This document shows positions 1 through 64,000 of a stretch of 64,000 nt of DNA, piece after piece. The notes beneath the pieces are model-generated. The model was not told the origin of the DNA. It did no database searches and was given only the letters and a program-made list of their open reading frames with translations. The number at the start of each line of letters is the position of its first letter. Position 1 is the stretch's first letter. This DNA is from a bacterium. GTDB taxonomy: Bacteria > Zhuqueibacterota > Zhuqueibacteria > Residuimicrobiales > Krinioviventaceae. The translations under genes were made by a program, and so were the position numbers. Location of the stretch: NCBI GenBank assembly GCA_963693055.1, contig OY843751.1, forward strand, positions 5,632,001 to 5,696,000, read 5' to 3'.

Positions 1-17
1 AATAAGGAACATGAATT

Positions 18-1007
18 ATGACAGCAATCAAAACCGGTCTGATCGGTGTAGGGAAACTGGGTGAATTTCACTGTAATTCATTAACAAAGCTGGACCAGGC
101 AAATCTGGTTGGTATTTTTGATACAGATAAAGAACGGACTGCAGAAATTGCTCAAAACTATGGCTGCAAAGCGTTTAATTCCGCAGACGAACTGCTAAAC
201 GCTGTCGATGCTGTGGGTATAATTGTTCCCACCACCTATCATCATCAATATACTTTACAGGCATTAAACGCCGGTAAACCCGTCTTTGTGGAAAAACCCA
301 TTGCGGTAACCATAGAGGAAGCGGAAGAAATGACTGCATTGGCTGCCGAAAAGAACCTTGCCCTGCAAACCGGGCACATTGAACGCTTTAATCCCGCTAT
401 TCGAGCAATGGACGATCATCCTTTTAATCCGCTTTTCATCGAGTCGCACAGGCTTGCGCCTTTTAACCCACGGGGTACCGATGTAGCGGTTATTCTCGAT
501 CTAATGATCCACGATATTGATATCCTTCTCAGTCTCGTAAAAAGCGATGTAAAACATATTCACGCCAATGGTGTTGCTGTGGTTTCAGATGAAGTTGATA
601 TTGCCAATGCGCGCATTGAATTTGAAAACGGATGCGTTGCCAATGTAACCGCCAGCCGTATCTCGCAACGTAAAATGAGAAAGATGCGCCTTTTCCAAAG
701 AGACTCGTACGTTTCCATCGACTTTTTACAGCGGCTGACCGAAGTGTTTGAAATTGTAGATGAAGATAATGACAAACCTGTTACCATGAACCTTGGCGAG
801 ATAGAACAGGGTAAACATAAACGCAAGATTATTTACCACCAGCCCAAGCCCCCTGAACAGGATGCCATGCAGGCAGAATGGACGAGTTTTTTCAACGCCA
901 TCCAAACCGGTACCGAACCCGTTGTAAATGGCAAAGATGGACTAAAAGCCCTTAAAATCGCCACACAAATTACAGATATTATTAAAAACCAGAAAATGGG
1001 TGCGTAA
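18..1007 (+). CDS. Gfo/Idh/MocA NAD-dependent oxidoreductase, GnnA/WlbA-like (putative UDP-GlcNAc 3-dehydrogenase)
   Basis: GVGKLG Rossmann motif, EKP, HIERFNPA and DLMIHDID motifs; lies directly before lpxB. Confidence 0.75.
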   Translation: MTAIKTGLIGVGKLGEFHCNSLTKLDQANLVGIFDTDKERTAEIAQNYGCKAFNSADELLNAVDAVGIIVPTTYHHQYTLQALNAGKPVFVEKPIAVTIEEAEEMTALAAEKNLALQTGHIERFNPAIRAMDDHPFNPLFIESHRLAPFNPRGTDVAVILDLMIHDIDILLSLVKSDVKHIHANGVAVVSDEVDIANARIEFENGCVANVTASRISQRKMRKMRLFQRDSYVSIDFLQRLTEVFEIVDEDNDKPVTMNLGEIEQGKHKRKIIYHQPKPPEQDAMQAEWTSFFNAIQTGTEPVVNGKDGLKALKIATQITDIIKNQKMGA

Positions 1008-1012
1008 CCACA

Positions 1013-2143
1013 ATGCCCAAACGAATCATGATTATAGCGGGTGAAGCCTCTGGCGACCTGCATGGAGGAGAGCTGGTTAAGGCTTTAAAAGCCCAAATCC
1101 CGGATTTGGAGATTTTCGGTGTTGGCGGCAACAATATGAAAAACGCCGGCATGGAATTGTACTATCATGTAGATCAGCTCGCTTATATAGGATTCTGGGA
1201 AGTGGTCAAGCACTATCCGTTCTTCCGTCGTATCTTTAACGATCTGTTGAAGAAATATAATGATCTAAAACCGGACATTATTGTACTGATCGACTATCCC
1301 GGTTTTAATCTGAGATTTGCCAAAAAGATCCATTCTCTGGGTGGCAGGGTATTTTACTATATCGCACCCCAGGTTTGGGCATGGCACCAAAGCCGTGCAA
1401 AAAAAATGGCAAAATTCATCGATCAGCTGGCAGTAATTTTTGGTTTTGAAAAAACCTTTTTCGACAAATACGGGCTCAAAACCACTTTTGTTGGGCATCC
1501 TCTGGTAGAAGGTCTCAAGATCCGCATGGAACGCGACGAGTTCCTGACCGGGCATTCATTGAATAATGATAACCCAATCTTGGGTCTTTTCCCCGGCAGC
1601 CGCAACCAGGAAGTAGAATCTCTGCTGCCCGCAATGCTCAGTACCGCATTAGAGATACAAAAAGAACATCCGGAACTGCAAATAGCTGTCAGCAAGGCTG
1701 AAACCATTACTATAGAGCGAATTCAGGCCCACATCCCGGAACATGCAAATGTGCATATTGTATCCGGTCAGGTTTATGAACTAATGAAATATGCCGATGC
1801 GGCAATTGTTGCGTCCGGTACAGCCACATTAGAAACCGCCTGTTTTGAAACCCCTTTCGCCATAGCATACCGGGTATCTCCCATGTCTTTTGCCATTGGG
1901 AAAAGAGTTGTCAAAATCAAACACATTGGTCTTGCCAATATTGTAGCGGGTAAAGAAGTAGCCAGAGAATTCATTCAGGATGACCTAAACAGCGAGAACC
2001 TGAAACCCGAAGTTGAAAAACTGCTGTTTGATAACGAGTATAGAGATCAACGCATCCAACAGCTCAAAACTGTGCGAGGCAAACTGGGTAATCCCGGTGC
2101 TGCCGCCCGAACCGCATCATTGATTCAGGACATGATCAGATAA
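1013..2143 (+). CDS. lpxB: Lipid-A-disaccharide synthase
   Basis: AGEASGDLHG, IDYPGFN, PQVWAW, VGHPL, PGSR and ASGTATLE motifs. Confidence 0.97.
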   Translation: MPKRIMIIAGEASGDLHGGELVKALKAQIPDLEIFGVGGNNMKNAGMELYYHVDQLAYIGFWEVVKHYPFFRRIFNDLLKKYNDLKPDIIVLIDYPGFNLRFAKKIHSLGGRVFYYIAPQVWAWHQSRAKKMAKFIDQLAVIFGFEKTFFDKYGLKTTFVGHPLVEGLKIRMERDEFLTGHSLNNDNPILGLFPGSRNQEVESLLPAMLSTALEIQKEHPELQIAVSKAETITIERIQAHIPEHANVHIVSGQVYELMKYADAAIVASGTATLETACFETPFAIAYRVSPMSFAIGKRVVKIKHIGLANIVAGKEVAREFIQDDLNSENLKPEVEKLLFDNEYRDQRIQQLKTVRGKLGNPGAAARTASLIQDMIR

Positions 2144-2148
2144 ACTAT

Positions 2149-2811
2149 ATGAATAAAGAAGCAAAGAAAAACCTGATTTCCTATATTGCTATTAAATTAG
2201 CCTGGTTGTTGATCCTGTTCTTAGGTAAAACCGGAATTTCAACCATTCACAATCGTAAATACGTTCGTTACGCACAGCGTTGCGGAAAACCCATCATGTA
2301 TGTGGTTTGGCATGGTCATATGTTGCTGCCCATCTTTGCGCACCGAAATCAGAATATTTATGCCATGGTTAGCGAGCATGGCGATGGAGAAATTATTGCC
2401 AAAACCATAGAAAGACTGGGATACAAAACCATTCGCGGATCTAGTACCCGGGGTGGCAGCAAAGCATTCCGTGAGATGCTAAGAGTATTAAAAAAAGGTA
2501 ACAACTGTACCATTCTACCGGATGGCCCAACCGGCCCCCGTCATGAATTTAAAATGGGCGCTGCCCTGTTAGCACAGCGCACCGGTGCCGTTATTCTGCC
2601 AACAACCTTTAGTGCTAAAAAACCAATCGAATTCAAGTCATGGGATAAATTTATAATCTGGTGGCCATTTACCCGTATCACTATTGCATATGGCAGACCG
2701 ACAACCCTGCCTCGCAAAGCATCACCGGAAGAAATGGAAATTTGGAGACAAAAACTGGAAAACAACATGAACCAATTACAAGCGGAGGCAGATGGTCTAT
2801 TTTCAGCGTAA
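2149..2811 (+). CDS. DUF374 lysophospholipid acyltransferase family protein (LpxJ-like)
   Basis: WHG, SEHGDGE, RGSSTRGG, PDGPTGP and SWD motifs; lies between lpxB and lpxK. Confidence 0.85.
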   Translation: MNKEAKKNLISYIAIKLAWLLILFLGKTGISTIHNRKYVRYAQRCGKPIMYVVWHGHMLLPIFAHRNQNIYAMVSEHGDGEIIAKTIERLGYKTIRGSSTRGGSKAFREMLRVLKKGNNCTILPDGPTGPRHEFKMGAALLAQRTGAVILPTTFSAKKPIEFKSWDKFIIWWPFTRITIAYGRPTTLPRKASPEEMEIWRQKLENNMNQLQAEADGLFSA

Positions 2812-3832
2812 ATGGCCGGGAATACTCTTGTGGCCCTTGTCTCTTTTGTATGCGACTGCAATTCGCCTTAGAAATTTTTGTTACGACCGGGGAATTTTCA
2901 AATCCTATTCTATATCCACAAAAATTATCAGTGTGGGAAACATAACCGTTGGCGGTACAGGCAAAACACCTACAGTAATTACCCTTGCCCGAGAGCTGGT
3001 TAAGCAGGGTAACCGCGTGTGCGTTCTCAGCCGCGGATATGGCAGAAAATCCAAAGGCACCGTAATTGTCTCTGATGGAGAATCCATTTTGGCACCAGTC
3101 GACCAATCGGGTGACGAACCATTCCTGATAGCAACCGCACTACCCAATGTTCCTGTCGTTGTAGACAGTGACCGCGTAAGAGGCGCGCAAATGATAAAAG
3201 ATCGTTTTCAATCTGACATTATAATACTTGACGATGGATTCCAGCATCGTCGTTTAAAACGAGACCTGGATATTGTTACATTCAACGCGGCAAGCCCCAT
3301 AGGTAATGGTATGGTAATACCCGCCGGCCCCTTGAGGGAACCCCTGCAGAATTTAAATCGCGCGCATGTATTTTGGAGCAATGGCAGTACACAGAATGAT
3401 CTGCCAAAGCAGACCCAACAATCTGACAAACCTGTAATCAGGGCTAATTATCAAACCATTGGTTTGTTCAATCAGGCTGCATCAATGAATCAGGATCAAC
3501 TCGACAATAAAGATATAATTGCATTCTCTGGTTTAGGGAATCCTGAAAATTTCAAAACCACTTTGCGGGGAATGGGTGCAAATTTAAAACTGTTCAAGTC
3601 TTTTAAAGACCATTACAATTACAATCAACAGGATATACAAAACCTGCTGGAGCAACAAAAAAAATACGACGCAGCTTTTATTATTACAACTGAAAAAGAT
3701 TGGGTCAAGCTACCCAAAGATTTACCAGAGCCACAAAACTGGTACTGTTTGCAAATAGACATCATTCCCCGGAATATGGATGATTTTGTGATCCTGATCA
3801 ATAGTGTCTCAGAATCGTACAAAAATACTTGA
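2792..3832 (+). CDS. lpxK: Tetraacyldisaccharide 4'-kinase
   Basis: SVGNITVGGTGKTP, SRGYG, GDEP, LDDGFQH, PAGPLRE and TTEKD motifs. Confidence 0.97.
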   Translation: MVYFQRKWPGILLWPLSLLYATAIRLRNFCYDRGIFKSYSISTKIISVGNITVGGTGKTPTVITLARELVKQGNRVCVLSRGYGRKSKGTVIVSDGESILAPVDQSGDEPFLIATALPNVPVVVDSDRVRGAQMIKDRFQSDIIILDDGFQHRRLKRDLDIVTFNAASPIGNGMVIPAGPLREPLQNLNRAHVFWSNGSTQNDLPKQTQQSDKPVIRANYQTIGLFNQAASMNQDQLDNKDIIAFSGLGNPENFKTTLRGMGANLKLFKSFKDHYNYNQQDIQNLLEQQKKYDAAFIITTEKDWVKLPKDLPEPQNWYCLQIDIIPRNMDDFVILINSVSESYKNT

Positions 3833-3890
3833 ATTATGTTAAAAATTTTGCTTATATTAAGAAAATATAAATTCTTTTGGAGAATATATC

Positions 3891-5273
3891 GTGAGTGATA
3901 CTGAAAATAATCCACTTGTAATGATAGTCGATGATGATAAGAATATATGTAAAATGATCGAAGCCAGCCTTCGCAAAGAAAAAAAATATAATTTGCGAAC
4001 CGTGCTGAATGGCGAAGCCTGTATGAATCTTTTGCAGGAGGTTACCCCAGACCTGGTATTGCTGGACATTCAAATGCCGGGCATGGATGGCCTTGAAACC
4101 TTGAAGCAAATCAAAGAATTTGATAAGCGCATTCAAGTGGTTATGATGACCGCCCACGGCACCATTGAACATGCGGTCGCTTCAATGAAAGCCGGCGCAC
4201 ATGACTTTTTAACCAAACCCTTTGCGCGTGACCGGTTATTGGTTACCGTAAACAATGCGCTCATGAACAGCTCGCTTCGTAAAGAAGTTGACGAACTTCG
4301 TTCCGAGTTAAAGGGCAAATATTCTTTTGGCAATATCATTGGGCAAAGCGGAGTAATGCAGGATGTTTTCAAATCTCTTGAAAAAATAGCAGACAGTACA
4401 GTCACTGTTTTAATCCAGGGAGAAAGCGGTACTGGTAAAGAGCTGATAGCCCGCGCCATTCATTTTCAATCACAGACCCGTGCCAACAAACCTTTCGTTG
4501 CAGTCAACTGTTCCGCATTGCCGGAATCGTTACTGGAAAGTGAATTGTTTGGTCATGAAAAAGGTGCGTTCACCGGAGCAGCCGGCAAACGTATTGGTAA
4601 ATTTGAACAAGCCCATGGTGGTACCATCTTTTTAGACGAGATTGGTCTCATGTCTCCCACTGTTCAGGCTAAAATTCTTCGTATTTTGCAGGAACGTGAA
4701 TTTGAGCGTGTTGGCGGTAATGAACTGATCAAAGTTAATGTTCGCGTAATTTCTGCAACCAATGCAGATCTTGAAGAAGAGGTAAAAAAGGGCACTTTTC
4801 GTGAAGATCTTTATTACCGTTTATCTGTTTTCCCAATGAAACTTCCGCCCTTGCGTGAACGTAAAGATGATGTACCCCAGTTAATAACCCATTTCATTAA
4901 AAAATACAATGAAATTGAAAACCGCGAAATAGAAGGCGTAGACCAGGATGCATTAGAATTACTTACCAATTACAGCTGGTCAGGCAATGTGCGCGAACTT
5001 GAAAATGCAATTGCACGCGCGGTAGTACTTGCAGACAAACAAATTACAGCCAAAGAGCTGCCCCAGCCGGTTCGCGCTATTGGTGAAAAACAGATCCTTG
5101 AATCAGACAACACCCTGGCCGGTTGGATCGAAAAGCTGGAAGAGGAAGCATTGCGTCAGGCATTGCTAGAATGCGAAGGCAATATTTCAAAAACTGCAAA
5201 AAAACTGGGTATTGGTCGCGCAACTATATACAGAAAAGCTAAAAAATATGGTCTTGCCATGGTAAACGGATAA
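3891..5273 (+). CDS. Sigma54-dependent response regulator (NtrC family: REC-AAA+-Fis HTH)
   Basis: REC with intact LLD(I)[12 protein letters not shown] Walker A, GAFTGA loop, [16 protein letters not shown]-terminal [14 protein letters not shown]. Confidence 0.95.
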
Positions 5274-5282
5274 ATTTACACC

Positions 5283-5336
5283 TGTGAGCATGTCTCACAG
5301 GTGTTCCACTTTAAAACATTGTACCAGAGTGTCACA
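5283..5336 (+). promoter_or_regulatory. Three tandem TGT-N11-ACA boxes, a putative enhancer (UAS) for a sigma54 activator
   Basis: TGTgagcatgtctcACA (5283-5299), TGTtccactttaaaACA (5302-5318), TGTaccagagtgtcACA (5320-5336); 85-140 bp upstream of the -24 element. Confidence 0.65.
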
Positions 5337-5382
5337 ACATTTTATAAAAACCTTCAATCTCCCACAAAAACCAAGCCAATAA

Positions 5383-5395
5383 AAACAATTACTTA
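5383..5395 (+). promoter_or_regulatory. Putative IHF site between the UAS and the sigma54 promoter
   Basis: AAACAAttacTTA, one mismatch to WATCAR-N4-TTR, in the expected position. Confidence 0.4.
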
Positions 5396-5418
5396 CGACC
5401 AATTATTTTTTCCAATTC

Positions 5419-5434
5419 TTGGTATACCATTTGC
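5419..5434 (+). promoter_or_regulatory. Sigma54 (-24/-12) promoter
   Basis: TTGGTATACCATTTGC: GG(5421-22)-N10-GC(5433-34), close to TGGCAC-N5-TTGC. Confidence 0.75.
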
Positions 5435-5460
5435 CTTTTAACGGTCAAACATTGTATAAC

Positions 5461-6570
5461 ATGACTAAAAAGAGCATTCGAATAATGAATAATACGAATA
5501 CATTGGTTAACTTGATTTCAGATATCTGTAATGGTAGCTATTGCCAGGCACAGCTTGTGCAATTCATCAACCTTACAAAAAAAATATCCCTGGGATATTT
5601 GAAATACCAGGAAGTAATTGGTAAACGTATTTCAGGTGAACGCAGTGAATCCTATTCTGAGCTGGATGATGTGGCACTGGATTGTATTGCCGAGTTGTTC
5701 AGTGGAGATGGCAATGGATGTTTTCCTCAATTACAGAAATATTATGAACCCTTTCTGAGTGAAGCCAACATGACAGATGCAGATATTCTGGCCCAAACCC
5801 GTCGGTTGGTTGTACGCAAGACCAAGCAAGAGCTGTCACGAATTTTTCGCGAACGTGACCCTGAAGGCGCCAAGATTGTTCGTAACATCAAGGTCGCCAT
5901 TCGCAGCTCGGAAAAACTAGACATGTTTAGAGATCTGGGCAAAGAATTTGTTTTTTACAAACAAGGTATTGATATTCGCAATGAAGGTCCCGCAAATCCG
6001 GATGTGATCTCAGAATACCTGAGACGCGAATCTTCTCCCATGCCCGAAGATGTACTGCACGCACGCTTTGTTGATGTTTATAGTCCAAATGACTCTATTT
6101 CCGGTGCTATCAAAAAACTATTAAAAACGGTACATGAACTGGATGATTACCAGAACTTTTTAGCAATGGATGTTATTGTTAAACTGATCCGAAACATCAA
6201 GTTTAGTGTTTTTCGTGAAAAACTTGCCGCTGAAGACAAGGTTCCCACTCCTCTCGATCAATTGGAATCACAGGAAATTGAAAGTTATGTTAACGTGGTA
6301 ATGGATCAGGTTAACAGCAAAATCGATAAATTATACATCGGTTCTGGCAAATTGAGCCAAGACAGAGCCAGAATTTACTCTATGGCCCTACGAGATGTTT
6401 TGTTTGATTTATTGCAGAAAAAAGACAGTTCCAGTTATTATCGTAACCTGAAATACTATTTACCTGATCTAACCCAGTCAGATTATAGAAAAAATGAACG
6501 GACGATTTTTGAATATTTGGCCAAAGTTGCCAAGAAAAATTTTAGAAATCACTTGAAAGCTTTATTATAA
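5461..6570 (+). CDS. Hypothetical protein; putative highly divergent ECF-like sigma factor (start ATG 5461 or 5485)
   Basis: ELDDVALDCIAELF and ILAQTRRLVVRKTKQELSRIFRE resemble sigma region 2; LSQDRARIYSM weakly resembles the start of region 4; followed by a ZAS gene. The ORF-track TTG start lies inside the sigma54 promoter. Confidence 0.5.
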   Translation: MTKKSIRIMNNTNTLVNLISDICNGSYCQAQLVQFINLTKKISLGYLKYQEVIGKRISGERSESYSELDDVALDCIAELFSGDGNGCFPQLQKYYEPFLSEANMTDADILAQTRRLVVRKTKQELSRIFRERDPEGAKIVRNIKVAIRSSEKLDMFRDLGKEFVFYKQGIDIRNEGPANPDVISEYLRRESSPMPEDVLHARFVDVYSPNDSISGAIKKLLKTVHELDDYQNFLAMDVIVKLIRNIKFSVFREKLAAEDKVPTPLDQLESQEIESYVNVVMDQVNSKIDKLYIGSGKLSQDRARIYSMALRDVLFDLLQKKDSSSYYRNLKYYLPDLTQSDYRKNERTIFEYLAKVAKKNFRNHLKALL

Positions 6571-6637
6571 ATTTCCGTAAAATTAATCGATTGCCTGTAT
6601 GTTATGATTAAAAATATCAAACAAGAGCATAACATAC

Positions 6638-7282
6638 ATGAAAATGTCCAAAACAACCTGTCCTCACTCCCTTCAATATGAAACGTTGTACCTCAACAAC
6701 GAACTGGGAAAGATACTGGTCAACGATCCTGAACACCACCTCTATTCCTGCCCGGACTGTCAAAAATTTATCAGTGATCTTGACGCAATGTATTCTTCTA
6801 TTTTAAACGAAACATCGTATCCCATTACCAACTCTTTACTGGATTTTGTCTGCAAAGTTTCGCCATATTCCAGCTTGAAAGGCTTGTTCTCTTGTACCCC
6901 TGCCCCCAATCACAAAGATAGACATCACAAAATCTATCAAATGCAGGATATCTTTGTGCAGACATCCTTTGATAAAAAAATCCAGTTTAACGATTACAAG
7001 CAAACCATGCAGCAATATCCTTTATCCGTTCGGATATTAACAGACCCTGCAATAGAGTGTGTTTTGCTCTTTTTCTGGAGTAAATCACAAATAGATTTCA
7101 CCAAATGGCGGTTGACAATACCGGGAATTATTTCAGATTACAGTATTTCATCAAGCGGAACAGTCATTATACCCGGCAAAGAGATCAAAGACTTACAAAA
7201 CAAGTCTTTATACTTGCAAAAATATATTAAACCTGTCAGCCCCAAAATGGTAAATAAAATACAGGAATGCATTCAGGCCTAA
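6638..7282 (+). CDS. Zinc-finger (zf-HC2/ZAS) anti-sigma-like protein, soluble
   Basis: N-terminal C...LYLNNEL...EHHLYSCPDC (HxxxCxxC); no obvious TM helix. Confidence 0.6.
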   Translation: MKMSKTTCPHSLQYETLYLNNELGKILVNDPEHHLYSCPDCQKFISDLDAMYSSILNETSYPITNSLLDFVCKVSPYSSLKGLFSCTPAPNHKDRHHKIYQMQDIFVQTSFDKKIQFNDYKQTMQQYPLSVRILTDPAIECVLLFFWSKSQIDFTKWRLTIPGIISDYSISSSGTVIIPGKEIKDLQNKSLYLQKYIKPVSPKMVNKIQECIQA

Positions 7283-7330
7283 GTCTTTATTTTACAAGCA
7301 CCAAATTTATTGTGTTTACAACCTAAAATT

Positions 7331-7357
7331 GCCGGATGTGTTCCGGCTTTTTTTTTT
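7331..7357 (+). terminator. Rho-independent terminator
   Basis: GCCGGA-tgtgt-TCCGGC followed by T10. Confidence 0.85.
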
Positions 7358-7370
7358 GAAATAAAACATC

Positions 7371-7399
7371 TTGACTTGATAAATAATTTTAAATACATT
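7371..7399 (+). promoter_or_regulatory. Putative sigma70 promoter for the REC-DUF4388 operon
   Basis: TTGACT-N17-TACATT just after the terminator. Confidence 0.55.
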
Positions 7400-7463
7400 T
7401 TAAATTGAGTATAACTGTTTTATGACATTAAACATTTTACAAAAACCCCGGCTTAAAAAAAAT

Positions 7464-9220
7464 ATGAAACGCCATAGTCTGATAATCGTCAATAGAGACA
7501 AAAATAACCTTGAAGTGCTAAAAAACAATTTTGTTGAAGCATATTTTGAGGTAGACCTGGCATATAATGATACACAAGCCATGCATATGGTTAGCAAGAA
7601 ACGTTATGATGCCATGCTTACCGAACTGTCTGCTCCGGGTATTGATGGTTACAGCTTGCTGGAAATGATACAAAAATCGGCATTAAACACAGAAACCCCG
7701 GTTATTTTCCTTACTACCAAAAGCGATGTATGGAACCGGGTAAAAAGCTTGCAACTGGGAGCCAAAGACTATATCATTAAACCCATACACGTCAAGGAAC
7801 TTGTAGCACGGGTTAATATGCTCATTGCCAGAATTGAACGAAAAAGTGAAGAAGAGCAGATTGTTAAAAGAAATTTACAGGAAAACTGGAAGATATTTCA
7901 GTATTTGACCTTATCAAAGTCTTTGGTTTGGAAAAAAAGACCGGTATACTCTCTTTATTCAAGTACAATGGATATACAGGGCAAATCTTTTTTGAAAACG
8001 GGAATATTATTAATGCTGGAACTCTTTTACTAAACGGTGAAAAGGCCGTTTTTAAAATGATGACATGGAAAAAGGGGCTTTTTTCCATGCATTTTTGTGA
8101 TATCGACGTTATCGATGAAATCAAAGTAAGCAACCTGGCTATTTTATTGCAAGGAGCGATGAGAATGGAACAATCCGAAAAAATCCAAAACAACCTCCCC
8201 TCTTTGGATTCCATTATTACTACAACGTCCAATTTTCAAAAGATAACAGCCAAACAAGAATTGAAAAACGAATTACAGCAATTCCTGGAACTTTTTGATG
8301 GAAAACGAAGTCTGGGGCAGATTATTGATGACAGCAAATCTGACGAAATTGAAACCCTGCAGCGCATAAAAAAACTTTTAGATATGGGATTTCTGAATAT
8401 CAATAACGACACAGCCAGCATGGAACCCCTGGAATCTATTCAAGAAATTGAACCTCAAAACAACAAATCTTCTAATCCTCTGCTTGATGACTTGCTAACC
8501 GAAAGCGATTCTTATACCGAAAAGGTCCCTGAACCAGATTATAGCGATATTACTACAAATTCATCACCCTTGATGGATCCGTTAAAAAAACCAGTCCCTG
8601 TTGATGTAGCGGTTAAAGAATCACCCGCGGAAGTCTCTGCTGTTCCTGAATATGTTACAGAGGTTGTTGCGGAACAACATACGGAAGAAAAAAGCGACAA
8701 AGAATCTCTACATGCACTGTATCGCCAGGCCAAAGGCAATATTCTGATCATTAGCAAAGATCACACTCAGAGCAAGCACATTGTAGACAATCTGTCAATT
8801 GCCCAACCCGTTCTAAGCAATGTCAACATCCCCAACGTTTCAGATATCTATTTTGGCACGGCTTCATTCAAGGGCAATGCTTATTTGAATCTTACCACAT
8901 TTTCTACCGAAAAAGAATTTGATCCATTGTTAGATTATTTCGCATCAAAAACACTAGGCTATGTATTGCTGGTAGACATACAACGCGCCAACTGGAATTA
9001 TTACCATTACCTGCTCAATGTTTTGCGCAGAAAATTATCAGTGCCCTCTGTTATTGTCATTTCAAACAAAGGACTCGATTCCAATTCCATTACCATTGAC
9101 GGAATACGTTCAAAACTATTGCTAAAAAGCACAGAAAAGATCATGTTCTGTTCAGACTTTAACCAGGCAAACTCTAAAAAAATCATTTTTTCACTGTTTA
9201 AAAACTATTACCATAAATAA
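7464..9220 (+). CDS. Frameshifted REC(pseudo)-DUF4388/PATAN-linker-degenerate MglA/CvnD-like GTPase protein; the frame break at ~7866-7877 may be programmed, a pseudogene lesion or a sequencing error
   Basis: Frame 0 encodes REC up to IVKR; the -1 frame from 7871 reads KFTGKLEDISVFDLIKVFGLEKKTGIL (DUF4388 start, matching the paralog's FKGNLEEMNVVDII) and continues to 9220. Confidence 0.75.
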
Positions 9221-9225
9221 TAACA

Positions 9226-10416
9226 ATGCTATCAAGACCAGACAATAAAAAATCAATTCTTATTATTGATCAACCCGGGCCTGAATTGGATCAGCTCATC
9301 CAAAACTTGCAGGAAACCCGGTTACAGGTAGTACATATTGAAGACAGTCAAAAAGCCTGTGATTATTGTCTGCGCAATCAACCCGCAGTTATTATTACCG
9401 AACTGGCTTTTCCCAATTTTAGCGGAATACAATTTTTTAGACAAATTAAAAGCAACTTTATTACCAGCCAGATCCCTGTCATTGTTACCACCAAAGAGCC
9501 TCAGCTAGATGACCGCATCAAAAGCATGCAAATGGGTATTGATGACTATATAGTAAAGCCATATCATCCCGAAGAAGTTGTAGCCAGGGTCCATATCCTT
9601 TTAAATGAAGTTAAATCTTTGGACAAAAACAATACGGTTTTATCTCATGGATTCAAGGGCAATCTTGAAGAGATGAATGTTGTTGACATCATTAAAGCCA
9701 TGGAATTGGGTAAAATGTCCGGTATTATTTATCTAAACCGTGGGTTCAAAGAAGGTCAGATATTTATCAACCAGGGTCAAATCATTGACGCATTGATAGA
9801 AGGTTTTGAACCCGAACAAGCGCTTTCTCACATGTTGACCTGGTTAGAGGGTTCATTCTGGGTTTCTCTGCAAAATATAGATCGTAATAAAATGATCAGC
9901 ACCAACAATAAACATATTCTCTCTCATGGAACCAAAATGATCCAAAAATGGCGCAACATTGCTCGGCAGCTTCCTCCCATGAACACATCTCTTAAAACCA
10001 GCGATTCCGCGTCTGGCAGACCGGTTTCACCAATTGAAAAACAAATGCTGAATCACTACCATCAGCCCAAAACCATTATGCAGGGGATTGAAGAAAGCAA
10101 GCTCGACGATATTCATGCACTTGAATTGATTCGGGGACTGCTATCCAAAGGTCTTTTGGTTGCCAGACATGCACATTCAAACGCAGATGACCCTTTTGCA
10201 AAAATTGTTTTTGAACAGTTACAAAAAGAAGTAAACCAACAAAAAGAAACCTTTTCCGACATTACCTCTTATTTTATGCGAAATGCAGACAATACAACTC
10301 AAAGTACAGAGGGAGCTTTACTAAAACCGGAATATTCTAAAAACTCCAAAAAACCCTACAAAGTCTACTTGTCTCTTTCAGACTTGAAACGCATTAAAAA
10401 CAAATTATCTCAATAG
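9226..10416 (+). CDS. REC(pseudo)-DUF4388/PATAN domain protein
   Basis: REC with IITELAFP and GIDDYIVKP; GFKGNLEEMNVVDII...SGIIYL...GQIFINQGQIIDA...WLEGSF. Confidence 0.8.
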   Translation: MLSRPDNKKSILIIDQPGPELDQLIQNLQETRLQVVHIEDSQKACDYCLRNQPAVIITELAFPNFSGIQFFRQIKSNFITSQIPVIVTTKEPQLDDRIKSMQMGIDDYIVKPYHPEEVVARVHILLNEVKSLDKNNTVLSHGFKGNLEEMNVVDIIKAMELGKMSGIIYLNRGFKEGQIFINQGQIIDALIEGFEPEQALSHMLTWLEGSFWVSLQNIDRNKMISTNNKHILSHGTKMIQKWRNIARQLPPMNTSLKTSDSASGRPVSPIEKQMLNHYHQPKTIMQGIEESKLDDIHALELIRGLLSKGLLVARHAHSNADDPFAKIVFEQLQKEVNQQKETFSDITSYFMRNADNTTQSTEGALLKPEYSKNSKKPYKVYLSLSDLKRIKNKLSQ

Positions 10417-10430
10417 ACGGGGCACTTTTA

Positions 10431-10928
10431 ATGAAAGTCGGTGAAATTCTGGTTGTGGGATCAAGCGGAACATCACATCCCAATATCTTGCATGCAGTTT
10501 GTGATCAGGTCATGAAGTCTGATCAGGAAATTTTATTTGGAAAACTTGGCATTGGTCCTGAACTGACATTGTTTTTATATGCCATTACATCCAACAGAAA
10601 CAAGGCAACCATTGCCTGGGACCTCATCGCAAGGAAAATGATTGGTTCCATTATTGTTTTTGACTGGAATAATACGGAATCTTTTGAAAATGCAAAACAC
10701 AATTTGAGCTTGTTCAACCGAAAATTTGATGCCCCCTGCATTTTAGCAGCAGATGTAAAAAATAATCCTTTACCGGTTAATCCCAAAATTGTCAATCCTT
10801 TTGTTTCATTATCTCCCAAGGAAAAATTTAAATTTTTTAATGGTAGAAACCCTAAAAGTATAAAATCTCTATTGATATCGCTAACAGATGTAATAAGTGC
10901 GTATGCGTATCAGGATGAAATCGTATGA
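10431..10928 (+). CDS. Small GTPase-fold protein (MglA/CvnD-like) with degenerate P-loop
   Basis: ILVVGSSGTSHP (no GKT), FGKLGIGPELTLFLY, WDLIARKMIGSIIVFD...ESFENAK. Confidence 0.65.
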   Translation: MKVGEILVVGSSGTSHPNILHAVCDQVMKSDQEILFGKLGIGPELTLFLYAITSNRNKATIAWDLIARKMIGSIIVFDWNNTESFENAKHNLSLFNRKFDAPCILAADVKNNPLPVNPKIVNPFVSLSPKEKFKFFNGRNPKSIKSLLISLTDVISAYAYQDEIV

Positions 10929-11269
10929 CAAAGCAAAATCCTTTAAAACCAGAGATCAAACTCGAGATTCTAAAGCGCATCATCAAGGCAGAACCAGTTG
11001 GACCAATGATAGACGCCTTAAATCCGCACGAGATCATCCAGGTACACCGATTTGTACTCGAACGGGCCATGGATTTTGGTAAAGCCATCAAAGGTCCATC
11101 CTTTTCCAGCAGTGATATTACCAAATACATCAAGCCAATAAATTATGAAAATTTTGAAACCTCCGGTTCAGTAGCAGGTGACAAAAATCTGCTGGCAGCT
11201 CTGGAAACCACCCGCAAGCAAATTGATATCATTGTTAAAATTGCCCACCAATATGCAAAAATGGGATAA
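10925..11269 (+). CDS. Hypothetical helical protein, translationally coupled to the upstream gene
   Basis: 114-aa ORF with ATGA overlap. Confidence 0.65.
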   Translation: MTKQNPLKPEIKLEILKRIIKAEPVGPMIDALNPHEIIQVHRFVLERAMDFGKAIKGPSFSSSDITKYIKPINYENFETSGSVAGDKNLLAALETTRKQIDIIVKIAHQYAKMG

Positions 11270-11310
11270 ATAATCCTGTTTTTTCATTCAAAGGATATGT
11301 ATACTGTATT

Positions 11311-12231
11311 ATGAAAAGGCTATTTTGCATAATACTGTTTCTTGTTATTGGAACCTTAATCCCACCAGGTATTTCTGCTCCAAATGAATTCTTGATCCAG
11401 CAAAAAGAGAAAATCAGAGTCTATTATGCTCTAACAGACTCTGCAAATGCACGTATTGCTCTTGATAAGATGCTCGGATATTATAACGAAATATCTCATG
11501 ACCTTAGTATAAAAAATACTGACACATTACACATATATATCATACCTTCCCGCCAAATGTTCAAAGAAATCATTGACGGCCAACTTCCAAACTGGACGGG
11601 TGCATTTGCGTCACCAGCAAGCAACAGCATGTATGTTCGATCTCCCAATTGGGAGCATGACAGCAATTTCATCACCAACCTGGTCCATGAGCTGCTACAT
11701 TTGGTCATACATGAAAAAATGGGTGTTGCTCGTCTACCCCGCTGGATGGATGAAGGTCTGGCCATCTTTTATTCAAATGATTACAAATGGATATACAGCA
11801 CGGCGTTGTCAAAAGCTTTTGCAACGCGTTCTGTGCTGCCGCTTTATGATATTGATCGTGTTCTCAGTTTTCATCGGGCAAGAGCAGAGCTGGCATATCA
11901 GCAAAGTTACTCCGCTGTACAATATCTTTTGGCTACCTATGACATCGATGCAGTCAGAACAATTCTGTCAAGCCTGCAAAATCATGATTCTATTGACATG
12001 GCTTTTCAAAACGCTACCGGCAGTACATATGCTGTATTTGAAAAAGAGTGGCTTGACTATGCAAAAAAGAAATACAAATGGACCTGGTTGAACGATTTTG
12101 ACTCATATATCTGGACACTTATTATAATACTCTTCTTTATAGCAGGAATTGTTATAAGAATTCGTAACAGAAAAAAACTCGCAGAATGGGAAAAAATACC
12201 TCCCGACATTGAACTGTTAGATGAAGAATAA
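11311..12231 (+). CDS. Peptidase MA-family zinc metallopeptidase with signal peptide and C-terminal TM anchor
   Basis: HELLH...PRWMDEGLA...AYQQS; hydrophobic N- and C-termini. Confidence 0.85.
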   Translation: MKRLFCIILFLVIGTLIPPGISAPNEFLIQQKEKIRVYYALTDSANARIALDKMLGYYNEISHDLSIKNTDTLHIYIIPSRQMFKEIIDGQLPNWTGAFASPASNSMYVRSPNWEHDSNFITNLVHELLHLVIHEKMGVARLPRWMDEGLAIFYSNDYKWIYSTALSKAFATRSVLPLYDIDRVLSFHRARAELAYQQSYSAVQYLLATYDIDAVRTILSSLQNHDSIDMAFQNATGSTYAVFEKEWLDYAKKKYKWTWLNDFDSYIWTLIIILFFIAGIVIRIRNRKKLAEWEKIPPDIELLDEE

Positions 12232-12269
12232 TCAGTTGTATTCATTCCTGTTATTTCATATATTTACCA

Positions 12270-13187
12270 ATGAAAAATTTCAAGAATAATTTTGAATATT
12301 TCCTGGTATTAGCTGTTGGAAAACTTATCCGTATCCTGCCACTTTCTGCCGCATTGACTGTTGGCAAAGGTATTGGATTGATGTTCTATTATGTAATTCC
12401 AGTCCGTAAAAAAGTAGCAATTGAGAACCTAACAAACGCATTTCCTGAAAAATCTCTTCAAGAAATTGATCAAATCGTTAAAAACACATATATAAACCTT
12501 GCCCGCAACATGATAGAGTTTATGCGGACCCCCATTCACACCAAAGATTTTTTAGACTCGCACGTACATTTTGTTAATCCGGAAATACTAGATCAGGCAT
12601 ATGCGCAAAATAAAGGCGGCTTGTGCTTAACCGGGCATTTTGGAAACTGGGAATTGATGGGTGCGGCAATCTCGTCCAAAGGATTTCCCATGACAGGATT
12701 GGCAAAAGAACAGCGAAATAAAAAAGTGGGGAAACTCGTCGAAGACTATCGTAAAAAAACCAACCTGGGTACCATCCCCATGGGAATGGGTGTTAGAGGT
12801 GTTTTAAAAGCATTAAAAGAAAAAAAATTCGTGGCCATAGCATCAGACCAGGATGCACATTCAAAAGGTGTATTTGTAGATTTTCTGGGCAGACCATCAT
12901 CCACTGCACCTGGCGTTGCAACTTTGGCGTTAAAATCATGTGCGCCCATCATTTTTGGGACCTGTGTTCGTGATAAGGGTGGACATCATACCGTATACTT
13001 GGAACTGATAGATCACTCGGATCTTGAAGGCGTTAATGAAGAAAATATAAAAATCCTTACCCAGCGTCATGCAACCGCACTTGAAAAAAATGTACGGAAA
13101 TGGCCCGATCATTGGTTATGGATGCATAAACGATGGAAAACCAAACCTCCTGTAGAAAATGTATCGGAACCGGTAAATGGATCATAA
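12270..13187 (+). CDS. lpxL: Lipid A late acyltransferase (LpxL/HtrB family)
   Basis: GHFGNWE, DQD, VDFLG and WLWMHKRWK motifs. Confidence 0.88.
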   Translation: MKNFKNNFEYFLVLAVGKLIRILPLSAALTVGKGIGLMFYYVIPVRKKVAIENLTNAFPEKSLQEIDQIVKNTYINLARNMIEFMRTPIHTKDFLDSHVHFVNPEILDQAYAQNKGGLCLTGHFGNWELMGAAISSKGFPMTGLAKEQRNKKVGKLVEDYRKKTNLGTIPMGMGVRGVLKALKEKKFVAIASDQDAHSKGVFVDFLGRPSSTAPGVATLALKSCAPIIFGTCVRDKGGHHTVYLELIDHSDLEGVNEENIKILTQRHATALEKNVRKWPDHWLWMHKRWKTKPPVENVSEPVNGS

Positions 13188-14208
13188 TATACTGGTTATT
13201 CAAACTGCATTCATTGGTGATGTAATACTGACAACTCCTCTGCTGCAAGCCATAAAAAACATACATCCCGATGCTGAAATTGATGTAATTGTGGTTCCAA
13301 ACTCAAAAAATGTGTTGGAAAATAATCCAAATATTAATAATATTATAGAATATGATAAACGCGGTAAAGACAAAGGTTTTTTCAACTTTATTAGCCTTGC
13401 AAAAGAACTGAGAAAAAGAAAATATAAAAGTGTTATCATACCCCACCGATCCATGCGCAGTGCTGTTCTGGCACTGTTGACCGGCTCAAAGACACGAATC
13501 GGTTTTGATAAAAGTAGCGGATCCTTTTTATATACAAATTCTATAGCCTATCAATCAACGCTCCATGAAGTTGAAAGGAATCTGAATCTTTTACAGGATA
13601 TTGATAGTAAAATTATAAATAGCTCCGGGCCGCGGGTATACCCGGATGAAAATGATTATTCTGTTGTAGAAAATCATTTAGAAAATTTATCAGATACCCG
13701 CGCACTGGTTGCTGTGGCACCCGGTTCCGTTTGGAACACAAAAAAATGGCCGCAAAACCATTATCGTGAACTGGTTAAAGGACTGATTAATAAAAACTTG
13801 AATGTGATATTGATTGGAGGTCCTGATGACAAAAACCTGTGCAGCGATATTATGGGTAACTCGGATAGACGCAATGTCTTAAATCTGGCAGGTAAGTTAT
13901 CATTAAGACAATCTGCAGCAGTCTTGACCAAATGCAAGACATTGGTTTGTAACGATAGTGGCACTTTGCATTTAGGTGTAGCGGTTAACACAAAAGTCAT
14001 TGCCATTTTTGGCCCAACCGTACCCGCCTTTGGATTTTATCCCTATGGTAGCGGGCATACGGTGATTGAACATAAAGGTCTGAATTGCAGACCCTGTGCT
14101 ATTCACGGAAGTAAAAAATGTCCTATTGGGACCCATGTTTGCATGACAGAACTTGAGCCCCAAATGGTTTTAGATACATTACTAAATGTTATAGAGGTAA
14201 ACAAATAA
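13177..14208 (+). CDS. waaF: LPS heptosyltransferase II (GT9)
   Basis: FIGDVILTTP, APGSVWNTKKWP, NDSGTLH, FGPT, CRPC..HG...CP. Confidence 0.8.
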   Translation: MDHNILVIQTAFIGDVILTTPLLQAIKNIHPDAEIDVIVVPNSKNVLENNPNINNIIEYDKRGKDKGFFNFISLAKELRKRKYKSVIIPHRSMRSAVLALLTGSKTRIGFDKSSGSFLYTNSIAYQSTLHEVERNLNLLQDIDSKIINSSGPRVYPDENDYSVVENHLENLSDTRALVAVAPGSVWNTKKWPQNHYRELVKGLINKNLNVILIGGPDDKNLCSDIMGNSDRRNVLNLAGKLSLRQSAAVLTKCKTLVCNDSGTLHLGVAVNTKVIAIFGPTVPAFGFYPYGSGHTVIEHKGLNCRPCAIHGSKKCPIGTHVCMTELEPQMVLDTLLNVIEVNK

Positions 14209-14213
14209 AAAGC

Positions 14214-14855
14214 ATGAGCAACATACTGAAAATAGACAATATCCATCCAGAGTCCGATCTTATTGCTCGCGCAGCAAAAATTCTGAGAAATGGCGGTGTT
14301 ATTGGATATCCTACAGAAACGGTCTATGGTGTAGGGTGCAGTACATATATTGATCATGCGGTGAACCGTGTCTATGATCTTAAACATCGGGATAAAAGCA
14401 AAGCAATGATCCTGATTGCGGCAGACATCCTCCAGGTCAGTGATATTGTTGATGAAATTCCCGATGCCGCTGAAAAACTAATGGAAAATTTTTGGCCTGG
14501 CCCCCTCACCATTGTATTCAACACCTCCTCAGCTCTCAAAGATTTTGAATTTGGGCGATCCAAAACAATTGCTATACGGATCCCAGACAATCCCATTTGC
14601 CTCTCTTTATTAAAATTTACAGGATTTCCCCTGGTTTCTACCAGTGCTAATATTTCCGGGCAACCTGCAGCAACCACCGCTCAGGAAGTTGTCAATTACT
14701 TTGGAGATCAACTAGATCTGGTAATAGATGGGGGTATTACACCCTCTACAGATCCATCAACTGTAATTGACGTTACACGCAATCCTGCACGTATTATCCG
14801 GGAAGGTGCAATAACTCCTCTTGAAATAGGCACTGTAATCGACCTGGGATTTTAA
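14214..14855 (+). CDS. tsaC: L-threonylcarbamoyladenylate synthase (YrdC/Sua5)
   Basis: YPTETVYG, LKHR, FWPGPLT, STSANISG, PSTVID, REGAI motifs. Confidence 0.93.
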   Translation: MSNILKIDNIHPESDLIARAAKILRNGGVIGYPTETVYGVGCSTYIDHAVNRVYDLKHRDKSKAMILIAADILQVSDIVDEIPDAAEKLMENFWPGPLTIVFNTSSALKDFEFGRSKTIAIRIPDNPICLSLLKFTGFPLVSTSANISGQPAATTAQEVVNYFGDQLDLVIDGGITPSTDPSTVIDVTRNPARIIREGAITPLEIGTVIDLGF

Positions 14856-15877
14856 TGGCCGTTCAAAGAACAGACCCTCAACGTATATTAATCATCAGAA
14901 CTGACAGAATGGGCGACGTAGTGTTGTCAACGCCTGTACTTACAGCCATAAAAAACACCTGGCCACTCTCACATACCACCATGATGATTGCTCCATATAC
15001 CCATGACGTCATTTCCGGCCATCCGGATCTTGATGAAATCCTTATTGATGATGCCAAAGGAGAACACCAGGGTGTTAAAGGTCTATTCAAACTTGTTAGA
15101 TTAATTAGATCCAAAAGATTCGATACTGTTCTGGTTCTGCATCCCTCAACACGTTTGGCCATTCTCTGCTGGCTGGCAGGCATACCCAATCGGATTGGTA
15201 CAGGCTATAGATCATATTCGTTGCTGTTTAACACCAGAATTATGCAGCACAGAAAAAAAAGCGGCAGACACGAACTTGAATTAAATCTTGATCTGGCAAA
15301 AGCCATAGGAGCCAATGTTGAAAACATTGATTTTAAATTCCATATCCCTGAAAAAGCTGAACAACGCGTACAAATGCTGCTTGAACAGAACAAGATTAAA
15401 GACAAACCCTATATTGTAATCCATCCGGGCAGCGGAGGTTCCGCTCTTGACTGGCCAATAGAAAACTTTGCAGAACTTGCGAACCGATTGATTAACACAC
15501 ACAACATGCCTGTTGTGGTAACTGGTTCTGCATCTGAATCTCCACTGGCAGAGGCCATTGCTCAAAAAGCTATAGGGGTTATCCGCTTTGATGGTCAGCT
15601 GAATATAAAAGAACTTGCTTCTGTTTTAAAACATGCCGCCACAGTTACGGCAAACAGCACTGGCCCCTTGCATCTGGCAGTTGCAACCGGTAGTAATGTG
15701 GTTGGATTATATTGCACGCTTCAGGCATGTCATCCCAATCGATGGGGGCCCTATAATCAATTAGATACAGTAATAACTCCGCCGGAAGATGCGGATTATG
15801 GAGAGGGGAAAAATCCCATGCAATTAATACCTGTAGAACAGGTTTTAGATATGATCATAAAAAAAGCCCGGTTGTAA
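14855..15877 (+). CDS. GT9 family LPS core glycosyltransferase
   Basis: RTDRMGDVVLSTP, HPGSGGSALDWP, NSTGPLHLA, WGP motifs. Confidence 0.88.
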   Translation: MAVQRTDPQRILIIRTDRMGDVVLSTPVLTAIKNTWPLSHTTMMIAPYTHDVISGHPDLDEILIDDAKGEHQGVKGLFKLVRLIRSKRFDTVLVLHPSTRLAILCWLAGIPNRIGTGYRSYSLLFNTRIMQHRKKSGRHELELNLDLAKAIGANVENIDFKFHIPEKAEQRVQMLLEQNKIKDKPYIVIHPGSGGSALDWPIENFAELANRLINTHNMPVVVTGSASESPLAEAIAQKAIGVIRFDGQLNIKELASVLKHAATVTANSTGPLHLAVATGSNVVGLYCTLQACHPNRWGPYNQLDTVITPPEDADYGEGKNPMQLIPVEQVLDMIIKKARL

Positions 15878-15892
15878 TAACCGGGCTTTTTT
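15860..15892. terminator. Bidirectional Rho-independent terminator between convergent genes
   Basis: AAAAAAAGCCCGGTT-gtaat-AACCGGGCTTTTTT. Confidence 0.85.
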
Positions 15893-15896
15893 ATAA

Positions 15897-17228
15897 TTAA
15901 ACATTATCTGGTACAATAAAAGGTGCCCTATATTCACGGGTCAACATTGCGTTGGCCTCATCATCGTTTACATACATTTCTTTTTTAGGATCAAACTCGA
16001 GAGTTCTTTCCAAACGATAAGCTGTCATAGCCATGTGGTTCAATGCCGCGCTCAGGTGTCCTTCTTCCACATCGCCATTCAGAATCGTATAGTCACGTGC
16101 GCGTACAGCATCAATAAAATTCTGGTAATGATCACCACCAGCATTCGCATTTGGGCCTGGTTCCCGTTTACGACCAAAGAATGTATGCCAGCTATTATAA
16201 CTGTCAACTACAAGATATCCTTCTGAGCCATAAAAGATAATACCAACCGTATTACTGGGGCCTTCACCAATTCCTCCTTCGTGGTTGGTCATCCAGTGAC
16301 GTACCTCAAATTGCAGCATTTTCTTTTTATCACCACCGCCATCAGGATTCGGATATTCAAAAAACGCATGTTGAACATTTGGTGTTTCCTGATCATCATC
16401 AAACATCATATGACCACCCATAGACTGGATTTTGACAGGATGTGTATCGAGACCCAATCCCCAGCGAGCAACATCAAGTTGATGAACACCCTGGTTACCA
16501 ATATCACCATTACCATAATCCCAGTGCCAGTGCCAATTGTAATGAAAACGGTTTCTAGAGAACGGACGATTTGGAGCGGGTCCAAGCCATGTGTCATAAT
16601 GAACGCCTTCAGGTACAGGTTCATTCGGTGTATGGCCTATCGTGTTTCTCCATTTATAGCAAAGACCTTTGGCCATATAAACTTCACCCAATTGCCCGCT
16701 TTTCATAAACTCTACTGCCGCCTGAATAGCTATGGAACTGCGGATTTGCATACCACACTGTACCATTCTATTGTACTTGCGAGCGGCTTCAACCATTTTC
16801 CGGCCTTCAAAAATATTATGGCTGGCTGGTTTTTCAACATATACATCTTTGCCTGCCTGGCAAGCCCAAATGGTTCCTAACGCATGCCAATGGTTTGGTG
16901 TTGCCATGGCAACAACATCCACATCTTTATCTTCTAAAAGTTTTCGGATGTCAGTATATGTTTTTGGTTTTTTCCATCCCTTTTCTTCAAACTCTTTTGT
17001 CCGATCTTTTAAAACTTTTTCATCAACATCACAAAGTGTAGTTACTTCAACACCAGGTAATGCTTGAAATCCACGTATATGGCTTCCACCTCGTCCATGT
17101 ACACCTACACAAGCTACACGTATCTTGTCATTTGCACCGGCCCAGGTTTTGGGACCGATCATAACTGCTGAAGCAGCTGCAACTGCTGCAGAATTTTTCA
17201 CAAAATCTCTGCGTGTTATGTTAACCAT
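15897..17228 (-). CDS. Tat-exported Gfo/Idh/MocA oxidoreductase
   Basis: TRRDFVK Tat motif; ATPNHWH, KDVYVEKP, GNQGVHQLD. Confidence 0.9.
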   Translation of the reverse strand: MVNITRRDFVKNSAAVAAASAVMIGPKTWAGANDKIRVACVGVHGRGGSHIRGFQALPGVEVTTLCDVDEKVLKDRTKEFEEKGWKKPKTYTDIRKLLEDKDVDVVAMATPNHWHALGTIWACQAGKDVYVEKPASHNIFEGRKMVEAARKYNRMVQCGMQIRSSIAIQAAVEFMKSGQLGEVYMAKGLCYKWRNTIGHTPNEPVPEGVHYDTWLGPAPNRPFSRNRFHYNWHWHWDYGNGDIGNQGVHQLDVARWGLGLDTHPVKIQSMGGHMMFDDDQETPNVQHAFFEYPNPDGGGDKKKMLQFEVRHWMTNHEGGIGEGPSNTVGIIFYGSEGYLVVDSYNSWHTFFGRKREPGPNANAGGDHYQNFIDAVRARDYTILNGDVEEGHLSAALNHMAMTAYRLERTLEFDPKKEMYVNDDEANAMLTREYRAPFIVPDNV

Positions 17229-17389
17229 ACCCTTTCCTCCAAATGTATTTGGTTACTCCTTTATACTATATACATTTAAAGTTAAAATGTCCAGCAAAAA
17301 TATTAGCATGACAAAATTTTACATTTTAAAGCCTTGGTTTACGATATTTATTTTGCTATATTTGAAAAATTCAAAAAAATGAGAGTACT

Positions 17390-17803
17390 ATGACCCCGCA
17401 GCAAAATCTTGAAACATTAAAATCAAAAGGGCTTTCATTGTTGATCATCAAAGACGATGAAACTGTTTTTGAATCATATGATCCCATGTTGAAACCACTC
17501 TATACTGCACTCCAAACCAATCCGGAAGGAATGGAAGGTGCAATCCTTTTTGACAAAATTATTGGTAGAGCCGCGGCGAGTCTGTGCATACTTGGTAAAG
17601 TCAAAGAGATATATACTCCACTGGCAAGTGAAACAGCATTGTCACTTTTAGAGGAATATAATATTCCTATCACGGCAGAAAAAACCATTCCGGTTATCAT
17701 GAACCGCGATAATACAGATAAATGTCCTATGGAAAAAATGGCTCTGGCCAGCAAAACCCCGGAAGAATTTTTAGCGACCTTTCAGGCAAAAATCAAGGGA
17801 TAA
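17390..17803 (+). CDS. DUF1893 (TM1506-like) protein
   Basis: DKIIGRAAA and NRDNTDKCPME motifs. Confidence 0.8.
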   Translation: MTPQQNLETLKSKGLSLLIIKDDETVFESYDPMLKPLYTALQTNPEGMEGAILFDKIIGRAAASLCILGKVKEIYTPLASETALSLLEEYNIPITAEKTIPVIMNRDNTDKCPMEKMALASKTPEEFLATFQAKIKG

Positions 17804-17808
17804 TCAAT

Positions 17809-18717
17809 CTATTCAATAAACATTACTTCGCGTTCAAGCACCAGATTGTATTTTTCTTTTACGCGCTCTCGCAATATTTCTTCAAGCTGTAAGATATCTT
17901 TGGCTGTAGCATTTCCCCGGTTGTAAAATATATTCGCATGTTTGGGATGGATTCCTGCATCCCCCACTGTTGTTTCTTTGCTGCCAACAGAATCCAAATA
18001 CTTGGCCGCCGCAATGTTCATCCCATCAGGATTAGGTATATTTTTGAAAAAAGACCCGGCGGTTGCGATACTCCAATGCGGAAGCTTTTTGCTACGAATG
18101 GCGTGAATTTCTCTCACCCGTTTCAGGATGGCCTCGTACTCCCCTTTTTGTAATTCCAGACAAACGTCCAGCAAAATTGCCTTATTTTCTTTTAATGCGG
18201 AATGGCGATAGTTAAAGTTGAAAAAAGAGGCATCGACCTTTGCAACAGAACCATCAGGCATCAAAACAGTCGCAGACTTTACACATTCTCCAATATTCCG
18301 GCCATAAGCACCGGCATTGCCATAGATTGCCCCGCCAACGGTGCCGGGTATTCCGGAAGAGAATTCGAATCCTGTTAAAGAATTACAAATACAATATCTG
18401 TTTACTGCTGAAAGAGGTGTGCCGGCCTGCACATTGAGTGATGTGTCATTGATTTTTTCTATACCATCAAACGCAATGATAACTACTAATCCATCAAATC
18501 CTTTGTCAGAAAAGAAAACATTACTTCCCTGACCTAACGGCTGAATACGTATCCCGGCCTGTTTACAACACTGGTACAATTCAACAAAAGAATCAATAGA
18601 TGTAATTGTAACAAGATATTCTGCCGCACCCCCAATTCGAATATTAGTATAGGGCTTTAAATCAGCATTTTGTTTAATACCAAACTTTTCTATAATACTT
18701 TGAGGTACTTTATCCAC
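17809..18717 (-). CDS. murB: UDP-N-acetylmuramate dehydrogenase
   Basis: IGGAA, GQGSN, GIPGTVGGAIYGNAGAYG, YRHS, AGSFFKN, HAN, LEREV. Confidence 0.96.
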   Translation of the reverse strand: MDKVPQSIIEKFGIKQNADLKPYTNIRIGGAAEYLVTITSIDSFVELYQCCKQAGIRIQPLGQGSNVFFSDKGFDGLVVIIAFDGIEKINDTSLNVQAGTPLSAVNRYCICNSLTGFEFSSGIPGTVGGAIYGNAGAYGRNIGECVKSATVLMPDGSVAKVDASFFNFNYRHSALKENKAILLDVCLELQKGEYEAILKRVREIHAIRSKKLPHWSIATAGSFFKNIPNPDGMNIAAAKYLDSVGSKETTVGDAGIHPKHANIFYNRGNATAKDILQLEEILRERVKEKYNLVLEREVMFIE

Positions 18718-20007
18718 TTAATCACTTACCCGTTCTATGTTGGCGCCAAGTTTTCTCAACTTTCCTTCCAGATCTTCATATCCCCTGTCGATCTGTTTGA
18801 TATTATAAATCTCGCTTTTTCCTTTTGCACAAAGGGCGGCAATAATCAATGACATTCCCGCACGTATATCAGGACTTGTCAACTGGGTACCATAAAGCCT
18901 GGCAGGGCCCACAATCACCGCGCGATGCGGATCACAAAGCACAATCTTTGCGCCCATAGATATCAGATAATCCACAAAAAACATACGGCCATCATACATT
19001 TTTTCAAAAACCAGAACCGTGCCTTTTGCCTGTGTAGCTGCAACAATCACAATACTCATCAAATCTGAAGGAAACGCGGGCCAGGTTCCATCAGCAATCT
19101 TGGGTATATCTCCTGCAAAGTCTTCAGTAATTTCCAAATTTTGTTCACCTGGCACATGCAGCTTATCGCCATCAATTGTATAACAAATACCCAATTTGCA
19201 AAACGTAGAATGGATGACCATTAAGTCTTCAGGATTTATCGGCTCAATGGTGATATCGGAATGCGTTATAGCAGCAAGTACAATATATCCGCCAATTTCC
19301 AAATAATCAGGACCAATCTCATGCTCACATCCATGCAAAGAATCCACACCATCAATGGTAAGGATGTTAGTGCCAATTCCGGATATCTGAGCACCCATTT
19401 TGTTCAGCATTTTGGCCAGACCGGAAACATGCGGTTCGCAAGCAGCATTACGGATTATGGTCTGTCCCTTTGCCAGTACAGCAGCCATTATCGCGTTTTC
19501 CGTAGCGGTTACAGATTGCTCATCCAAAAAGATATCTGCACCTTCAAGTCCCTTTTGTTCAAATACATACTTTTTATCAACCACATCTACCTTTGAACCC
19601 AGGCTCTTTAACGCTAGAAAATGTGTATCCAACCTGCGTCTTCCAATAACATCACCACCGGGTGGCGGCAATACAACGCGATCAAACCGGGTAACCAGAG
19701 GTCCGGCAAGCAAGATAGCCGCGCGCAAAGTTGAACATCTTTGGGGGTCCAGTTCAGCGTGTTCTATCTTTTCACACCGAATCTGTATTGTGTTTTTCTC
19801 CAGTTCTATAATTTCAGCACCCTGACTGCGTAAAATATCTAGCATACTTTCAACATCCCCAATACGAGGCACATTTTTCAACACAATTGGCTCGGAGGTG
19901 AGTAAACAGGCAGCCAAAACGGGTAAAGCTTCGTTCTTATTTCCAGAGACTCTAACGGTTCCACTTAATTTTTGGTCTTTGACACCATGAATAACAAATT
20001 TTTCCAT
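18718..20007 (-). CDS. murA: UDP-N-acetylglucosamine 1-carboxyvinyltransferase (Asp at the Cys115 position)
   Basis: SGNKN, PGGDVIGRR, SVTATEN, NAACEPHV, DIRAG, IDRGY. Confidence 0.97.
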   Translation of the reverse strand: MEKFVIHGVKDQKLSGTVRVSGNKNEALPVLAACLLTSEPIVLKNVPRIGDVESMLDILRSQGAEIIELEKNTIQIRCEKIEHAELDPQRCSTLRAAILLAGPLVTRFDRVVLPPPGGDVIGRRRLDTHFLALKSLGSKVDVVDKKYVFEQKGLEGADIFLDEQSVTATENAIMAAVLAKGQTIIRNAACEPHVSGLAKMLNKMGAQISGIGTNILTIDGVDSLHGCEHEIGPDYLEIGGYIVLAAITHSDITIEPINPEDLMVIHSTFCKLGICYTIDGDKLHVPGEQNLEITEDFAGDIPKIADGTWPAFPSDLMSIVIVAATQAKGTVLVFEKMYDGRMFFVDYLISMGAKIVLCDPHRAVIVGPARLYGTQLTSPDIRAGMSLIIAALCAKGKSEIYNIKQIDRGYEDLEGKLRKLGANIERVSD

Positions 20008-21197
20008 TATTTAATCTCTTTATTATCAATGATAAAATACTGGTGCACACGTGCACACAATTCTTCACTATCTGTATTGTTTAGCAGTGCTCGCAAATAA
20101 AGTTCGCCACCTGATACAATTCCCATTTGGATATGGTCTTTTAACATTGCGGTAAATTTCTCAGCAGAATCAGTTCCTAATCCTACATTGGTACCAATGA
20201 TAGACAGCAGTGCCATATCCGGAAAAACATTAACAGTTTGCGCTGTTGTTTCGAGTAACCGCATTGCGGATGTCAAATCTCCCTGAGAAACGGCCAACAC
20301 ACCTAATCCCTGTACACACTGCCAAACCTTGAGTTGGATCCGTTCTTTGGAAAACAAATGCGGTAATGTACGGGCAGCATCCTCTGTAATAGAAAAACGT
20401 ATGACAGTAACATCACGATCCAGCACAACCCCGTTCACAGTGCCTTTACTCAAGCCTTCATTCGTTACAATAGTGCCAATATTTCCATTAGCTGAAGAGC
20501 CCAGAGACAACTCTACATTGTGCCGCTTGGCAAACTCGATGGAGGTTTTATGCAGCATCTTTGCACCGGCTGCTGCCATTTCAAGCGCCTGGTCATAATC
20601 TATTCTATCAATCCGTTTTGCAAGCGGAATTTTATTGGGGTCAGCACTATAAATACCATCAACATCAGACATGATCTCACAGGCATCTGCGTCAATTGCA
20701 GCAGCAACAGCAACAGCGGTAGTATCTGAACCACCTCGCCCCAATGTTGTGATCTCTTTATTTATGGATACTCCCTGAAATCCGGCAATAACAACAATCT
20801 TGTCTTCAGCAAGAGCTTCACGTAGACGATGCCCCTTAACTTCCAACACCCGTGCATTGGTATGGTTGTTATCCGTTATCAATCCAATCTGACTGCCAGT
20901 ATAACTGACAGCTTTATATTTTCCCAAGGCATTAATGGCAAGTGCCAGTACCGATATGGAAATGCGCTCACCAACAGATAACAACATATCCATCTCACGT
21001 TTATCCGGATTCGGATTAACCTGGTGCGCCAGTTTTACAAACTGGTCTGTTGTTTTTCCCATTGCTGATACGACAACAATCAAGTCTACGCCTTGAGATT
21101 TTCGTTCTACAATATTTTTAGCAACATGCAGTATATGCTCAGGGCTTGCCAGTGAACTGCCGCCATATTTCTGAACAATTACAGGTTTGGTTGTCAT
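20007..21197 (-). CDS. lysC: Aspartate kinase with divergent ACT region
   Basis: VQKYGGSS, VVSAMGKTTD, AGFQG, TTLGRGGSDTTA, DVDGIYSADP. Confidence 0.92.
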   Translation of the reverse strand: MTTKPVIVQKYGGSSLASPEHILHVAKNIVERKSQGVDLIVVVSAMGKTTDQFVKLAHQVNPNPDKREMDMLLSVGERISISVLALAINALGKYKAVSYTGSQIGLITDNNHTNARVLEVKGHRLREALAEDKIVVIAGFQGVSINKEITTLGRGGSDTTAVAVAAAIDADACEIMSDVDGIYSADPNKIPLAKRIDRIDYDQALEMAAAGAKMLHKTSIEFAKRHNVELSLGSSANGNIGTIVTNEGLSKGTVNGVVLDRDVTVIRFSITEDAARTLPHLFSKERIQLKVWQCVQGLGVLAVSQGDLTSAMRLLETTAQTVNVFPDMALLSIIGTNVGLGTDSAEKFTAMLKDHIQMGIVSGGELYLRALLNNTDSEELCARVHQYFIIDNKEIK

Positions 21198-21257
21198 TTT
21201 TTCCTCAGATATTCCATTTCAACCTTGTACACAAATTTACAAAAATTTTTCTCAAAT

Positions 21258-22724
21258 TCAAATATTCTCATTATTAAATGTTGCCACACAATCTCGATCA
21301 TCAAAGGGTACAATCTCTCCCCCAATATCTTGTCTGGTTTCATGTCCTTTACCCGCTATCAAAACAATATTCGAATCATTGGCAATTGACAGCGCGTAAT
21401 GTATTGCTTTACGCCTGTCAGGGATGATATGTTTCAGGCTGCTTTTGGGCATGCCTGATTCGATTTCATTTATAATCTTTATGGGGTCTTCATTCCTCGG
21501 ATTATCGGACGTTAATACAACCTGATCTGACATTTCAGATGCTATTCTCCCCATTACCGGACGTTTTTCCCTGTCACGGTCCCCTCCACAGCCAAATACA
21601 GTTATTATCTTTTTACCAAATATTAATCTTGCGGTATTTAATGTTTTTTGCAATGCATCCGGCGTATGTGCAAAATCAACAATCACCGGAAACGGCATAT
21701 CACTTTGTACATGCTCAAATCGCCCTGAAACTGACTTTAAATTATAGATCCCGTTTGCGATGTTGTCAACTTGCATATCATGCACAATACCAAAGGCAAC
21801 GGCAGCCAGTATATTTTCTGCATTGTGTTTTCCATACAATGCAGATTCAATTTCCAAGTGTCCCTTGGGTGAATTAATTTTAATGCGTAAACCCTTGCTG
21901 TCAACTTTGAGCTGCTCAGCAAAAATGTCAGCTTTGTAATCTTTTAACGAACAGGTTAAGATCTGACGCGTCAACGCTTCTTTCATTATAACACGGGAAA
22001 ACGGATCATCCCAATTAAGTATCGCCCACGAGTTTTTCCCTAATCCCCTGAACAATGATAATTTTGAATCCGCATAGTCATTAAATGTAGGATGATAATC
22101 TAAATGATCATGAGAGAGGTTTGTAAAAACAGCCGTATCAAAATCAATTCCATATACACGCTCTTGTTTAAGAGCATGGCTCGAAACTTCCATCACACAA
22201 TGTTTAACATGATGATTCCTGAATGTTTTAAACAGATGATGGAGCTGCAAAGGCGCAGGAGTAGTAAGCCCCGCCCCTATGGATTGGTCCCCTGCCAAAT
22301 AGGCAATTGTTCCCAAAAGACCAGATTTGATATTGCATTGTTTCAATAAAGCGTGCAGCAGGTAACTGGTTGTTGTCTTACCATTGGTTCCGGTAATCGC
22401 GGTCAATTTCATGGATTGTGAAGGACTGTCATAATAGTTGGATGCGAGTAAAGCATTTGCTCTGCGGGTATTTTCAACCAGAATATAGGTTACATTGGGG
22501 ATGTGATGCGTAACAGGCTGTTGATGTAACACACATACAGCACCTTTACTTATTGCCAAATTTAAAAAATCATGCCCATCATACCTGCTGCCCGAAACAG
22601 CGACATACAAATCACCGGATTTGATGTTTTGCGCCTGTACATGTATTCCAACAATATCAATATCAATTGAGCCAATAGTATTCTGTAAATTAATTCCCTT
22701 CAGTAATGATCTTAATAGCGGCAT
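21258..22724 (-). CDS. murE: UDP-MurNAc-L-Ala-D-Glu:meso-DAP ligase
   Basis: TGTNGKTT, MEVSSH, DHLDYH, DFAHTPDA, FGCGGDRD, DNPR (DAP-specific), AGKGHE. Confidence 0.96.
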   Translation of the reverse strand: MPLLRSLLKGINLQNTIGSIDIDIVGIHVQAQNIKSGDLYVAVSGSRYDGHDFLNLAISKGAVCVLHQQPVTHHIPNVTYILVENTRRANALLASNYYDSPSQSMKLTAITGTNGKTTTSYLLHALLKQCNIKSGLLGTIAYLAGDQSIGAGLTTPAPLQLHHLFKTFRNHHVKHCVMEVSSHALKQERVYGIDFDTAVFTNLSHDHLDYHPTFNDYADSKLSLFRGLGKNSWAILNWDDPFSRVIMKEALTRQILTCSLKDYKADIFAEQLKVDSKGLRIKINSPKGHLEIESALYGKHNAENILAAVAFGIVHDMQVDNIANGIYNLKSVSGRFEHVQSDMPFPVIVDFAHTPDALQKTLNTARLIFGKKIITVFGCGGDRDREKRPVMGRIASEMSDQVVLTSDNPRNEDPIKIINEIESGMPKSSLKHIIPDRRKAIHYALSIANDSNIVLIAGKGHETRQDIGGEIVPFDDRDCVATFNNENI

Positions 22725-22732
22725 GGTATTCT

Positions 22733-22760
22733 AAAAAAAAGCGCCCCATATTAGGGCGCT
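22733..22760 (-). terminator. Rho-independent terminator-like hairpin immediately before murE
   Basis: Minus strand AGCGCCC-taatatg-GGGCGCT followed by a T tract. Confidence 0.75.
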
Positions 22761-22764
22761 AAAT

Positions 22765-23973
22765 TTATTCCTGAGTTGAATTGTTTTCCTGAGATTCCGG
22801 TTCTTCTTTTCCTTCAAGAATTCTTCGCAATCTCTCCAGTTCTTTTTCCGCTTTTTCCCGTTCCTGCTGAATTCTTATCAGTTCCTGTTCAGCAGTTTCT
22901 GTTTCTTTGCGTTCATTAATGATTTGTTCAAAAATTTCTCTACGTTGTTCAGCTTTTTGCATAAGAACATCACGCTCTTTGACTTTATAAATAGAGGTGG
23001 GCAATAGCGTAATTTTTGCTCCAATACTCATACGCCAGGAGCTGTAATTGGGTAAATCATGCTCCGATTTTCTTGGACCAATGGTTTCATCATTATCTGA
23101 TGACAGTGACAAATCACCGCTTACAATAAAATCGAACCATTTATAAGGTTTATAAGTAATGCTTGCATTCAAATAGGTATAGCTTTCACGACTGGCAGCA
23201 GCTTTGGGTGGAGCCTGTATCCAGCTGTTACCATAAATCTCCAGGCCATAATCAAATCCTTCTGTAGGGAATTGACAACCCAGAGAATATCTAAATTCCT
23301 GACTGGGATCAGCAACATTTACATAAGTATTGGTTTCATCTCCCCAATCAGGTCTTGTTTTCCAGCTATTCAACTCATTTTCTAATAGCAAAGTTTCGCC
23401 AACATCATTATGGTTCCAATAGCCCAAATTTAAATGCGCATTAAAACCTTCTTTTGGGAAAAGCACGTCAGTGGTATAGCTCACCAAACCATTAAAGCCC
23501 CACTCTACAGTACCCGCGGTATAATCTTCATAAATAGCGTTATGGCGTTCACCAATTGGCAAACGGGTTGCAAGCTCTACTCCAAATTTAAAAGGGCTGT
23601 CTTCTTTGCCATAACCTGCAATCTTTAAAGCCATAAACGCATCCCAGGGCATTTGATCATTGTCTTCTCCCTGGTTCATATCCTGATACATAATAGGTGT
23701 AATATTGAAACTAAAATGATCACTAATGCCATAATTTACACTCGCCAATCCCTGAATCACCCACAAGGTAAAAGCGTTGCTATCATCTGTTTCATTTTTA
23801 GATACTTTACCCCAAAACCGTGTTTGCGGTAAAACGGTCAAATATCCCTTTTCAGCTACCCAGGCAGCTCGAGTATGGGGTAATCCTACACCTCCATTCA
23901 CAACAACCGCACTGGCAATTTGCGCGCTGCTAAACCAAACCAGGCATACTACCAATATCTTTTTAAAATTCAT
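22765..23973 (-). CDS. Putative outer-membrane beta-barrel protein with C-terminal coiled coil
   Basis: Signal peptide, alternating amphipathic strands, E/R/Q-rich helical tail; GGAG SD before ATG 23973. Confidence 0.6.
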   Translation of the reverse strand: MNFKKILVVCLVWFSSAQIASAVVVNGGVGLPHTRAAWVAEKGYLTVLPQTRFWGKVSKNETDDSNAFTLWVIQGLASVNYGISDHFSFNITPIMYQDMNQGEDNDQMPWDAFMALKIAGYGKEDSPFKFGVELATRLPIGERHNAIYEDYTAGTVEWGFNGLVSYTTDVLFPKEGFNAHLNLGYWNHNDVGETLLLENELNSWKTRPDWGDETNTYVNVADPSQEFRYSLGCQFPTEGFDYGLEIYGNSWIQAPPKAAASRESYTYLNASITYKPYKWFDFIVSGDLSLSSDNDETIGPRKSEHDLPNYSSWRMSIGAKITLLPTSIYKVKERDVLMQKAEQRREIFEQIINERKETETAEQELIRIQQEREKAEKELERLRRILEGKEEPESQENNSTQE

Positions 23974-24089
23974 AAAGTTATCTCCACAATTCAAGTGTAT
24001 AAATCACAAGGTACAAAAAAAACAATAACAATCAAGTCAATTATCAACATAAAAATACAATACCGGAAAAGCTCTCTTTTGCGTAAAAT

Positions 24090-25160
24090 CTATCTACCTA
24101 ACAAAAATGCGCAACTGACACGATGTACATCATCAAGTTCATTCGAAACAAAAGCATAATCAACAATCAACTTCCAGAATTGTAAACCTGCTCCGGTTGT
24201 CATACCCACTTCATTTCGACCTAAACGTAATGCCAGCCCCTTAAACATAAATTCCATGCCATATAGTTCGTTCAATTCATATTTTTTTCTTCGTGTCCAA
24301 TATAAATTCACAACAGCATCCGAGAACCAAAGCTTTTGACCATAATACATTCCCAAACTATAGGTTCGTTTCACATGATCAGTTGTTTCATTCTCTGTAT
24401 CCCAGTTAATGGCCGTTTGTGAAACATCAAGTCCTGAAAGACCTATAGCAAAATCTCCCAGATATTTCTCATCAAATATTTTTGCCATATCGGCTTTGAT
24501 CATGGCGCCTATATCTATACCCAATCCTGCAGCACTGGCATCATACAACTTTTGTCGCAAAACTTTAAAATTCATACCAAAAGGAATTTCTATGGGTGCG
24601 TCTTCATACAACCATCCCAATGGCAAGTAGGCCTTTACATTCTTGGCAAATGACATATAAAACACATCTTCAACATCTTTGAAATAGCCAAGCGCTTCAC
24701 CTGTTGGCTGTAACGATTTATCGCTGTTACGGTCAGCATATGAACTACCTTTGGGACTAGGATAAATAGGGATTTCGTCAACAGCAAAACGGGTCCAGTT
24801 CAATGCCAGCGTTCCACCTCCAGGTAAGGGATACGCAAAGCCAGCATAGTGATAATTTGCCAGTGGTGATGAAAAGCTCTCAAAAGAAGGAGCATACATC
24901 AAGCTTATGGCAGCATTTTTTATTAATGCCAAAGAAGCCGGATTGTAATGAAACAAATCAGCAGATCCTGACATTGCGGTTGCTGCCCCGCCAATAGCAA
25001 GAGCTCTTGCACCTACGCCAAGCTCCATTGATGCACCGGCATATCGACCGCCCGAGCTATTATCTGTTTCATCCTGGGCATTCACATTCGCAAATACAAT
25101 CAGGACCAACAAACATAATAAATAACGAATTGATATTTTACAGATTTTTATCTTTTTCAT
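24090..25160 (-). CDS. PorV/PorQ-like T9SS outer-membrane protein
   Basis: Signal peptide, LGVGARALAIGGA, YNPASLA, C-terminal VDYAF...HRVS; directly downstream of the C25 gene. Confidence 0.8.
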   Translation of the reverse strand: MKKIKICKISIRYLLCLLVLIVFANVNAQDETDNSSGGRYAGASMELGVGARALAIGGAATAMSGSADLFHYNPASLALIKNAAISLMYAPSFESFSSPLANYHYAGFAYPLPGGGTLALNWTRFAVDEIPIYPSPKGSSYADRNSDKSLQPTGEALGYFKDVEDVFYMSFAKNVKAYLPLGWLYEDAPIEIPFGMNFKVLRQKLYDASAAGLGIDIGAMIKADMAKIFDEKYLGDFAIGLSGLDVSQTAINWDTENETTDHVKRTYSLGMYYGQKLWFSDAVVNLYWTRRKKYELNELYGMEFMFKGLALRLGRNEVGMTTGAGLQFWKLIVDYAFVSNELDDVHRVSCAFLLGR

Positions 25161-25164
25161 AGAT

Positions 25165-28100
25165 TTATTTCAATTTTGCAATTTTGCCCATTATTTTCTT
25201 GGTCTCGCCATTGGCTGTTACCGTTAATTTATAAAAATAAACACCATTTGCCAGTTGATTTCCGTTCATGTCCAACGCATCCCATTGAACCTCATGATAA
25301 TCCGCACTTAGCGGATTAGGATCACTGCTAATCAGCAACGGATTCAAATCTCTGATCAACCTGCCGGATGCAGTATAAATCTTTAACTCAACCTTGTCAA
25401 CCGGGATGGTGAAAAAATATGCAAACAGCGTTTCATCCTGAAATGGATTGGGATAGTTACCCAGCATTTGCACATCAAATTTTTCTGCAGTTTTAAAGCT
25501 GTATTCTTTAGAAATTAATAAATTCCCGTTACAATCCATACACCGTACATTCATGGTGTGGCTGCCGGTAGTCAAATCTGGTGTCAGTTTTGCTGTTATC
25601 TGGTTTGCATTTAAAACCGTGTCAGGAATGCCCAGATTCTGCATGCTTTGCTCTGCACCATTTAAAATGACCTTGATCGATTCAACCAGAATACCATTAT
25701 CATCCTGAAAAACAAGTGTGAACTTGGGGTCAGGACTTATATATTTATCTTTGGAATAAGGTTGACCATCAATAGAAACCTCAACATCCGGTAACTGTGT
25801 ATCTTGACTGGTAAGAACAGTAACCAGCCCCGGTGAATAAAGAGAGGCAGTCAACAAACTGTCTTCTTTTTCGGTTTCAAGCCTGCTCCATTTTTTTGAA
25901 ACATCGGAATATGTAAAAATTGAATAATCTACTGCCGTAGAGTCTAAAATATATTGAACCGTATCTGATAATATAAATCGAACCTGTACAGGACTAACAA
26001 ACTCGCCTGCCATTCCAGGCACGTTAATATCATAAACCGCAACATCATAAAGCGACTGAAAATCCGGTTGTTCAAAAATAGTAACCGAATCCTGCTTTTC
26101 AAAACCAAACACACCATTCTCTGCCATAACAGATTTTGGCACATATAACGTCAAAGTTGAATCTAATGCAAGTGTATCCAAATAGCTTGTACCGTATTGA
26201 ATACCCGTTCCCGGCACAAAATTGAACAGATCCACCTGCTGATAAAAATTATAAAAATTATTATAAAAATTGGTATCCCTGTATAAGCTATCCGGATCAA
26301 TTTCCAGTCTACATAAATGCCTGCCAGCGGGTAATGAAACCGGCAAAGAGATATCTGCAAATGAATACGCGCTTACCTGGACAGTTTTACTACTCAATGG
26401 CTGCCACAAACTGTCATCTTTGCTGATATAGAATTGAACAGGTATATCAAATGCATCTGTATCACCATAATTTAAAATTCTGGCTGTAAGTTCTACCTGT
26501 GTTTCTCCTTCAAGCTTTATTGATTGATGATCAAAAGTAAGGTCTGCACCTTTTTTCTTTTCATCAACATAGTAGATACTTTTGTATACTCGGCCACTGC
26601 TTGCTTTAACGATAAACTGGTAACTGATCTCCATAGAATTCGTATTCCTGATACCCTGATCACTTTTATACCAATTGTTACCAATGGCAGACATTGTCAA
26701 CGTATCGCCCAGTGTGACACAAAAAATACTATCTAGTTCTAAAGAAGAAAGAATCTTGGCAAAATAACGGATACTGTCTGAGGTAGAGATGGCTATTCGA
26801 GAAGAATCAAATAGTACCTGACTTAATGAAAACAGTGCGGAACCATTGGCCTGTTCTGTGCCCAGATCATTTTCAGCAAACACACGTACAGCCCCGGTTA
26901 ATGACTCAAAACCAGGATCAACAACCAACTGCGAGGAGGTTTTACCGTTAACAATAAAAAAGTCTCGAGTCATAACATCATTCTTTGCACTGTCAATCAC
27001 TGCAATTGTACCGCTTCCATCTGAAAAGGGGAATTCCGCGTTAACCGTAAAGGTTTCACCCTTTTGCAGGATTTGTAAATCAAGGCTCACCGCTGCTTTT
27101 TGCGTTGGCAAAACAAGCCGTGTCGCAGGATCACCAAAGATATGATATTGATTGACTTCGGTTTTTGATTGTACCTGGTTATATTTTGAATAATACAATA
27201 CTTTGCCGGCATTTACAATTTCACCAATGGTCTGATGAGGATGCTTGTACATATAATTTAAAATTTCCCGTTCAAGCAAATAATCGTTCAATTCCCATCC
27301 ATAACCACTTGCACCCAGCATTGCTACAATACCTTCGTTCTCTGCAAATAATAAAGCGTCAGCCAAAGATTCTCGTGAAGGAGATTCAAAAGATCCTGTA
27401 AAACAGGTCATACTGAGGATAAATGCAAGTTTACTGTCGCAGTTTATCTGTTCAGCATCTTCAATACGTAATAATCCATTATCAGCCCAAATAGCACCAC
27501 CGCCATGGCCGTGAAAAGTCATAACCGTACAACCATTATTAAAATAATCTAACAGATCCAAAGTACCACCAAAATAAGGATCGTTTGCCAATGTTTGATC
27601 GCGGTAGGTAAACAACATTTCCGTATTTAAATCTTTAGGTGCTGTTTGCGACAAGGTAAGACCTTGCTGACGGAATAAGATATCATTTCCGCCAATATAG
27701 AGTATACGATTTCGCCAATCTCCTGATGGTGCAGATGTCTCATATGCAATAATTTTGTTAATAATTTTCTCGACTTCTTCGGTCTCTCTTGCCGGAATTC
27801 GACCAATATTCAAATCCGGTATTTCATCATCTCCATCAACCAGGGTATACCAGTAATCACTGGCAGCCGCACCAAATTTAAAAGTCTGACGCATATATGC
27901 AGGAACAAGATCAAGCGTATCATCTTCAGTATAACGCAGGTAGCAACCATCACCCAAAAGTAAAACATATTTCAACTGCGGTTCAGACCAGTTATGATAC
28001 GCGTAAGAGATAAAATCTTTAATAGCATACGCACTGACTTTGCCATGATTAAACTCGTCATAAATATCATTAATATCTATCTTTAAGGTTTGTAAACCCT

Positions 28101-29949
28101 GAGACTGTCGCAGATCTATCAGCTCATCCACTGCAGGTACCTCAAGAAATCTGGGGTGAGAAATAATAATGTAATCTGCAGACACCTGTGAACTTTTCAG
28201 TTGAGTGGGTTCATCCTGAACGATTGCAACAGGTTTTAACTTGGCATCCTGGGTTACTGCAACATACTTTGTTTCCGCAGATGTTACAACATCCTGAAAA
28301 CTGATCTTGTATAGATCTCTTTTGCTGTTACTTTCAGTATAAGCTTCAACATCAACACCCAGCATTTTACTTGTATTGATTTTATAGACATCAACTTTTT
28401 GCTTATCAAAGCCATCAATTTTGAAAACATATGTTCCCGGTTCAAAAGCCTGGGGAACAGTAAACTTTAATTGATTTTCATGCGCCCGATACAACCGGGG
28501 ATATGTAATATTTGCCCAGTTAAAAAGAACATAATCAAAATATTGAGGATCCCCTGTATTCAAGATAGAAATGGTGTTACTTCCGTTTTCAAGATCAACG
28601 CCACTAGGTGCGTTATTACCCTCAAGATTCATTTCAATAAAATTCTGACCCCACCATTGGCTTTGGTATAAATAGCTGTCATTCAAATAAACCGCAACAG
28701 AATGCATCAAGGTGTCAGAGCTGGTTCTTCCACTCATGGAAATGCGGCACTCTATGCTTTCTGTCGATTGAACATCCGGATCCCACAATTCTATGGTATA
28801 AACCTGTTTCTGCCCGGATCGAATACCACTATCATAAAACCAATGGTCCCGCTCTACATCATTTGCGATGGTACCAAATCTTTCAAAATAGACATCTTTT
28901 TCTTCGTGCACGGTATCATGAAAAAACGTGGGTGAAATATATTGAATCCCGGCAGTGCTGGATACCTGGGCCTCTTCATCTACCATCCATTGAGTTTGAT
29001 CAGCATTCCAGGATAACACATAAACATTTGTAGAAGAATAAGGATCAGTATAAATATCTGTTTCAGATGTAATTGGTTTATAACGATGATATTCACCCCA
29101 GAATTCAAAATAATCATCAGCATCAAAGCTGCCGTCTTCCCATCCATGTACATAGATTGGAATATTTTTTCCATCAGAGGTTAATTTTAATTTTTTGACA
29201 TCAACATCAGCAAGCCGTACACCCGCTTCGCTTAAATCATAGCCAGTTATATGATAAAATCCATCCTCAGCAACAAGGATCTTCCATTTTTCATAAACAT
29301 CCTCCACTGCTTTGCTCAGAGAAGCTGGCGTGGTTGATTTGCGAGACGCAAGTGACAAGGCTCCCAATGAAGCTATTTTTTCTCTTTCCACCTGGGGAAC
29401 CAGTATACCGCCCGAATTTGCATTTAACCGTATTTCAAATACAATCTCTTTGCTTACAGTTAAAACCTCTGTTGCAGGATTATAATGGTATGGGTAAAAA
29501 TCTGCCGCCCACAATTCATTTCCTTCAAGAGAGCCAATTTTTCTCAATCCGGGTTGACCGGAAATGTTTTGGATCTCACCTGAAACATTTTCCTTACCTT
29601 CTTTACCCAGAGCAATATCCGGTTGAAATTCTTCAGGTGATAGTATAGATATATCTGTTTTTACTTCAGAAAGGATATGAATGCTTGCGTCTTTGCCATA
29701 CATGTGTAGCAACAAGGCAAAATAAGGCATAGCATATTTTCCATTCTGAGCAAAAACAGGATAATCGCTCATTGAAATTTGAGAAAATTCTTTATTCTCC
29801 AGAATAACTGTTTGGATATCCGGTATAGGGAAAGTAATTTTCCCCCTCAGGAAAGAATCTGACTTTTCAATGATAGTTATTTCTTCTTTTGCAGACACAG
29901 AACCGACAACAACCAGCGTTATCAGTATCCATAAACCAATCTTTTTCAT
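25165..29949 (-). CDS. C25 (gingipain/PorU-like) cysteine peptidase with CARDB-like/Ig domains and C-terminal FlgD-Ig/T9SS domain
   Basis: DIYDEFNHG, YVLLLGD, SDYWY, IGRIP, catalytic HGHG and MTC, GDP; NYPNPF...LANGVYFYKL tail. Confidence 0.88.
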   Translation of the reverse strand: MKKIGLWILITLVVVGSVSAKEEITIIEKSDSFLRGKITFPIPDIQTVILENKEFSQISMSDYPVFAQNGKYAMPYFALLLHMYGKDASIHILSEVKTDISILSPEEFQPDIALGKEGKENVSGEIQNISGQPGLRKIGSLEGNELWAADFYPYHYNPATEVLTVSKEIVFEIRLNANSGGILVPQVEREKIASLGALSLASRKSTTPASLSKAVEDVYEKWKILVAEDGFYHITGYDLSEAGVRLADVDVKKLKLTSDGKNIPIYVHGWEDGSFDADDYFEFWGEYHRYKPITSETDIYTDPYSSTNVYVLSWNADQTQWMVDEEAQVSSTAGIQYISPTFFHDTVHEEKDVYFERFGTIANDVERDHWFYDSGIRSGQKQVYTIELWDPDVQSTESIECRISMSGRTSSDTLMHSVAVYLNDSYLYQSQWWGQNFIEMNLEGNNAPSGVDLENGSNTISILNTGDPQYFDYVLFNWANITYPRLYRAHENQLKFTVPQAFEPGTYVFKIDGFDKQKVDVYKINTSKMLGVDVEAYTESNSKRDLYKISFQDVVTSAETKYVAVTQDAKLKPVAIVQDEPTQLKSSQVSADYIIISHPRFLEVPAVDELIDLRQSQGLQTLKIDINDIYDEFNHGKVSAYAIKDFISYAYHNWSEPQLKYVLLLGDGCYLRYTEDDTLDLVPAYMRQTFKFGAAASDYWYTLVDGDDEIPDLNIGRIPARETEEVEKIINKIIAYETSAPSGDWRNRILYIGGNDILFRQQGLTLSQTAPKDLNTEMLFTYRDQTLANDPYFGGTLDLLDYFNNGCTVMTFHGHGGGAIWADNGLLRIEDAEQINCDSKLAFILSMTCFTGSFESPSRESLADALLFAENEGIVAMLGASGYGWELNDYLLEREILNYMYKHPHQTIGEIVNAGKVLYYSKYNQVQSKTEVNQYHIFGDPATRLVLPTQKAAVSLDLQILQKGETFTVNAEFPFSDGSGTIAVIDSAKNDVMTRDFFIVNGKTSSQLVVDPGFESLTGAVRVFAENDLGTEQANGSALFSLSQVLFDSSRIAISTSDSIRYFAKILSSLELDSIFCVTLGDTLTMSAIGNNWYKSDQGIRNTNSMEISYQFIVKASSGRVYKSIYYVDEKKKGADLTFDHQSIKLEGETQVELTARILNYGDTDAFDIPVQFYISKDDSLWQPLSSKTVQVSAYSFADISLPVSLPAGRHLCRLEIDPDSLYRDTNFYNNFYNFYQQVDLFNFVPGTGIQYGTSYLDTLALDSTLTLYVPKSVMAENGVFGFEKQDSVTIFEQPDFQSLYDVAVYDINVPGMAGEFVSPVQVRFILSDTVQYILDSTAVDYSIFTYSDVSKKWSRLETEKEDSLLTASLYSPGLVTVLTSQDTQLPDVEVSIDGQPYSKDKYISPDPKFTLVFQDDNGILVESIKVILNGAEQSMQNLGIPDTVLNANQITAKLTPDLTTGSHTMNVRCMDCNGNLLISKEYSFKTAEKFDVQMLGNYPNPFQDETLFAYFFTIPVDKVELKIYTASGRLIRDLNPLLISSDPNPLSADYHEVQWDALDMNGNQLANGVYFYKLTVTANGETKKIMGKIAKLK

Positions 29950-30029
29950 CACATTAAATACTGTCATATGATCCGGTAATTCGTTCAATTTTATAAGTTA
30001 AAATAATGAATACTTTAGCATTAATCAAT

Positions 30030-30060
30030 AAAAAAAGCCGGGAAGGAAAAACCCGGCTTT
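30030..30060 (-). terminator. Rho-independent terminator
   Basis: Minus strand AAAGCCGGG-tttttcctt-CCCGGC followed by T7. Confidence 0.8.
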
Positions 30061-30090
30061 AATATACTCAATTTTTATGTAAAAACACAA

Positions 30091-33000
30091 TTATTTTACA
30101 AACAACATTTTAATGGTCATTTGATTTTCAGGCGTTTTTACTCTTGCAAAATACAATCCCGCTGCAACCTGTTGCCCCTGATAATTTTTTCCATTCCAGG
30201 AAACATTGTGCATGCCAGGATGAAACTCTGCATCAGTCAATGTATTGATTGAACGACCCAATGTGTCAAATATCTCTACAGAAACATGACTATATTCAGG
30301 CAAGCTGAAAGAGATCGTTGTGCTGGGATTGAAAGGATTCGGATAATTCTGGTTTACCTGAAATGTTGTAGGAACCTGAGCGGCATCCTCTTCTTCAACA
30401 TCCGTCAGAATGGTCATCAAATCCGTTTCATCAAGTGAGAAATCAATATTGCCGGTGTTACCACCACCACTAACAGAGACCGCACTTGCTCCGCCAGGTA
30501 CGCTCTGATAGAATGGGAACGGAAAATATACCGGCAGAATTGCATTATCATACATGCTTGATATTCCATAATACAGGAACTTGAACATGATCTGATCCAG
30601 ATCCATGTCAATTGCAACCGGAACATTGGGATACCAAACATCAGCATAAATACCCAAATCGAGATCAAGAATACCAGTATCCAGATCGCCGCTTAACAGG
30701 GCATCCAACTCTAAACCACTGCCTTCGCCATTCACCATACCAACCAGACCATTAACAAGGTCAAGCAAGGTTGTATAGCTGAATGTACGGAGATAATAGC
30801 TTCCGTTTCTTAAACCGGAAACAGTATAATTACCAGTTACAGTCTCGGAATGTTCATTGGTAAGAATATTATAATCACTGGTGCCAAATCCTGCAATATG
30901 GCCACCCATATCAAAAGCAACAACGGTTACCATTGAAAGTGAGGATGTATTGCCAATATTCGAAATTTTTCCACTGATTGAACCGGTAGCAGCATCCAGA
31001 ATAATATTTTCTGTATGGGTCTCACCAAAATCAAGTGACAGGGTTGTTGAGCTTGCATCACTGTATGAGGTTCCACCACCCAAATAAGTAACAGCATAGT
31101 CTGCATTCAAAGGCAATGCGGCAACTTTATAATTTCCTGCTGGTAAGTAATCCACTCTATAACCACCATTAAACTGTACAAAGTCATATGCAATTGCATC
31201 ACCATTTGCTGCATCAAAAACAATTACAGGAAATTTTTGAATCTCATCTGCACCAGCCGGGTAACCATCAGCAATTTCCACATAACCCTGAACTATCGCT
31301 CCAACATCAAGCGTAAAGTTGACATTCGTTGCGTTAGAAGCACCCAGATTGATTACGCTAGCTGCATCAAAACCGGCCTTACTGTCATAAAATTCCGGAA
31401 GATAAAGTTTACCTTCAACATCTCCCGGCAGCAAGAACAACTTGTAATTACCTTGCGGCAAGGGTCCAAGACTATAAGAACCATCTTTTTCAATAATTCC
31501 CGGCATTATAAATGACAGATCCAACTCGTCTTCCATGCCCAGCAGGCTGCTGACATTGCCAACAAAATACTTGGGGAAACCGGTTTCACTATCAACTGCA
31601 ACAAGCAAAGCGTTAGAAACAGGATCACCGCTTACAGCATCAGTAATAGAGCCGCTGATAAAGCTGCCAGATGCCAATTCAATGTTTATTCCGGTTACTG
31701 ATTGTGGCTCTGTTAACGAAATACGGGTTGCATCGGCAATTTCAAGAATTCCGGTAACATCGTTATAATATTCATCAACCACCTGGCCTTTGTGCTTTCC
31801 GGGGGGAACAATACTATCTAAACTATCAAGATCTAAATTGTTCAAATCAAGATTAATATAAAAATCAGAGATTGTTCGGATAATGTATTCACCAGTTGGC
31901 AATCCCTTAAATGTATAATTACCTGAAAGATCCGTGAATGCAATTCCTAATCCCAAATTAGCAGGAAAAGGCTCATCCGTATCGCCAAGGACCTCTGCAT
32001 TTACAGCAATCATCAGCAATGAATCAAGCGCAGCACCACCAGCTTTTGTAACTTGCCCGGAAATGGATCCGCCTGCATCCAATTGAAAATTAATATTTCC
32101 TGTTTCCTGTTCTTCTACAACTTGAACAGGTGTAGCATTGGCAAATAGATGCGCATTATTGTAAAATTCGCCAAGGTAATTATCAGAATCAAACAATTCA
32201 CCAAGATAATCATCTGCATAAAGATAATAGCTGCCTGCAGGCAGATCTTCAATTGTATAACTTCCAAGTAGCGCTAATCCTAAACCGGCAAAACTCATAT
32301 CTTCTGCGTCATAAGCAACAACAACACTCAACAAAGGAGGGAACATTGCTCCGGTTGCTGTAATTCCGCCGGAAATAGAACCGGTTAGTTCTGTCTCACT
32401 ACCTGTACTTTGTAGATTAAAGTTAATATCTGTAATGACATCATCATAACTGCTAATAGAAATAGATTGACCATTTTGCCAGTCCACTTGATCTGGGTAC
32501 CAGGCCTCTCCATCCGTATCATAACTGGATGCATGTATCTTGACATCTCCTATAAACGGAACCATCAAATCATCAAATGCTCCTGTACCATCGGTAGAAA
32601 CATATTGATAAGAAACCTGCATAGGAGAGTTTACTTTGGTTACGGTTATATCAACTCCGTCCCACTCGAGAGGTGTTACTCCATCAGCTTGATAAATAAC
32701 TCCACTGATCATTGCACCTGATTGCAGGTCAAAATCAATACCTGTTACAACAGAACCACTTACACTTACCGTTGTTGCAGAACGCCAGGTTTCAAGAGAT
32801 CTTAATGGTGCCTGAATATTATCATAAATCTCATCGACGTATGTCTGGCTCAGTGTCAACACATAATACTCACCATCCGGCAAACCGGCAATTTCATACT
32901 CTGTATCATAATAATCCAGCATTGCGGCACCGGCATAGTATCCAAAAGCATCAAATGCTATTATCAGCACTTCGTTTTCAAAAGCGCTACCATCAACCTG

Positions 33001-33402
33001 AACAGAACCGCTAATACCACCATCAGCTTCAATGGTTTTCAATTGTTCTTGATCAGTAAATTGTTGATAAACATCTGCAATTGAACTTTTTGCTGCCAGT
33101 TCATATACAGCCCGGGTGAATTGTGGTACCAACAAATCAGGAGTACTGTTTTCCTGCACATCTTTGTCGATTTTCAGACGTGTAGCGCCTGACTTTAATG
33201 AATTTATCAACGAACGATCGAGCGGGCCAACAGCAGCACTCAGAGACTGCCGGACTGCTTTAAAGTCCATGGAATTCGTTGTTGTAGTTATATTTTCAGC
33301 AATATTTTTGGCCTGGGGAGCAACTTGTGCGGCAAATCCAGACATCCATATTCCCAGTAACAACAATACCGCTGATGAAAAAATCAGTCTTTTAAACTTC
33401 AT
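30091..33402 (-). CDS. T9SS type A CTD surface protein with about 7 carboxypeptidase-regulatory-like beta-sandwich repeats
   Basis: Signal peptide; recurring ISG.V ... E(F/Y)Y ... GI(N/D)F.L units; QNYPNPFNPSTTI...GLYFARV...KMLFVK CTD. Confidence 0.85.
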   Translation of the reverse strand: MKFKRLIFSSAVLLLLGIWMSGFAAQVAPQAKNIAENITTTTNSMDFKAVRQSLSAAVGPLDRSLINSLKSGATRLKIDKDVQENSTPDLLVPQFTRAVYELAAKSSIADVYQQFTDQEQLKTIEADGGISGSVQVDGSAFENEVLIIAFDAFGYYAGAAMLDYYDTEYEIAGLPDGEYYVLTLSQTYVDEIYDNIQAPLRSLETWRSATTVSVSGSVVTGIDFDLQSGAMISGVIYQADGVTPLEWDGVDITVTKVNSPMQVSYQYVSTDGTGAFDDLMVPFIGDVKIHASSYDTDGEAWYPDQVDWQNGQSISISSYDDVITDINFNLQSTGSETELTGSISGGITATGAMFPPLLSVVVAYDAEDMSFAGLGLALLGSYTIEDLPAGSYYLYADDYLGELFDSDNYLGEFYNNAHLFANATPVQVVEEQETGNINFQLDAGGSISGQVTKAGGAALDSLLMIAVNAEVLGDTDEPFPANLGLGIAFTDLSGNYTFKGLPTGEYIIRTISDFYINLDLNNLDLDSLDSIVPPGKHKGQVVDEYYNDVTGILEIADATRISLTEPQSVTGINIELASGSFISGSITDAVSGDPVSNALLVAVDSETGFPKYFVGNVSSLLGMEDELDLSFIMPGIIEKDGSYSLGPLPQGNYKLFLLPGDVEGKLYLPEFYDSKAGFDAASVINLGASNATNVNFTLDVGAIVQGYVEIADGYPAGADEIQKFPVIVFDAANGDAIAYDFVQFNGGYRVDYLPAGNYKVAALPLNADYAVTYLGGGTSYSDASSTTLSLDFGETHTENIILDAATGSISGKISNIGNTSSLSMVTVVAFDMGGHIAGFGTSDYNILTNEHSETVTGNYTVSGLRNGSYYLRTFSYTTLLDLVNGLVGMVNGEGSGLELDALLSGDLDTGILDLDLGIYADVWYPNVPVAIDMDLDQIMFKFLYYGISSMYDNAILPVYFPFPFYQSVPGGASAVSVSGGGNTGNIDFSLDETDLMTILTDVEEEDAAQVPTTFQVNQNYPNPFNPSTTISFSLPEYSHVSVEIFDTLGRSINTLTDAEFHPGMHNVSWNGKNYQGQQVAAGLYFARVKTPENQMTIKMLFVK

Positions 33403-33518
33403 TGCAACTCTCCATTTTGTTAAATATTAAAAACCCATAAATGCAAACATTTTTGGGTCGTAGTTAATTCCGTTTCAAGTTAGTAAATCTATAAGAAAAA
33501 AAAATGCTTTAGGTCACA

Positions 33519-34169
33519 TTATTGTATAAATTGAAGGGTATTGTTCTCTTTATAAAAGAAATTATCTGATTTGAATTTCAATTCAGTCTCCCCAAACCCC
33601 AATACATTCATAAACACATCAAAAATACGATTTTGCCCGCTTTTTTTGGGCTTTTCTTTATCATCACTCCTTGAGGGGCCAGATAGCCATTCGCTCAATT
33701 CATGATAAGTTTCCGCCGAAACAGGCTTTAATGTGGTTTGGATGCTAATATAATATTTCGTACCAGACTCTAGCTCATCTACCGGTAGAATCATATAATT
33801 CCTGATCAAAGAACTCATATCTCTTACCGTTTGCACCTGCGATGTCAATCGATTTTCATCATCAGTCACAATTCTGAATTTATCTTCCCAGTTGTCGTAT
33901 AAAATTTTAACCGTTATTACTTTTTCAGTACTAATTGAGCTAAAGAGCTTTTTACTTTTCCACAATCTAATCTTGTGAATGACTTCAGAAGTTAACCCCC
34001 TTTCAAGGCCCTGAATGGTTTTTGCGTCCAATAATCCATCTATGTGATAACTGATGTACAATTGATCATTATTAACATTCAAACTATCCAATGTTATTTT
34101 TCGGTCTGCTGCCTGAACAGCAATGCCCAAAATCAATACCAGTCCGAATATTAGATAAATTTTTCTCAT
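33519..34169 (-). CDS. DUF4390 domain exported protein
   Basis: Signal peptide; GLERGL and YDNWEDKF pattern. Confidence 0.65.
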   Translation of the reverse strand: MRKIYLIFGLVLILGIAVQAADRKITLDSLNVNNDQLYISYHIDGLLDAKTIQGLERGLTSEVIHKIRLWKSKKLFSSISTEKVITVKILYDNWEDKFRIVTDDENRLTSQVQTVRDMSSLIRNYMILPVDELESGTKYYISIQTTLKPVSAETYHELSEWLSGPSRSDDKEKPKKSGQNRIFDVFMNVLGFGETELKFKSDNFFYKENNTLQFIQ

Positions 34170-34176
34170 CAGTCCA

Positions 34177-35040
34177 TTACGGGATTTTAACACATTCAAA
34201 GGCTATCCACTCTTCTCTGTGCAGTAATTGCTTTATTTGAAAACGGTTTTGAATTAAAGCCGCTCTCAACTTTTCTTCTTCACTGTCCAAAATGCCGGAT
34301 AAAATTAAAACACCTTTTTCACACAATAATTCATTAAAATGCGGTAAAATATTCAAAATTTGACCGCTGTTTATATTTGCTACAATAATATCCAGTTCTT
34401 TGTTTTTCAGGGATTGTGTTGTACCTGTAAACACATGAATATCACTAACACCGTTTTTGTCGATATTCTTTCTTGCCGTCTCAGAAGCAATAGGATCAAT
34501 ATCAAAAGCAAAACTCTTTGCCGCCCCTAGTCTCTGGGCAATAATTGCCAGTATACCTGTGCCTGTGCCCGCATCCAATACAGTTTTGTCTTTAACATGT
34601 TCATCTATCAATTGTGCACATAACGCGGTTGTAGCATGGGTGCCGGTGCCAAATGCCATCTCGGGATCGAGTTCTATTATTATTTCCGGGTGATCTTCCG
34701 GTAATTCACACCATGTTGGCTTTATCATCACCTGGGGTGTTACACAAAATGGCTTGAATTGCAGCTTCCATTCAGCGTTCCAATCACGGTCTTTAATGCC
34801 AGATACGGTTAACTCCTGATCAGGTACCGTAAACCCCATATCAACTAAGGATTGATAATATGCTTTTAATTCTTTCAGTAAATAATCTTTATCAATAGCA
34901 TCAGAAAAATATGCCTTAATCTTTTGCTCTTTATCTTCAATACCGGCTGCTCCTTGTTCGAACAAAAAATTGCTGACAGCATCAGAAATTTCTGCGTTCA
35001 CAGGAACAACCAGCTCAAACCACTCTGTATTTTGTGTCAT
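34177..35040 (-). CDS. prmA: Ribosomal protein L11 methyltransferase
   Basis: DWNAEWK, LDPEMAFGTGTHATT, LDAGTGTGILAI, DID, ANI, LSGIL. Confidence 0.95.
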   Translation of the reverse strand: MTQNTEWFELVVPVNAEISDAVSNFLFEQGAAGIEDKEQKIKAYFSDAIDKDYLLKELKAYYQSLVDMGFTVPDQELTVSGIKDRDWNAEWKLQFKPFCVTPQVMIKPTWCELPEDHPEIIIELDPEMAFGTGTHATTALCAQLIDEHVKDKTVLDAGTGTGILAIIAQRLGAAKSFAFDIDPIASETARKNIDKNGVSDIHVFTGTTQSLKNKELDIIVANINSGQILNILPHFNELLCEKGVLILSGILDSEEEKLRAALIQNRFQIKQLLHREEWIAFECVKIP

Positions 35041-35112
35041 TTATACGTACTTTTCCCTTCAAGGTTACTATATATAAAGGCTAATTTAAAAACTTTAATG
35101 GAAAAAAAGAAC

Positions 35113-36006
35113 TTATTTTTCTGAATAAATGAGGTGTGTTAACAACAGTCCCATACTACCCAAACTTTCAGGACTGCATTTGTCAGGGGTGTCACTAATA
35201 GTATGCCAATAGGGATAGTCAAAATCTATAATATCAATACAGGGGATACCCGCTCTGAGGAACGCGATATGATCATCGTTTACTGAAAATTTTACGCTGG
35301 GTATAAAATTGCTCAAACCCAATTCAGACGCCATTTTCCATACATGGTTTACAATCGGGCCGGCAACCTGTGCAGAATAGGCTTCCTGGTACACCTGCAG
35401 GTCGGCATCGCCAACCAGATCAAGCAATATGCCATACCGGGGATACAATTCATTCCTAAATTCCTCTACAAATTTCTGAGAACCTACCGCCCAACTGCTT
35501 TCATCATTATATTGACCGGCATCTTCGGCATCAAAAAAGACGATATCTACACCAACTGCCGGGGGGTGTTCATGCAGCAACCTGGCGATCTCTAATAAAA
35601 CCGCAACACCTGAGGCACCATCGTTTGCCCCAATTACCGGTTTTTTGTGGTTCTTTTTATCAGGATCCTGGTCTGCCCAGGGACGGGTGTCCCAATGTGC
35701 GCATAACAAAATCCGGTTTGTTTTTTGCGGTTGAAATTTGGCATATACATTAAAAGCAGTTACCGTTTTAGCAGGAACACCAAAAGAAAACATAAAAGGT
35801 TGGGTAATGACCTGGTCTGCGTATTGTTCCATCGTTGTCTTGAGAAAATCAAGACATTGCTTATGTTCCGGTGTTCCCGGTACCCTGGGACCAAAATCGC
35901 ATTGTTTTACCAGCATTTCAAAAGAGCGATCTTTATCAAAATAGGGTACCTGTCCGAATACAGACATTGTCAAGCTCGATATAATGATTATAATCAACTT
36001 TTTCAT
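35113..36006 (-). CDS. M28-family exported protein, probable glutaminyl-peptide cyclotransferase
   Basis: FGPRVPGT, AHWDTRP, GANDGASG, DAED, DDH, WHT.SD motifs. Confidence 0.8.
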   Translation of the reverse strand: MKKLIIIIISSLTMSVFGQVPYFDKDRSFEMLVKQCDFGPRVPGTPEHKQCLDFLKTTMEQYADQVITQPFMFSFGVPAKTVTAFNVYAKFQPQKTNRILLCAHWDTRPWADQDPDKKNHKKPVIGANDGASGVAVLLEIARLLHEHPPAVGVDIVFFDAEDAGQYNDESSWAVGSQKFVEEFRNELYPRYGILLDLVGDADLQVYQEAYSAQVAGPIVNHVWKMASELGLSNFIPSVKFSVNDDHIAFLRAGIPCIDIIDFDYPYWHTISDTPDKCSPESLGSMGLLLTHLIYSEK

Positions 36007-36020
36007 AAACAAACCACTAC

Positions 36021-39000
36021 CTAGTTACCACGAATAGCAATATTAACGGTTATACCCAATTCCTTATAAGAGGTATCACCCAGCAACTTGTTGTGCGTTT
36101 TACCGACCTCAAAGAACAATCCACCGCGCACCTTGTCACTGAAACTGTAATTTACATCAGGTTTCAACATCCACTTGCTGGTTTCCGAAGTCGTTGTAAA
36201 GTTGATACCGTTTTTACTATCGTCCTGTTTGTTCAAACTTTGAGAATAGGTCAAAGAGATATCTATATTATTTTTCAAACGTTTGTTACCAAAGAATGGC
36301 AGAGGTATTTTAAAGTTGCCGCGTTTTGAATAGGTTGCGGTTACTGAGATATCATTTGAAATTGTATTCTTGATTGTCTGACTATAAGACCTGTTGATCA
36401 ACTGTTTGTCAGAGGTATTGTATTTGAAATTCAAAGAAATACCATTTTTCATGGCCATGGTAACACCAATCAATGGTCTGAAACTGTTATCCATATCTTC
36501 TTTGGTGATATTTTCATACATAACGCCATCTGAATCTGCTTCAACATCAAACGTTTCACCGGTAGAGCCGGTAAAGTTGTGATCAAGGGTTACACGCGTA
36601 AAATAGTCTTTCACGAATGGTAACTTTTCAAATCCTTTCACAGATACCGTCCAACCCGGGAAAGGCCCGCCAACATCTTTATAATAACTGTTACTCCGTT
36701 GACCGGTTGTGGTTTTACTGCTGGTGTTCAAGCTTGAATTTTGATCGTATTTGAATCTGAATGTTACGTTTCTACTTATCTTTAATCCGGAATTCACACT
36801 GGTACTCTTGGATTCGCTGCTGGAGCCACGGTTAAAACTGGAGGTACTACCTTCACCGCTCAACAAAGCCTCCTCAATGCCGGCCCCGGTAGTGTCTGTA
36901 ATACCAAACTGGTAACTCAGAGTAGGCATACCCGCCAAACCATATTCAGATACATTATCTCTGGTGTTGTATGAAATTCTAAATGGTTCAAATACATTTA
37001 AAAATCCGGCAGTCCATTTCATTACATCTATATTTATAGTCCTACCTTCTTTTTCTTCCTCTTGCTTTTCTTCGCCATTGGCAGGTTTTGGCCGGGCTGC
37101 ACGTGCACCACCTGATTTTCTGCCACGTGCGCCACCACCTGGCTTGTAAATGGTATTGGCAAGCGTGCTTAGCGTCAAATCTCCACTAGCGGACAAGGTA
37201 CGATTCTGACTGGCGCTACGCGGAGCAAGCGCCTGTTGTTTATTGTAACCATATTTAAACGTTGTATTGTATGTAAAGTTTGTTGTAAACCATGAAAATA
37301 TCTTGGGGTTAAACTTCATATTAAAAGAATTGTCAACATTGGTCAACAGACCCCATTTAAACTCTTGCAGCATGATTTGCAATGTATCCATATTCACACC
37401 ACGCAGATCATGGGTGTAAGATCGGTTAAGATCGTATGACCACGAGTCGGTAATATTCATTGTCATGGCATACTTGCGAGACATTACAAACGTACCATTT
37501 TTAGTACTCACTCCCGAATAGGTTAAAGAGTTGTTCTTGTTGCGAGAACTTGCATGTGAAGTTGTAATGGTTTTAGGACTGAAATACAACTTCATATCTG
37601 CCAATTTCATCAATAACGGAGATGTACCCAGCCATTTCATAGGTTTAACATAATTGTTCTGACCAAACGTGAGTCCCCAGGTCACACTACCCGATTCTGA
37701 GGTATTGTTTGCATGCTCGGTACTCGCGTTTTTGCTAAATGTCTCGTTACGGCTATATGTAACCTTTAATGGCGTAACAATATGCTTGACCATAAAATTT
37801 TTGGAGCGGGAATTGATGCCAAAGGACACATTCATACCTTTGCGTTCGCTTATAGTCTTGATAGAGTCCAGGGTTGCCTCTGGCAAATCATTGTTTACTT
37901 CAATATCCGTACCCGGAATGTACTTGGGTGATTCTTCACTCTTGGAATACGTAACCGTTACCGGCATTCGAAGACCCAATTTGGAAGGCACAAAATTGCC
38001 CAACTGGACCGTGGTACTAATGTTTCCACTGATCTCATTATCGCCGGAACCAAACCGCTCCTGAACATTATGGAAATCGGCATCCATTTTGTTCATTTCC
38101 GCGTTCACTGTTACCAGATCGGCCAATTTAAAAGCTACCTGGCCACGCATAGCCATACCTTTATCTTTTTTCACATTAGATAAACGCAATTCATTCAACC
38201 AGATCTCACCGGTAAAAGGTCCGTAATCCTGCCTATCACTATTTTCAGTCCAATGTTTATTTTCCACACCAGCAGAAAGCATACGTATCTTTGTCAGGGC
38301 CGGGTTACCCTTGAGTTTCCAGACCACCCCGCTTCCGATGTTCTTTTCCCGTATAGTAATATTCACATTATTCGGATCTGTATAAGATGTGTCAGCGGTA
38401 ACTTTTAATTGCGAAAGCGCTATCAGATCCACTTCCATATTGTTCTTTTTCCAGCCCTCGTATACAGGTTGCCGGATTTCATAATAGTTGTTCTCATCCG
38501 CCCCCATTCGCAGATAGACCTCAATATTGGTAGAGTCTGCTCCTATATGTCTGGCCGAATAGTCATAACCGTAAATAAACATCTTTAAAGTTTTATAATT
38601 AATATAACTCTGGGCTTCATAAAATGTTTTTTCAATACCACCAATATAACCGGGCTTTAAATCAGTAACCCGCATTACAAGGGATTGCTCTTTGGCAATA
38701 ACCTGGGTTATCTGATCAACTTCACCCTGAACACCCGGAGGTGCATCGTATTCCGGATTATCGTGTGTATTGACAACGGTAACTGTTACGGTAGAATCCT
38801 GGTCCACATCAAAAGAATCTGGTTTTGTATAGTACGCCAAACCTTTTTCTTTCCAGTCGCTGCTCACCAAGTTGATTTCCGCAATCTGGATCACATGACG
38901 GCCCGGAACATTAAATCCATCAACCCAGATACGCATATATTCAATCAAAGACAAATCCGGATTTCCAATAATAGACATTACCGGTTCTTGTGCCTGTATA

Positions 39001-42000
39001 GGTATTCTATACATACGCCAACCCCAGTCATCACCGGTATCATTATCAATACTCTTACCGGCAATCAAACTGGTATCGGGATGGTTTCGGTTCAATGAAA
39101 AAGAATAAGAGAAATAGTTATTGTCTACATCCAAGCCACCATTACCGTTCAAATCCTCGCTGTCGGGTTCTCGAACACCATCATCTTCATTATTTTCCGT
39201 ACCATCTATATATTTATAATCAACGGGCTCTTTGGTATTATTGATATCCGGTACATTACGCCAGTTATCATTACTAAAGGGTTCAAAATAATCCTTAATA
39301 TTATTATTATTCAAGTCCCAAAAGTCACCACCTGCAGCTTCAGCCCGTTTATCACTGTCGCTCATACCGTCAAGGCCCACATCTTCACCTTCATCCAGCA
39401 AACCATTACGAATACCGCCCTTGCCGTCAATTGCACCTTCGGCAATATCTTCAGTATCATACTTGTTATTTGGAATAATATCTTCAGAGATCTGACCCAT
39501 GTCAATATGCATGGTAGCATTACCTGTTGTATTAAAAGAAGAGTCAACCTTGACCCAGATCTCTAAAAATTTAGTTTCAGTCTGGTCAGAATAACCGGAT
39601 GACAGGCCTTTCATAATACCGTTCCAATAATTTTCCAATGCTGCCGCACTGTCTGGCGCGTCATAAACCAGATTTAAAATATTGAGACTATTGTTCACAT
39701 TGGTGTTCTGATCACGGTTCGGCCAGATATACTTCATGGGATACGCGGCGTAAGGAGTATAATAATACATACTTGCTCGCTCACGCAAATCCGGTGTACC
39801 ATAATCAAACTTTCCAACCGGAGGAGAACAAAACTCCCAACTTTGGTGGGTAATACCAATGGGTGTTTCACGTTTGGATGCTTCAAAATCATCAATATAA
39901 GCCACACCGTCCGTGTCGCCGGTCAAATCGTTGTTACGAGTATTGGGATTTGGAATAATCTGGGCAATTTCACCATCAAATTTTAAAGTAGACTGTTCGC
40001 GCGTATCTACAAACGGTAAAAAGTTGGCAAAACGAGTAAGGAAAAAAGGTTTAAATGACAGAGAGGTGTTCACGTCCCAAACCATATTGCGCATGGGGCC
40101 CTTGCCTACTCTAACTTTTTGATCCAGAGTATTTTCACTCAGGTATAAAAAGGTAGCGCCAATAAAGCTTTCGTCCCATAAACCATATTCCGCGCGCAAT
40201 CCCATAACGGTTTTTTTATCTATCTGAAAGAGCTGGTTGCTCTCGTAAGAGATTTCGAGGTTTGCGTTTGCTGCCAACGCAGCGTCATTCAAGATCATCA
40301 ATCGACCCGAGAAATAGTCAATGGTATAATCAGACCCACGGGCCAGCTTGACTCCGTTCAGCAATACTTCTTCTGAATTTTCAATCACATTCATACCCAG
40401 ACTGTATTCTGAACTGCTGGTCTGCGAATTCACCTGAATATAAAAATTGCTGTTTGAATTGATTACATTGGTTGCGGTTGTATCATAAATTTCGGGCTCA
40501 AGCAACTTGTCACGGATATCATCTTTGAGTAAATCGTACATTTCCTTATTCTCTGGACGAGCAGGATCAAACGGCCTCAAATCCGGAAAAAAGACCTCGC
40601 CGGTAGCAAAGCTGATAAGGGCATCATTCATATCCACCTTGTTATCAGGATTGGCATCTCCGTTTTCATCATATTTATCCAAACCAAAGAACTGCAGCCA
40701 GGTCATGGTTGTACCATCTTTCAGCTCTACCGTTTCCTGATCAACACCCGAAGACGGTTTGTAAAAGATCTTCATCTCAAATCCGTCAGGCGTAGTGCCC
40801 CGACCAAAATCATAAACGTTCTTCCACTCCAGGTCCCATGTCTTGTCTGCGGGACGTGGATCTTTGTTTTTGATCATACGCAAATACAATGTATCCGATA
40901 CTTCGGGGTTAAAGTCCAAAGAGCCCCATTCGTTTCCGGAATTGTCTTTATAGGTAATACCCAGCACCTGATCATCACTCAACCGCTGGTTCAGTCGAAT
41001 AAAACCCAATTGTTCATCAAAAGTATAATCCTGGTTTTTTTGCAGCTTTACAAAAAAGCCCCTGTATTTATCACGGTCAGCTTCCGGGTGATATTCATCA
41101 AGCGGTGTATCTACACCATCCGGTATAACTTTGGCAACACCAGCCACAGATTCAGTTCTTCCTGATTCATAATTGGTACCAGACACATACAGATCAAAAT
41201 CCGTGATCTCATAAGCAGGATTAAAAGTCAAGCCCCCCTGGGCTGTACGGGTTTTATACTGTTCTCTGTATTGCTCACTTACAAAATAATATACACCGGT
41301 TTTATACTGATAATCTTGAATTTTGGAAGCTTCTGCAGATGCACCACCACTCAATTCAAGCCGTTTTTTCTCGCCTTTTTCCTGGCTGGCTATGGCGGTT
41401 AATTTCAAAGCACCAATAGTGGCTTCGGTTTTAATACCAAACAGACCATTGCTCTGGCCGCCAAAGGTCACAAATTTTGTTCCCGGCAAAGAAAGGGCTA
41501 TATTACCAGCCTCAATAGACTGAACAATTTCATCTTCATAGCCTTCATATTTCAGTTTTATATTGTTATCAAAATCAAAAGTACGTTCAGAGTCCTGATC
41601 AATTCCAATAGTAACCTTGTCACCAATGTGTCCCTGTACTTTGAACCGCTGGGTTTGTTCCATCTTAAAGCTATTGTCTGAACCACGGTTCAGCGCACTT
41701 TTAACTTCGGAACGGTCTTCGTTTCTAAACCCGCCCTTGATGTTGATCTCGCCGCTAACATCCAGACCTACGGTACCGCTACCAAAGATCTGCTGAAAAG
41801 CTTTACTCTTGATCTCAACCGGTATATCGATGCGAAATCCGGCGCTGCCGCCGCTGCGCCTTGATGTTGCTGTTAAACTGCTTACAGATGACTGCAGCCA
41901 GCTTTCTTTCAACTCGTATAGACGACGTGTTTCAACATATTGCTCAAGCGTTAAAAAATTTCCCAGGTTAAAATCCATATTACCCATTTTTTCAGTAATA

Positions 42001-42296
42001 TTGACATTCTGACCCGTGGAATCAATTTCAACTTCACGTTTGATACTTCCCCCCATTGATTTGCTCAGGGGTCTAATAGGTGTACGCGCACCATTCATAT
42101 GCAGCCCCATGAATGGTTTTTCGGAAATAATATCCACCAACGGGTCCCAATGTTCCGGAAGTTGTATACCTAAAGCAGGATTTTGATAGGTCTCTTGAGC
42201 TTGTATAGAGGATGGCAGGAACATACCAATCCACAACAGCAATATAATGGCAGGTTTAGGCCCCTGCGCTCTGACCCTGTTAATAAAAAGAACCAT
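36021..42296 (-). CDS. sprA: T9SS translocon SprA/Sov (start probably ATG 42296)
   Basis: ~2100 aa; FDFDNNIKLKYEGYEDEIVQSIEAGN, GLFGIK, AYIDDFE, DMGQISED, EDVGLDG, EIWLNELRL; C-terminal beta strands. Confidence 0.93.
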   Translation of the reverse strand: MVLFINRVRAQGPKPAIILLLWIGMFLPSSIQAQETYQNPALGIQLPEHWDPLVDIISEKPFMGLHMNGARTPIRPLSKSMGGSIKREVEIDSTGQNVNITEKMGNMDFNLGNFLTLEQYVETRRLYELKESWLQSSVSSLTATSRRSGGSAGFRIDIPVEIKSKAFQQIFGSGTVGLDVSGEINIKGGFRNEDRSEVKSALNRGSDNSFKMEQTQRFKVQGHIGDKVTIGIDQDSERTFDFDNNIKLKYEGYEDEIVQSIEAGNIALSLPGTKFVTFGGQSNGLFGIKTEATIGALKLTAIASQEKGEKKRLELSGGASAEASKIQDYQYKTGVYYFVSEQYREQYKTRTAQGGLTFNPAYEITDFDLYVSGTNYESGRTESVAGVAKVIPDGVDTPLDEYHPEADRDKYRGFFVKLQKNQDYTFDEQLGFIRLNQRLSDDQVLGITYKDNSGNEWGSLDFNPEVSDTLYLRMIKNKDPRPADKTWDLEWKNVYDFGRGTTPDGFEMKIFYKPSSGVDQETVELKDGTTMTWLQFFGLDKYDENGDANPDNKVDMNDALISFATGEVFFPDLRPFDPARPENKEMYDLLKDDIRDKLLEPEIYDTTATNVINSNSNFYIQVNSQTSSSEYSLGMNVIENSEEVLLNGVKLARGSDYTIDYFSGRLMILNDAALAANANLEISYESNQLFQIDKKTVMGLRAEYGLWDESFIGATFLYLSENTLDQKVRVGKGPMRNMVWDVNTSLSFKPFFLTRFANFLPFVDTREQSTLKFDGEIAQIIPNPNTRNNDLTGDTDGVAYIDDFEASKRETPIGITHQSWEFCSPPVGKFDYGTPDLRERASMYYYTPYAAYPMKYIWPNRDQNTNVNNSLNILNLVYDAPDSAAALENYWNGIMKGLSSGYSDQTETKFLEIWVKVDSSFNTTGNATMHIDMGQISEDIIPNNKYDTEDIAEGAIDGKGGIRNGLLDEGEDVGLDGMSDSDKRAEAAGGDFWDLNNNNIKDYFEPFSNDNWRNVPDINNTKEPVDYKYIDGTENNEDDGVREPDSEDLNGNGGLDVDNNYFSYSFSLNRNHPDTSLIAGKSIDNDTGDDWGWRMYRIPIQAQEPVMSIIGNPDLSLIEYMRIWVDGFNVPGRHVIQIAEINLVSSDWKEKGLAYYTKPDSFDVDQDSTVTVTVVNTHDNPEYDAPPGVQGEVDQITQVIAKEQSLVMRVTDLKPGYIGGIEKTFYEAQSYINYKTLKMFIYGYDYSARHIGADSTNIEVYLRMGADENNYYEIRQPVYEGWKKNNMEVDLIALSQLKVTADTSYTDPNNVNITIREKNIGSGVVWKLKGNPALTKIRMLSAGVENKHWTENSDRQDYGPFTGEIWLNELRLSNVKKDKGMAMRGQVAFKLADLVTVNAEMNKMDADFHNVQERFGSGDNEISGNISTTVQLGNFVPSKLGLRMPVTVTYSKSEESPKYIPGTDIEVNNDLPEATLDSIKTISERKGMNVSFGINSRSKNFMVKHIVTPLKVTYSRNETFSKNASTEHANNTSESGSVTWGLTFGQNNYVKPMKWLGTSPLLMKLADMKLYFSPKTITTSHASSRNKNNSLTYSGVSTKNGTFVMSRKYAMTMNITDSWSYDLNRSYTHDLRGVNMDTLQIMLQEFKWGLLTNVDNSFNMKFNPKIFSWFTTNFTYNTTFKYGYNKQQALAPRSASQNRTLSASGDLTLSTLANTIYKPGGGARGRKSGGARAARPKPANGEEKQEEEKEGRTINIDVMKWTAGFLNVFEPFRISYNTRDNVSEYGLAGMPTLSYQFGITDTTGAGIEEALLSGEGSTSSFNRGSSSESKSTSVNSGLKISRNVTFRFKYDQNSSLNTSSKTTTGQRSNSYYKDVGGPFPGWTVSVKGFEKLPFVKDYFTRVTLDHNFTGSTGETFDVEADSDGVMYENITKEDMDNSFRPLIGVTMAMKNGISLNFKYNTSDKQLINRSYSQTIKNTISNDISVTATYSKRGNFKIPLPFFGNKRLKNNIDISLTYSQSLNKQDDSKNGINFTTTSETSKWMLKPDVNYSFSDKVRGGLFFEVGKTHNKLLGDTSYKELGITVNIAIRGN

Positions 42297-42623
42297 GTGC
42301 TTACAATCAATCAGGTGAGTCTGTTCGTTAATCACTCTAATGAATTAAAAAAAACCGTAACCTAACGAATGTCTATAAGCCTCTCCCTCTTTGGTCCAAC
42401 ATAACAGTATTTTGCTGTTGTGATTTAATTTCAGAACAAATATATAATTTCATCATATAATAAATTGTAATCTTGTGCACAATTGCTTATATTTTATCGT
42501 TTGTTCCTGTACAATAGTTCCCGAAAATACAAAAGTATTTTCAAAAAAAGTCACAGGAACACAAATATAGTTAATTAATGCAATTTTATCAATCAATTTC
42601 TTGATTTTATTATCGGATTAACC

Positions 42624-44051
42624 GTGTTTATACTTTGGCGATATATATTAAAAGAACATGTTGGGCCTTTTCTTTTTGCCATGAGCATTATCACACTGGT
42701 CTTTCTTATGAACCTGGTGTTCCGCGAATTGGGCCGAATTCTAAGTAAAGGGCTGGAATTTAGCCTGATTCTTGAATTCTTTTTCCTCAACATGGCCTGG
42801 ATCATTGCGCTTGCTGTACCCATGGCAGTTCTGGTAGCCACGCTAATGGCTTTTGGACGTCTTTCAGGAGACAGCGAAATTATTGCCATGAAAGCCGGCG
42901 GCATCAGCATCATTCACATGATTATGCCGGTTGTCATTACATCAATCGGTCTGGCACTTTCACTGATATGGTTCAACAATCATATATTACCCGAATTCAA
43001 CCACCGCACCCGCTTGCTTGCAAATGATATTGCCCGCAAGCGACCTACACTCAATCTGGAAGCCGGGGTGGTTATGAAAGACATTCCTAATATCAACATT
43101 CTGGTACAGAGTCTTGAAGAAACTCAGGATACTGCCTATGTCAAATCCATTTGGATTGAAGACAATCGCAAAAAAGAAAAGAGCAAATATATCTTTAGCA
43201 AAAGTGGCAAAATCTTTGCCAATCCTGCCACTGCGCACCTGGTCATGGAACTTTATGACGGTGAAATGCATGAATTAGACCTCAAAACCATGGAAAAATA
43301 CACCCGGTTGACCTTTCCGCAGCAGCGGTTGACCATAGAAATACCGGGAATGTCGCTTGAGCGCAGTTCAAGCGAACACAGAGGTGACCGCGAAAAAAGC
43401 GCAAAAATGATGATGGAAGAGGTTCGTCAAAACCATGAAATGATCAAAGAGCGCTATAACCGTGTTGACAACCTGATTACCAATTACTTTGAAAAACATG
43501 TTCCCCTGGAACTTGACGGTGCAACGAATCCCATGGCGCCCCCGATCCCTAACAATCCTTTGATCAGACACAAAGTTATGCCTCTGTCTCCAGAAGGTCG
43601 ATTAAACAAAATCAAACAGGACAATATAAACCTGAAAAGACAAATCACTGCCGAAATGAACATTGTCAACAATCTTGAACGAAGCAATTATAAATTAATG
43701 GTAGAAGTTCATAAAAAATATTCAATCCCCTTTGCCTGTATTGTCTTTGTACTGGTGGGTGCTCCTCTGGGCATTATGGCCCGTAAGGGCAATATGGCTG
43801 TTGCGGGCGGTATCAGCTTTACTTTCTTTTTAATTTATTGGGTTTCACTCATTGGCGGCGAGGAACTTGCAGACAATAAACTGATTTCTCCCTTTATGGC
43901 CATGTGGCTTGCCAATATCATTGTTGGGGCCGGAGGAGTATACCTGGTTGTGCATTCCATCCATGAAGCAACTTTTATCAACTGGACAGCCATCCCCGCC
44001 CTATTTAAAAGGCTGTTTAAATCCAAAAAGAGAAAGACACAACAGGCATGA
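42624..44051 (+). CDS. lptF: LPS export ABC transporter permease LptF
   Basis: ALAVPMAVL...FGRLSGDSEIIAMKAGGIS, EVHKKYSIPFAC, GAPLG. Confidence 0.9.
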   Translation: MFILWRYILKEHVGPFLFAMSIITLVFLMNLVFRELGRILSKGLEFSLILEFFFLNMAWIIALAVPMAVLVATLMAFGRLSGDSEIIAMKAGGISIIHMIMPVVITSIGLALSLIWFNNHILPEFNHRTRLLANDIARKRPTLNLEAGVVMKDIPNINILVQSLEETQDTAYVKSIWIEDNRKKEKSKYIFSKSGKIFANPATAHLVMELYDGEMHELDLKTMEKYTRLTFPQQRLTIEIPGMSLERSSSEHRGDREKSAKMMMEEVRQNHEMIKERYNRVDNLITNYFEKHVPLELDGATNPMAPPIPNNPLIRHKVMPLSPEGRLNKIKQDNINLKRQITAEMNIVNNLERSNYKLMVEVHKKYSIPFACIVFVLVGAPLGIMARKGNMAVAGGISFTFFLIYWVSLIGGEELADNKLISPFMAMWLANIIVGAGGVYLVVHSIHEATFINWTAIPALFKRLFKSKKRKTQQA

Positions 44052-45124
44052 AAATTCTTGATCGATATATATCCCGCCAGTTTATCGGCATTGTTTTGTT
44101 TGCTCTGCTCGCCTTTATCACCCTGTTTGTTGTGGTTGATCTTGTAGAAAAAATGGACAATTTTATTGGCAGTGATGTTCCCAAACATATCATTGGGTTG
44201 TATTATCTTTATACCATACCTTATTATATTGTGCTTACGCTTCCCATTGCCATGCTGCTTGCCAGCTTGTTCAGTCTTGGCAATATGGCACGAAGAAACG
44301 AGATTATTGTTATGAAAGCAGCCGGCATGTCTTTGAACAGAATTCTCTTTCCGGTGTTTATTATTGCGTTTTTAACTAGTCTGGGTTCTCTGGCCTTTTC
44401 CGAATATGTTATGCCACGAGCTACTGAAAAACGAGAAATCATCAACAACGAATATATTGAAAAAGACAAACAACTCTGGCGTACCCGCATAGACAATGTG
44501 TATATGAAAGACCCCTCCGGGAAACAGATCAGCATTTTTCATTTCTACGCATCAAAAAATTCTGGCGACAAGGTCAGTGTCAAAGAATTCAAGGGTGAAA
44601 CCCTGGCAAAACGAATTGATGCCAGAAAAATGGTGTGGTCTGATAGTGTTTGGATTTTATACGACGGGTATGTACGTGAATTCGCGTCTGACCAGGAAAT
44701 TGCCCAACCTTTTTCAGAAAAAATTCTAACAAATTTTTCTCTAACCCCTACAGATCTTTCCAAAGTCTTGAAAAAAGCTGAAGAAATGTCTTTTGCTGAG
44801 CTTAAAGAATTTATTGAAAAAGTGAGATTAAATGGCGGAGACACCAACCGGTGGATGGTTGATCTCTATCTGAAACTGTCTATCCCTTTTGCCAGCTTTA
44901 TCATTGTGTTGTTTGGTGCTCCCCTGGCATCACACAAACGCAGAGGCAGTGCCATGACAGGTTTTGGAATAAGCCTTGCCATCTGTTTTATCTATTTCGG
45001 CATTGTAAAAACATTTCAAACCCTGGGACACAATGGGCATATATCTCCATTTTTTGCGGCCTGGATTGCCAATATTATCTTTGGAATTGGTGGAGTCATT
45101 ACACTGATCAAAGCCCCCAAGTAA
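44048..45124 (+). CDS. lptG: LPS export ABC transporter permease LptG
   Basis: MKILDRYI, NEIIVMKAAGMS, KLSIPFA, AAWIANIIF; ATGA overlap with lptF. Confidence 0.9.
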   Translation: MKILDRYISRQFIGIVLFALLAFITLFVVVDLVEKMDNFIGSDVPKHIIGLYYLYTIPYYIVLTLPIAMLLASLFSLGNMARRNEIIVMKAAGMSLNRILFPVFIIAFLTSLGSLAFSEYVMPRATEKREIINNEYIEKDKQLWRTRIDNVYMKDPSGKQISIFHFYASKNSGDKVSVKEFKGETLAKRIDARKMVWSDSVWILYDGYVREFASDQEIAQPFSEKILTNFSLTPTDLSKVLKKAEEMSFAELKEFIEKVRLNGGDTNRWMVDLYLKLSIPFASFIIVLFGAPLASHKRRGSAMTGFGISLAICFIYFGIVKTFQTLGHNGHISPFFAAWIANIIFGIGGVITLIKAPK

Positions 45125-45125
45125 T

Positions 45126-46094
45126 CTATTCGTCATCTTTTCTGTCCATAAATAACCGGTCAAGCAGCTTTTTTACATGTTCGGTATTGTATAATATCTT
45201 TGAATCTTTAACAAATTCCGCATCCTGTCCTGTCTTTAGCTGATAATACAATGCATTCAAAAACCGTTTCATATCATCACGAGGCAGCAAAGGTTCATAC
45301 TCGTATACACGGTTCCTGAGATTTTTGGAACTCACCTCGACTTCCGCCACAAACAACATGACCTTGTATTCCGGAGAAACAATTTTGCGCTTCAAAATGC
45401 CTCTGTCTACAAGCGCAGATAAAATCCGGTCCATATCCTGCTTTGACATTTTAATACTGGTGTCCATCTGCGCGTAAATGTTCTGACCGGTAATACGGTG
45501 ATGTTTCCAGATGAGCTCAAGCGCCTCAAGCTCCGCCTGGGTGGGTATAAAATCCAGTTTAGGTTCCAGTGTACCGCCAACCAACTCGGAGACTTTTTTC
45601 GCTCCCTGAAACAGCATGCGGGGCAGATTAAACTGGTCAGGAGGCAGGTCTAACCGGTCTTTTTTGTAAAAAGGGGATTGCTGTTTGGCGATGAACAGAG
45701 AATCCCGAACCGGAATGTAATCTCCCTTTGCCAAATAGACCGTATCGATCATAAATAACGTATCATGAGTAACATGATAAATAGAATCTATGGGCTGCGT
45801 TACTTGCTCCGGGATTGTATATGGATCAGACGATTGGGTTTCAGACTCAGAAACCTGAAGCGTCGGGCTCACAGGTATATCGGGTTCCGATTCAACAATT
45901 GTTTCAGGTGGAGCGGATTGATCTACGCTCGTTTGCAGAGCTGGTTTCAATACCGACATTTCAAGCGCCCGAGACAATTCAGGATGCAAAACCAGCACAG
46001 GATTTTCCCGGAACCGTATATTAAACAGCACCAACACAATCACTGTATGGACCAAAACAGAAACCAATAAAGCTGTTAACAGGGGTCTACTCAT
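45126..46094 (-). CDS. Membrane-anchored protein: TonB-like TM, Pro/Ser/Glu linker, BlaI/CopY-like winged helix
   Basis: SVLVH TM; TQAELEALELIW...ILSALVDRGILKRK...YEYEPLL. Confidence 0.6.
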   Translation of the reverse strand: MSRPLLTALLVSVLVHTVIVLVLFNIRFRENPVLVLHPELSRALEMSVLKPALQTSVDQSAPPETIVESEPDIPVSPTLQVSESETQSSDPYTIPEQVTQPIDSIYHVTHDTLFMIDTVYLAKGDYIPVRDSLFIAKQQSPFYKKDRLDLPPDQFNLPRMLFQGAKKVSELVGGTLEPKLDFIPTQAELEALELIWKHHRITGQNIYAQMDTSIKMSKQDMDRILSALVDRGILKRKIVSPEYKVMLFVAEVEVSSKNLRNRVYEYEPLLPRDDMKRFLNALYYQLKTGQDAEFVKDSKILYNTEHVKKLLDRLFMDRKDDE

Positions 46095-46190
46095 AAAACC
46101 AATCTACTAAAGTTATGTATTCAATGAAAATAACGGGGCCGGGTTCCCTTATAATATTCATTTATTGACATTTCTTAAATATAAAAACCC

Positions 46191-46219
46191 TTGATTTTCT
46201 ATGCAATTACATCTACTTT
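46191..46219 (+). promoter_or_regulatory. Putative sigma70 promoter for cutA-tonB-exbBD
   Basis: TTGATT-N17-TACTTT upstream of ATG 46246. Confidence 0.4.
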
Positions 46220-46245
46220 ATAAATTAAAAAAATCAGGAAACTTT

Positions 46246-46563
46246 ATGGAATCATTTATCGTTGTATTTACAACATTTAAAGACAAAACCGAAGCAGAAA
46301 AGACAATTCACAAACTCTTAAAAGCCCGGCTTATTGCCTGTGCAAATATTATAGACAACGTTGATTCTTTTTTTCACTGGAACAGCCAGGTTGAGAATGA
46401 AAAGGAAACCATGGTTGTCATTAAAACGCAAAGAAAACTGCTGGAAGAACTGGTTGAATGGATCCAGACCAACCATACTTATCAGGTACCGGAAATCATT
46501 GCCCTGCCCATTATTGGTGGTTCTGCGGAATACCTGAACTGGATCAAAGAAGAGACCACTTGA
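46246..46563 (+). CDS. cutA: Divalent-cation tolerance protein CutA
   Basis: LIACANI, S.FHW, E.E...IKT, HTYQVPEIIALPI, YLNWI. Confidence 0.93.
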   Translation: MESFIVVFTTFKDKTEAEKTIHKLLKARLIACANIIDNVDSFFHWNSQVENEKETMVVIKTQRKLLEELVEWIQTNHTYQVPEIIALPIIGGSAEYLNWIKEETT

Positions 46564-46648
46564 TTAACCGGACCGTAACTAATCGGGAATAATAACGCAT
46601 TGTCCTTTGTCAAATCACAAAGGCATCGCTGAATAAATTGGAAAACTC

Positions 46649-47584
46649 TTGTTTCAAAAACATCGTATAAAAATAGCAATAGTCATATCCATATTATTGC
46701 ACATATTGATTCTGGCTTTTTACAAGCCGCTTTCAGTTATTTTACAACTTGATTCCAAGGCAGAATCAGTACATACAGAACCTCTGGTATTCGAATTTGA
46801 AGATACTGCAAAACCCAAAGAGGTTGTAGAGACTCTGGAAGAAGCCCGCGTAGATAAAGCGCCGGATGACGCGCAATTGTATTCCGACAAAAATGCCCGT
46901 GCCCAGGATATGTATGCGGATAACAATCTGCCAAATGGCATGTCGTTCAGCGAAGGTGTTTCCGATTATCGTACGTTTGCGGGTAAACAACAAGCCGGTG
47001 AACAGATGGAAACCCCGTCGCAAGATAAACCCACTGAAAATTTTGGTCAGGACGACCAGTTCTCAGAACAAAAAGAACAATCCGAAGCGTATAAAGACAG
47101 CGATCCCCTTTTACAGCAACAGACCGAATTTTCTAAACAAATGCGACCAAAGTTCACGAAGGATGTATTGTTTGGACAACAGCAAAGCAACAAAAGCGGT
47201 ATGCTGGGCTATACGGATGACGCCAATTGGAACAATCAGGAATCCAGCGCGGATAATCTGGGAGGAATCTCTCTCAGCACTTATAACTGGAATTACGCAC
47301 CATATATCAATTACTTGAAACGCAAAGTTCAGGAAAAAATATATCCGCCATCTGCCTTTTATTCGGTAAGCGGCATGAAAAGTGAAGTTGTGGTCAATAT
47401 GGTTGTTCATCGGGATGGTACAATTGAAGAACCACAACTGGTTGCAAATGACGGACATGAATCATTTATTTCTACAAGTGTAAACGCTTTAAAGGCGGCA
47501 TCGCCATATAAACCGCTTCCGGATGATTTCCCGGAAGATCGGCTGGTTATCACATGGACCTTTGGTTACCAGAATTATCGTTAA
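46649..47584 (+). CDS. TonB/TolA family energy transducer
   Basis: N-terminal SILLH TM, low-complexity linker, C-terminal YPP...VHRDGTI...ASPYKPLP; upstream of exbBD. Confidence 0.85.
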   Translation: MFQKHRIKIAIVISILLHILILAFYKPLSVILQLDSKAESVHTEPLVFEFEDTAKPKEVVETLEEARVDKAPDDAQLYSDKNARAQDMYADNNLPNGMSFSEGVSDYRTFAGKQQAGEQMETPSQDKPTENFGQDDQFSEQKEQSEAYKDSDPLLQQQTEFSKQMRPKFTKDVLFGQQQSNKSGMLGYTDDANWNNQESSADNLGGISLSTYNWNYAPYINYLKRKVQEKIYPPSAFYSVSGMKSEVVVNMVVHRDGTIEEPQLVANDGHESFISTSVNALKAASPYKPLPDDFPEDRLVITWTFGYQNYR

Positions 47585-47608
47585 CCCGGAAACAGAACAG
47601 GACATCTC

Positions 47609-48259
47609 ATGACAGAAGCTATTTCATTTCTCCAAAAAGGCGGAATTATAATGTATCCGCTGCTGCTGTGCTCAATTATCGGCCTGGCAATTGTTATTGA
47701 AAAATTTATCAGCCTGCGCAAAGGCAAGATTTTAATACCGGAAATCATCTCCGTTGTAGATTCCATCAACAGTACAGAAGATATAAAGCTGGCTACAAAT
47801 ATTTGCAAAAAAAACACAGGCCCGTTGGCTAACATTATTCTGACCGGATTACAGCACCAGGCGGAGCCGATGGAAGAGATAAAAGAGTTGATCAATGATG
47901 AAGGCCGTCAACAAGTACGCGTACTTGAGCGCGGTTTGCCCATTCTGGAAACGCTTGCTGGAATCTCTCCACTGCTTGGACTTTTGGGTACGGTAGTAGG
48001 TATGATCAAAGTCTTTACGGTTATCTCTACACAAGGTACAGGTCAGGCAAGTCTGCTTGCGGGTGGTATCTCTGAAGCACTTATCACCACGGCTACGGGC
48101 CTTGTTATTGGTATCCCTCTGCTGGTTGCGTTCAACTATTTTACCAACCGTGCTGAAAACTATATCCTCGATATCGAAAAATACTCTACCACTTTGCTGC
48201 AAAAGATCAGACTGATCAACAGTCCAAAACCGGAAAGTGCGGTCAGTGATGCAGTTTAA
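47609..48259 (+). CDS. exbB: ExbB/TolQ/MotA proton channel
   Basis: GGIIMYPL, SPLLGLLGTVVGMI, LAGGISEALITTATGL. Confidence 0.92.
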   Translation: MTEAISFLQKGGIIMYPLLLCSIIGLAIVIEKFISLRKGKILIPEIISVVDSINSTEDIKLATNICKKNTGPLANIILTGLQHQAEPMEEIKELINDEGRQQVRVLERGLPILETLAGISPLLGLLGTVVGMIKVFTVISTQGTGQASLLAGGISEALITTATGLVIGIPLLVAFNYFTNRAENYILDIEKYSTTLLQKIRLINSPKPESAVSDAV

Positions 48260-48656
48260 GGAAAAAAAGAAAAAATCACTGGGTATAAACATTACAAGCC
48301 TGATCGATGTCATGTTTATATTGCTTATCTTTTTTATGGTATCTTCCAGCTTTGTTGAACAACCGGGTATGAAGCTCGAATTGCCGGGCATTCAAAGCAA
48401 AGAAGTGGCTCGTGTTGAAAATCTGGTTATGTTTATTGCCCCAGATGGCAGCATGTCATTGGGAAGTGAGCCTGTCACCATGGAAAACCTGGGTGCAACA
48501 ATTGATAAAATGATACCCGAGATTGAAGAAAAAACCCTGATCCTGAAAGCTGACAAATCCGCTGAACATGGCGTGATTGTCCATGTTATGGATATTGCCA
48601 AAAGGCATGGATTGAAAAAAATCGTTATTGGTACTAAAATTGAGGACATGCAATAA
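48249..48656 (+). CDS. exbD: ExbD/TolR biopolymer transporter
   Basis: INITSLIDVMFILLIFFMV, LILKAD, VMD. Confidence 0.92.
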   Translation: MQFKEKKKKSLGINITSLIDVMFILLIFFMVSSSFVEQPGMKLELPGIQSKEVARVENLVMFIAPDGSMSLGSEPVTMENLGATIDKMIPEIEEKTLILKADKSAEHGVIVHVMDIAKRHGLKKIVIGTKIEDMQ

Positions 48657-48659
48657 AGC

Positions 48660-51656
48660 ATGACCATTAAACCCAACACCCGGCTGTTTCGGTTCTTGTT
48701 TGCAGCAGTTGTTCTGACACTGCTGGGAAGTATTAGCAATTGTGTAAATGAGCCCGCCAACCTCTCTTCTTTTAGTAACAAAGAAAACTGGAAACTGATC
48801 TCTGGTATTGGATCATGGCAAAAAGATCCTGATAGCGGAGAAATGTGCCTCACGGTAACCGGGGGCGACAAAGCCGGTGCCACCAATTATTGGATGCTTG
48901 ACTATTCTTTTCTACCCAACACACTCTATAAAATCTCTTGCAAGGTGAAAAATTCTCCGGGTGCGTCTGGCGGCAGGACCATTATTGGCTCCAGCATCTC
49001 AAATCTCGACATTGATGCGTCCGAACGATGGCACCAACATGATTTCTATTTTTACACCCCCTCCAAAGTCAATAATCATTACCTCCGCTTTGGACAATGG
49101 CAGGTTAATGGTACGGTCTGGTTTAAAGATATTGAGCTACACCCGGCAAAAGCCGACTTTATAAAACACAAAGGCTTGACCATAGGCAATGGAGAATTGA
49201 TCAAAGACTCGACCTTTACTTCAAACTGCCATTATATGAGTAAAGACTCTAATTTCTCTCCTTCATTATTCGATTTCAATGTTTATTTTAACACCAGCCG
49301 CTGGGACCTCAAGCTGGGGAGTTATATCATTTACAAACATAATCCCGGCGGCCAAACAATATCTCAAAAAGACGCACAGATAACCCTGATTATTGGGTAT
49401 TATACAGGTGGAGAGCTGAATATAGATGCGGGAACAGATAATGAGAACTGGACTCCCCTTGGGTCCATCAACAGCACGGGGCGATTCACATTCCAGCTTC
49501 CCCGGGAGCTTTTCACCGCCAAAGAAATCTATATTCGTCTATCAACAAGCGGCATAAATCCCCGCGTTCAGATCAATGGTTATACCTATCAATCAACTCT
49601 AAGTCAATCATTTGATTCAATAACCGGCAAAACCGTTTACACAGACTGCCTGACAACCAGTAAAAACCTGTCAGCCTGGTTTACTGCAAATACAGAATCC
49701 GTACAATCGCTTGTCCTGCAAAACCTTTCAGACAAGACAAATATTTGTAAAATAATAAATGCTGTTAATTCCAAGGTCCTGAACGCAAACCTGATTCTGA
49801 AACCGCTCGAAGCTAAAGAAATAAATCTTTCATTGACCCCGGATTCAAAGCAATCGCTTATTATCAAGTCATCAGACAAGAAAAATCCATTGCAAATAGA
49901 ACATTCTCCCCGCGTCAATCATCTTGACCGGACTGATTATGGAAAATTAATAGATCAAACCAGTGCTTATGCCTTGTGGTGGACCGATGCAACTCAAAAA
50001 GTCAGTAAAACACGTAGAGTTCCCTCTGAAAAAGCGCCCAAAGTCCTTATGTATTCCGCAAAAAATGAATATGAAGCGTTTCAATTTGTAGTAAATGCAT
50101 CTAAACCACTGAAAACTGTCATTGTCAATATGAGTGATCTTGTGCATCGTAATGGAAATAGAATCCCTCAAGCGCTTGTACAGATATTGAATGTAAAATA
50201 TGTTGATGTTACCCGCCCTACAGATTCTTTGGGAAAAGCAGACAGCTGGCCAGATCCTCTTCCTCCTCTACTAGAGCCCTTTTTTGTCAAATCAGGACAA
50301 AATCATCCCATTTGGGTGCAAATAAAAATACCCGCGTCAGCAAGTGCAGGTGATTATTTCGGAACTTTGCAAGTCAGCATTGATGGTATCAAGAGCAAAA
50401 TACCTGTTATTCTACATGTTTGGGACTTTACCCTGCCGGAAGAAACCCATCTTCAAACAGCCATAAGCTTGTATACATCCTATATTATGCAGTATCACCA
50501 TTTGTCAAATTCCGACAATATCGGGCCGGTACTTGAAAAATATCTCAAGAATTTCAAAGAACACCGTATTTCTCCATATGATCCTTTTACCCTTGGCAAT
50601 ATTGACGTACAGTTTGATACGCAAGCGCTTCAAGCCAAAGTCAATTTTGAAAAATTTGATATACTTGCCCACAAATATCTTGACCAATGGAATTTCAACT
50701 CTTTTCGTGTTATATTAAAAGGTCTGGGGGCGGGCAGTTTTCACAGTCGTGAATCCGGAGCAATTGGCCCAATTAAACAAGGCAGCCATGAATGGAATAC
50801 CCTCATGACCGACTATCTGGTCAAGGTACAAAACCATCTCGAAGAAAAAGGCTGGCTAAACAAGGCTTATATTTATTGGTTTGATGAACCTGAACCGGAT
50901 GATTACGCGTTTATTAAAAACACTCATAAATTCATCAAAAAAGCCGCTCCAAAACTGCCAATCATGTTAACAGAAGAGCCGGTTCCGGAATTATATAATT
51001 ATGTTGATATCTGGTGCCCTATAACCAACCATTACAACCACGCACCAGCAGTCCAACGACAAAATCTGGGCGAGCGGGTCTGGTGGTATATCTGTTCAGG
51101 CCCCAAAGAACCCTATTGCGGATTGTTCATTGACCACCCTGCTGTGGAATTACGTACCTGGATCTGGCAAACCTGGCAAAACAAGCTGGATGGAATTCTA
51201 ATATGGAGCGCAAATTACTGGAACAGCGAGGCGGCATATCCTCCGCCACAAATGCAAAATCCATATAAAGATCCCATGAGTTATGTCCATAATTATGGAT
51301 TAAAACCCGGTGACATCCAATATTGGGGAAATGGTGACGGTAGATTTATTTATCCACCCGAATCTGTGTTTAAGACAAAAGCAATAAATCTGCAAGATCC
51401 GGTTAGCTCTATTCGTTGGGAAATACTGCGGGAAGGTTTGGAAGATTATGAATATTTCTGGCTGCTCAACCAGCTTGTTATTCAAGCAAAAAATAAATAT
51501 ATTGACTCTCAACTGATTAAACAGGCAGAACAATTGCTAATAGTGCCGGAATCTGTTTCAAAATCACTAACGGATTTTAACAGCACATCCGGTCCTATTT
51601 ACGAACATCGTAAAGCAATAGCCGAAATGATAGAGAAACTGGAAAGCGCACTTTAA
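48660..51656 (+). CDS. Exported DUF4091/GH123-like glycoside hydrolase with N-terminal CBM-like domains
   Basis: AKNEYEAFQ, WPDPL, FDEP, WWYIC, GDGRFIYP, SIRWEILREGLEDYEY. Confidence 0.75.
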   Translation: MTIKPNTRLFRFLFAAVVLTLLGSISNCVNEPANLSSFSNKENWKLISGIGSWQKDPDSGEMCLTVTGGDKAGATNYWMLDYSFLPNTLYKISCKVKNSPGASGGRTIIGSSISNLDIDASERWHQHDFYFYTPSKVNNHYLRFGQWQVNGTVWFKDIELHPAKADFIKHKGLTIGNGELIKDSTFTSNCHYMSKDSNFSPSLFDFNVYFNTSRWDLKLGSYIIYKHNPGGQTISQKDAQITLIIGYYTGGELNIDAGTDNENWTPLGSINSTGRFTFQLPRELFTAKEIYIRLSTSGINPRVQINGYTYQSTLSQSFDSITGKTVYTDCLTTSKNLSAWFTANTESVQSLVLQNLSDKTNICKIINAVNSKVLNANLILKPLEAKEINLSLTPDSKQSLIIKSSDKKNPLQIEHSPRVNHLDRTDYGKLIDQTSAYALWWTDATQKVSKTRRVPSEKAPKVLMYSAKNEYEAFQFVVNASKPLKTVIVNMSDLVHRNGNRIPQALVQILNVKYVDVTRPTDSLGKADSWPDPLPPLLEPFFVKSGQNHPIWVQIKIPASASAGDYFGTLQVSIDGIKSKIPVILHVWDFTLPEETHLQTAISLYTSYIMQYHHLSNSDNIGPVLEKYLKNFKEHRISPYDPFTLGNIDVQFDTQALQAKVNFEKFDILAHKYLDQWNFNSFRVILKGLGAGSFHSRESGAIGPIKQGSHEWNTLMTDYLVKVQNHLEEKGWLNKAYIYWFDEPEPDDYAFIKNTHKFIKKAAPKLPIMLTEEPVPELYNYVDIWCPITNHYNHAPAVQRQNLGERVWWYICSGPKEPYCGLFIDHPAVELRTWIWQTWQNKLDGILIWSANYWNSEAAYPPPQMQNPYKDPMSYVHNYGLKPGDIQYWGNGDGRFIYPPESVFKTKAINLQDPVSSIRWEILREGLEDYEYFWLLNQLVIQAKNKYIDSQLIKQAEQLLIVPESVSKSLTDFNSTSGPIYEHRKAIAEMIEKLESAL

Positions 51657-52600
51657 TGGAAACCCTGGCTTTTACCGCATCAATTGTTGCCCCGGTATTT
51701 ATTCTGGTATTTGTTGGTTATTTTATAAAAAGACGCGGTTTGATTAATGAAAACTTTAACAGGACTGCATCCAAAGTTGTTTTCAAAGTAACCCTGCCGG
51801 CCCTTGTCTTTCAAAAAATCGCCACTACAAATTACAGAGATGTATTCGACATTAAACTGGTGCTCTATTCCAACATTGCCATTCTGGCATTTTTTATCAT
51901 TTCATGGATTATTGGTGTGTTGGTTACCCGAGATGGGAAAAATCAGGGTGCTTTTATTCAGGGAGCATTTCGCAGCAATTTTTCCATCATTGGCTTTGCG
52001 CTCATTAACAACGCCTTTGGCCCCGATGTATTGGCACGGGCAGCAATTATGCTGGCATTCATCATGCCGCTTTATAACGTACTCTGTATTATAGCACTAA
52101 CGGTCCCCTTGCATAAAGAAGGCCCAACGGATATAAAAAAGATACTGATCGATATTGTAACCAATCCATTGATTATAGCTGTATTGGTATCGCTACCCTT
52201 TTCATTCCTGGGCACACACTTTCATCCCATCATTTCAACAACAATCGGCTATCTTGCACAGCTTACATTGCCCCTGGCATTGCTTTCAATTGGAGGATCG
52301 CTCAGTTTTCATCGGGTAAAACAAAATCTGGGACTTGTGCTGGGTTCTTCATCAATTAAAATAGTTTTTATGCCGCTGCTGCTTACCTGGACAGCCGTAT
52401 TGTTTGGATTTAAAAGTACTGATCTGGGAATTCTGTTCTTTTTGTTTGGCTGCCCCACTGCTGTTGTGAGCTATATTATGGCCGATGCAATGGGAAGCAA
52501 TGGCAAGTTGGCAGGTGATATTGTATTTTTTACAACCCTGGGTTCAATCTTTACGCTTTCTGCAGGCATTATCTTGTTAAAAGCATTGGGGTTTTTCTAA
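51656..52600 (+). CDS. AEC (auxin efflux carrier) family transporter
   Basis: ~10 TM; VFKVTLPALVF, NPLII, LPLALLSIG, PTAV. Confidence 0.9.
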   Translation: METLAFTASIVAPVFILVFVGYFIKRRGLINENFNRTASKVVFKVTLPALVFQKIATTNYRDVFDIKLVLYSNIAILAFFIISWIIGVLVTRDGKNQGAFIQGAFRSNFSIIGFALINNAFGPDVLARAAIMLAFIMPLYNVLCIIALTVPLHKEGPTDIKKILIDIVTNPLIIAVLVSLPFSFLGTHFHPIISTTIGYLAQLTLPLALLSIGGSLSFHRVKQNLGLVLGSSSIKIVFMPLLLTWTAVLFGFKSTDLGILFFLFGCPTAVVSYIMADAMGSNGKLAGDIVFFTTLGSIFTLSAGIILLKALGFF

Positions 52601-52680
52601 AACAATCACACCGTTGAAAGAGTAATGATATTCCAGACTCATATCCTTGTTTGCGTGAGTACACCAACTTGTAAACAAAT

Positions 52681-52720
52681 AAAAATCCCGGTACATTGAA
52701 TATTCCATGAACCGGGATTT
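52681..52720 (-). terminator. Terminator-like hairpin between convergent genes
   Basis: AAATCCCGGT...ACCGGGATTT; T tract on the minus strand. Confidence 0.7.
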
Positions 52721-52743
52721 AATATAATATCAGAAAATTTTCC

Positions 52744-53688
52744 TTATTTTACCAGCGTCATCTTTTGCACAAAAGCAGTCTTTCCACTGGTAAGTTTATA
52801 AAAATAAATCCCGCTTGCCAAGCCATCAGCATCAAAATTCGCAGTATATTCACCCTGAGCTTGGTTGCTTTTGACAAGGGCTTTAACCAATCTCCCGTTC
52901 GAATCGAAAACCTCTAATGTCACCATCTGCGTTTCTGGCACTTTGTACTGAATGCGGGTGCTGTTGTTAAAGGGATTGGGATAATTCTGATTCAGCTTGA
53001 AAACAGCAGGTGCTTTGTAAGTATCTTGCTCTATGGTTGTTGTTGGATTAAAATGCAATGCATAAAGTGTGGATTCAAAACTGAGCTGATAAATAAAATT
53101 ACCGTAATAATACGAATCGGTAATATAATAAACAGCGCATGCCGTATTTTCAACCATAACAAAGTAACTATCCAGAACCAGTTCTGTTCCACCACTGAAA
53201 AAGGATTGTACATAATGCTGACCAGCATTGCCATATGAGGAATCTGGCTCATTTATCAGGATCTCATAATTATAGCTGTCCCCCAGGGCCTGGAATTCTT
53301 CCTGCATTTTTTCTGTAAAACCATCAAGAGAAGCATAGGGTTTCTCTGAGACGAAATGAAAAAATGAGGGCAAATTGGGGAAAAAGTCGTCAATGGGCAG
53401 GTAATCGATCTCCATTCTTATGGTAGAACTGGTATCCGATCTAAAGTCAAAATAACACTTGTTGAACAATTGCCATTCAAACAAACCAGAAGGTTCATAA
53501 ATAAAAGAGTATGGAATACTGCCATTAACCAAATCGATCTGATTTGCAAAAGGTTCAGTCTCTTGAGTGGATTGCATATTTTGCAGCTTGTCTACCAACT
53601 TGTTTATACTATTCATCTCCTCCGAAGCAAAACCCATAGCATTTATCAAAAATAAACAAGCACTCATAAACAGTATCACTTGTTTCAT
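52744..53688 (-). CDS. Small T9SS type A CTD cargo protein of unknown function
   Basis: Signal peptide, GGAGG SD; QNYPNPFN...LASGIYFYKL...KMTLVK. Confidence 0.85.
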   Translation of the reverse strand: MKQVILFMSACLFLINAMGFASEEMNSINKLVDKLQNMQSTQETEPFANQIDLVNGSIPYSFIYEPSGLFEWQLFNKCYFDFRSDTSSTIRMEIDYLPIDDFFPNLPSFFHFVSEKPYASLDGFTEKMQEEFQALGDSYNYEILINEPDSSYGNAGQHYVQSFFSGGTELVLDSYFVMVENTACAVYYITDSYYYGNFIYQLSFESTLYALHFNPTTTIEQDTYKAPAVFKLNQNYPNPFNNSTRIQYKVPETQMVTLEVFDSNGRLVKALVKSNQAQGEYTANFDADGLASGIYFYKLTSGKTAFVQKMTLVK

Positions 53689-53744
53689 ATTATCCTCCTA
53701 ATTGAAAGGTATTTACAATTATGGAATTAAACTGTAACTATAAA

Positions 53745-53770
53745 TACGAGTTTAGAACCCAGAGGTTACA
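53745..53770 (-). promoter_or_regulatory. Putative ECF sigma promoter
   Basis: Minus strand TGTAAC-N16-CGTA, 57 bp upstream of the start at 53688. Confidence 0.5.
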
Positions 53771-53942
53771 TCAATGTACAAATTATTGCTCAAGTGTAAG
53801 CATTATACCCTTAATCCTTTCCCCCTGTCGGACATGCAACATTTAAGTGCAATTTGATAAAAAAAAATTTTTCTCTGTTTTTTTTCGTTTTTTTTAATTA
53901 TACTAAAAGTTAGTAGTTTAATGACAACCCTTCAGGACCAGC

Positions 53943-55262
53943 ATGAATATTGCAGAACAATTAAAAAAATCCGGAGTTGTTGGCGCAGGAGGCGCCGGAT
54001 TCCCCACCCATGTAAAAATGTCTTCCAAAGTGGACACATTTCTCATCAATGGAGCAGAATGCGAACCGTTGATGCATAAAGACAGAGAACTTTTAACCCA
54101 TTTCTCCAAAGAATTGGTTGAAGGCATCAAGATAGCTTATAAAACCCTGGGTGCTAAAAAAGCGGTTATCGGCATTAAATCTAAAAACGCCAAAGCGATT
54201 AAAGCAGTCAAAGCCGCAATTGATGATCCCAATATCTCCATTCATGAGTTTGGAGATTTTTATCCGGTTGGAGATGAATACGAACTCGTATATGGCATTA
54301 CCGGAAAACTCATTCCACCTCAGGGTCTTCCCCTGGATGTAGGCTGTGTAGTAAACAATGTTGAAACGGTAATCAATATATATAAAGCCAGCAAAAACCA
54401 ACCCGTAACAGACACTTTTTTAACCATCACCGGTCTTGTCAAAAATCCACTAACAACCTGGGTGCCAATTGGCATGCCGGTATCAAAAGTATTAGAAATT
54501 GCAGGCGGCCCTACGGTTTCTGAATACGGCATTATGGAAAGCGGATTAATGATGGGTAAACTGATCAAAGACTTTAATCAGCCCGTCACTAAAACCACTG
54601 GTGGATTGATTGTTTTACCCGCCGATCATAATTTGATACAACGTTATAGTACAACTCCAAAGCAACAATCACGAATCGGGCATTCGGCATGCGATCAGTG
54701 CAGTTATTGTACAGAATTGTGTCCCCGTTACATGCTGGGTTATGATGTACAGCCTCATCTGGTCATGCGCAGTCTGGGTTTTACCGTAACCGGACCAGAA
54801 TTATGGAACCAATACGCTTTATTGTGCTGTCAATGTGGTATCTGTACTTTATATTCTTGCCCTGAGGGCTTGTATCCCCGTGAAGCATGTGGCAAAGGCA
54901 TGGCAGACTTGCGCGAATTAGGTAAAGGGAAATGGGAAGGTAACAAGCAACCCAAGGTCCACCCCATGCATGATCACCGCAGGTTACCACTAAAACAATT
55001 AAAGAACCGTTTAGGCGTTACACAATATGAAGCAGAAGCAGAATATACTGAATTAGACATAAAACCTGATAAAGTAGTTATTCCTTTAAAACAGCACGTT
55101 GGCGTTCCATCAACTCCTTTAGTTAAAACTGGAGACAGTGTAAAAAAAGGTCAGGAAATTGCAACAATAGCTGAAAAAGATCTTGGTGTTTTTATTCATG
55201 CCAGCATAGACGGACATGTTACAGTAGTAAATGAAAAAGAAATTGTGATTGAAAGGAAATAA
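53943..55262 (+). CDS. pduS: PduS-like (RnfC/Nqo1-related) FMN/2x[4Fe-4S] oxidoreductase
   Basis: GVVGAGGAGFPTHVK, NGAECEPL, SLBB domain, CDQCSYCTELCP, CCQCGICTLYSCP, LKQHVG...IHASIDG; adjacent to a BMC-T gene. Confidence 0.85.
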   Translation: MNIAEQLKKSGVVGAGGAGFPTHVKMSSKVDTFLINGAECEPLMHKDRELLTHFSKELVEGIKIAYKTLGAKKAVIGIKSKNAKAIKAVKAAIDDPNISIHEFGDFYPVGDEYELVYGITGKLIPPQGLPLDVGCVVNNVETVINIYKASKNQPVTDTFLTITGLVKNPLTTWVPIGMPVSKVLEIAGGPTVSEYGIMESGLMMGKLIKDFNQPVTKTTGGLIVLPADHNLIQRYSTTPKQQSRIGHSACDQCSYCTELCPRYMLGYDVQPHLVMRSLGFTVTGPELWNQYALLCCQCGICTLYSCPEGLYPREACGKGMADLRELGKGKWEGNKQPKVHPMHDHRRLPLKQLKNRLGVTQYEAEAEYTELDIKPDKVVIPLKQHVGVPSTPLVKTGDSVKKGQEIATIAEKDLGVFIHASIDGHVTVVNEKEIVIERK

Positions 55263-55265
55263 TAG

Positions 55266-55817
55266 ATGCAAAAAAATGCCATCGGCATGATAGAATTAAA
55301 CAGCATAGCCGCCGGAATAGATGTGACGGATACGATGTTAAAAACTTCTAATGTTGAATTGATTATTTCTCGTTCCATATGTTCCGGTAAATACATGGTC
55401 ATTGTTGGCGGTGATGTTGCCGCAGTTCGCTCAAGCGTTGAAGCAGGTGTTGGCAAGTGGCAAGGTGCGGTTATTGACCATATATTATTATCAAACATTG
55501 ATCCTCAGGTTATGCCTGCATTAGCGGGTGCAAACCAGGTAGAAATGTTGGGTGCTTTGGGCATTATAGAATCTTTTTCAGTTTCATCATTACTTGAAGC
55601 TGCTGATGCAGCAGTCAAGGCAGCAAATATTAGTTTGTTGGAAATTCGCCTGGCAATGGCTTTAGGTGGAAAAGCTTTTGTAACATTAACCGGTACCATC
55701 GGAAATGTAAGGGCAGCTGTTGATGCGGGCTCCGCTATTGTATCAGACAAGGGATTACTGGTCAACAAGGTTGTTATCCCAGCACCAAGTAAGGAATTGT
55801 ATAAAGATTATATTTAA
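55266..55817 (+). CDS. pduT: Tandem BMC-domain shell protein, PduT-like
   Basis: AIGMIELNSIAAG, SICSGKY (pore Cys), GDVAAV, ALGIIE, AADAAVKAA, LGGKA. Confidence 0.9.
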   Translation: MQKNAIGMIELNSIAAGIDVTDTMLKTSNVELIISRSICSGKYMVIVGGDVAAVRSSVEAGVGKWQGAVIDHILLSNIDPQVMPALAGANQVEMLGALGIIESFSVSSLLEAADAAVKAANISLLEIRLAMALGGKAFVTLTGTIGNVRAAVDAGSAIVSDKGLLVNKVVIPAPSKELYKDYI

Positions 55818-55935
55818 TACCAATACCTGCAAAGTAAGAAAATTTTTAAAATTTTGATTTCGTGATTTGTTCCGATAATTAATAAATCCGGTTTTGCAGT
55901 ATTTTTAAGCATGATCGACTTGATCTTAATTATAC

Positions 55936-58900
55936 ATGGTGGGGACCATGAAAATTGATTTAAAAATCATGTCTGGGGCCATCGGATTTGGCATAGCAGT
56001 ATGGATAATTGACACTGCAATGGATTATTATTTCTTTTATGATAATTCTTTTCCAAATTTATTATACTCACATATTCCACCACACGAATTATATATCAGA
56101 ACTATAATTCTCTTGTTATTCGTAATATTTGGTATTCTAGTCTCACTCATTTCTGGTCGTCAAAAACGGATTCAGGAAAACCTTCGGGTTACCTTGAAAT
56201 CCATTGGAGATGCATTTATAGCAACAGATGCTTTTGGTAATATTACAGAAATGAATCCGGTTGCTGAAAAATTAACCGGCTGGACCATAAAAGAAGCAAA
56301 AAACCAACCCGTTTCAAATGTCTTTCATATAATAAATGCCAAGACTAGAGACTCTGTAGAAAACCCTGTATTTCGGGTATTAAAAGAAGGCAAGATAATT
56401 GGCCTTGCCAACCATACGGTCTTAATATCCAAAGATGGAACAGAAAGACAAATTGCTGACAGTGGTGCGCCTATCATGTCTGAGAATGGAGATATTCTGG
56501 GTGTTGTATTAATCTTTAGAGATGTTACAGAAGAATATAAACTCCAAAACGAAATTCAGAAAAACGAACAATTCCTAAAAGGAATTTTTGAAAGTATTCA
56601 GGATGGGCTTCTTGTACTCAACCCAGATCTTACAATCAGGCACTCAAACCAAACCATGAAAAAATGGTATGAACATCAATTACCCCATGAAGGGAAAATA
56701 TGTTACCAATGCTTTCATGGAAAAGATAAAAGTTGCAATAATTGCCCCGCTCTTAGATGTATGGAAACATTAAAAACCGAAAGACACATTGTTAAAAATG
56801 AAAAAGGGTCCATGACAGATTGGGTAGAAATATTCAGCTATCCTGTTATTGACTCAAAAACCAATACTGTGACATCTGTCATAGAATTTGTTCGAAACAT
56901 TACAGAACAGGTCAGACAAAACAAACAAATTGAGCGTTTAAACAGGGTTCTAAGAGGTATAAGAAATGTAAATCAATTGATTACAGTAGAAAAAGACAGA
57001 CAAAAGCTGATTGAACAAACATGTAAAGAATTAACCAAAACACAAGGTTATACAGCATCTTGGATTTTATTGCTTGATGAAAACAATAACATTATTGAAC
57101 ATGCCAAGTCGGGTATAGGAGAAAACTTTAAAGATTTTATTGAACAACAACATCAGAGTATGCATGATTGTATTCAAGACGTGTTAAATGATCCCAATAT
57201 TACAGAGTTTAATAAACCCCTGAGTTATTGCAAAGATTGCTCTCTTTCAAACATTGAGCCCAATGGCTTTATCATGCAAACCCGCCTTGAACATGACAAT
57301 AATATGATGGGTTTACTAATGGTTGCTCTGCCTACAGATGATCTTGATGATGAAGAAAGAGAATTGTTCCAGGAAGTTTCGAACGATATTGCATTGGCAC
57401 TATATAATATTAATATTTCTGAAGAAAAAAATATTGCTATTGCTGCATTACACGAAAGTGAAATTCAGTTTAGAAATGTAATCCAATCATCTCCCCTGGG
57501 CACGTTTATTTATAAACTTGATGATCAAAACAAACTTGTTTTTTCTGGAACAAACCCGGCTGCTGATAAAATATTAGGCATTGATACAAAACAATTCATT
57601 GGGCTCACAATAGAAGAAGCTTTTCCCCCACTCCTGGAAACAAATATTATTGACATTTATTATAAAATAGCCCAAGATGGTAGTTCATGGACATCGGAAA
57701 AAGTGGAATATGACGCTGGTGATATCAAAGGTGTTTATGAATTATATGCATATCAAACATTTCCCGGATCAATGGCCGTCCACTTTATGGATATAACCGA
57801 CCGAAAACTGGCTGAAAATATCCTGATTGAAAGCGAACAAAGATACCGTCTATTGGCAGAAACTGCCCATGACCTCATTTGTATTCATGACATGGAAGGT
57901 AACATTGAATATCTGAATGCGTCTGCCAAAAAAATGCTTTGCAATAGAAAAAACATGAATGATAAATTAAACATATTGGATTTTATTCCGGATGATGAAA
58001 AACAGGCTGTAATCAATCGCAGTAAAAAAAGAAGAACCGGAGATACCGGCATTAATCTTTATACCGCAGTGTATATGGATCAAAACAACCAAAGACGCAT
58101 TATGGAAGTCAGTTCGTCTCCCATTATAATAAATCAAGACACTCAAAAAATACTGATCGTAGCGCGCGATAATACAGAAAAACATCAGGTACAACAAGCA
58201 CTAAAAGAAAGTGAAAAACGATACGAACTGGTTCTTGAAGGTGCAGAATTGGGAACCTGGGACTGGTTTGTGCAAACAGATCAATTCACGGTTGATCAAA
58301 GATGGGCAGAAATAGTTGGTTATTCTCTCGATGAATTAAACGCAGATAATAATACAGATTTATGGACGGATCTCTCACACCCTGATGATCGTAAAAAATC
58401 AAACACATTAATAGCGAAACATTTCAATGGCGAAATTGAAAACTATGAATGTGAAATCAGGATGAAACACAAAAACGGTCATTGGGTTTGGGTTTTAGAC
58501 AGAGGCAAAGTTGTTGAATGGGACAATAAAGGTAAACCAGCAAGAATGTCTGGAACACACCTTGACATTACACAACATAAAACAATTCAAGCAACTCTTG
58601 ATTTGGTTATTGAAGGTACCAAACATTCAACCGGGGATCTGTTTTTCCGTAATCTGGTATTGGGTCTTGCCAAGGCATTTGATGTTGAATTTGTTTTTAC
58701 CGGAAAATATCTTTCTAATGAAAAAAAAATAACTTCAATATCAAGCTGTAAAAATCAAAAAATCATAGACAACTTTGAGGTTAAAATCAGCAATACTCCG
58801 GTTTATGAAGTTATTCATAAAGGCAAAGTAGTTTATACGCATAATGTACAACAAATCTTTCCTCTTGATAGAAATTTAAAAAAATACAATATCGACAGTT

Positions 58901-60438
58901 TTATGGGTACACCGTTAACAACAACTGACGGTGAGTGTATAGGTATACTTGCAATTATGGATACAAAACCCATTAAAGACTCTGTACAAACACAAAACAT
59001 TTTGGAAACCTTTGCAGACAGAGCATCTGCCGAACTGGAAAGAATTTATACAGAACAGGCTCTGCGTGAAAGTGAAGAGAAATACAGATTATTAATTGAA
59101 AATCAAACAGATATGGTAACCAAAGTTGATACAAACGGTTACTTTATGTTTGTAAGTCACTCTTTTTGTGAAATTTTTGGTAAAACCGAATCTGAATTAA
59201 TAGGCAAGCAATTTCTACCACATATTCACAAAGAAGACCGGGAAAAAGCAACACGGGCAATGGAGACCCTGAACAAACCACCTTACTCTTGCTATATAGA
59301 ACAACGTTATATGACACGTAAAGGGATGCGTTGGTTAGGTTGGTCTTATAAATCGGTCCTTGATAAAAATAATAATGTTATTTCAGTCATCGGTGTAGGT
59401 AGAGATGTTAATGAACGGGTTATTGCAGAAAACCAGCTATCTGTTAGTAAAGCCCGGTTAGAAGCACTGATACAATCTTCCCCTTCTGCTATTATCGCTC
59501 TCAATTCTGATGGTGTTGTAATACTTTGGAATCCCGCAGCTGAACGTATTTTCGGTTGGAAAGCTGAAGAAGTCATTGGAAATTTTAATCCATTAATGCC
59601 CAAAGATAAAATATTGTCTTTTAAAAACCGCTTGAAAAACAAATTGTATAATTTTGAAACCATTGAAGAATTAAAAAGATTACACAAAGACGGTACGCTT
59701 ATTGATGTCAGCTTGGCATCCGGTCCATTAAAAGATGAAAAAGGCAACATTATTGGCATGACAGGTATTTTTACAGATATTACCGAAAGAAAACAAGCTG
59801 AAAAAATGATCAAACAATCACTTTTAGAAAAAGAAGTGCTGTTAAAAGAAATCCATCATCGCGTTAAAAACAATATGGCAATAATAACCGGACTATTGAA
59901 TCTACAATCCAATGCAATCAAGAGCAAAACCAACATTGCCGATGCATTCAAAGAAAGCGTGAACCGCATCCGCTCAATGGCTCTGGTCCACGAAAAACTG
60001 TACAAGTCGGATGATTTTAGCAAAATCGAATTCAGAGAATACATTCAATCCATGGCCAATGAACTGGTACGATCTTATGATATCTATAACAAAGTAAATG
60101 TCGTTTATGATCTTGAAGACGTTGAACTGGATATCAACCAGGCAATCCCTTGCGGTTTGATTCTTAACGAATTGGTAACCAATTCTCTTAAACATGCTTT
60201 TCCCAACAAAGATAAAGGCACATTGTGGATACAATTAACCATCCTTTCTTCTAACCTGCTTCAACTCTCTGTCAAGGATGATGGCATAGGCTGTAAAGAA
60301 GAAAAAATTGAAAACTCTAACACCCTTGGTATTCAGCTTGTTAAAAATTTATCACAACAGATTCACGGTAAAATGGAATATACGTGTGATAATGGGTCTC
60401 AATTTAATATTTCTTTCCCCGGCTTTCCTAAAAATTAA
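55936..60438 (+). CDS. Membrane-bound multi-PAS/GAF sensor histidine kinase, HisKA_2 family
   Basis: 2 N-terminal TMs, about 7 PAS and 2 GAF domains, LLKEIHHRVKNN, NELVTNSLKHAF, DDGIG. Confidence 0.93.
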   Translation: MVGTMKIDLKIMSGAIGFGIAVWIIDTAMDYYFFYDNSFPNLLYSHIPPHELYIRTIILLLFVIFGILVSLISGRQKRIQENLRVTLKSIGDAFIATDAFGNITEMNPVAEKLTGWTIKEAKNQPVSNVFHIINAKTRDSVENPVFRVLKEGKIIGLANHTVLISKDGTERQIADSGAPIMSENGDILGVVLIFRDVTEEYKLQNEIQKNEQFLKGIFESIQDGLLVLNPDLTIRHSNQTMKKWYEHQLPHEGKICYQCFHGKDKSCNNCPALRCMETLKTERHIVKNEKGSMTDWVEIFSYPVIDSKTNTVTSVIEFVRNITEQVRQNKQIERLNRVLRGIRNVNQLITVEKDRQKLIEQTCKELTKTQGYTASWILLLDENNNIIEHAKSGIGENFKDFIEQQHQSMHDCIQDVLNDPNITEFNKPLSYCKDCSLSNIEPNGFIMQTRLEHDNNMMGLLMVALPTDDLDDEERELFQEVSNDIALALYNINISEEKNIAIAALHESEIQFRNVIQSSPLGTFIYKLDDQNKLVFSGTNPAADKILGIDTKQFIGLTIEEAFPPLLETNIIDIYYKIAQDGSSWTSEKVEYDAGDIKGVYELYAYQTFPGSMAVHFMDITDRKLAENILIESEQRYRLLAETAHDLICIHDMEGNIEYLNASAKKMLCNRKNMNDKLNILDFIPDDEKQAVINRSKKRRTGDTGINLYTAVYMDQNNQRRIMEVSSSPIIINQDTQKILIVARDNTEKHQVQQALKESEKRYELVLEGAELGTWDWFVQTDQFTVDQRWAEIVGYSLDELNADNNTDLWTDLSHPDDRKKSNTLIAKHFNGEIENYECEIRMKHKNGHWVWVLDRGKVVEWDNKGKPARMSGTHLDITQHKTIQATLDLVIEGTKHSTGDLFFRNLVLGLAKAFDVEFVFTGKYLSNEKKITSISSCKNQKIIDNFEVKISNTPVYEVIHKGKVVYTHNVQQIFPLDRNLKKYNIDSFMGTPLTTTDGECIGILAIMDTKPIKDSVQTQNILETFADRASAELERIYTEQALRESEEKYRLLIENQTDMVTKVDTNGYFMFVSHSFCEIFGKTESELIGKQFLPHIHKEDREKATRAMETLNKPPYSCYIEQRYMTRKGMRWLGWSYKSVLDKNNNVISVIGVGRDVNERVIAENQLSVSKARLEALIQSSPSAIIALNSDGVVILWNPAAERIFGWKAEEVIGNFNPLMPKDKILSFKNRLKNKLYNFETIEELKRLHKDGTLIDVSLASGPLKDEKGNIIGMTGIFTDITERKQAEKMIKQSLLEKEVLLKEIHHRVKNNMAIITGLLNLQSNAIKSKTNIADAFKESVNRIRSMALVHEKLYKSDDFSKIEFREYIQSMANELVRSYDIYNKVNVVYDLEDVELDINQAIPCGLILNELVTNSLKHAFPNKDKGTLWIQLTILSSNLLQLSVKDDGIGCKEEKIENSNTLGIQLVKNLSQQIHGKMEYTCDNGSQFNISFPGFPKN

Positions 60439-60522
60439 TTCTATTCACACAAACACTTGCATTACACGATTTTATTTATTTATTTACAATATCTGTTAAT
60501 CTTAAACTACCAAGGTACGTAT

Positions 60523-61272
60523 ATGAATGAAATAAATGTAATAAATAATATTGGACAAATATTGGGTCTGGAACTTAAACAACTTGATCCACAGGATATT
60601 ATGGACAATGATGCGTTTCTCCGCAAAAAAGGGGAATACCAACACGATTCAATTCTTTTAAGAGGATTTAGTATTCTAGGTAATAATGTAACAACGTTGT
60701 GTCTGGATTATCTGCAATTGGATGAAAACATTATTAAACTGCTGCTACAGTTGGAAAACCTGGAGAACCTGAGCCTGCGTGGTACATTGATAGAGTCTTT
60801 TTCTTTTTTAGAAAAGATGAAAAACATCAGCATTCTGGATCTGTCTTTTAACCAGCTTGAAGATATATGGTTCTTGAAAGATATGAAAAACCTGACAGCT
60901 TTATATCTGAGTTACAATATGATTAGAAAAGGGAAATATCTTGCAGATATGGAAAACCTGACAGCCTTGGACTTGAGTGCAAATCAAATTGAAGATTACA
61001 GTTTTCTTGAAACTCTAAAAAACTTGAAATGCCTGTATTTGAGTTACAATCAACTTGAGGATGCGTCTTTTTTAAAATCTCTGAACACGCTTGAACATCT
61101 GGATCTCAGTAAAAATCAGATTAATGATACTTCTTTTTTAGCGGCTCTTCCCAATCTGACATCGCTGGATCTAAGTGAGAATGGAATTACAGATACATCT
61201 TTTTTAAAATCACTAAAAAAACTAAAATCTTTTTCAATACATGAAAACCCGGTCATTGATCCGTTAAAATAA
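60523..61272 (+). CDS. Leucine-rich repeat protein (22-aa internalin/SDS22-like repeats)
   Basis: About 7 LxxLxLSxNxI/LxDxxFL repeats; no signal peptide from ATG 60523. Confidence 0.88.
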   Translation: MNEINVINNIGQILGLELKQLDPQDIMDNDAFLRKKGEYQHDSILLRGFSILGNNVTTLCLDYLQLDENIIKLLLQLENLENLSLRGTLIESFSFLEKMKNISILDLSFNQLEDIWFLKDMKNLTALYLSYNMIRKGKYLADMENLTALDLSANQIEDYSFLETLKNLKCLYLSYNQLEDASFLKSLNTLEHLDLSKNQINDTSFLAALPNLTSLDLSENGITDTSFLKSLKKLKSFSIHENPVIDPLK

Positions 61273-61295
61273 ACCTCCCGACAGAATCGGGAGGT
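61273..61295. terminator. Hairpin terminator between convergent genes
   Basis: ACCTCCCGA-cagaa-TCGGGAGGT. Confidence 0.7.
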
Positions 61296-61303
61296 AAAAT
61301 ATC

Positions 61304-62167
61304 TTAACCATTTAAAAGGGTATTCATATTATTAAAACTGGTTGTTATGGCTTCCAGAACAGAACCTTCGCATCTGTCCTGTTCTACAATGAACCATTCC
61401 ACACCAATTTCACGCGCGATCTTGACAATTGCGGGAAAATCCATAATACCTGTGCCAACAGGTGCAAAGCTGCCTTTTTCATCAGCAGCCATGTCTTTCA
61501 TGTGCAGCATGGTACAGCGGTCTTTATAAGTTTTCATATATTCTACCGGATCCAATCCGCCTTTTTTTACCCAGAACAAATCCGCTTCCAGCTTGACCAG
61601 ATCAGGCTGTGTATTTTCAAGCATAATATCGTACAGATACTTGCCGACCACGGTTTCAAATTCAAAAGCGTGATTATGATAGGCTAACTGCATTCCCGCT
61701 TTATTAATGGCTTGACCAAATGTATTCATCTGCTCACCAAAAGCTTTGATTCCATCAACACCGCCATCACGGAATTTACGCGGCATAGAGGGACAAACGA
61801 TTTGTTTGTTGCCCAATTCCAGATTATATTCGATTGTTTTCTGTAAATCCCCTTCCAACGCACCAAATCCGGTATGGGTACCGGCACAAACCACACCCAG
61901 TTCATCAATTAATGCCTTGACTTCTTTAGCGGTCATGCCGCCGTAACCGGCAAATTCAAATGCATTGTAACCGATGCCGGCCACTTTACGCAATGTACCT
62001 GCAAAATCTTCTTTTGTCAATTCGCGTACAGTATATAACTGAATGCCGACCAGGGTTTCTTTTTTCGCTTGTGGTGCGCTGCAGCCAGTCAAGCCCAAGC
62101 CCAATGCGGCACCTGCGGCTGCCATGTGTTTACCAAAATCACGACGCGATATATTATTTGCTTTCAT
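61304..62167 (-). CDS. Tat-exported (probable lipoprotein) sugar-phosphate isomerase/epimerase TIM-barrel protein
   Basis: SRRDFGK Tat motif, LTGC lipobox, GIQLYTVR, YHNHAFEF, LHMKD, VEQD. Confidence 0.88.
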   Translation of the reverse strand: MKANNISRRDFGKHMAAAGAALGLGLTGCSAPQAKKETLVGIQLYTVRELTKEDFAGTLRKVAGIGYNAFEFAGYGGMTAKEVKALIDELGVVCAGTHTGFGALEGDLQKTIEYNLELGNKQIVCPSMPRKFRDGGVDGIKAFGEQMNTFGQAINKAGMQLAYHNHAFEFETVVGKYLYDIMLENTQPDLVKLEADLFWVKKGGLDPVEYMKTYKDRCTMLHMKDMAADEKGSFAPVGTGIMDFPAIVKIAREIGVEWFIVEQDRCEGSVLEAITTSFNNMNTLLNG

Positions 62168-62350
62168 ACCTCTCCTCTCCTCTTGCATTATATTAAATTT
62201 CGTTTGTATAATATACAACAGATAGGGATTAAATGTGAAAAAAAAATGTTGACATTATTTAAAAAATTTATTTATTTAGAAAATAATAGGTGCAAGTTTT
62301 TTTCAATTATTTTTTGCAATTAAAAAATTTTTTAAGTCAATAAAAAATCC

Positions 62351-62411
62351 TACCCTTGGCAGTACGCTCTTTCAACAATCCGGAAAAAGCCGATCCCAGG
62401 GGTATTTTTTT
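62351..62411 (+). other. Structured leader element: stem with 36-nt interior followed by T7
   Basis: TACCCTTGG (62351-59) pairs with CCAGGGGTA (62396-404, one G-U pair), then TTTTTTT. Confidence 0.45.
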
Positions 62412-62462
62412 AACACTTTTCCTATTCATATCAAAAAATACTAATCTAACTTAATTAAGAAT

Positions 62463-63806
62463 ATGAATACTTATCAAGCCGGAAAAAGCTTCGAAGATAA
62501 ATTTTATGAATTAATTAGAGATGAACTTGAAAATGAAAGATTACCATTCAAATCTAAATATTGTAAATTATATAAACAAAAAGGTTATTATTCTAAAGAT
62601 AGAGAATCTGAAATAAAAATAGATATCTCTATTGAAATAAACTTTCCCAACCAATTATTTTTATTAGTTGCTTTCGAATGTAAAAATTATAATCATAGAA
62701 TACCAGTAAACGACATTGAAGAATTCGATTCTAAATTAAGACAAATTGAAGGTTTAAATGTAAAGGGGATTTTTGTATCATCAAGTAGCTTTCAAAAAGG
62801 TGCATATAACTTTGCAAAAAACAAAAGAATAGGCTTAATTAGATTATTAAATGATAATAAATTAAAATGGGAATTAAGCAGAACAGTTTCTTTATTTACT
62901 AATGAGAAAGCAAACATAAATTATGAACATATTGAAGAAATATTAACTACTGATGAATTCATTCATGACTATATAAATTTTTATGCAATTTGGGATAAAC
63001 AATATTCAATTAATTTCAATCATTACCTATTTACATTAATAAAAGATAGTATACCCAAAAATTTCTTTTCTCTTCACAAGGAAATAAAAAATAAAAATAC
63101 AACAAACGGAACTGTCCCTTTTATCCCTGAAGAAGACATTGAAAATGAAACTTTAAAAATACTGAAAGGAATTGATTATAACGGTTCGGCAGTCTCTCTG
63201 GATACAATTTGTGAAAATTTGATCAAAGACAATAGACTTAATTTTTACTATAAAGACTCGATTGGTCATGATCATCTTGGTTATGAGATACTAGGTAAAA
63301 TCTCTTTCGATCCAACAGAAATAATAATAGCAAAAGATATACAAAGTAGTTCATTCAGGCAAAGATTTACAATTGCACATGAATTAGGACATTTTTTTTT
63401 ACTCCATAATAAGTTCATAAAAAATGAATACTATTCCGAAATTGATTATAAAAATAATGAAGAATATCTAATTCCAAATTCAAACATTAAAAAACTTGAA
63501 ACTCAAGCTAATATATTTGCTAGTCAATTGCTAATGCCAAAATTACATTTTATTAAAAAATTCTTTGAGTTACTCAAGAAAGAAAATATGAAAAATCGTG
63601 GTTTTGGATTTTTATATGTAGACAACCAACAAGGTAATTATAATAAATTCCTTATAATTACCAACTCATTAAGAAATCACTTTTATGTATCAAGGAAGGC
63701 TGTTATTATTAGACTAAAAGAGCTTAATTTGATAAATGAAGAAAGTGATAATAATTTAAATATCTCTTTAAGGCAAACTAAAAATAAAATTAATGACTGG
63801 TTTTAA
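62463..63806 (+). CDS. Mrr-type PD-(D/E)XK endonuclease fused to an ImmA/IrrE (M78) metallopeptidase
   Basis: GKSFE...IDI...ECKNY...GIFVSSSSF; RQRFTIAHELGH...ETQANIFASQLLMP; markedly AT-rich. Confidence 0.88.
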   Translation: MNTYQAGKSFEDKFYELIRDELENERLPFKSKYCKLYKQKGYYSKDRESEIKIDISIEINFPNQLFLLVAFECKNYNHRIPVNDIEEFDSKLRQIEGLNVKGIFVSSSSFQKGAYNFAKNKRIGLIRLLNDNKLKWELSRTVSLFTNEKANINYEHIEEILTTDEFIHDYINFYAIWDKQYSINFNHYLFTLIKDSIPKNFFSLHKEIKNKNTTNGTVPFIPEEDIENETLKILKGIDYNGSAVSLDTICENLIKDNRLNFYYKDSIGHDHLGYEILGKISFDPTEIIIAKDIQSSSFRQRFTIAHELGHFFLLHNKFIKNEYYSEIDYKNNEEYLIPNSNIKKLETQANIFASQLLMPKLHFIKKFFELLKKENMKNRGFGFLYVDNQQGNYNKFLIITNSLRNHFYVSRKAVIIRLKELNLINEESDNNLNISLRQTKNKINDWF

Positions 63807-64000
63807 ACAACAAATACCTTATAATATAAAAAACAAAACATCCATGTTTAAATTTGAGAAATTTTTGTATTTTCTGGAGTACAAAGTCAAGTTGTTTTAT
63901 TCAATGTTCAAATTTGAATTTAATAAAAATATAAATCAAAAAACATCAATAATCATTTTCGTTTTTTCATGCAAAACTCAGTTAACCTCAAACTCGTACA

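Follow-up and report, generated by a model that had tools for sequence, protein, structure and literature searches.

Does a group of genes that joins receiver domains lacking the phospho-Asp to GTPase-like folds lacking GTPase motifs represent decay, a decoy for an active MglA-MglB pair, or a system working without either chemistry? This question was examined for a module in the window, i.e., the whole stretch of 64,000 nucleotides that was analysed.

Gene order and reading frame of the module

The module consists of RPG (REC-DUF4388-G1; 585 aa in the same-genus genome G001), RP (REC-DUF4388-tail), the stand-alone G2 and a small gene X, in this order (Table 1). The upstream genes end in a terminator-like hairpin, and a separate transcript is therefore likely to begin with the module; the search for such hairpins found 10, against 4.9±2.2 in shuffled sequences, and promoter-like sites did not exceed the number expected by chance. 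Most orthologs of X have a four-Cys motif, which is absent from the window's lineage, and in one genome (G006) X and G2 form a single fused protein. An atlas search with X gave a best match of at most 0.76. The range 7464..10928 of the first-pass annotation leaves out X. The module is a conserved operon, and its hosts are likely uncultured KSB1-type bacteria.

Table 1 Features of the module and its upstream boundary in window coordinates.
Feature	Position	Strand	Remarks
Terminator-like hairpin and T run	7331..7357	+	ends upstream genes; consensus match only
RPG gene	7464..9220	+	pseudo-receiver A, DUF4388/PATAN, helical domain, variable linker, putatively dead G fold G1
Glu54 codon, phospho-Asp position of receiver A (RPG)	7623-7625	+	
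DUF4388/PATAN of RPG	7877..8173	+	PF14332
G1	8729..9217	+	predicted small-GTPase fold without P-loop, G3 and G4
RP gene, 396 aa	9226..10416	+	pseudo-receiver B, DUF4388, helical domain, conserved helix, linker, C-terminal tail helix
Glu59 codon, phospho-Asp position of receiver B (RP)	9400-9402	+	
DUF4388/PATAN of RP	9655..9954	+	PF14332
Conserved short helix, YSRIASFF-type, RP 343-352	10252..10281	+	
RP C-terminal tail motif	10357..10407	+	consensus LxKxELLxIRxKL; predicted G2 ligand
G2, stand-alone, 165 aa	10431..10928	+	predicted small-GTPase fold without P-loop, G3 and G4
X, 114-aa accessory protein	10925..11269	+	start overlaps G2 stop (ATGA)

In the assembly, RPG is broken into two frames near 7865-7873, about which the first-pass annotation, having read RPG as one fused protein, was silent. 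Each of the four read sets, of which three come from one sample and one from another strain, has an extra A behind 7865, and G001 carries RPG as one unbroken frame. These results indicate that the frameshift is an assembly error and that the fused reading is correct. The frameshift, together with a truncated remnant in one genome (G010) from which RP and G2 are missing, might still have pointed to local decay or an assembly artefact. The read contigs lack the frameshift, whole-genome searches found G1 in 107 and G2 in 98 of the 133 genomes of the phylum, and dN/dS between the window and G001 was far below 1 (G1, 0.009; G2, 0.028; REC A, 0.014; REC B, 0), which indicates the purifying selection that was to be checked for the dead domains. 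The read contigs, the dN/dS values and the fixed motif loss across the class rule this explanation out, and we assign it practically no probability. Two other searches were narrower in yield: a word-index homolog search with G2 returned 2 proteins only, and a GTDB pattern scan with the RPG of G001 returned G001 alone.

Receiver domains and G folds

REC (PF00072) and DUF4388 (PF14332) exceeded the Pfam cut-offs in both RPG and RP, so that the receivers are fused to DUF4388/PATAN as annotated, and all the motifs of the first-pass annotation were found at their places, with Glu at both phospho-Asp positions (E54 and E59). In receiver A, Glu occupies this position in 67/71 same-class loci (40/40 in alignment A4) and Asp in four, and the second, metal-binding acidic position is Asp in 1/40. 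In receiver B, the 71 same-class loci have E (51), D (11) or another residue (9). With REC over the cut-off and the phospho-Asp absent, both are judged from their sequences to be pseudo-receivers. The invariant Glu of receiver A, with the conserved Thr/Ser and Lys, may hold an on-like state. In aspartate-less receivers, the phospho-Asp is replaced most often by Glu, and the acidic pocket has usually lost its second Asp (PMC12632262); taken alone, the receivers of the module are ordinary pseudo-receivers, and their pairing with putatively dead G folds is the unusual part. The domain after DUF4388 gave weak winged-helix matches. CvnC (DUF742) matched RP weakly in 1/40 members (E 0.058) and in 0/41 isolated segments, and NCBIfam matches to RPG were driven by the receiver and below cut-off.

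The AF2 models of the two G domains had mean pLDDT of 90.8 and 90.9, and both matched small GTPases over their full length in a fold search, suggesting that the G fold first proposed for them is adopted. Against M. xanthus MglA (5ymx), G1 gave a VIA Z of 13.6 (rmsd 3.3, 160 aligned) and G2 one of 13.4 (rmsd 3.6, 155 aligned). These scores lie within 2 Z of the top Rab/Arf rows; the fold search does not separate MglA from Rab/Arf ancestry, and hence the assignment to MglA rests on sequence. Profile search identified GTPGQ-type (group 2-5/CvnD) MglA, not the resident group-1 MglA, as the nearest intact relatives of G1 and G2, which points to the MglA/CvnD ancestry already suspected. In a Pfam search, the window's G2 had no match, and Ras was met in 2/40 members, below significance. 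The suspected duplication was corroborated by the match between the G1 and G2 profiles (98.9% probability). Furthermore, G1 and G2 each stood on their own side of a well-supported branch in a tree that neither roots them nor places the resident MglA (long branch).

Neither G1 nor G2 has GxxxxGK[ST], PGQ or NKxD, in agreement with the loss of P-loop and PGQ noted before. Instead of GTPGQ, the G3 position reads TTFSTE in G1 and YAITSN in G2, and the G4 position, at which neither [NT]KxD nor NxFD was met, reads SNKG and AADV, respectively; the switch I region is shortened in the G folds. Within the class, GxxxxGK[ST] was found in 0/71 G1 and 0/64 G2. The invariant columns of the class's G1 held no conserved P-loop replacement, and the P-loop columns of G2 varied more (2.92 bits) than the domain did on average (2.31 bits). 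Being predicted G folds without G motifs that are kept under selection, both are candidate class I pseudoGTPases; motif loss, which is no proof, suggests that they have lost nucleotide binding.

In the other classes of the phylum, receiver A has DD and the phospho-Asp in 8/8 and G1 has GxxxxGK[ST] in 6/8, G3 and G4 being absent there too. Accordingly, the description of the module as all-pseudoenzyme holds for the window's class and fails for the other classes. The orthologs with intact Asp or P-loop that were to signify local decay do exist in those classes, but the loss is fixed class-wide and is not local. Taken together, these findings suggest that the all-dead state is derived and class-wide, not family-wide. 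An ancestor-like protein, P0127, is REC(Asp)-DUF4388-G with an intact P-loop and NKSD; a weakly scoring tail-like motif, noticed post hoc, lies 24 residues ahead of the G domain (4.4 bits, per-window p 6.5e-5). No tail-like motif precedes G1 in RPG (best score at most 2.9 bits in 39/40). A metagenome scan with P0127 gave 59 loci, which matched generic REC stretches only. We infer a duplication of an active REC(Asp)-PATAN-GTPase derived from GTPGQ-type MglA, after which one duplicate separated into RP and G2. The motifs would then have been lost stepwise, in G2 first, next G3 and G4 of G1, and last, in the window's class, the P-loop of G1 together with the Asp of receiver A.

G2 and the C-terminal tail of RP

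When G2 and the RP tail motif were scored in 79 loci, both were present in 70 (44 of these 70 tail matches arise by construction of the profile), both were absent from nine, and neither occurred alone. The nine joint losses are spread over three genera, each of a different family, and MglA is kept in all nine genomes; with three loss events among related genomes the sample is small, and a contig end truncates locus L109, one of the nine. The conserved helix at RP 343-352 behaves differently, a similar stretch staying in loci that lost G2. This joint presence and loss of G2 and the RP tail is a new observation.

The complex prediction that had been recommended for the module proteins was run for G2 and the RP tail. 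It scored 0.81, against 0.01 for the best of 3 controls, a score that may in part reflect likeness to the solved MglA-MglB complex. Of solved pairs, 116/157 reached the score mark, and of mismatched pairs 2/215; these counts are only roughly valid for our own alignments. Runs agreed in at least 87% of contacts, with partner pLDDT of at least 69. The predicted interface comprises G2 residues 39-47 and 145-160, which form an α5/β2/β2-β3 pocket at a distance from the nucleotide site. In the model, Asp153 of G2 faces Arg/Lys65 of the tail, and this D-R/K combination occurs in 31/45 pairs. Covariation (MI-APC, 65 pairs, Meff 59) was too weak for use, with a best z of 3.2. In M. xanthus, the MglB Ct-helix binds MglA at the same pocket, which is proposed as an allosteric exchange site (PMC6785124).

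Since G2 is predicted to grip the RP tail helix, the module is likely a fixed scaffold rather than a switch. Binding of the RP C-terminal helix by G2 would tether G2, and probably X, to the receiver-PATAN unit of RP, whereas in RPG a dead G fold is part of the chain itself. Tentatively, we suggest that the scaffold acts through its PATAN domains, which would position envelope or pole machinery, with type IV pili as a possible but not obligate target. For G1, the receivers and the PATAN domains, no partner emerged. We consider it fairly probable that the operon is a nucleotide- and phosphorylation-independent scaffold; both the predicted complex and the joint presence or loss of G2 and tail argue for this half of the earlier scaffold-or-decoy proposal.

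Alternative readings and relation to known systems

The other half held that the module is a decoy, possibly for the genome's MglAB. In this reading, the G folds would sequester MglB or MglA effectors, or the RP tail would act on the allosteric pocket of MglA. An intact group-1 mglB-mglA locus lies elsewhere in the genome, MglA occurs in 103/107 G1-positive genomes, and the predicted G2 pocket is the one used on MglA by the MglB Ct-helix. However, MglA is near-universal (123/133, including 18/24 genomes of module-less families), and co-occurrence with the module therefore says little. The G1 and G2 profiles match GTPGQ-type proteins and miss the resident MglA, switch I is shortened, the tail disappears with G2 while MglA stays, and the charges are reversed relative to MglB/MglA, with a basic helix on an acidic α5. 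Consequently, the decoy proposal found no support, and we regard it as quite unlikely. The remark that the module lacks a Roadblock/MglB gene was accurate: the genome's sole Roadblock/LC7 match lies ~490 kb outside the window. A regulated switch working through non-canonical motifs, in which receiver A is a live input and a diverged G1 still senses nucleotide or phosphate, would fit the DD, Asp and P-loop retained in other classes and the Asp of four receiver A and 11 receiver B loci of the same class. Yet the other-class G1 also lacks G3 and G4, the window's class lacks the P-loop in 71/71 without a conserved replacement, and receiver A has almost entirely lost its second, metal-binding Asp; this reading is very unlikely.

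The module might also be a dedicated type IV pilus/T2SS motor regulator like cyanobacterial PatA, with PATAN on PilB/PilC and the G folds as adaptors. Synechocystis PATAN binds PilB1 and PilC (10.1101/2021.06.11.447907), and the genome has a pilA-like/pilC/pilB/pilT/pilM-like cluster. On the other hand, 45 module genomes lack this lineage's PilT (of 42 tested, 20 had no PilT over the cut-off, these assemblies being incomplete), two of five tested genomes (G003, 96% complete; G116, 95%) keep the module without a T2SSE-family match over the cut-off, and PilT occurs in 23/24 genomes without the module. The pilus link is thus not obligate, and the regulator reading is unlikely.

With group 2-5 MglA/CvnD (PMC4316618; Wuichet and Søgaard-Andersen), the G folds share the predicted fold and the FGR-x-I..L-x-LYG, W and MLG core motifs. 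Unlike these, they lack P-loop, G3 and G4 and are duplicated, one copy being fused to REC-PATAN; no MglB was found within four genes, and no histidine kinase or other kinase or Roadblock family (the CvnA/CvnB neighbours of a conservon) among nine local proteins scanned. Orphan MglAs exist (PMC4316618). As in the M. xanthus MglA-MglB complex (PMC6785124), a flexible C-terminal helix is the predicted ligand of a surface made up of α5, β2 and the β2-β3 loop, remote from the nucleotide site; here a receiver-PATAN protein supplies the helix in place of a Roadblock dimer, the helix is basic instead of acidic, and the nucleotide exchange that it might otherwise regulate is likely gone. PatA-type PATAN-REC regulators of cyanobacteria (10.1101/2021.06.11.447907) likewise combine REC and DUF4388 in one chain, whereas the REC of the module is N-terminal (the order is reversed), has Glu and either shares its chain with a G fold or has one as partner. 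G folds without motifs are also found in class I pseudoGTPases such as human AAGAB (PMC12490416) and the p190RhoGAP domains, and AAGAB binds its partner opposite the nucleotide pocket (PMC12490416), as predicted for G2. Those proteins are eukaryotic and of separate origin, and their non-binding was measured, whereas that of the module is deduced.

The characterised pseudoGTPases met in our literature search were eukaryotic, and the search, which covered sources outside subscription journals, found no paper on an MglA-derived pseudoGTPase or describing the module. Every part of the module is a known domain, and its hosts are uncultured. There is an even chance, in our estimate, that it represents a family of bacterial pseudoGTPases found throughout the class, in which the fold, derived from MglA but without the nucleotide switch, has kept the allosteric helix pocket as a constitutive dock, living intermediates show the order of loss, and one family toggles the helix by poly-A slippage. 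One bacterial class would thus keep two MglA-derived pseudoGTPases with a predicted partner and interface. If the docking is true, the Ct-helix pocket of MglA outlives the loss of the switch as a plain binding surface, and the graded series from P0127 through the outgroup RPG to the window's class may offer a route to study how a signalling enzyme becomes a scaffold.

Genes, distribution and selection of the module

Genes of the module in window coordinates, from the gene reading of the window
Gene	Product	Position	Strand
RPG	receiver A, DUF4388/PATAN, dead G fold G1	7464-9220	+
RP	receiver B, DUF4388, tail helix; 396 aa	9226-10416	+
G2	stand-alone predicted small-GTPase fold, dead; 165 aa	10431-10928	+
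X	accessory protein; 114 aa	10925-11269	+

Every motif quoted in the first-pass annotation was found in the window sequence. REC and DUF4388 passed the Pfam cut-offs in both RPG and RP, and a Pfam scan of the G2 and X proteins matched no family. RPG was broken into two frames in the present assembly. An extra A behind 7865 was observed in the contigs of 4/4 read sets aligned to the window (one from a different strain and three from a single sample, possibly the one behind the assembly), and the orthologue in G001, a genome of the same genus, is a single frame; accordingly, the frame break is an assembly error.

G2 was matched in 51 of 61 sampled relatives, and RPG followed by RP lay upstream of it in all 40 fetched loci, which had been picked by their G2 matches. 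When 133 phylum genomes were searched, the G1 profile matched 107 and the G2 profile 100, two of the latter solely via G1, and neither matched in families f18-f24. One G2 homolog comes from a source named 'candidate division KSB1 bacterium'. Two further groups of G2-like proteins that lack a P-loop (P0069/P0087/P0103 and P0063/P0075/P0078; 153-165 aa) branched with G2, so that the family may reach beyond the phylum sampled here. By the Nei-Gojobori method, dN/dS between the window and G001 was 0.014 for REC A, 0.009 for G1, 0 for REC B, 0.028 for G2 and 0.022 for X, consistent with the purifying selection envisaged in the first-pass annotation. In 13 further pairs, where dS was often saturated, G1 gave 0.05-0.26 (7 pairs estimable) and G2 gave 0.06-0.43 (12 pairs estimable).

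A peptidase-MA-like gene (window 11311-12231; HELLH motif, hydrophobic ends) was located downstream in 37/40 loci. It directly followed RP where G2 and X were lost and an RPG remnant in genome G010, and none was found beside the module in six loci checked outside the window's class. Between a sigma-54 regulator and RPG lie two conserved genes (window 5419-7282). The first (361-383 aa) has no Pfam family and is near unnamed atlas clusters of Calditrichota, Ignavibacteriota and Bacteroidota; the second (214 aa) has an N-terminal Cys/His motif. We guess that they are a sigma/anti-sigma pair. G1-like dead G domains also share a frame with an ABC-ATPase-like protein (L065:4703-6112, G104) and a helicase-like protein (L108:4767-7769, G098), as either real fusions or assembly chimeras.

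Fold and motif loss

The predicted structures of G1 and G2 had a mean pLDDT of 91 each, and their top Foldseek matches were Rab, Arf and MglA (E about 1e-7 to 1e-6), in support of the G fold proposed earlier. In VIA, G1 and G2 matched MglA 5ymx with Z 13.6 (rmsd 3.3, 160 aligned) and Z 13.4 (rmsd 3.6, 155 aligned), respectively; Rab or Arf rows equalled these Z values or exceeded them by up to 1.8. Profile comparison gave G1 and G2 as paralogs with 98.9% probability, which upholds the duplication of the G fold that had been claimed. The G2 profile yielded 496 matches from 1.84 billion representatives; among the best 150 listed, the first 59 all were without a P-loop, and below them were many intact GTPGQ-type GTPases, which correspond to MglA groups 2-5 (PMC4316618). 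The profile also matched three GTPGQ-type proteins within the phylum genomes and did not match the resident group-1 MglA.

At the P-loop position, the window has SKDHTQSK in G1 and GSSGTSHP in G2; in both, G3 and G4 are missing and switch I is shortened. Seventy-nine loci were tabulated, 71 in the window's class and 8 in other classes. In the class, GxxxxGK[ST] was found in 0/71 G1 and 0/64 G2, and the phospho position of receiver A was Glu in 67/71 and Asp in 4/71, that of receiver B Glu in 51, Asp in 11 and another residue in 9. In a 40-sequence alignment, receiver A had Lys in 40/40, Thr/Ser in 38/40 and the second pocket Asp in 1/40. In the other classes, receiver A had Asp with a DD pocket in 8/8 loci, G1 had a P-loop in 6/8 (G3 and G4 absent in the six aligned), and G2 in 0/6. 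The database protein P0127 (source name Edwardsbacteria) is REC(Asp)-DUF4388-G with a P-loop and NKSD. Taken together, these findings argue for a motif loss that was stepwise and fixed at class level. The all-pseudoenzyme state claimed at first pass holds within the class for both P-loops and largely for receiver A; it does not extend to the Asp-bearing receivers B or, outside the class, to receiver A and most G1. In four genomes of genus g17 that lost G2 (L099-L102), the phospho position of receiver A is again Asp.

Since the G motifs and an adjacent MglB and kinase are missing, the module belongs neither to the MglA GTPases nor to the conservons (components in PMC13343842). In its working it comes closest to the class I pseudoGTPases; AAGAB, for example, binds opposite the nucleotide pocket (PMC12490416), as is predicted for G2. 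PseudoGTPases range from bacteria to human according to the summary of PMC12490416, and the examples in the accessible part of the review PMC10211241 are eukaryotic (general background: PMC11580455, PMC13408092). Our literature search found no paper describing the RPG-RP-G2-X operon, and a term search of the main text of the Zhuqueibacterota paper PMC11683472 found neither MglA nor GTPase.

G2 and the RP tail

The C-terminus of RP is a conserved helix with the motif LxKxELLxIRxKL. G2 and this tail motif were both present in 70/79 loci, both absent in 9/79 and discordant in 0; the tail profile was built from 44 of the 70 loci, the other 26 being independent of it. The nine loci lacking both belong to genera g14, g17 and g69 (in L109 the contig breaks off within the locus); all nine kept RPG and RP, and MglA was kept in 9/9 of those genomes. 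Because G2 and the tail were present or absent together, they were taken as a pair for complex prediction. G2 with the last 32 RP residues scored 0.81 against 0.01 for the best control; the score mark was reached by 116/157 solved and 2/215 mismatched pairs, rates roughly valid for the present alignments. Contact agreement between runs was at least 87% and partner pLDDT at least 69. The prediction supports binding of the RP tail by G2.

The predicted contacts fell on the β2-β3 hairpin (39-47) and α5 (145-160) of G2. In MglA, the β2-β3/α5 pocket takes the C-terminal helix of MglB (PMC6785124); the passing score may therefore owe something to the solved structure. In MglA-MglB, an acidic helix meets a basic α5 (PMC6785124), whereas here G2 Asp153 faces tail Arg/Lys65 in 31/45 pairs. 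Column variability was 2.02 bits at the interface, somewhat more conserved than the G2 domain (2.31), and 2.92 at the less conserved P-loop. In P0127, a weak match to the tail motif (4.4 bits; per-window p 6.5e-5; spotted post hoc) lies 24 residues upstream of the G domain, in keeping with RP plus G2 as a split form. X stood beside G2 in 47/70 loci and in none without G2; in genome G006 the two are fused.

In family f2, an A10-A11 run precedes the RP tail in 9/9 G2-bearing genomes examined (L032:7590-7629, L036, L048, L063, L019, L033, L030, L031, L038); the run is absent in the window. In six of them the predicted G2-binding helix comes into frame only when one A is added, and a stop otherwise follows 2-3 codons on; the other three are in frame, and loss of one A would give a stop within 3 codons. 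The run is a candidate for programmed slippage that would yield RP with and without the tail, and a shared assembly error is a possible explanation of the same frames. ERR/DRR repeats occur in the RP linkers before the tail (L035, L037, L039, L041, L045, L047, L050, L054, L057), and may resemble c-di-GMP-binding RxxxR motifs.

MglA, the pilus and a possible role

The genome has two DUF4388 matches, both within this module, and one Robl_LC7 match, in an mglB-mglA locus ~490 kb away. Its MglA retains GPGLGGKT, TIPGQ and NKRD; an intact MglAB is indeed encoded elsewhere, as had been proposed. MglA was found in 123/133 genomes, including 18/24 from families without the module. A 144-aa gene after mglA (L021:2490-2924) appeared Roadblock-like by eye, had no match in a Pfam scan and may be MglC-like.

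In Synechocystis, PATAN binds PilB and PilC (10.1101/2021.06.11.447907). The window's genome has a type IV pilus-like cluster (L106, G000:C1:3640000-3655400). This cluster contains a pair of regulator/sensor-like genes and a divergent PilT just above the family cut-off; this PilT type occurs solely within part of one class. No PilT over the cut-off was found in 20 of 42 module-bearing genomes tested, from 45 without this lineage's PilT; 23/24 module-less genomes had one. Furthermore, when five module-bearing genomes were searched, two that are near-complete gave no T2SSE-family match over the cut-off.

These genes form a real, conserved, class-wide pseudoenzyme module. We retain the earlier scaffold reading as its mechanism, which we consider rather probable. 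Because of the ancestry of its parts, the module may serve as a general envelope or pole scaffold.

Follow-up and report, generated by a model that had tools for sequence, protein, structure and literature searches.

An Mrr-like nuclease joined in one chain to a CapP/ImmA-type zinc peptidase: a probable anti-phage protein and possible variant of protease-gated nuclease defence

Described systems with related peptidases and nucleases

The characterised proteases of the ImmA/IrrE/CapP type (M78 family) cut a repressor or, in RosmerTA, act as an antitoxin (available parts of PMC10904395, PMC13228613 and 10.1101/2022.05.11.491447). RosmerTA and PD-lambda-2 are multi-gene systems in which such a peptidase is accompanied by a separate toxin-like gene (available parts of 10.1101/2022.05.11.491447 and 10.1101/2022.05.12.491691, respectively), and Mrr_cat nucleases serve as effectors in defence systems (available parts of 10.1101/2024.07.02.601686 and 10.1101/2022.05.11.491447). 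Nucleases that are activated by proteases have precedent (available parts of 10.1101/2025.07.28.667249 and 10.1101/2025.11.14.688446), and a 2026 CapP preprint, in its available part, expects proteases that are wired directly to effectors (PMC13228613). Our literature search found no description of an Mrr_cat-M78 fusion such as the one analysed here; supplements of the DefensePredictor, language-model and modularity-network studies might list it. The fusion is not described in the available parts of PMC13228613, 10.1101/2022.04.27.489752, PMC10904395, 10.1101/2022.05.12.491691, 10.64898/2026.10.19.760177, PMC8649781, PMC3632139, PMC2701414, 10.1101/2025.11.14.688446, 10.1101/2025.07.28.667249, 10.1101/2025.09.30.679545, 10.1101/2024.07.02.601686, 10.1101/2022.05.11.491447, 10.1101/2025.01.08.631726 and 10.1101/2025.01.08.631966.

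The fusion protein and its chromosomal slot

The window (the whole 64,000-nucleotide stretch of bacterial DNA that was analysed) carries at 62463..63806 on the + strand a gene with an ATG start, whose 447-aa product begins at the same Met as its homologs. Its N-terminal PD-(D/E)XK Mrr-like nuclease domain (aa 1-198, 62463..63056, +) has catalytic residues E11, D54 (in IDI) and E72-C-K74, and gives a Pfam match to Mrr_cat at aa 32-126 with an E value of 1.1e-8; its C-terminal M78 zinc peptidase plus HTH (aa 219-430, 63117..63752, +) matches Peptidase_M78 at aa 286-418 with an E value of 8.9e-12. By alignment the latter contains the HELGH zinc motif (H306, E307 and H310; 63378..63392, +) and the third zinc ligand E346 (63498-63500, +) at the start of E346-x-Q-A-N-x-F-A..LLMP. 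Both Pfam matches lie above the curated cut-offs and both motif sets are complete, so the first-pass annotation was correct in seeing an intact PD-(D/E)XK core joined to an intact HELGH metallopeptidase. The first half thus has the helix-1 Glu, the D, the ExK and the restriction-endonuclease fold (Z 10-11) that define PD-(D/E)XK/Mrr_cat members, and the second has the HEXXH and distal Glu followed by an HTH that define the ImmA/IrrE M78 family. In fold searches the nuclease half (aa 1-198) matched AF1548 (Z 11.3, rmsd 3.7, 118 residues aligned), Can2 (Z 10.6, rmsd 2.9, 125 aligned) and Cdn1 (Z 10.5), with NucS and MspJI as further neighbours, and aa 221-438 matched CapP (7t5t; Z 15.3, rmsd 4.0, 179 aligned) and PprI (8sln; Z 11.9, rmsd 4.3, 163 aligned). 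The CapP sequence itself matches the peptidase half with an E value of 2e-13, and the PADLOC capP model does so at 5e-20. The AlphaFold2 model of the fusion has a mean pLDDT of 86.6 and a pTM of 0.78, which would fit a fixed arrangement of the two domains; residues 131-150 around R140 are of low confidence (pLDDT 64 and 52).

The GAF domain of PprI spans about 100 residues (available part of PMC10904395). The fusion has no such domain, because its C-terminal tail is too short: 23 residues follow position 424 (median 19, range 0-40, across 262 homologs), and although the fold-alignment ranges enter GAF numbering, the stretch of the model that they cover there is too short to form a GAF domain.

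How does this protein compare with the systems named above? CapP is the best structural and sequence match of its C-terminal half, and the two agree in HEXXH..E, in the HTH, in where the switch loop lies and in an Arg placed seven residues ahead of the first His; unlike the CBASS regulators CapP-CapH, the fusion lacks a GAF domain, a CapH-like XRE partner and a regulated operon, and it has an added N-terminal nuclease. IrrE/PprI-DdrO and ImmA-ImmR likewise have an M78 peptidase with an HTH, but the fusion is without PprI's ssDNA-activation GAF and its XRE pairing has been lost. RosmerTA and PD-lambda-2 resemble it in having an M78-type peptidase inside an anti-phage system; the fusion differs in having no conserved partner gene, its RmrA matches are confined to the peptidase stretch, and its peptidase is not XRE-fused, whereas that of PD-lambda-2B is. 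Lamassu-Mrr, Avs, Epona and type IV Mrr-like enzymes also have an Mrr_cat catalytic domain without a cognate methyltransferase, but the partner here is a peptidase instead of a STAND, SMC, CARF or base-reading domain. Next to their catalytic domain, type IV Mrr-like restriction enzymes have a separate one that reads DNA or its modification; the fusion begins with its catalytic domain and shows no reading domain in Pfam at E values up to 1. A type II restriction-modification system is not indicated either, as there is no methyltransferase at the source locus. The likeness to the trypsin-MBL pairs of Hachiman, Avs, Lamassu and DRT and to the Canu caspase-nuclease lies in the way the fusion is proposed to work, with a linked protease turning on a latent DNase, but the fusion combines PD-(D/E)XK with M78 and not MBL with trypsin or caspase, and it is one chain without a separate sensor ATPase or helicase; by analogy it may work like the protease-gated MBL nuclease pairs without belonging to them. 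PADLOC 2.0, a check proposed in the first-pass annotation, gave domain-level matches (15 models at E values up to 0.01, each to one domain) and no full-length system model. The fusion is therefore a member of the Mrr_cat and M78 families that stands outside CapP-CapH, ImmA-ImmR, RosmerTA, PD-lambda-2, type II restriction-modification and the MBL-protease pairs.

At 24.7% GC the fusion gene lies below both the window (39.5%) and the genome (39.4%), in agreement with the AT-richness first noticed by eye; among 4862 genome tiles of the same size just 6 have so low a value, and in 45 of 46 loci the fusion gene has a lower GC content than its flanks. It lies between a divergent TIM-barrel (AP_endonuc_2) gene and, past the window's end, a convergent alpha-L-rhamnosidase gene. 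The suggestion that further island genes might lie beyond position 64000 did not survive inspection of the downstream DNA, where GC returns at once to about 44% and the rhamnosidase gene is found, and a defence island continuing beyond the window is ruled out. No mobile-element gene is present among the neighbours of the fusion gene, and these neighbours, those past the window's end included, also contain no cognate DNA methyltransferase and no XRE/ImmR gene, as the first-pass annotation had stated for the adjacent DNA. In the same-genus genome G001 the same place (62410..63981 in the window) is occupied by unrelated DNA: flanks that are 88-89% identical to those of the source enclose about 2.06 kb with an NYN gene (L107 3038-3712, - strand) and a gene for a 406-aa DUF4062 protein whose C-terminal region is without annotation (L107 1798-3018, - strand). 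We take the NYN and DUF4062 domains to be defence- or toxin-associated; neither protein had a PADLOC match at E 1e-10. Of 167 genomes of its own phylum, one carries the full-length fusion gene, as do 4 of 401 genomes in the L002 genus. Its spread is patchy, and the slot is a swap site.

The left breakpoint of the slot comes directly after a hairpin (62341..62412, +; folding z -3.1) that was delineated by folding and pattern searches and has no gathering-level Rfam match. Copies of it, conserved across unrelated genomes, lie directly upstream of NYN genes in G001 (L107 about 3730-3794, -) and at L367 1501-1541 and L369 1501-1540; a tight hairpin pattern found 3 viral contigs, in 2 of which it precedes an NYN gene (L368 has the hairpin but no clear NYN ORF downstream), and matches to a loose pattern were mostly chance. 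We considered the hairpin as part of the fusion family and rejected this, since 0 of 63 other fusion loci carry it. At the source locus it was likely left behind by whatever filled the slot before, and the simplest reading is that the fusion gene replaced an NYN gene and inherited its leader; the hairpin may serve an NYN toxin as a leader or RNA antitoxin and would be an orphan at this place. A promoter scan did no better than shuffled sequence (17 versus 13.3), and a sequencing-run search gave no RNA holder of the fusion gene among the matches listed.

Some other features of the region were observed in passing. The 271-aa leucine-rich-repeat protein encoded at window positions 60457-61272 belongs to the backbone and not to the fusion unit, because it is common to G001. 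An intergenic stretch of ~300 bp at L001 about 12140-12500 (G000:C1 about 5702140-5702500) has many dispersed matches in G001 and G014 and is possibly a small repeated element. The source genome also has curli-type genes (CsgE/F/G and curlin repeats; L001 10409-16957 and L351), with 16409-16957 of L001 curlin-like by eye.

Conservation, natural variants and neighbourhoods of the family

A first homolog search gave 137 matches, and 109 of the best 120 were aligned after 11 partial ones were excluded. A profile search found 977 representatives at E values up to 1e-30, single-domain matches counted in, and nearly all of the best 150 of these span both domains; 307 full-length sequences, reduced to 262 at 70% identity, made up the set used for conservation. 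The fusion hosts span distant phyla. The ESM Atlas has automatically named clusters that combine these two Pfam families, so the architecture is present in databases but unnamed as a system. Phage and plasmid collections yielded 2 and 3 records, three of which are apparently Acinetobacter chromosomal DNA; NZ_CP104448.1 (4.1 Mb, listed as a plasmid) and CAKLQH020000007.1 (listed as phage) appear chromosomal from their housekeeping genes. A viral fold library gave single-domain matches only, and a DNA-level search of E. coli genomes with one homolog gave no match. Neither shorter nuclease-only forms nor longer fused ones turned up in dedicated searches; these negatives are weak because stand-alone nucleases were found through DNA loci (below). 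The family is real and widespread, with hundreds of diverse members, and apparently undescribed.

Both enzymes have been kept: of the 262 homologs, 259 have an intact nuclease catalytic set, 257 an intact peptidase set and 254 the two together, with E307 present in all 262. The D387-x-Q389-x-x-N392 motif at the start of the HTH (63621..63638, +) is family-specific in its conservation (D387 261/262, Q389 261/262, N392 260/262), a loose D-x-Q-x-x-N match being found in 4 of 72 unfused relatives. R299, seven residues before the first zinc His, is present in 231/262 and aligns with CapP R90 and PprI R85, the ssDNA-binding Arg of those proteins (available parts of PMC13228613 and PMC10904395). The loop that aligns with the CapP cysteine-switch loop (63405..63452, +) has D328 in 203/262 homologs; 70/262 have a Cys 14 residues past the second His, mostly with an acid four residues further on as in CapP. 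The fusion itself has Tyr324 and not Cys at this position; a cysteine switch is present in 33% of CapPs (available part of 10.1101/2022.04.27.489752). The least conserved part is the interdomain linker (aa 199-218, 63057..63116, +), with a conservation of 0.17 and a length of 4-29 residues.

The natural variants separate the two halves. Ten stand-alone nucleases of about 200 aa (L113, L120, L130, L131, L164, L174, L179, L185, L187 and L374) keep E-D-E-K, and no peptidase remnant lies downstream in the nine checked; they have no conserved partner, and some are in defence or prophage contexts (L187 near HNH, SNF2 and GmrSD genes, L164 near a TIR gene). The Mrr-like nuclease alone is a possible minimal single-gene system. 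R140 (62880..62882, +), beside the low-confidence loop, is the only nuclease position that is at least 80% conserved in fusions yet lost by the stand-alone nucleases (259/262 versus Arg in 2/10, six of the ten looking like one group and so not independent). Because it is lost without the peptidase, R140 ties the two domains together, and it is a candidate domain contact or self-cleavage site. A nuclease tree, from a quick, unfinished search and with low support, gave no direction for peptidase loss or gain. Conversely, HEXXH residues are gone from three nuclease-less relatives, which are close kin from a single locus and keep D-x-Q-x-x-N (3/3) and the switch Cys. Such dead members of the peptidase clade (L375, L376, L377 and L382; G383, G193 and G376) lie by a dusA-site integrase and adjoin a gene for a 647-aa UvrD-like helicase, with which they possibly form a two-gene module with a pseudo-protease sensor.

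Covariation within the nuclease domain links the conserved beta-hairpin tip (aa 43-49, 62589..62609, +) with the ends of two helices (90-97 and 113-123) in 8 of the top 60 pairs, where 0.9 are expected, and it is seen in both halves of the alignment. Since by fold topology these parts lie on opposite edges of the domain, we predict that they are a nuclease dimer contact; a homodimer prediction with zinc scored 0.16. There was no clear cluster of covariation between the nuclease and peptidase domains (best pair rank 50).

The neighbourhoods were studied in 61 full-length fusion loci, which came from the listed matches of a metagenome nuclease-motif scan (at least 119 stretches, at least 80 with flanks) and from other sources, with 3 duplicates removed. 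There is no recurring neighbour family among the 310 neighbours of these and of 11 nuclease-only loci, in which no cluster exceeds 3 members; this and the 254/262 with both catalytic sets support the proposed single-gene unit. With a profile built for this analysis, 3 of 45 evaluable fusion loci have an XRE gene no more than 600 bp away, compared with 32 of 66 unfused ImmA relatives, two of the three being antitoxins of HigB- or Gp49-type pairs, and none of the 45 has a fused XRE. The consistent XRE pairing that the first-pass annotation had held to speak against its own proposal thus does not occur. Defence-type genes lie within 3 genes in 16/54 fusion loci and 1/20 control loci (Fisher p 0.03), a comparison in which the defence-type list is post hoc, kin are not independent, Pfam cut-offs are slightly uneven and the control is 20 evenly spaced loci of one genome, G000 (no named system, one weak PADLOC hit and one DUF433 gene). 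Named defence systems alone give 6/54 versus 0/20, which is not significant (p 0.18). The six loci have type II RM (L007), Kiwa (L110), Hachiman (L117), retron type XI (L153), Gabija-type plus Qat (L181) and Olokun (L183), and ten more of the 54 have a defence-type domain but no named system; PADLOC was run mainly on neighbours that were blank in Pfam. Three more loci, from the sample of the L002 genus, have DUF4238, DUF3800 or a Tn3 transposase nearby. A DNA methyltransferase occurs within 3 genes in 2/54 loci (L007, with its own REase, and L166), and many fusion copies lie between housekeeping genes, as at the source locus. The neighbourhood support for defence is modest; judged from context, it is likely that the fusion has a defence role of some form.

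Possible modes of action

The reading we favour, though we rate it somewhat short of probable, is that infection triggers the latent peptidase of the fusion to cleave the chain it belongs to, and that this cleavage activates a dimeric nuclease. We chose it because catalysis is conserved in both halves, the XRE substrate is lost, a switch loop is present and R140 is fusion-specific. One chain, with an Mrr-like nuclease and a CapP/ImmA-type zinc peptidase, would then be a self-contained anti-phage effector. To judge from the CapP-like switch loop the peptidase would be latent at rest, and an infection cue, the least certain step, would trigger it; our leading guess is aberrant DNA, which R299, the HTH and the D-x-Q-x-x-N motif would recognise, with the nuclease domain perhaps standing in for the missing GAF. 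The substrate would be the protein itself, because the M78 peptidases whose substrates are known cut dedicated XRE repressors, and the fusion gene is not accompanied by one; the candidate cut sites are the loop around R140 and the linker at 199-218. Cleavage would switch on the DNase, predicted from covariation to be a dimer, and DNA degradation would presumably end in cell death or arrest. The cue is uncertain because PprI without its GAF neither binds ssDNA nor is stimulated by it (available part of PMC10904395), and the IrrE/CapP-style sensing of ssDNA or damage put forward at first is weakened by the missing GAF, only R299 and the CapP-like switch loop being retained. A more specific form, in which an M78 peptidase without GAF or XRE senses through a new pocket (which would be made of R299, D-x-Q-x-x-N and the fused nuclease), cleaves itself and frees a dimeric DNase, is possible but doubtful. 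Some features of the sequences count against the favoured reading: the linker, the least conserved part, does not look like a specific cut site, and the switch position is occupied here by Tyr324 and not by Cys.

Might the two enzymes instead act on different targets? The intact stand-alone nucleases suggest that a free nuclease domain may not need a lock. A nuclease selective for modified or abnormal DNA could act first, and its products could trigger the peptidase to cut in trans, its substrate being a conserved host protein or a phage repressor. Lit, for example, cuts host EF-Tu. In its available part PMC13228613 refers to Lit as a defence protease that cuts a host protein; the ten intact nucleases, several of them beside defence genes (L187 and L164), and the unconserved linker favour such an arrangement, and R140 could equally relay a signal from nuclease to peptidase. 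On the other hand, the family is not accompanied by any substrate gene, it occurs in hosts from distant phyla and no modification-reading domain was detected (Pfam, E up to 1), and we consider it rather unlikely. The dead-peptidase relatives in turn imply, by keeping D-x-Q-x-x-N, that the module has a role free of proteolysis. The peptidase-HTH part might then be a ligand sensor that frees or dimerises an uncut nuclease, proteolysis being secondary, for example in turnover or reset; D-x-Q-x-x-N is conserved as strongly as the catalytic residues, and the dead relatives keep D387/Q389/N392 and the switch Cys beside the helicase gene. But E307 in 262/262 and the full zinc site in 257/262 point to selection for catalysis, and the three dead relatives are close kin from one locus, which leaves this allosteric explanation improbable.

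An always-active peptidase that keeps the nuclease destroyed or bound, until phage shut-off or an inhibitor frees it, would make the protein a fused toxin-antitoxin. RosmerTA's antitoxin is a zinc peptidase (available part of 10.1101/2022.05.11.491447), and the peptidase part of the fusion matches RmrA models (best E 2.3e-14) and, below the family cut-off, an M78 repressor/antitoxin family; yet the CapP-like switch in 70/262 suggests a peptidase that is off at rest, and stand-alone nucleases exist without any peptidase, so we regard this as very unlikely. The gene might also have no part in defence and be mobile or selfish, with an ImmA-like anti-repressor acting on XRE repressors in trans and a nuclease working for the element. 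Among the 54 loci, 10 do have an integrase, transposase, relaxase, recombinase or prophage gene within 3 genes, L104 has an XRE gene 41 bp upstream, the L106 fusion sits between an integrase and a cI-type repressor, and the nearest unfused relatives are XRE-paired. Against this, the pairing is gone in 42 of 45 fusion loci, the source locus has no mobile-element gene, and defence genes occur in the same mobile contexts; a purely mobile role thus seems unlikely.

To return to self-cleavage, the fusion has one gene with two point-mutable active sites and natural nuclease-only and dead-peptidase variants, which make its mechanism cheap to test. It is probably directed against phage, possibly as a variant of protease-gated nuclease defence. 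If the favoured reading is true, an ImmA/IrrE-type protease would here act directly on an effector and not on a transcription repressor, and the family would be a repressor-cutting switch that has been rewired straight to a killing nuclease, with both enzymes kept and the repressor lost.
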